Shown: one piece after another, positions 1 to 979 of the stretch
Layout of the letters: every line of letters begins with the position of its first letter
How positions within the stretch are numbered: position 1 is the stretch's first letter
Assembly (NCBI RefSeq): GCF_003334315.1
Contig: NZ_QOWR01000126.1
Length of the DNA stretch: 979 nucleotides
Strand: one strand, 5' to 3'
Origin: Escherichia coli
Lineage (GTDB): Bacteria; Pseudomonadota; Gammaproteobacteria; Enterobacterales; Enterobacteriaceae
Position numbers and translations under genes: made by a program
The notes under the pieces: generated by a model
Told to the model about the DNA's origin: nothing
The model's input: the letters and a program-made list of their open reading frames with translations, nothing else
Database searches by the model: none

Positions 1-438
1 AGGCCGCAGTCGGTAACCTCGCGCATACAGCCGGGCAGTGACGTCATCGTCTGCGCGGAAATGGACGAACAGTGGGGATACGTCGGGGCTAAATCGCGCC
101 AGCGCTGGCTGTTTTACGCGTATGACAGGCTCCGGAAGACGGTTGTTGCGCACGTATTCGGTGAACGCACTATGGCGACGCTGGGGCGTCTTATGAGCCT
201 GCTGTCACCCTTTGACGTGGTGATATGGATGACGGATGGCTGGCCGCTGTATGAATCCCGCCTGAAGGGAAAGCTGCACGTAATCAGCAAGCGATATACG
301 CAGCGAATTGAGCGGCATAACCTGAATCTGAGGCAGCACCTGGCACGGCTGGGACGGAAGTCGCTGTCGTTCTCAAAATCGGTGGAGCTGCATGACAAAG
401 TCATCGGGCATTATCTGAACATAAAACACTATCAATAA
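1..438 (+). CDS. insB: IS1 transposase InsB segment (C-terminal part of the InsAB' frameshift fusion transposase); 5'-partial, frame open from base 1
   Basis: The ORF track gives 61..438, but frame 1 is open with no stop from base 1, and the upstream 20 codons ([20 protein letters not shown]) also match InsB. The ATG at 61 is therefore an internal Met, not the real start. From established knowledge, IS1 transposase is made by -1 frameshifting from insA into insB at an A6C motif, which would lie just upstream of this window. Stop TAA at 436-438 lies inside the terminal inverted repeat, as is typical for IS1. Confidence 0.9.
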
Positions 439-453
439 GTTGGAGTCATTACC
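431..453. repeat. IS1 right terminal inverted repeat (IRR), about 23 bp
   Basis: ATCAATAAGTTGGAGTCATTACC; the element terminus ...CATTACC at 453 matches the canonical IS1 end from memory. The partner IRL is outside the window, so the inverted-repeat relationship cannot be checked here. Confidence 0.75.
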
Positions 454-467
454 TATGTAAGGATAAT
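440..467 (+). promoter_or_regulatory. Candidate outward-facing hybrid promoter across the IS1/flank junction (-35-like TTGGAG in the terminal repeat, -10-like GATAAT in flanking DNA)
   Basis: TTGGAG at 440-445 (3 of 6 matches to TTGACA), 16-bp spacer, GATAAT at 462-467 (5 of 6 matches to TATAAT). Motif-level only and weak. Confidence 0.2.
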
Positions 468-543
468 CAAACATCGTGTGCGCTGATGGCAGAGTAGGTG
501 GAGGACTCCAGACAGTCAAACGATAGAAAAAGATAGCCTTTAT

Positions 544-548
544 GGAGG
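544..548 (+). promoter_or_regulatory. Shine-Dalgarno (GGAGG) for the yibA-like gene, 8-nt spacer to ATG 557
   Basis: GGAGG at 544-548, followed by 8 nt, then ATG at 557, which begins MSNTYQKRK... Confidence 0.55.
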
Positions 549-556
549 TTCCTGCA

Positions 557-802
557 ATGTCAAATACATACCAGAAAAGAAAGGCAAGTAAAGAGTATGG
601 TTTATATAATAAATGTAAGAAACTAAATGATGATGAATTATTTCGCTTACTTGATGATCGCAATTCCTTGAAAAGGATTTCATCTGCCAGAGTATTACAG
701 TTAAGAGGGGGGCAAGACGCTGTTAGATTGGCAATTGAATTCTGCACTGACAAAAATTATATCCGTAGAGATATCGGAGCATTTATACTCGGGCAAATAT
801 AA
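557..802 (+). CDS. yibA: YibA-like HEAT-repeat protein, N-terminal 81 codons terminated by a premature in-frame TAA (truncated product if expressed)
   Basis: Translation MSNTYQKRKASKEYGLYNKCKKLNDDELFRLLDDRNSLKRISSARVLQLRGGQDAVRLAIEFCTDKNYIRRDIGAFILGQI matches my recollection of the E. coli K-12 YibA N-terminus with a few substitutions. The ORF track starts at ATG 542 (MEVPAM...), but that ATG overlaps the Shine-Dalgarno, so 557 is the better start. Stop TAA at 800-802. Confidence 0.65.
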   Translation: MSNTYQKRKASKEYGLYNKCKKLNDDELFRLLDDRNSLKRISSARVLQLRGGQDAVRLAIEFCTDKNYIRRDIGAFILGQI

Positions 803-940
803 ATTTGCAAAAAATGCGAAGATAATGTTTTTAATATTTTGAACAATATGGCATTGAATGATAAGAGTGCTTGCGTTCGAGCTACGGCAATCGAGTCAAC
901 GGCCAGGGAAAGATCATCAAAAGTTCACTTTTTGCACTAA
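557..940 (+). pseudogene. yibA: yibA-like gene disrupted by a nonsense codon (800-802), with a second stop at 938-940 after similarity is lost; likely a pseudogene
   Basis: Same frame downstream of the TAA reads ICKKCEDNVFNILNNMALNDKSACVRATAIESTA (803-904), still YibA-like as I recall it. It then reads RERSSKVHFLH and stops at 938-940, far short of the roughly 280-aa length I remember for intact YibA. Confidence 0.5.
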
Positions 941-979
941 ATAATTCGCATTTTATGTTTAAAAATTGAGATATTCCTT

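Follow-up and report, generated by a model that had tools for sequence, protein, structure and literature searches.

The window, by which we mean the whole 979-base stretch analysed here, falls into two blocks by G+C content, 55% for positions 1 to 453 and 36% for positions 454 to 979. IS1 is a 768-bp insertion sequence with two terminal inverted repeats of about 23 bp, and the first block corresponds to its nucleotides 316 to 768, that is, to the last 453 bases or right-hand 59% of the element. This part of the window belongs to an ordinary, very common IS1. The frame ending at position 438 is open from base 1 and gives a 145-amino-acid InsB product, the C-terminal catalytic part of the InsAB' transposase. 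On this product we found the DDE_Tnp_IS1 domain (PF03400) as well as a match to the NCBIfam IS1 family transposase model NF033558 (139.8 bits against a cut-off of 100, profile positions 82 to 199 of 199). The insB stop codon ends at position 438, but the IS1 portion continues to the end of the inverted repeat at position 453, exactly where identity with IS1A of K-12 ends. The right terminal repeat (IRR) is identical to the right end of K-12 IS1A to IS1E and of the IS1 of plasmid R100, and its reverse complement matches the left repeat (IRL) at 18 of the first 23 positions. At the other end, the window begins 4 to 5 nucleotides past the A6C frameshift motif, with IS1 nucleotides 1 to 315 lying outside it. 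An Rfam scan of the window gave no match. The features are listed in Table 1.

Table 1. Features of the 979-base window, in window coordinates
Feature	Position	Strand	Remarks
insB, 3' part	1..438	+	InsB residues 23-167 and TAA stop at 436-438; by translation, numbered against K-12 insB1
Silent isoform-diagnostic site	78	+	IS1 nt 393; A, against C in IS1A/E (GGA/GGC, Gly)
Silent isoform-diagnostic site	81	+	IS1 nt 396; C, against T in IS1A/E (TAC/TAT, Tyr)
Arg codon AGG, InsB residue 65	127..129	+	Base 129 is IS1 nt 444; G, against T in IS1A/E (AGT, Ser)
IS1 right terminal inverted repeat (IRR)	431..453	+	Overlaps the end of insB; last IS1 base is 453
First nine flank bases, TATGTAAGG	454..462	+	Target-site duplication if the insertion was simple; the duplication is presumed, the IS1 left end lying outside the window
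yrhC pseudogene, yibA-like HEAT-repeat "putative lyase"	557..906	+	In-frame TAA at 800-802; truncated at about 906
Repeat, interpreted as the left end of ISEc1/H-repeat carrying yhhI in K-12	907..979	+	Putative element boundary

The second block is chromosomal and identical at 526 of 526 positions to the K-12 MG1655 sequence downstream of rhsB-yhhH. Its first base corresponds to position 3001 of the K-12 locus (L002), in which the yhhH coding sequence ends at position 2999, so that the flank starts 1 nt after the yhhH stop. The same 14-mer that opens the flank at window positions 454 to 467, TATGTAAGGATAAT, recurs once, some 680 bp further upstream and close to the 3' terminus of rhsB (L002 positions 2319 to 2332); this second occurrence may be due to chance (BLAST E value of 0.045 within the 6-kb locus) or may be a trace of modular Rhs-tip repeats. 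Further along, yrhC is annotated as a pseudogene in NC_000913.3 and described by PGAP as "lyase; internal stop; incomplete". Model NF007244 matched residues 1 to 81 only, with 108.9 bits against a cut-off of 275. The in-frame TAA replaces a lysine codon of the intact yibA of strain B7A. Homology to that gene is lost at position 906, where the segment associated with ISEc1 starts, thus indicating that yrhC is truncated. Judged by its sequence, yrhC is a decayed yibA paralogue, both nonsense-mutated and truncated, in the same state as in K-12. The segment that follows it lies directly upstream of yhhI (an ISAs1-like ISEc1 family transposase) in K-12; E. coli genomes carry it at 4 places in the median and at 10 at most.

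An identical copy (100%) of the complete flank is present in K-12 derivatives, E. coli C, ATCC 8739, ETEC strains, O26, O103 and O111 STEC and others, and 1,818 records carry it at 99% identity or more. The flank suggests a host in the broad K-12-like part of E. coli, which we read as phylogroup A/B1, and nothing narrower.

To assign the IS1 copy, all six annotated K-12 MG1655 IS1 copies and both IS1 copies of plasmid R100 were compared with the window base by base. Names follow the MG1655 annotation, the R100 record and the PGAP labels, and "IS1R" designates here the R100 copies in NC_002134.1 (21225-21992 and 93514-94281). With K-12 IS1A (NC_000913.3, 19796-20563) as the reference, the window showed exactly three differences in 453 bases (450/453 identical), at IS1 nucleotides 393, 396 and 444. 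The sequence-only reading had opposed YAYDRLRK in the window to YAYDSLRK as the IS1 reference and had noted silent differences close by. Both observations were correct: K-12 InsB1 has a serine at residue 65, within LFYAYDSLRKTV, and window positions 74 to 87 read GGGGATACGTCGGG, a stretch that contains both silent differences. IS1E carries the same three states as IS1A, while R100 IS1, IS1B, IS1C and IS1D carry those of the window, showing that the three differences are fixed isoform differences and not noise.

The remaining copies were closer to the window, with the exception of IS1F. IS1B and IS1C differed at a single base of the 453 (nucleotide 704, A instead of T, giving Gln for Leu at InsAB' residue 217), as did IS1D (nucleotide 631, T instead of C, giving Tyr for His at residue 193), while IS1F, which is about 9.5% divergent overall, differed at 42 of 453. 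The two R100 copies, which are identical to each other, showed no difference at all (0/453). None of the six MG1655 copies was identical to the window over the 453 bases. Over the full length, the K-12 copies that depart from IS1A/E do so by 9, 9 and 73 mismatches in our own computation, and the same counts have been published for strain BW25113 in a study that restates the four K-12 IS1 sequence types of Umeda and Ohtsubo 1991 (PMC12428005). IS1A or IS1E, which would show C393, T396 and T444 with Ser at InsB 65, is ruled out by the A, C and G (Arg) of the window.

We therefore assign the visible 453 bases, with high confidence, to the IS1R sequence of an ordinary IS1 element as found on R100. 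This leaves the proposal of a "non-K-12-type" isoform standing in part: the copy is neither IS1A nor IS1E and has no exact counterpart in MG1655, but IS1B, IS1C and IS1D of K-12 share all three states on which the proposal was based. The idea that the isoform is an unusual one does not survive the exact match with R100, and this match does not mean that the YAYDSLRK reference behind the idea was imprecise, since it is correct for IS1A.

We then considered the direction of the amino acid change at InsB residue 65, which by our own count is residue 130 of the InsAB' fusion. Arginine is present at this position in R100 IS1, IS1B, IS1C, IS1D, IS1F (YAYDRIRR) and two Shigella plasmid copies, and serine was seen, among the copies compared, solely in IS1A/E. 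Going by this distribution among copies, arginine is the majority and probably the ancestral state, being shared even by IS1F, with its divergence of 9.5%, and by both Shigella plasmid copies, and serine is most simply a derived state of IS1A/E. The substitution noted in the sequence-only reading would accordingly belong to the reference used there and not to the window. Nothing points to a known functional effect of this difference. In E. coli MLI105, the IS1 located at positions 807 to 1574 of its locus (L011) is a mosaic, combining the silent bases of IS1A at 393 and 396 with the Arg codon base G444 of IS1R; the three sites picked out by the sequence-only reading thus do not always travel together.

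The 5' 315 nucleotides of the element, outside the window, would by extension also be IS1R-like. The complete element might instead be a different or mosaic isoform that resembles IS1R only in its 3' 453 bases and is, for instance, IS1A-like at nucleotides 262 to 304, which we regard as unlikely. Mosaics do exist, as the MLI105 copy in yhhH illustrates (IS1A bases at 393 and 396 but Arg at 444), and PGAP gives some of the copies that match the window at 100% over the 453 bases the label "IS1A family" and others the label "IS1B family", indicating that their 5' parts differ. Diagnostic sites 50, 127, 262, 298, 301 and 304 lie upstream of the window. On the other hand, all five visible diagnostic sites (393, 396, 444, 631 and 704) are in the IS1R state, and the most frequent exact match in plasmids is the IS1R type, mostly labelled IS1B family like R100's own copies. 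Extension of the IS1R assignment to the whole element remains our preferred, tentative reading.

We next addressed the junction between IS1 and the flank (positions 453/454). Both halves are individually very common, yet none of 5,426 complete E. coli genomes has them joined without interruption, the six best genome places consisting of two pieces with extra DNA between them. The junction had no exact match in the GTDB species-representative genomes, nor in the JGI metagenome contigs. IS1 sits in an E. coli-type chromosome at the RhsB locus, 1 nt downstream of yhhH and beside yrhC and the ISEc1 end, where it would have arrived by a simple insertion with a 9-bp duplication. Such an event would read ...TATGTAAGG|GGTGATGCTG... 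at the left junction, downstream of an uninterrupted yhhH, and would have left 9 bp directly duplicated. As to the source of the copy, almost every IS1 transposition observed in K-12 BW25113 is attributed to IS1A/E (PMC12428005). Given this bias, and given that no K-12 IS1 copy matches exactly, spontaneous transposition within K-12 is an unlikely origin; the copy would be better explained by a non-K-12 strain or by plasmid donation of an IS1R. An IS1R-type IS1 located 1 nt after yhhH could, tentatively, serve as a private strain marker and be the record of a plasmid-borne IS1R entering a K-12-like chromosome, a proposal that we put forward as possible rather than probable.

Two other routes to the junction are an adjacent deletion promoted by IS1 and a recombination between IS1 copies, each starting from an IS1 located further upstream in rhsB or yhhH. 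IS1 promotes adjacent deletions, and in 42 complete genomes IS1 and the yrhC flank occur as two separate pieces of one place, together accounting for at least 80% of the window, with listed joined spans of about 1,240 to 1,790 bp. Of the three places that we inspected, MLI105 has IS1 inside yhhH, B7A has it at the 3' end of rhsB, and in 1506D011 an intact yhhH stands between IS1 and yrhC. The left flank lies outside the window, whose content separates neither route from a simple insertion; we consider both routes to be unlikely and retain simple insertion as the working interpretation. The IS1 within yhhH of MLI105 is flanked by a 9-bp duplication, TGTTTTTAC, and represents a neighbouring, independent insertion.

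More generally, the AT-rich 3' end of the RhsB locus, comprising the rhsB tip, yhhH and yrhC, repeatedly has an IS1 close by and looks like a local IS1 hot region. IS1 prefers AT-rich targets, in agreement with such a region.

Both ends of the window deserve attention in this context. Eight draft-assembly contigs that we examined begin exactly at IS1 nucleotide 316 and continue into unrelated flanks, showing that the start of the window is an assembly break point and not biology. The known polymorphic sites nearest to nucleotide 316 are 298/301/304 on one side and 393 on the other. The opposite end of the window also stops within a repeat, as is typical of short-read contigs. With a repeat at either boundary, the window resembles such a contig, so its IS1 part could merge several copies from the same genome into one consensus. 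If this part were a repeat-collapsed assembly consensus and not the true copy beside yrhC, no isoform could be assigned to this particular insertion. In the assembly collection, 397 blocks index the same 145-amino-acid edge product, and this look-up showed that many draft assemblies break at this IS1 position. The join from IS1 to the flank is, however, seamless and falls at the exact IS1 terminus, and the IS1 sequence is an existing, very common haplotype and not a chimera of types. We hold a collapsed consensus to be unlikely, and the conclusion that the element is an ordinary IS1 would be unaffected by it.

We then asked what the isoform could say about the host, since the sequence-only reading had suggested that it might help identify the lineage. 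Many E. coli chromosomes and plasmids contained positions 1 to 455 of the window at 100% identity, and 7,579 records had a best match of at least 99%. When a 91-nt segment spanning the three diagnostic sites was searched for exact occurrences in E. coli records, the window form was found in 5,377 and the IS1A form in 3,536, a record holding both types being counted in both figures. The PLSDB search yielded matches to the 453 bases at 99% or more in at least 5,000 plasmids from at least 10 genera, with Escherichia, Klebsiella, Enterobacter, Salmonella, Citrobacter, Shigella, Providencia, Leclercia, Serratia, Raoultella and others among the matches listed. About 26 of 40 evenly spaced PLSDB rows, a rough estimate of the proportion, were 100% identical and came from Escherichia, Klebsiella, Enterobacter and Citrobacter. 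The suggestion thus fails: the identical sequence is carried by plasmids of several genera and by thousands of E. coli records, and because these 453 bases are widespread on conjugative plasmids, they cannot identify the host lineage. When only 453 bases of an IS1 are read, its isoform is no guide to the lineage of the host, and the insertion site alone could mark the strain for typing.

The more specific suggestion of a Shigella-type variant was likewise not supported, since each of the two Shigella plasmid copies compared, one of them labelled IS1SD, differs from the window at two bases. The record of R100 itself gives Shigella flexneri 2b as the host of this plasmid. The comparison, which covered two Shigella plasmid copies, speaks neither for nor against a Shigella host for the window.

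With regard to function, IS1 produces InsA and, by a -1 frameshift at the A6C motif, the InsAB' DDE transposase, which binds both terminal inverted repeats and gives target duplications of 8 to 9 bp (PMC12428005, PMC12903888). Within this scheme, the visible copy would supply the C-terminal catalytic part of InsAB' and the right repeat. In InsAB' numbering, the window has His193 and Leu217. Residues 193 and 217 are reportedly important for transposability, changes there having been linked to poor transposition by Chen and colleagues in the Journal of Bacteriology in 1998, and the numbering that we computed for the differences of IS1D (193) and of IS1B/C (217) fits these two positions. Unlike IS1D and IS1B/C, the window thus appears to carry the active-type residue at both positions, and this IS1 copy would be predicted to be transposition competent.

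Set against known IS1 elements, the copy holds no new biology. The literature from the late 1970s to 1991 already describes the IS1 iso-forms, among them IS1R and the four K-12 types, and the isoform finding is already known, the copy matching the commonest IS1 type exactly. All of its 453 visible bases are shared with IS1R of R100, among them those encoding Arg at InsB 65 and His and Leu at InsAB' 193 and 217, respectively, as well as the right inverted repeat. IS1A and IS1E of K-12 represent the same element, with the same length and organisation. IS1B, IS1C and IS1D share A393, C396 and G444 (Arg) with the window, whereas IS1F shares the arginine and C396 but has the IS1A base at 393. Finally, the two Shigella plasmid copies are 99.6% identical to the window and both keep Arg at InsB 65, the S. 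flexneri copy (NZ_CP055171.1, IS1SD family label) differing at nucleotides 561 and 715 (Val to Ile) and the S. dysenteriae copy (NZ_CP026779.1) at nucleotides 357 and 757.

Follow-up and report, generated by a model that had tools for sequence, protein, structure and literature searches.

Insertion sequences can create outward-reading or hybrid promoters, and the stretch of Escherichia coli DNA described here raises the question of whether an IS1 element has done so. The window, by which we mean the whole stretch that was analysed (979 nucleotides; contig NZ_QOWR01000126.1 of RefSeq assembly GCF_003334315.1), runs from an IS1 element across its end into flanking DNA, and a preliminary description had proposed a hybrid promoter at positions 440–475, with one half in the element and the other in the flank, directed towards the gene yibA. 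The general premise is well founded for IS1, for which fusion promoters were documented by Prentki, Teter, Chandler and Galas (1986, J Mol Biol 191:383), according to the passages of PMC9330008, PMC8764528 and PMC4287979 in which that work is cited.

Positions 1–453 of the window are the 3′ part of an IS1 element (453 bp, IS1 positions about 316–768), lying on the plus strand in the direction of insA and insB. This segment matched thousands of annotated IS1 transposase loci at 99% identity or more, and comparison with the IS1 copy in L003, one of two sister copies at the same locus (L002 and L003) that are 768 bp long with 9-bp target duplications, gave 0 mismatches. The C-terminal part of the insB reading frame was identified at 61–438 (plus strand) from the list of open reading frames and its match to the annotated IS1 family transposase, and the TAA stop codon of insB, at 436–438, falls within the right terminal inverted repeat. 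The repeat itself (IRR; 431–453, plus strand) matches exactly the reverse complement of the canonical 23-bp IS1 IRR, GGTAATGACTCCAACTTATTGAT, reads outwards as ATCAATAAGTTGGAGTCATTACC and stands at the tip of the element. IS1 ends at 453, and all matches to uninterrupted genomes begin exactly at 454.

The −35-like hexamer TTGGAG (440–445, plus strand) had been assigned to the terminal inverted repeat and called weak, and both points were borne out: it lies inside the IRR, its end is 8 bp from the IS1 tip, and it matches TTGACA at 3/6 positions with a score of 2.6 bits. The −10-like hexamer GATAAT (462–467, plus strand) lies in the flank, matches TATAAT at 5/6 positions and already occupies this place in K-12, where the locus is uninterrupted. 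The 16-bp spacer between the two (446–461) and their common rightward orientation, towards the open reading frame starting at 542/557, had also been described with correct coordinates and arithmetic. The 9 bp adjoining the IS1 end (TATGTAAGG; 454–462, without strand) would be one copy of the target-site duplication expected of a simple insertion, and the first base of GATAAT is the last base of this target sequence. The left end of IS1 lies outside the window, and with the right end alone present both a simple IS1 insertion and an IS1-mediated deletion may fit. Positions 440–475 are an ordinary junction between the IS1 right repeat and the DNA that the element inserted into or was joined to.

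The DNA beyond the junction was identified by comparison with K-12. The flank (454–979) was 100% identical to the K-12 locus (L001, from position 6001), starting 2 nt past the stop codon of yhhH. This is the gene after rhsB, and its product matches the immunity-protein family Imm-NTF2-2; the tip of RhsB is a DUF4329 domain. The locus is rhsB–yhhH and not rhsA–yibA. The latter was ruled out by the 100% match of the flank to the region downstream of rhsB–yhhH; homology to the true rhsA–yibA locus is limited to positions 511–903 of the window, with point substitutions there. The flank has a GC content of 36%, and its first part (454–556, plus strand) is the native intergenic DNA between yhhH and the yibA-like gene of the rhsB locus, identical to K-12. 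Alignment to rhsA–yibA showed that this intergenic DNA includes the 3′-terminal 26 nt of a coding region for an rhsA-type toxin tip, TAG stop included (511–536, plus strand). The presence of such a 26-nt relic just 5′ of the yibA-like start is typical of displaced orphan toxin/immunity modules in Rhs loci. A ribosome-binding site, GGAGG (544–548, plus strand), precedes the ATG at 557.

The name yibA, given to the target in the preliminary description, does not hold, as the gene in question is a pseudogene at the rhsB locus, yibA-like and truncated. Its remaining open reading frame comprises 81 codons (557–802, plus strand), and the encoded polypeptide is identical to YibA residues 1–81 at 78 of the 81 positions (96%, E = 6e-56). 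At codon 82 the AAA of yibA has become a TAA nonsense codon (800–802). Alignment and translations traced yibA homology beyond the nonsense codon (803–903, plus strand), to about codon 115 of 280, and this homology ends at 903, where ISEc1 truncates the gene. The left end of ISEc1, an H-repeat element of the ISAs1 family, occupies 904–979 (plus strand), as judged from the K-12 annotation and from the matches of this segment alone to other ISEc1 copies; in K-12 the start of the ISEc1 transposase gene, yhhI, is found 69 bp past the position of the window end. The yibA-like gene is doubly inactivated, by the nonsense codon 82 and by ISEc1 at about codon 115, and K-12 carries the same two lesions. 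RefSeq lists its copy as a pseudogene with an internal stop. An intact yibA as the target was ruled out, the 280-codon frame being broken and the gene not being directly downstream of rhsA. At the rhsB locus of at least one strain, EC0885, yhhH is followed by an intact yibA (L135, 2604–3446), and therefore the arrangement shared by K-12 and the window is a decayed derivative. The candidate promoter points at a dead yibA-like remnant. In its flank the window resembles the K-12 order rhsB–yhhH–(yibA-like pseudogene)–yhhI base for base, including the 26 nt of the tip 3′ end, the nonsense-bearing yibA-like fragment and ISEc1, and it differs from the K-12 rhsB locus in having an IS1 end in place of yhhH directly upstream.

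The strength of the hexamer pair was assessed against consensus and against chance. A consensus promoter scan with thresholds of 4/6 per hexamer and 9/12 overall did not report TTGGAG/GATAAT, because its matches of 3/6 and 5/6 give only 8/12. In a position-weight model built on textbook sigma-70 hexamer and spacer frequencies, taken as approximate values, the candidate scored 7.6 bits, compared with 18 bits for the consensus, and ranked seventh on the plus strand. Over both strands of the window 12 sites scored at least as high as the candidate, compared with 12.3 ± 3.7 in composition-matched shuffles that preserved the composition of the IS1 part and that of the flank separately. Similarly, sites at the 8/12 level numbered 16 in the window and 13.2 ± 3.9 in the shuffles. 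The architecture proposed for the hybrid promoter, with an outward −35-like hexamer in the repeat and a −10-like hexamer in the flank, thus stands, but a strength above chance does not, and promoter prediction scoring, which had been put forward as a check, came out against the proposal.

The same conclusion was reached from simulated and natural junctions. Mock IS1 right-end insertions were generated at every position, and on both strands, of 19.5 kb of K-12 DNA, and an equal or better hybrid arose at 3.0% of all mock sites and at 8.2% of the AT-rich ones; random sequence with the composition of the flank gave an equal or better hybrid in 6.9% of cases. In a natural null set, a small sample of 117 distinct IS1 right-end junctions from viral contigs, five (4.3%) were equal or better, and the candidate accordingly ranks in the top ~4% of these natural junctions (n = 117). 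Control offsets shifted by 10–30 bp gave 3.4–7.7%, as against the 4.3% at promoter spacing, and −10-like hexamers are therefore not enriched there. Two sister IS1 junctions near this locus in other strains scored 5.0 and 7.15 bits. The hexamer pair is a weak, chance-level match.

Some capacity for initiation may nevertheless be present. The candidate is the best plus-strand site within 380–556, upstream of the open reading frame; its −35 hexamer retains TTG, and in its −10 hexamer the A of position 2 and the T of position 6 are kept. At 16 bp the spacer falls short of the optimum, and an extended −10 TG is absent. The best score at GATAAT in native K-12 DNA was 5.6 bits, rising to 7.6 bits with IS1, a modest gain of about 2 bits. 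GATAAT is a competent −10 hexamer, the same as that of lambda PR, and even random DNA commonly shows weak promoter activity. Low-level initiation at the candidate may occur. Within the final 450 bp of IS1 no complete outward promoter could be detected, the best score being 4.7 bits. Scanning for intrinsic terminators found none between the junction and the open reading frame, nor farther downstream in the window, and a search for known RNA families in the window returned none at E ≤ 1.

Other promoter-like sites were also recorded in the window. The only one reported by the consensus scan, TTGGCA-18-AAAAAT (9/12; 728–757, plus strand), lies inside the yibA-like pseudogene, and 1.7 such sites were expected by chance. 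The highest sigma-70-like score, 10.9 bits, was obtained on the minus strand for TTGACT (519–514) and TACTCT (496–491), separated by 17 bp. This site reads leftward, towards the IS1 end, and in genomes without the interruption transcription from it would run antisense into yhhH. It is missing from the list of the consensus scan, its −10 being a 3/6 match.

The two ends of IS1 are not equivalent in what they offer to the flanking DNA. In full copies of the element the outward hexamer at the left end is TTGGCA (5/6, 6.1 bits) and that at the right end is TTGGAG (3/6, 2.6 bits); the end present in the window is the right one, that is, the one with the poorer outward hexamer. A text search of the literature for TTGGAG together with IS1 found no mention. 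A perfect match to the IHF core consensus (WATCAANNNNTTR = TATCAATAAGTTG) was found at 430–442 (plus strand; 1 match compared with 0.06 expected), and this overlaps the TTG of the −35-like hexamer. For IHF, binding sites have been reported at the two ends of IS1 (a passage of PMC11043490, which cites Gamas 1987 and Prentki 1987), and InsA competes with transposase for both IS1 repeats (PMC12428005). When bound at the repeat, IHF, InsA or transposase may occlude the −35-like hexamer.

Among the collections searched, the insertion is private to its source. A contiguous IS1–flank junction was found in 0 of 5,426 complete E. coli genomes, in which the megablast matches were split and non-contiguous, and therefore there is no sign of its retention by selection. 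In 2,970 of these genomes, matches to window positions 425–979 covered 80% or more of the query. An exact 40-mer across the junction had no match in GTDB species representatives, and an exact 35-mer had none in metagenome contigs. A protein look-up with the spurious open reading frame that spans the junction was likewise without a match, and a look-up with the 81-residue open reading frame returned uninterrupted rhsB loci only.

IS1 was found within about 1 kb of the flank in 42 genomes, and the two cases examined sit at other positions, namely in the 5′ part of yhhH (MLI105) and inside ISEc1 (SEC470). The IS1 copies at L002 (2282–3049) and L003 (3683–4450) have 9-bp duplications of their own, TGTTTTTAC and CGGATATTC, respectively. 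The rhsB–yhhH–ISEc1 neighbourhood looks like a local hot region for IS1. It was also observed that the window opens within a repeat, near position 316 of IS1, and closes 76 bp past the start of a second one, ISEc1. A repeat at either end, together with a junction that is absent elsewhere, may fit a whole draft-assembly contig broken at repeats.

The most probable interpretation of these data is that the locus is an ordinary junction at the right end of IS1, with the hexamer pair as a by-product of insertion into AT-rich DNA and with initiation absent, or weak and inconsequential. TTGGAG belongs invariably to the right end of IS1 and GATAAT was in the target beforehand; on this interpretation, the 16-bp distance would be a by-product of IS1 landing in AT-rich DNA rather than a selected promoter. 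The pair would at most amount to a weak sigma-70 site of the kind known from IS1 fusion promoters, its −35 half coinciding with the sites at which IHF and InsA/transposase bind the repeat. Anything transcribed from it would be the dead 81-codon remnant of a gene that is yibA-like and of immunity type, with ISEc1 behind it. The window shares with an ordinary IS1 junction an exact IRR, an insB stop codon in the repeat, an IHF consensus in the repeat and a flank of 36% GC, and no difference from such a junction was found in the right end that the window holds. IS1 prefers AT-rich targets (PMC9330008, in a passage citing Zerbib 1985), and from this preference and the 36% GC of the flank it follows that several look-alikes should occur in a genome that carries IS1 in tens to hundreds of copies. 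Initiation at the hexamer pair may be weak or absent, and a transcript crossing position 454 would more plausibly originate as read-through from IS1. Experiments with a lacZ fusion placed just past the insAB′ stop have shown that transcripts reach the IS1 right end, with a contribution from upstream genes (PMC12428005).

It is unlikely that the junction forms an active IS1 fusion promoter, in which TTGGAG and GATAAT would direct a start at about 473–476 and transcription through the yibA-like remnant into ISEc1 (yhhI), replacing the rhsB–yhhH read-through interrupted by IS1. The pair is the best plus-strand candidate upstream of the open reading frame, its −10 is the competent hexamer of lambda PR, IS1 adds about 2 bits at this −10 over the native sequence, and the geometry is right, with a hexamer 8 bp from the IS tip and a −10 at 16 bp; yet it remains an 8/12 match under the scan thresholds, statistically the same as chance, with a suboptimal spacer and without the extended −10 TG. 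Its −35 half overlaps the sites for IHF, InsA and transposase. A good ribosome-binding site (GGAGG) lies ahead of the ATG at 557 and no terminator-like site is found downstream in the window, but the gene that would be reached is dead and the junction is in no other genome searched. For IS1 such a mechanism has been documented (Prentki 1986, as cited in the passages of PMC9330008, PMC8764528 and PMC4287979); however, two of the three IS1 insertions examined in ST131 were without raised expression of the neighbouring gene, with osmB having fallen and ugd being unchanged (PMC8764528).

A further alternative, that GATAAT is part of a native promoter in the yhhH/yibA-like intergenic DNA, independent of IS1, and that the element only changed its upstream half, is quite improbable. 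GATAAT also occurs in K-12, whose locus is uninterrupted, and in strains whose yhhH is followed by an intact yibA; in the K-12 context TGGCCA-19-GATAAT scores 5.6 bits and TTGGCC-17-AAGGAT scores 7.05 bits. These native candidates are, however, as weak as the hybrid or weaker, and one of them requires a 19-bp spacer. The order rhsB–yhhH–yibA-like, in which overlapping or short gaps and the lack of a terminator suggest co-transcription, also argues against an internal promoter. It is very improbable indeed that a working fusion promoter raises expression of the ISEc1 transposase gene yhhI, or re-expresses the 81-residue orphan immunity fragment that has been cut off from the rhsB operon. If transcription into yhhI were real, one insertion sequence would be switching on another.

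The preferred reading, an ordinary junction, can be set beside the documented IS1 fusion promoters. Later cases than that of 1986 include acrEF in Salmonella and blaTEM-6 (PMC9330008), afaA in E. coli ST131 (PMC8764528) and pgaA in EAEC 55989 (PMC4287979). The window shares with IS1 fusion promoters an outward −35-like hexamer in the IS1 repeat and a −10-like hexamer in the flank at promoter spacing, directed towards a neighbouring gene. The documented cases, in contrast, were selected for, or shown to cause, raised expression of a working gene, whereas the candidate in the window is at chance level, has the poorer hexamer (TTGGAG, not TTGGCA) and points at a pseudogene. The finding is an ordinary one, because the hexamer pair is at chance level and the target is a truncated pseudogene. 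There is nothing new in kind here, the mechanism having already been described in 1986.

Were the promoter active, it would be one more example of the 1986 mechanism, acting on a pseudogene, and would matter little. The useful corrections are that the locus is rhsB–yhhH rather than rhsA–yibA and that the gene is a truncated remnant. A background rate has also been quantified, in that about 3–8% of IS1 right-end junctions will by chance have a −10-like hexamer at the spacing of a promoter. At this rate sequence alone is unfit for calling IS1 hybrid promoters, and IS1-rich genomes are therefore expected to hold several look-alikes of the junction described here.

Follow-up and report, generated by a model that had tools for sequence, protein, structure and literature searches.

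A widely distributed in-frame TAA codon in a truncated, RhsB-linked copy of yibA in Escherichia coli

The in-frame TAA codon considered here is very probably a widely inherited nonsense mutation, lying in what sequence comparison marks as a pseudogene: a 116-codon, RhsB-linked second copy of yibA that appears to be redundant and in neutral decay. It occupies positions 800–802 of a 979-nucleotide stretch of E. coli DNA, which as a whole we call the window. The feature is already known, and is an ordinary annotated pseudogene of the RhsB element. The window is made up as follows.

1–453, + strand: 3' portion of an IS1 element, matching annotated IS1A/IS1B copies with 100% identity
61–438, + strand: C-terminal open reading frame of IS1 InsB, matching NCBIfam NF033558
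431–453, + strand: right terminal inverted repeat of IS1, ATCAATAAGTTGGAGTCATTACC
454–504, + strand: DNA 3' of the yhhH stop codon in the RhsB element, identical to K-12
505–536, + strand: last 32 nt of an rhsA-type C-terminal toxin reading frame (a relic); homology to the 3' end of K-12 rhsA starts at 505
534–536, + strand: TAG, the stop of the rhsA-type relic, after 10 codons
557–799, + strand: yibA-like codons 1–81 (MSNTYQ...AFILGQI), with the ATG at 557
800–802, + strand: nonsense codon TAA, in place of AAA (Lys82) of YibA
803–903, + strand: yibA-like codons 83–116, past the stop; the third base of codon 116 is 904
904–979, + strand: left end of ISEc1 (H-repeat, ISAs1 family), beginning CAGGGAAAGATC; the K-12 transposase gene is yhhI

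Around the stop the window reads ...GGG CAA ATA TAA ATT TGC AAA..., with the TAA at 800–802 in the frame of the ATG at 557. Upstream, this frame translates as MSNTYQ...DIGAFILGQI, which makes the TAA codon 82; downstream of the stop it translates as ICKKCEDNVFNILNNMALNDKSACVRATAIESTA. The intact YibA of K-12 MG1655 (280 aa, encoded at the RhsA locus) reads ...AFILGQIKICKKCEDNV..., with AAA (Lys82) as its codon 82, and AAA is also found in the aligned intact yibA genes of RM7190, FDAARGOS_772, 19AR0646, STEC276, and J2. A base-by-base comparison of 505–903 with the K-12 rhsA-3'/yibA region gave 97.2% identity (11 differences in 399 nt), and the A to T change at 800, which turns AAA into TAA (K82*), is one of the 11. 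Codons 1–116 of the remnant are collinear with YibA and depart from the K-12 protein by three replacements (Q19K, H35R, and S64T) and the one nonsense change, in addition to four silent changes. The stop is found at a sense codon of the intact homologues, with approximately 97% identity in the flanks on both sides; a lone in-frame stop inside such clear homology is real, and no chance effect. A genuine gene end was considered and rejected, given the sense codon AAA in intact yibA and the homology to either side.

The original prediction, made from the letters of the window, had read this much correctly: it had a TAA interrupting a yibA-like frame at the right coordinates, placed a lysine here in the intact protein and proposed a single AAA to TAA substitution, and took the stop to be something other than a true gene end. 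It had also stated that homology continues downstream of the stop. The residues there are indeed homologous to YibA, but the homology extends for 34 codons only, ending at 903 after codon 116 of 280, with ISEc1 next. The ISEc1 truncation at 904 had been overlooked.

The remnant carries an ATG at 542–544 where the leader of K-12 yibA has GTG. This creates an in-frame upstream start; as a result, the fragment appears in gene predictions as an open reading frame of either 86 aa or 81 aa.

Positions 454–979 match the RhsB locus of K-12 MG1655 with 100% identity, and many other complete genomes contain the identical stretch. This identity to annotated genomes settles the identity of the locus: the fragment is a paralogous remnant linked to RhsB, and not yibA itself, as had been assumed. 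The K-12 gene order is rhsB, yhhH, a flagged CDS, yhhI (ISEc1 family transposase), and yhhJ. The RefSeq flag on the CDS between yhhH and yhhI reads “internal stop; incomplete; missing C-terminus,” and its product is named “lyase” or “HEAT repeat domain-containing protein.” In K-12 this remnant is yrhC, which we take to be formally classed as a pseudogene. The K-12 locus and the window are alike throughout 454–979, the TAA and the ISEc1 junction included; they differ to the left of 454, where K-12 has yhhH and the window has the end of IS1. The rhsB–yhhH–remnant order is present in K-12 and ten other assemblies, and a K-12 gene list across a deletion runs rhsB, yhhH, yrhC, yhhI (PMC10652928). 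Positions 454–504, matched by positions 4000–4050 of the K-12 locus piece, are also identical to the yhhH–yibA spacer of RM7190 and FDAARGOS_772. It is worthwhile checking paralogous Rhs loci before a gene is named; here, doing so prevents a pseudogene already annotated in K-12 from being mistaken for a new nonsense mutation, a fault of assembly, or a sign of Shigella-type genome decay.

The rhsA CDS of K-12 ends 20 nt before yibA; in the window, 505–536 matches the last 32 nt of K-12 rhsA, and the yibA start follows after an identical 20-nt spacer. The 3' relic of another rhs tip is thus followed by its partner gene. Expression of yibA neutralised growth inhibition by the RhsA C-terminus (a finding cited in PMC3150448). 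Displaced C-terminal tips accumulate 3' of rhs genes (Jackson et al. 2009, PMC2935791), and orphan tip/immunity modules have been described (Poole et al. 2011, PMC3150448). The remnant resembles these displaced or orphan rhs and cdi modules (PMC2935791, PMC3150448) in its place 3' of a complete rhs gene and the small open reading frame cognate to it, in keeping the last 32 nt of a former toxin tip followed by the partner gene, and in its insertion sequences, which often disrupt such arrays (PMC2935791, PMC3150448). It differs in that hardly anything of the toxin tip survives and in that the orphan immunity gene has itself been truncated and has acquired a stop; such a fragment is too short to be expected to protect against the cognate toxin, or to work as a spare immunity gene. 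Set against yibA at RhsA, the remnant shares the 97.2% nucleotide identity over 505–903, with three amino-acid replacements in codons 1–116, but is interrupted by a stop at codon 82 and is missing codons 117–280. Furthermore, yibA sits behind an rhsA-type tip, whereas the remnant sits behind yhhH.

ISEc1 cuts the yibA-like frame after codon 116. Copies of ISEc1 (H-rpt) in other contexts, such as those adjoining ybfD- and ydcC-type transposase genes in K71-77 and O157:H7 FRIK2069, start to match the window at 904/905 and have unrelated DNA before that point; one terminal sequence thus bounds independent copies in differing flanks. In K-12, yhhI (annotated as an ISEc1 family transposase) lies approximately 140 nt downstream. 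Past 903 the yibA frame runs into 11 unrelated, IS-derived codons and reaches a second stop, TAA, at 938–940. The remaining 164 codons of yibA (117–280) were searched for in the K-12 RhsB locus and were not found there, so either the ISEc1 event was no simple insertion or a deletion came afterwards.

What is left is homologous to the YibA family, but it is a fragment. With Lys82 restored, the 116-aa product scores 160 bits against NF007244 (PRK09687, “putative lyase”), below the curated cut-off of 275 bits; the match covers positions 1–117 only of a profile of approximately 285 positions, and intact K-12 YibA scores 466.5 bits. There is no uninterrupted HEAT-repeat frame, given the stop at codon 82 and ISEc1 after codon 116. 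In YibA, all Pfam HEAT_2 matches with E≤0.001 fall at residues 138–275, outside the remnant. Since these matches lie entirely beyond codon 116, the fragment would be non-functional, and the remnant dead as a gene, even without the TAA.

The frequency of the TAA allele was assessed with a 91-mer centred on 800, which differs from yibA at that base only. It had an exact match in 1771 of 5426 complete E. coli genomes (about a third), and a further 1323 of the 5426 gave a best match of 95–99%. Carriers include K-12 lines, BL21, ATCC 8739, and O111:H8, and these have no IS1 at the site. Public assemblies contain the 81-aa product in 9961 indexed blocks, and it is found on at least 1000 contigs, under such names as “Protein yibA,” “lyase,” and “hypothetical protein.” All 34 TAA carriers that were sampled have two matches to the 91-mer, and where this was checked (K-12 and the carriers listed) the second is annotated yibA; in K-12 it is the intact yibA (WP_000072850.1) at the RhsA locus. 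Among sampled full-length non-carriers there is a single match in 25 of 25, nearly always to annotated yibA. Where checked, the same genomes have an intact copy, so that loss of the RhsB-linked one would be tolerated. The TAA itself would then have no function, being one product of neutral decay in a copy that the intact RhsA-linked gene renders redundant.

How might this arrangement have arisen? Approximately 1100 complete genomes have an rhs gene with an rhsB-type tip, then yhhH, and then a full-length, intact yibA (WP_000072850.1), with the same 454–504 spacer and the same breakpoint at 505 as the window. Judging by analogy with displaced-tip modules, yhhH followed by intact yibA is the arrangement expected when a new tip and its partner replace an older tip. 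The K-12-type RhsB element would then represent the same arrangement with the distal part of yibA taken out by ISEc1. The intact orphan behind yhhH in these genomes, the stepwise remnant haplotypes described below, and one possible pseudogene-to-gene conversion are of modest interest for the study of Rhs toxin/immunity arrays. Two of these genomes show the arrangement at 3115–4445 of their locus pieces, with the orphan yibA intact behind yhhH, in what looks like this locus before its decay.

The proposed series of events would have four steps. An rhsB-type tip with yhhH would first have replaced nearly all of an rhsA-type tip, leaving 32 nt of the old tip and yibA as an orphan. ISEc1 (H-repeat) would then have removed yibA codons 117–280, and the dead fragment would have drifted, acquiring Q19K, S64T, K82*, and silent changes. 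Last, in the source of the window, IS1 would have landed, or ended a deletion, one base past the yhhH stop.

The order of the middle steps can be addressed with remnants that are truncated and yet lack the stop. A query joining AAA at codon 82 to the ISEc1 junction found such a remnant in six complete genomes, at locus positions of approximately 1303–1653. In OSUCMP42NDM, MFDS1016424, and S6aCHROMc, the truncated remnant equals the window except at base 800. In TW10573 and LR882052.1, it has the canonical yibA bases at 611, 660, 709, 739, 746, 751, and 800, and AS19 is canonical at the same positions other than 709. AS19 is a mosaic, yet its relative BL21 has the TAA.

OSUCMP42NDM, MFDS1016424, and S6aCHROMc, which were isolated in three countries, have in common a private SNP in ISEc1, at window-equivalent position 1176; none of the sampled TAA carriers with flanks aligned in register has this SNP. 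For this reason the three look like a sister lineage that lacks the stop. They suggest, with moderate confidence and from only three related genomes, that truncation came first, then drift, and the stop last. Gene conversion from intact yibA, or back mutation, would give the same AAA pattern; the conversion patch would have to be shorter than 117 nt and lie between 751 and 868. In addition, the differences at 660, 739, 751, and 868 are common to the remnant and the divergent yibA allele of 19AR0646, so not all of the remnant's differences are post-truncation drift. Because conversion from the resident intact yibA could produce the same mosaics, and because of the sharing with 19AR0646, our confidence in the order of events is only moderate.

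This bears on the strongest competing account, in which the nonsense mutation first arose in a full-length orphan yibA and the ISEc1 truncation came later. We consider it unlikely. A query joining the TAA to intact downstream yibA had a perfect match in one genome, Z1323CEC0013 (NZ_CP148427.1), where a full-length yibA carries the entire remnant haplotype (526–868), stop included; this could be the pre-truncation state, and the AAA in truncated remnants could be put down to conversions from the intact paralogue. However, this yibA sits behind an rhsA-type tip and not behind yhhH, a second place in the same genome (presumably the RhsB remnant) also matches the query, and conversion or a polishing artefact fits better than ancestry. 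The three truncated remnants that differ at 800 only and share the private ISEc1 SNP fit a sister lineage, and among the yhhH-linked full-length copies examined none had the TAA. Truncation before the stop therefore stays our preferred order, at the confidence given above.

The Z1323CEC0013 gene (2303–3145 of the locus piece) is RhsA-linked and carries the RefSeq flag “internal stop.” It is either a case of pseudogene-to-gene conversion or a polishing artefact in a repeat. The rhsA upstream of it also appears split. A broader reading, which we regard as doubtful, is that the remnant acts as a recombination partner of the RhsA-linked yibA, with alleles passing both ways by ectopic gene conversion. 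The reverse direction would be represented by the truncated remnants of TW10573, LR882052.1, and AS19, which have the canonical yibA haplotype (AS19 except at 709). If this is true, then in Z1323CEC0013 a pseudogene copied its nonsense mutation into a functional immunity-type gene and disabled yibA. A use of its own for the 81-aa N-terminal peptide is much less likely.

It is very improbable that the stop is functional, whether as the genuine end of a selected 81- or 86-aa protein or as a site of read-through or recoding to a longer product. The 81- and 86-aa frames are routinely called by gene finders and the sequence is very well conserved among carriers, but such conservation is expected from recent common descent, and the count of three replacements, one nonsense, and four silent changes gives no sign of purifying selection. 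The fragment is below the NF007244 cut-off and has no HEAT_2 match at E≤0.001. Reading through the stop would extend the product by no more than 34 YibA codons and 11 IS-derived ones before the TAA at 938–940, which is no conserved functional extension. TAA is not known to act as a recoding codon in E. coli. Scans of the window for Rfam families and for promoters and terminators turned up nothing of relevance, and in particular no RNA family, structured signal, or terminator that would bear on the stop. Recoding was rejected on these grounds: an extension of 34 codons plus IS sequence, and no RNA or terminator signal.

The original prediction had favoured either a recent nonsense mutation, linked to the nearby IS1 and to the IS expansion and gene decay of Shigella-like genomes, or a sequencing error. 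The IS1 copy is certainly there. It has InsB coding sequence that matches the IS1 family transposase profile NF033558 with 127.9 bits (cut-off 100) over profile positions 100–199 of 199, and a terminal inverted repeat at its boundary. It ends ...GTCATTACC at 453, 103 nt before the ATG, much as the predicted distance of about 100 bp had it. Identity to the RhsB locus starts at 454. K-12 reads ...GAAAATAAG|TATGTAAGG at the junction site, also given as ...AAATAAG|TATGTAAGG, and IS1 thus adjoins the RhsB element exactly one base past the yhhH stop codon. IS1 may simply have inserted here, or the junction may be one end of a deletion of yhhH/rhsB that IS1 mediated.

A 600-nt query spanning the join of IS1 with 454 had no full-length match in a single piece among the matches listed from 5426 complete E. 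coli genomes; among these there were nearby IS1 copies at other positions. An exact 36-mer across the junction was found neither in GTDB species representatives nor in JGI metagenomes. The IS1 event itself is thus probably lineage-specific, and this, together with its closeness to the ATG, is what speaks for a recent, lineage-specific nonsense mutation that arose in IS-driven, Shigella-like decay. We nevertheless regard such an origin as scarcely credible. The haplotype at 454–979 is unchanged in K-12, BL21, ATCC 8739, O111:H8, and many others, and those carriers have an intact yhhH at the site and no IS1. Because the TAA is carried where IS1 is absent, the stop would predate the IS1, and from this distribution the two appear to be unrelated events of very different age. 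Neither the recency of the mutation nor its link to IS expansion was borne out, the allele being shared by strains with no IS1 at the site.

A sequencing or assembly error at 800 in the source record has nothing but general possibility in its favour and can be dismissed as next to impossible, given that the base lies in a stretch of approximately 525 nt that is 100% identical to K-12 MG1655 and to many independent complete genomes, that the TAA 91-mer recurs in 1771 of the 5426 genomes, and that the 81-aa product is spread over 9961 assembly blocks and at least 1000 contigs.

Outside Escherichia, a degenerate 32-mer covering both alleles, searched in GTDB representatives, gave no matches beyond four short stray contigs of E. 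coli-like sequence, in assemblies assigned to other organisms. These are filed under Pantoea conspicua, a Flavobacterium psychrophilum MAG, and a Lachnospiraceae MAG, and hold RhsA/RhsB-locus sequence with TAA or AAA. They are most likely E. coli contamination or the result of mis-binning. In one of them, 12 nt are deleted in frame between two ACGGC repeats, and this deletion ends where ISEc1 lies in the window.

Follow-up and report, generated by a model that had tools for sequence, protein, structure and literature searches.

The closest described system is the pair formed by RhsA of Escherichia coli K-12 and the product of yibA, the open reading frame downstream of rhsA. According to Vlazny & Hill 1995, as related in Poole 2011 (PMC3150448), the C-terminal region of RhsA blocks the recovery of cells from stationary phase, and yibA neutralises this C-terminal toxicity. 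Zhang 2012 (PMC3482391) lists Ntox34 among the toxins carried by RHS proteins and gives 'Imm-HEAT' as its immunity partner. An Ntox34 tip is also found on the PAAR-Rhs effector Nte2 of Neisseria cinerea, whose toxicity in the cytoplasm of E. coli is neutralised by the cognate protein Nti2 (PMC8263058). The attribution of RhsA immunity to yibA goes back to 1995, and the Ntox34/Imm-HEAT pairing to 2012. In addition, hypersensitivity to nalidixate, UV and H2O2 has been described for yibA::Tn5 mutants (PMC2824699); this is what one would expect if the loss of immunity unmasked the toxicity of the RhsA C-terminal region (RhsA-CT), a link that is our own.

The RhsA-CT (the C-terminal 130 residues after DPLGL) matched Pfam Ntox34 (PF15606) with E = 1.9e-43. 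K-12 YibA is the HEAT-repeat protein of PDB 1OYZ, and the full-length protein gave three Pfam HEAT_2 matches, all within residues 138-275, in line with the repeats expected in a preliminary description of the locus. The reading of YibA-type HEAT proteins as the immunity partners of Ntox34 Rhs tips is supported and was already known. According to the literature, YibA of the intact family binds or neutralises the Ntox34 domain of RhsA inside the cell that produces it. A protein named 'EcYibA' in a 2026 Toxins paper (PMC12945103) appears in a passage on the NADAR/YbiA hydrolase; the name is probably a misspelling of YbiA, and the paper was set aside as having no bearing on yibA.

A further point of comparison is provided by the orphan rhs-CT/rhsI modules (PMC2935791, PMC3150448), which typically keep a substantial CT fragment with core homology together with an intact immunity gene. 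Here, we describe a copy of the 5' part of yibA that lies between two insertion sequences in E. coli.

Organization of the Locus

The window, that is, the whole stretch of 979 nucleotides that was analysed, contains the following features.

1..453, + strand: 3' part of IS1, a 100% match to IS1A/IS1B copies in E. coli genomes, also supported by the ORF list and sequence reading
61-438, + strand: insB reading frame within IS1
to 453, + strand: right terminal inverted repeat of IS1, ending ...GGAGTCATTACC at 453
454..504, + strand: spacer after the yhhH stop of the rhsB locus, identical to K-12 (L001) 5999-6049; the right edge of the DUF4329-tip/yhhH cassette
505..536, + strand: stub of an Ntox34-type Rhs toxin tip, the last 10 codons (..SRQSNDRKR), with TAG at 534-536
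537..556, + strand: toxin-immunity spacer of 20 nt (sequence reading), spaced as in K-12 rhsA-yibA
544-548, + strand: Shine-Dalgarno GGAGG, 8 nt ahead of the ATG
557..903, + strand: yibA' pseudogene of the yibA type (Imm-HEAT), codons 1-116, with TAA at 800-802 (codon 82)
543..610, + strand: right-hand breakpoint interval of an rhsB-to-rhsA-locus cassette exchange in other E. coli
904..979, + strand: left end of ISEc1 (ISAs1-family 'H-repeat', H-rpt), identical to the K-12 DNA that leads into yhhI

The ISEc1 transposase gene yhhI begins outside the window, past 979. From 454 to 979, the window was 100% identical to the rhsB locus of K-12 MG1655 and to all of the other rhsB loci fetched, and the relic showed no polymorphism, with every fetched rhsB-locus copy being identical. 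In the K-12 rhsB locus, which runs nikR - rhsB - yhhH - PGAP pseudogene - yhhI (ISEc1 transposase) - yhhJ, window position 454 aligns with the second base past the yhhH stop. The spacer at 454-504 showed no homology to K-12 rhsA in the alignment; it is also identical in a second allele of the rhsA locus, form ii (L030), described below. The stub at 505-536 aligns to the end of K-12 rhsA (..HSRQSNDKKR*). Because both flanks (454-504 and 904-979) match the rhsB locus and not rhsA, the AT-rich frame is assigned on sequence grounds to rhsB, between two insertion sequences, and it is not the yibA of the rhsA locus. The window does not reach the DNA on the left side of IS1, and rhsB and yhhH were seen in the reference rhsB loci, not here.

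The base composition was as first described. The preliminary description had given by-eye figures of about 23% and 60% GC for 601-660 and 61-120, and the counted values were the same (0.233 and 0.600, respectively). By segment, the GC content was 0.552 in IS1 (1-453), 0.349 at 557-903 and 0.276 at 904-979. No Rfam family matched in the window, and promoter-like and terminator-like sites in the window were no more frequent than in shuffled sequence.

Anatomy of the yibA' Relic

In a gapless alignment, the segment at 505-903 corresponds to K-12 sequence that runs from the final 32 nt of rhsA through the 20-nt spacer into yibA as far as codon 116. The two differ at 11 of 399 positions, which confirms the YibA likeness proposed initially. 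Over 557-903, the nucleotide identity to the first 116 codons of K-12 yibA was 97.7%. The eight differences in 347 nt comprise three missense, four synonymous and one nonsense change, the last converting AAA in yibA to TAA in the relic at codon 82 (800-802). The frame at 557-940, which had been presented as a single gene, is composed of 81 codons, the stop, 34 further yibA codons and IS-derived sequence running to a chance stop; the yibA homology ends at 903, and 904-940 belongs to ISEc1. The ISEc1 copies elsewhere (ydcC and ybfD loci) match the window from about 897-905 onward, placing the boundary at ~903/904.

The relic keeps 116 of the 280 codons of yibA, and the stop at 800-802 and the end of homology at 903 leave no uninterrupted ORF of ~280 codons. 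Since the relic lacks ~60% of the protein, and with it each of the three strong HEAT_2 units, it would be unable to neutralise Ntox34. The conceptual 116-residue fragment scored 160 bits against NCBIfam NF007244, below the curated whole-protein cut-off of 275 bits, compared with 463.8 bits for full-length K-12 YibA. A single marginal HEAT_2 match (E = 0.001) was found in the fragment, and the three stronger units of YibA (residues 138-275) were absent. As to the PBS-lyase side of the initial repeat assignment, full-length YibA gave a weak HEAT_PBS match (E = 0.018). Judged from its alignment, the relic clearly belongs to the YibA family by descent, as a fragment only.

The PGAP annotation calls the relic a pseudogene in five genomes ('lyase / HEAT repeat domain-containing protein; internal stop; missing C-terminus'). 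The name given to the pseudogene (L001 6102-6452 and its equivalents) varies, being 'lyase' in some genomes and 'HEAT repeat domain-containing protein' in others.

We place the probability at about 0.9 that 505-903 is a non-functional Rhs toxin/immunity relic at rhsB, which consists of the final 10 codons of an Ntox34 tip together with codons 1-116 of the cognate HEAT immunity gene. Immunity, which had been suggested for this gene, holds for the YibA family as the partner of Ntox34; it is not supported for the copy in the window, which is dead and follows a 10-codon stub.

Comparison with Known Systems

The relic resembles K-12 yibA (dsORF-a1, PDB 1OYZ) in its 97.7% identity over codons 1-116 and in having the same spacer, the same Shine-Dalgarno sequence and the same toxin-tip ending. 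Unlike K-12 yibA, it carries the nonsense codon 82, is truncated by ISEc1 at codon 116 of 280, sits at the rhsB site and has no intact Ntox34 tip, since the last 10 codons alone remain directly upstream.

As in the orphan rhs-CT/rhsI modules, the relic is AT-rich, appears to be the remnant of an older pair, and lies downstream of the main rhs tip and its cognate immunity gene in the reference rhsB loci. The relic, with 10 toxin codons and a dead gene, falls short of the substantial CT fragment and the intact immunity gene of typical orphan modules. The homology to rhsA begins 32 nt before the stop, and the relic has neither core sequence nor a PxxxxDPxGL or DPxGL motif. On the immunity side, it retains a Shine-Dalgarno sequence and an ATG ahead of a broken, truncated frame. 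Its parent module is of the Ntox34/Imm-HEAT type (PMC3482391), and the window holds one fragment per partner.

The form-ii rhsA locus is identical over the 103 nt at 454-556 and has the same gene order. It differs from the relic in carrying a full-length yibA identical to that of K-12, followed by yibJ/yibG instead of ISEc1. Overall, the relic is ordinary genomic debris that has already been annotated.

YibA Homologues and Their Neighbours

The YibA family is small, and the synteny survey covers a handful of contexts.

Salmonella L004 and L006: YibA 74% identical; an orphan Rhs fragment with an Ntox34 tip 79% identical ends ~20 nt upstream, in a VgrG-Rhs array
Snodgrassella alvi L028 and the bee-gut-like metagenome contigs L009 and L010: YibA 44% identical; Ntox34 tip 41-43% identical
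L011 (4955-6879): 41-43% identical; two tandem HEAT paralogues in an rhs orphan array, with no Ntox34 detected upstream
L007 (7001-7855) and L008 (2947-3837): 44-51% identical; among housekeeping genes (prc-like protease, recC and others), with no rhs within 6-7 kb

The homologues followed Ntox34 tips in K-12, Salmonella and the Snodgrassella-type contigs, in agreement with an immunity pairing. The identities of YibA and Ntox34 fall together, as expected of cognate pairs. The preliminary description had taken homologues found mostly away from rhs loci as a sign against immunity. Two such homologues were indeed found (L007 and L008), with no Ntox34 nearby, and these two are no refutation of the pairing; either could be an orphan immunity gene or could have another role. 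A scan of species-representative genomes for YibA relatives returned four loci, two of which were E. coli contamination in MAGs. Its additions were Snodgrassella alvi and a weak partial relative (L029) with 32% identity over half of the protein and no rhs nearby.

In Salmonella enterica L004 (5855-9271), the orphan Ntox34 tip and YibA homologue are followed by an orphan DUF4329 tip and an Imm-NTF2-2 protein. This cassette order is opposite to that in E. coli, and all of these genes are downstream of VgrG and the main Rhs gene.

IS1 and the Timing of Inactivation

The end of IS1 lies 103 nt upstream of the ATG of the relic, and the ORF is not interrupted by IS1. The exact 81-residue product of the relic was present in 9961 blocks in the assembly collection. 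In all ten of the places listed, the order was rhs - yhhH (Imm-NTF2-2) - 81-residue product - ISEc1 or a remnant of it - yhhJ; the rhs tip ahead of the product was DUF4329 in nine of the ten, and IS1 was absent beside the relic in each of the ten. As the same dead allele is found in E. coli without IS1, the death of the relic by TAA and ISEc1 truncation predates the IS1 in the window, and, by this comparison, IS1 is not the inactivating agent.

The IS1 copies in the rhsB locus of other strains were positioned in the rhsB tip, in yhhH, in yhhI, or between the relic and yhhI. The exact IS1/rhsB junction (453/454, 2 nt past the yhhH stop) was absent from 5426 complete E. coli genomes, in which each full-coverage match consisted of two separate pieces with IS1 at other sites, and it was absent from the metagenome contigs too; a Shigella or an IS1-rich strain is a possible source. 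The junction may have arisen by simple IS1 insertion or by deletion, and the window alone fits both. A 9-bp TATGTAAGG duplication to the left of IS1, beside yhhH, would indicate simple insertion, whereas any other arrangement would point to loss of the rhsB tip and yhhH through a deletion or inversion mediated by IS1.

Cassette Exchange between the rhsA and rhsB Loci

The rhsA locus (yibF ... yibH-yibI-mtlA) has two alleles in E. coli. The K-12 form, in which the Ntox34 tip is followed by yibA, was found in 1741 of the 5426 complete E. coli genomes. Form ii was found at the rhsA locus in 1185 of the 5426 (about 22%), and is ordered as rhs with a DUF4329 tip, yhhH, the same spacer and stub, and an intact yibA. 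The yibA of form ii is an orphan, without its cognate toxin in the locus.

The form-ii example compared with the window was the rhsA locus of E. coli FORC_069 (L030, 2659-8196), whose rhs gene is itself annotated as a pseudogene containing an internal stop. The yibA of this locus is nucleotide-identical to K-12 yibA, and the 103 nt preceding its ATG show no difference from window 454-556. Site-by-site comparison showed a mosaic. The upstream region and the 5' part of the gene are rhsA-locus-like, and the left breakpoint lies in the shared rhs core. The tip, yhhH, spacer and stub, up to window position 542, are rhsB-locus-like (3 mismatches in 1214 nt). An uninformative interval of 68 nt follows (window 543-610), and from window position 611 onward there were 0 mismatches in 293 nt against K-12 yibA, compared with 8 in 293 against the rhsB relic. 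The mosaic, with its switch in 543-610, implies that the homology between yibA and yibA' served as the right arm of a double crossover or gene conversion. The demonstrable consequence of the relic is limited to its DNA homology: with the rhs core, it brackets the DUF4329/yhhH cassette, and it has acted as a recombination arm for cassette swapping between the rhsA and rhsB loci.

In a rare form-ii rhsA locus (L012, 1353-1925), yibA has a 270-nt in-frame internal deletion and encodes a product of 190 residues. The deletion apparently occurred between short TGATA repeats, and may represent decay of an orphan immunity gene.

Inferred History of the Relic

The 10-codon Ntox34 stub is directly 3' of a 51-nt spacer that belongs to the DUF4329-tip/yhhH cassette, and the tip now neighbouring the relic at rhsB is DUF4329, with yhhH as its partner. 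Because the stub abuts this spacer, which is the signature of C-terminal displacement (PMC2935791, PMC3150448), we infer that such a displacement took place. In the order suggested by present-day arrangements, an rhsA-like element with an Ntox34 tip and yibA would once have occupied the present rhsB locus. A DUF4329 tip with yhhH would then have displaced the Ntox34 tip and left the old immunity gene as an orphan, which presumably lost its function through the AAA-to-TAA change at codon 82 and the ISEc1 truncation at codon 116. In the genome sampled, IS1 would later have landed, or caused a rearrangement, 2 nt past the yhhH stop.

Alternative Interpretations

The frame was initially taken to be yibA of the rhsA locus, an immunity candidate lost together with rhsA through IS1. 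The high identity to K-12 yibA and the IS1 directly upstream fit this account; however, the flanks at 454-504 and 904-979 match the rhsB locus, where the copy sits downstream of yhhH, the TAA and the ISEc1 truncation occur in genomes without IS1 at this position, and IS1 stops 103 nt short of the ATG. Neither the rhsA location nor the joint inactivation could be upheld, and we regard the account as highly improbable. It is also very unlikely, in our view, that the N-terminal peptide of 81 residues (557-799) is expressed and functional, with partial immunity or a role in stress. Its Shine-Dalgarno sequence and ATG are intact, its exact sequence is extremely widespread, and the yibA::Tn5 mutants show the hypersensitivity noted above (PMC2824699). 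Against this, the peptide represents less than 30% of YibA and does not include residues 138-275, the region of the HEAT_2 matches, and clonal inheritance of an identical locus accounts for its spread. Moreover, no promoter-like site lies ahead of the frame, and the IS1 in the window separates the frame from the rhsB-yhhH transcription unit.

The database names imply a lyase of the PBS-lyase type, as NCBIfam NF007244 is called 'putative lyase' and a weak HEAT_PBS match is present. The similarity is, however, limited to HEAT repeats of a generic kind, designed alpha-Rep/armadillo binders are the best PDB relatives after 1OYZ, and the genomic partners are Rhs toxins and not phycobiliprotein genes, so that a lyase has next to no chance of being the correct reading. 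Membership in the PBS-lyase HEAT-like proteins of the CpcE/NblB type was rejected, with HEAT_PBS at E = 0.018 and the NblB model at 26 bits against a cut-off of 300. The possibility that the relic persists as useful DNA, providing with the rhs core a downstream homology arm for the movement of tip/immunity cassettes, deserves more weight. The mosaic of L030, with its switch inside window 543-610, and the occurrence of form ii in 1185 of 5426 genomes are in its favour. Nevertheless, these data represent one inferred event that may have spread clonally; they show use and not selection for retention, and the present comparison leaves the direction of transfer undecided. To judge from the title of Zhao & Hill 1995, cited in PMC3150448, the reshuffling of Rhs components is also an already known theme. 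We therefore consider this reading possible but somewhat doubtful. A non-functional toxin/immunity relic at rhsB remains the preferred interpretation.

Significance

For annotation, the database name 'lyase' is misleading, the correct locus is rhsB and not rhsA, and IS1 was not what killed the gene. The breakpoint mapped inside the relic is a modest addition, which shows Rhs tip/immunity cassettes moving between loci within E. coli. We tentatively suggest, while giving it rather less than even odds, that the relic and the rhs core acted as a landing pad for the exchange of the DUF4329 tip and yhhH, giving rise to the orphan-yibA allele present in ~22% of genomes. If this were general, the range of Rhs toxin repertoires that can be assembled would be shaped by the relics that old immunity genes leave behind.

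Follow-up and report, generated by a model that had tools for sequence, protein, structure and literature searches.

The left end of H-rptB/ISEc1 abuts a truncated yibA copy in the RhsB element of Escherichia coli

We analyzed a 979-nt stretch of Escherichia coli DNA (contig NZ_QOWR01000126.1 of assembly GCF_003334315.1), referred to below as the window; its features are collected in Table 1. Window positions 454-979 were 100% identical to the rhsB locus of E. coli K-12 MG1655, in the part downstream of rhsB-yhhH (L001 6001-6526). This places the window in the RhsB element, which lies between nikR and yhhJ. A probe consisting of positions 880-979 matched K-12 at 100% with an E-value of 4e-43, which places the break discussed below well past chance level. 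The right-hand part of the K-12 RhsB element reads, in order, rhsB, yhhH, a 32-bp vestige of an rhsA tip, a 347-bp piece of yibA (yibA'), H-rptB, 64 bp of IS1397, REP, and yhhJ. In the window, an IS1 sits directly after the stop codon of yhhH (K-12 L001 6000/6001) and ends at 453.

Table 1. Features of the window and the IS1 copies in related loci of other strains.
Feature	Position	Strand	Basis
IS1, 3' part	1..453	+	insB' ORF 61-438; matches annotated IS1A/IS1B transposase
IS1 terminal inverted repeat ATCAATAAGTTGGAGTCATTACC	431-453	+	K-12 match begins at 454
51 bp after the yhhH stop codon, rhsB-tip/yhhH cassette	454..504	+	K-12 L001 6001-6051
Vestige, last 32 bp of an rhsA-type C-terminal tip, with TAG stop at 534-536	505..536	+	blastn
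yibA paralog, 5' 347 bp (codons 1-115 plus 2 nt)	557..903	+	alignment to yibA; NF007244
Nonsense codon TAA	800..802	+	K-12 yibA and the full-length RM10042 allele both have AAA
H-rptB/ISEc1 (ISAs1 family), left-terminal 76 bp	904..979	+	inverted repeat start CAGGGAAAGAT at 904-914
TAA ending the yibA-frame read-through into the IS end	938..940	+	ORF list
IS1 inside yrhC, strain-10 type	L002 6185-6946		
IS1 inside full-length yibA, 55989	L007 6602-7369		
IS1 in place of the whole RhsB element, LR-06	L012 4249-4946		

The reading frame opening at the ATG at 557 contains 81 YibA-like codons before the first TAA; it then continues as ...NDKSACVRATAIESTA, followed by RERSSKVHFLH and the second stop. 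The original prediction, which was made from the window alone, had described the end of this frame as ...AIESTA, then RERSSKVHFLH and a stop at 938-940, and the open reading frame does read this way (...ATAIESTA). In a nucleotide alignment with the intact yibA of K-12 (L003 5338-6180), the window was colinear over 505-903, with 11 mismatches in 399 bp, and was unrelated from 904 onward. By blastn, window 505-903 corresponds to L003 5286-5684 in the K-12 rhsA locus, where the rhsA coding sequence ends at L003 5317. The pairwise alignment with K-12 yibA thus located the breakpoint: similarity is lost as had been predicted, at 903/904 and not at 904/905. Colinearity of 905-979 with intact yibA, which would have spoken against a break, was not found.

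Codon 116 still encodes alanine because GCC stands in place of GCT. Past the breakpoint, the K-12 gene continues GCT CAG CGA TGC AAG AAA AAC CCA ATT TAT TCA CCT AAA ATA GTA, which translates as A QRCKKNPIYSPKIV; the continuation of intact YibA given in the original prediction is indeed the one encoded by K-12. YibA has 280 residues, and the distal 164 are missing at the junction, in agreement with the earlier estimate of about 160. Stop codons close the two remaining forward frames at 942-944 and 967-969, rather than at 944-946 and 977-979 as had been stated. The remaining sequence had been described as AT-rich and non-coding, and this holds: the G+C content is 27.6% for 904-979 versus 34.9% for 557-903, and the segment, past the terminal inverted repeat, is a non-coding leader upstream of yhhI. 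The RERSSKVHFLH tail is a meaningless read-through into the IS end, without function, and the TAA that terminates it is fortuitous; neither is biologically significant, since the stop at 800-802 comes first in this frame.

The K-12 annotation assigns window 557-802 to the pseudogene yrhC (b4552), located between yhhH and yhhI and extending 246 bp to the TAA. This annotation halts at the nonsense codon, whereas the yibA homology in the window runs on to 903. A single A-to-T substitution, seen against K-12 yibA as well as against the RM10042 allele, accounts for the TAA at the end of yrhC. The gene linked to rhsA had been thought to be the damaged one; the locus is in fact the rhsB-linked paralogous fragment. 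Two ORF pieces matched the NCBIfam profile NF007244 "putative lyase" (YibA, PRK09687 "putative lyase", HEAT-repeat RhsA immunity protein; 285 positions, curated cut-off 275 bits) at profile positions 1-81 and 83-126, with scores of 108.9 and 39.7 bits, respectively. The matches cover profile positions 1-126 only, and a full-length YibA match was not obtained. Nucleotide colinearity with yibA is present for window 505-903 only; over these 399 bp the window is 97.2% identical to K-12 yibA, and it is 99.6% identical to the RM10042 allele. To judge from its sequence, the yibA-like piece is a gene fragment and not a functional YibA member. The yibA gene product neutralises the toxicity of the RhsA C-terminal region (RhsA-CT) (PMC3150448), and yrhC is a leftover copy of this RhsA immunity gene behind rhsB-yhhH.

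Window position 904 is the first base of H-rptB/ISEc1, and the window ends 76 bp into the element. In K-12, the element occupies L001 6451-7741 (1,291 bp); its ends, CAGGGAAAGAT...ATCTTGCCCTG, are complementary at 10 of 11 positions, and more weakly beyond. Positions 904-979 are 100% identical to H-rptB and show three differences from H-rptE. In the source strain the element is probably the same one, an identity read from the 76 of 1,291 bp that lie within the window. The suggestion that another IS end might be found past 979 was right in its idea and wrong in its place, since the IS end begins at 904. An orphan rhs fragment, also proposed, is rejected for 904-979, which matches nothing anywhere in the rhsA locus.

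In the K-12 layout, the ATG of yhhI would fall 68 bp beyond the end of the window. The K-12 yhhI, which lies outside the window, matched the NCBIfam ISAs1 transposase profile NF033564 (cut-off 70 bits) with 412.4 bits and an E-value of 1.2e-123 over positions 1-314 of 314; its PGAP product name is "ISAs1-like element ISEc1 family transposase". H-rpt was reportedly first described by Zhao et al. in 1993 (J Bacteriol 175:2799, as cited in PMC3032704). K-12 also carries H-rptE at rhsE and H-rptC1, C2, and C3 at rhsC. In copies B, E, C1, and C2, the homology starts exactly at CAGGG and the left flanks are unrelated; in copies B, E, C2, and C3, it stops exactly at CCCTG and the right flanks are unrelated. 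A 100-nt probe across the junction had a median of 5 places per genome, and the copies outside rhsB matched it from window 904/905 onward.

Members of the ISAs1 family have terminal inverted repeats of 14-22 bp starting with CAGGG and create a 10-bp target duplication (PMC11946415). The DDE transposase, the CAGGG inverted repeats, and multiple copies with sharp ends were all found for H-rpt, and the direct duplication of about 10 bp was not: at H-rptB in K-12, the left flank AGTCAACGGC and the right flank AATACAGGAC contain no direct repeat. A duplication missing at one copy points to rearrangement after insertion and is not evidence against membership in the ISAs1 family. In the K-12 Rhs elements that contain an H-rpt (RhsB, RhsC, and RhsE; L001, L004, and L005), no other component separates the H-rpt from core DNA; the H-rpt lies on the same strand as rhs in all three, and the genes on the core-genome side are yhhJ, ybgA, and pptA. 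The window gave no hit in an Rfam scan (E <= 1). A sigma-70 promoter scan across the left end of the IS found no plus-strand site from the IS end as far as the yhhI ATG, and it yielded no more sites overall than expected from shuffled sequence.

Among 5,426 complete E. coli genomes, 1,815 (about a third), K-12 MG1655 included, carry exactly this junction (window 874-933); it is old and inherited and does not belong to the source strain alone. In K-12, H-rptB is followed on its right by the terminal 64 bp of IS1397 (IS3 family; L001 7742-7805), then by REP and yhhJ. H-rptB is therefore placed between two truncated, unrelated sequences without a duplication, which argues for an IS-associated rearrangement and not for a simple insertion. 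No empty site (yibA' joined straight to the yhhJ-side flank), no simple insertion (the right end of H-rpt followed by distal yibA), and no reciprocal junction (the body of IS1397 followed by the left end of H-rpt) turned up in the 5,426 complete genomes. The 201 bp between nikR and the rhsB ATG have no similarity to IS1397; simple nesting of the element in one IS1397 copy is thereby rejected. In 166 complete genomes (e.g., strain 2013C-4282, L009 501-508), the gap between nikR and yhhJ is only 8 bp; relative to this state, the 201 bp to the left of rhsB and the REP/IS1397 remnant in K-12 are additions.

A full-length counterpart of the fragment is found at another chromosomal site. The 51 bp at 454-504 have no homology to the K-12 rhsA locus; the same sequence lies directly upstream of full-length yibA in strains RM10042 and 55989. 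We used a "restored" chimera, composed of window 454-903 and distal yibA, as query. In strains such as RM10042, the chimera was matched in one piece over 100% of its length with 99.7% identity; in 55989, where yibA is interrupted by an IS1, the match was split in two. The yibF-yibH site of RM10042 and 55989 contains an rhsB-type tip, yhhH, full-length yibA, a yibJ-like orphan, and yibG. The window differs from the full-length RM10042 allele at 2 of 450 nt, one of which is the T that makes the TAA at 800, versus the 11 of 399 that separate it from K-12 yibA. The displaced full-length yibA is itself decaying, being frameshifted in RM10042 (L006 7001-7945) and split by IS1 in 55989 (L007 6001-7723).

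The nikR-yhhJ site of K-12 and the yibF-yibH site of RM10042 have one colinear block in common (L001 1408-6450; 5,043 bp, 98.7% identity). Its left end is 1 bp ahead of the rhs ATG, and its right end is window 903, immediately next to the first base of H-rptB. Rhs tips follow a pattern of "C-terminal displacement" (Jackson et al. 2009, PMC2935791). According to the same study, the Rhs locus between nikR and yhhJ arose only in the K-12/HS/ATCC8739 lineage and has tips in common with the yibF-yibH locus (PMC2935791).

We conclude that 904-979 is almost certainly the left end of H-rptB/ISEc1 abutting a truncated, nonsense-mutated copy of yibA (yrhC), and that this is the normal structure of the K-12 RhsB element. 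The original prediction had offered a deletion or a junction with unrelated DNA; the junction stands, 904-979 being unrelated to yibA, and a second lesion of the isolate does not, since K-12 has the same junction. The steps that led to this junction we infer as follows. A cassette consisting of the rhsB tip and yhhH would have displaced the rhsA tip, leaving yibA as an orphan immunity gene, and this orphan state, with full-length yibA, would persist at the yibF-yibH site of B1-type strains. The block from the rhs ATG to nt 347 of yibA would also have been placed between nikR and yhhJ, with its right end meeting the IS end. Most likely, H-rpt inserted into yibA, to which it is joined at nt 347, and the distal 164 codons were lost afterward; ISAs1 elements normally duplicate 10 bp and H-rptB has no duplication, which makes an H-rpt insertion followed by deletion or recombination the most likely course. 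The loss could have occurred through an IS-associated adjacent deletion, through recombination between H-rpt copies, or in the course of the block's arrival at nikR-yhhJ.

Alternatively, H-rpt/ISEc1 might have been the vehicle: the 5-kb block would have been carried to nikR-yhhJ on the left end of the IS, for example through one-ended or composite transposition into an IS1397 copy, and 903/904 would be the original joint between cargo and IS. We consider this unlikely. The right-hand limit of the block common to both chromosomal sites coincides exactly with the IS left end, but at the block's left boundary there is no second IS copy or end, and the 201 bp there have no match to IS1397. The right end of H-rptB lies inside the mobile element IS1397, as expected of an insertion target; however, no direct repeats surround the block plus IS. 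The terminal, same-strand position of H-rpt in all three K-12 Rhs elements that bear one and the recent evolutionary origin of the nikR-yhhJ locus (PMC2935791) would fit with such a transfer, whereas H-rpt transposition has never been observed experimentally (PMC3032704), and an earlier event joining the IS to nt 347 of yibA would still be needed. It is likewise unlikely that the coincidence of the block end with the IS end, instead of being a deletion scar, is the record of a whole Rhs toxin locus copied to nikR-yhhJ by an ISAs1-family element entering IS1397; if it were, it would mean IS-driven spread of Rhs loci within E. coli.

The abrupt frame break in the window could by itself be taken for a new, strain-specific deletion or rearrangement in the yibA of the source isolate. 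This is highly improbable and is refuted by the base-for-base identity of the junction with the K-12 arrangement, by its distribution over 1,815 complete genomes, and by the locus, which is the rhsB-linked yrhC. A simple frameshift or local divergence in a colinear yibA, or an assembly chimera at a repeat, has next to no probability: the reading-frame change alone and the short piece between two repeats (IS1 and H-rpt), as is often seen in short-read contigs, would be in keeping with it, but 904-979 has no similarity to the rhsA/yibA locus, the alignment (unrelated from 904) rejects a frameshift in a colinear gene, and the same junction occurs in finished long-read complete genomes.

The sole private feature in the window is the IS1 whose end lies at 453; it is separate from the frame break. 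The junction between IS1 and the yhhH flank (431-462) was not found as one piece in any of the 5,426 complete E. coli genomes, and it had no matches in metagenome contigs or GTDB-representative genome contigs. This IS1 may be a simple insertion, with a 9-bp duplication of TATGTAAGG, or it may mark a deletion of rhsB-yhhH as in LR-06. This AT-rich region has received repeated independent IS1 hits (Table 1), and the IS1 of the window is a further case.

The arrangement in the window is already known and is ordinary: it is the standard annotated RhsB architecture of K-12, with the pseudogene yrhC beside H-rptB/yhhI. The analysis explains an odd-looking frame break, which carries little weight on its own, and corrects the locus assignment from rhsA-linked yibA to an rhsB-linked fragment. 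It also provides a small illustration of the decay and reshuffling of Rhs loci, with a displaced immunity gene, an IS boundary that is the end of a shared block, and a second IS remnant on the opposite side.

Compared with the K-12 H-rptB/ISEc1 (yhhI, b3484), the window has the same 76 bp, the same yibA' flank at nt 347, and the same CAGGG terminus, with no difference in the part covered. The fragment has the same start codon and frame as yibA (b3594), and the homology takes in the last 32 bp of rhsA and the spacer; unlike yibA, it lies at the rhsB locus, has a nonsense codon at codon 82, is cut after codon 115, and is without the 164 C-terminal residues. As in an orphan module, the fragment is located downstream of a complete rhs gene with its cognate immunity gene and is preceded by the vestige of a tip; neither a partial rhs core nor a PxxxxDPxGL region precedes this tip, and 454-556 contains no core homology. 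Unlike the displaced Rhs modules described previously, the one studied here has kept only 32 bp of the old tip and no core fragment, and its immunity gene has also been cut by an IS. It resembles the displaced tip/immunity modules (PMC2935791; Poole et al. 2011, PMC3150448) in that an older immunity gene lies downstream of a newer tip/immunity pair.
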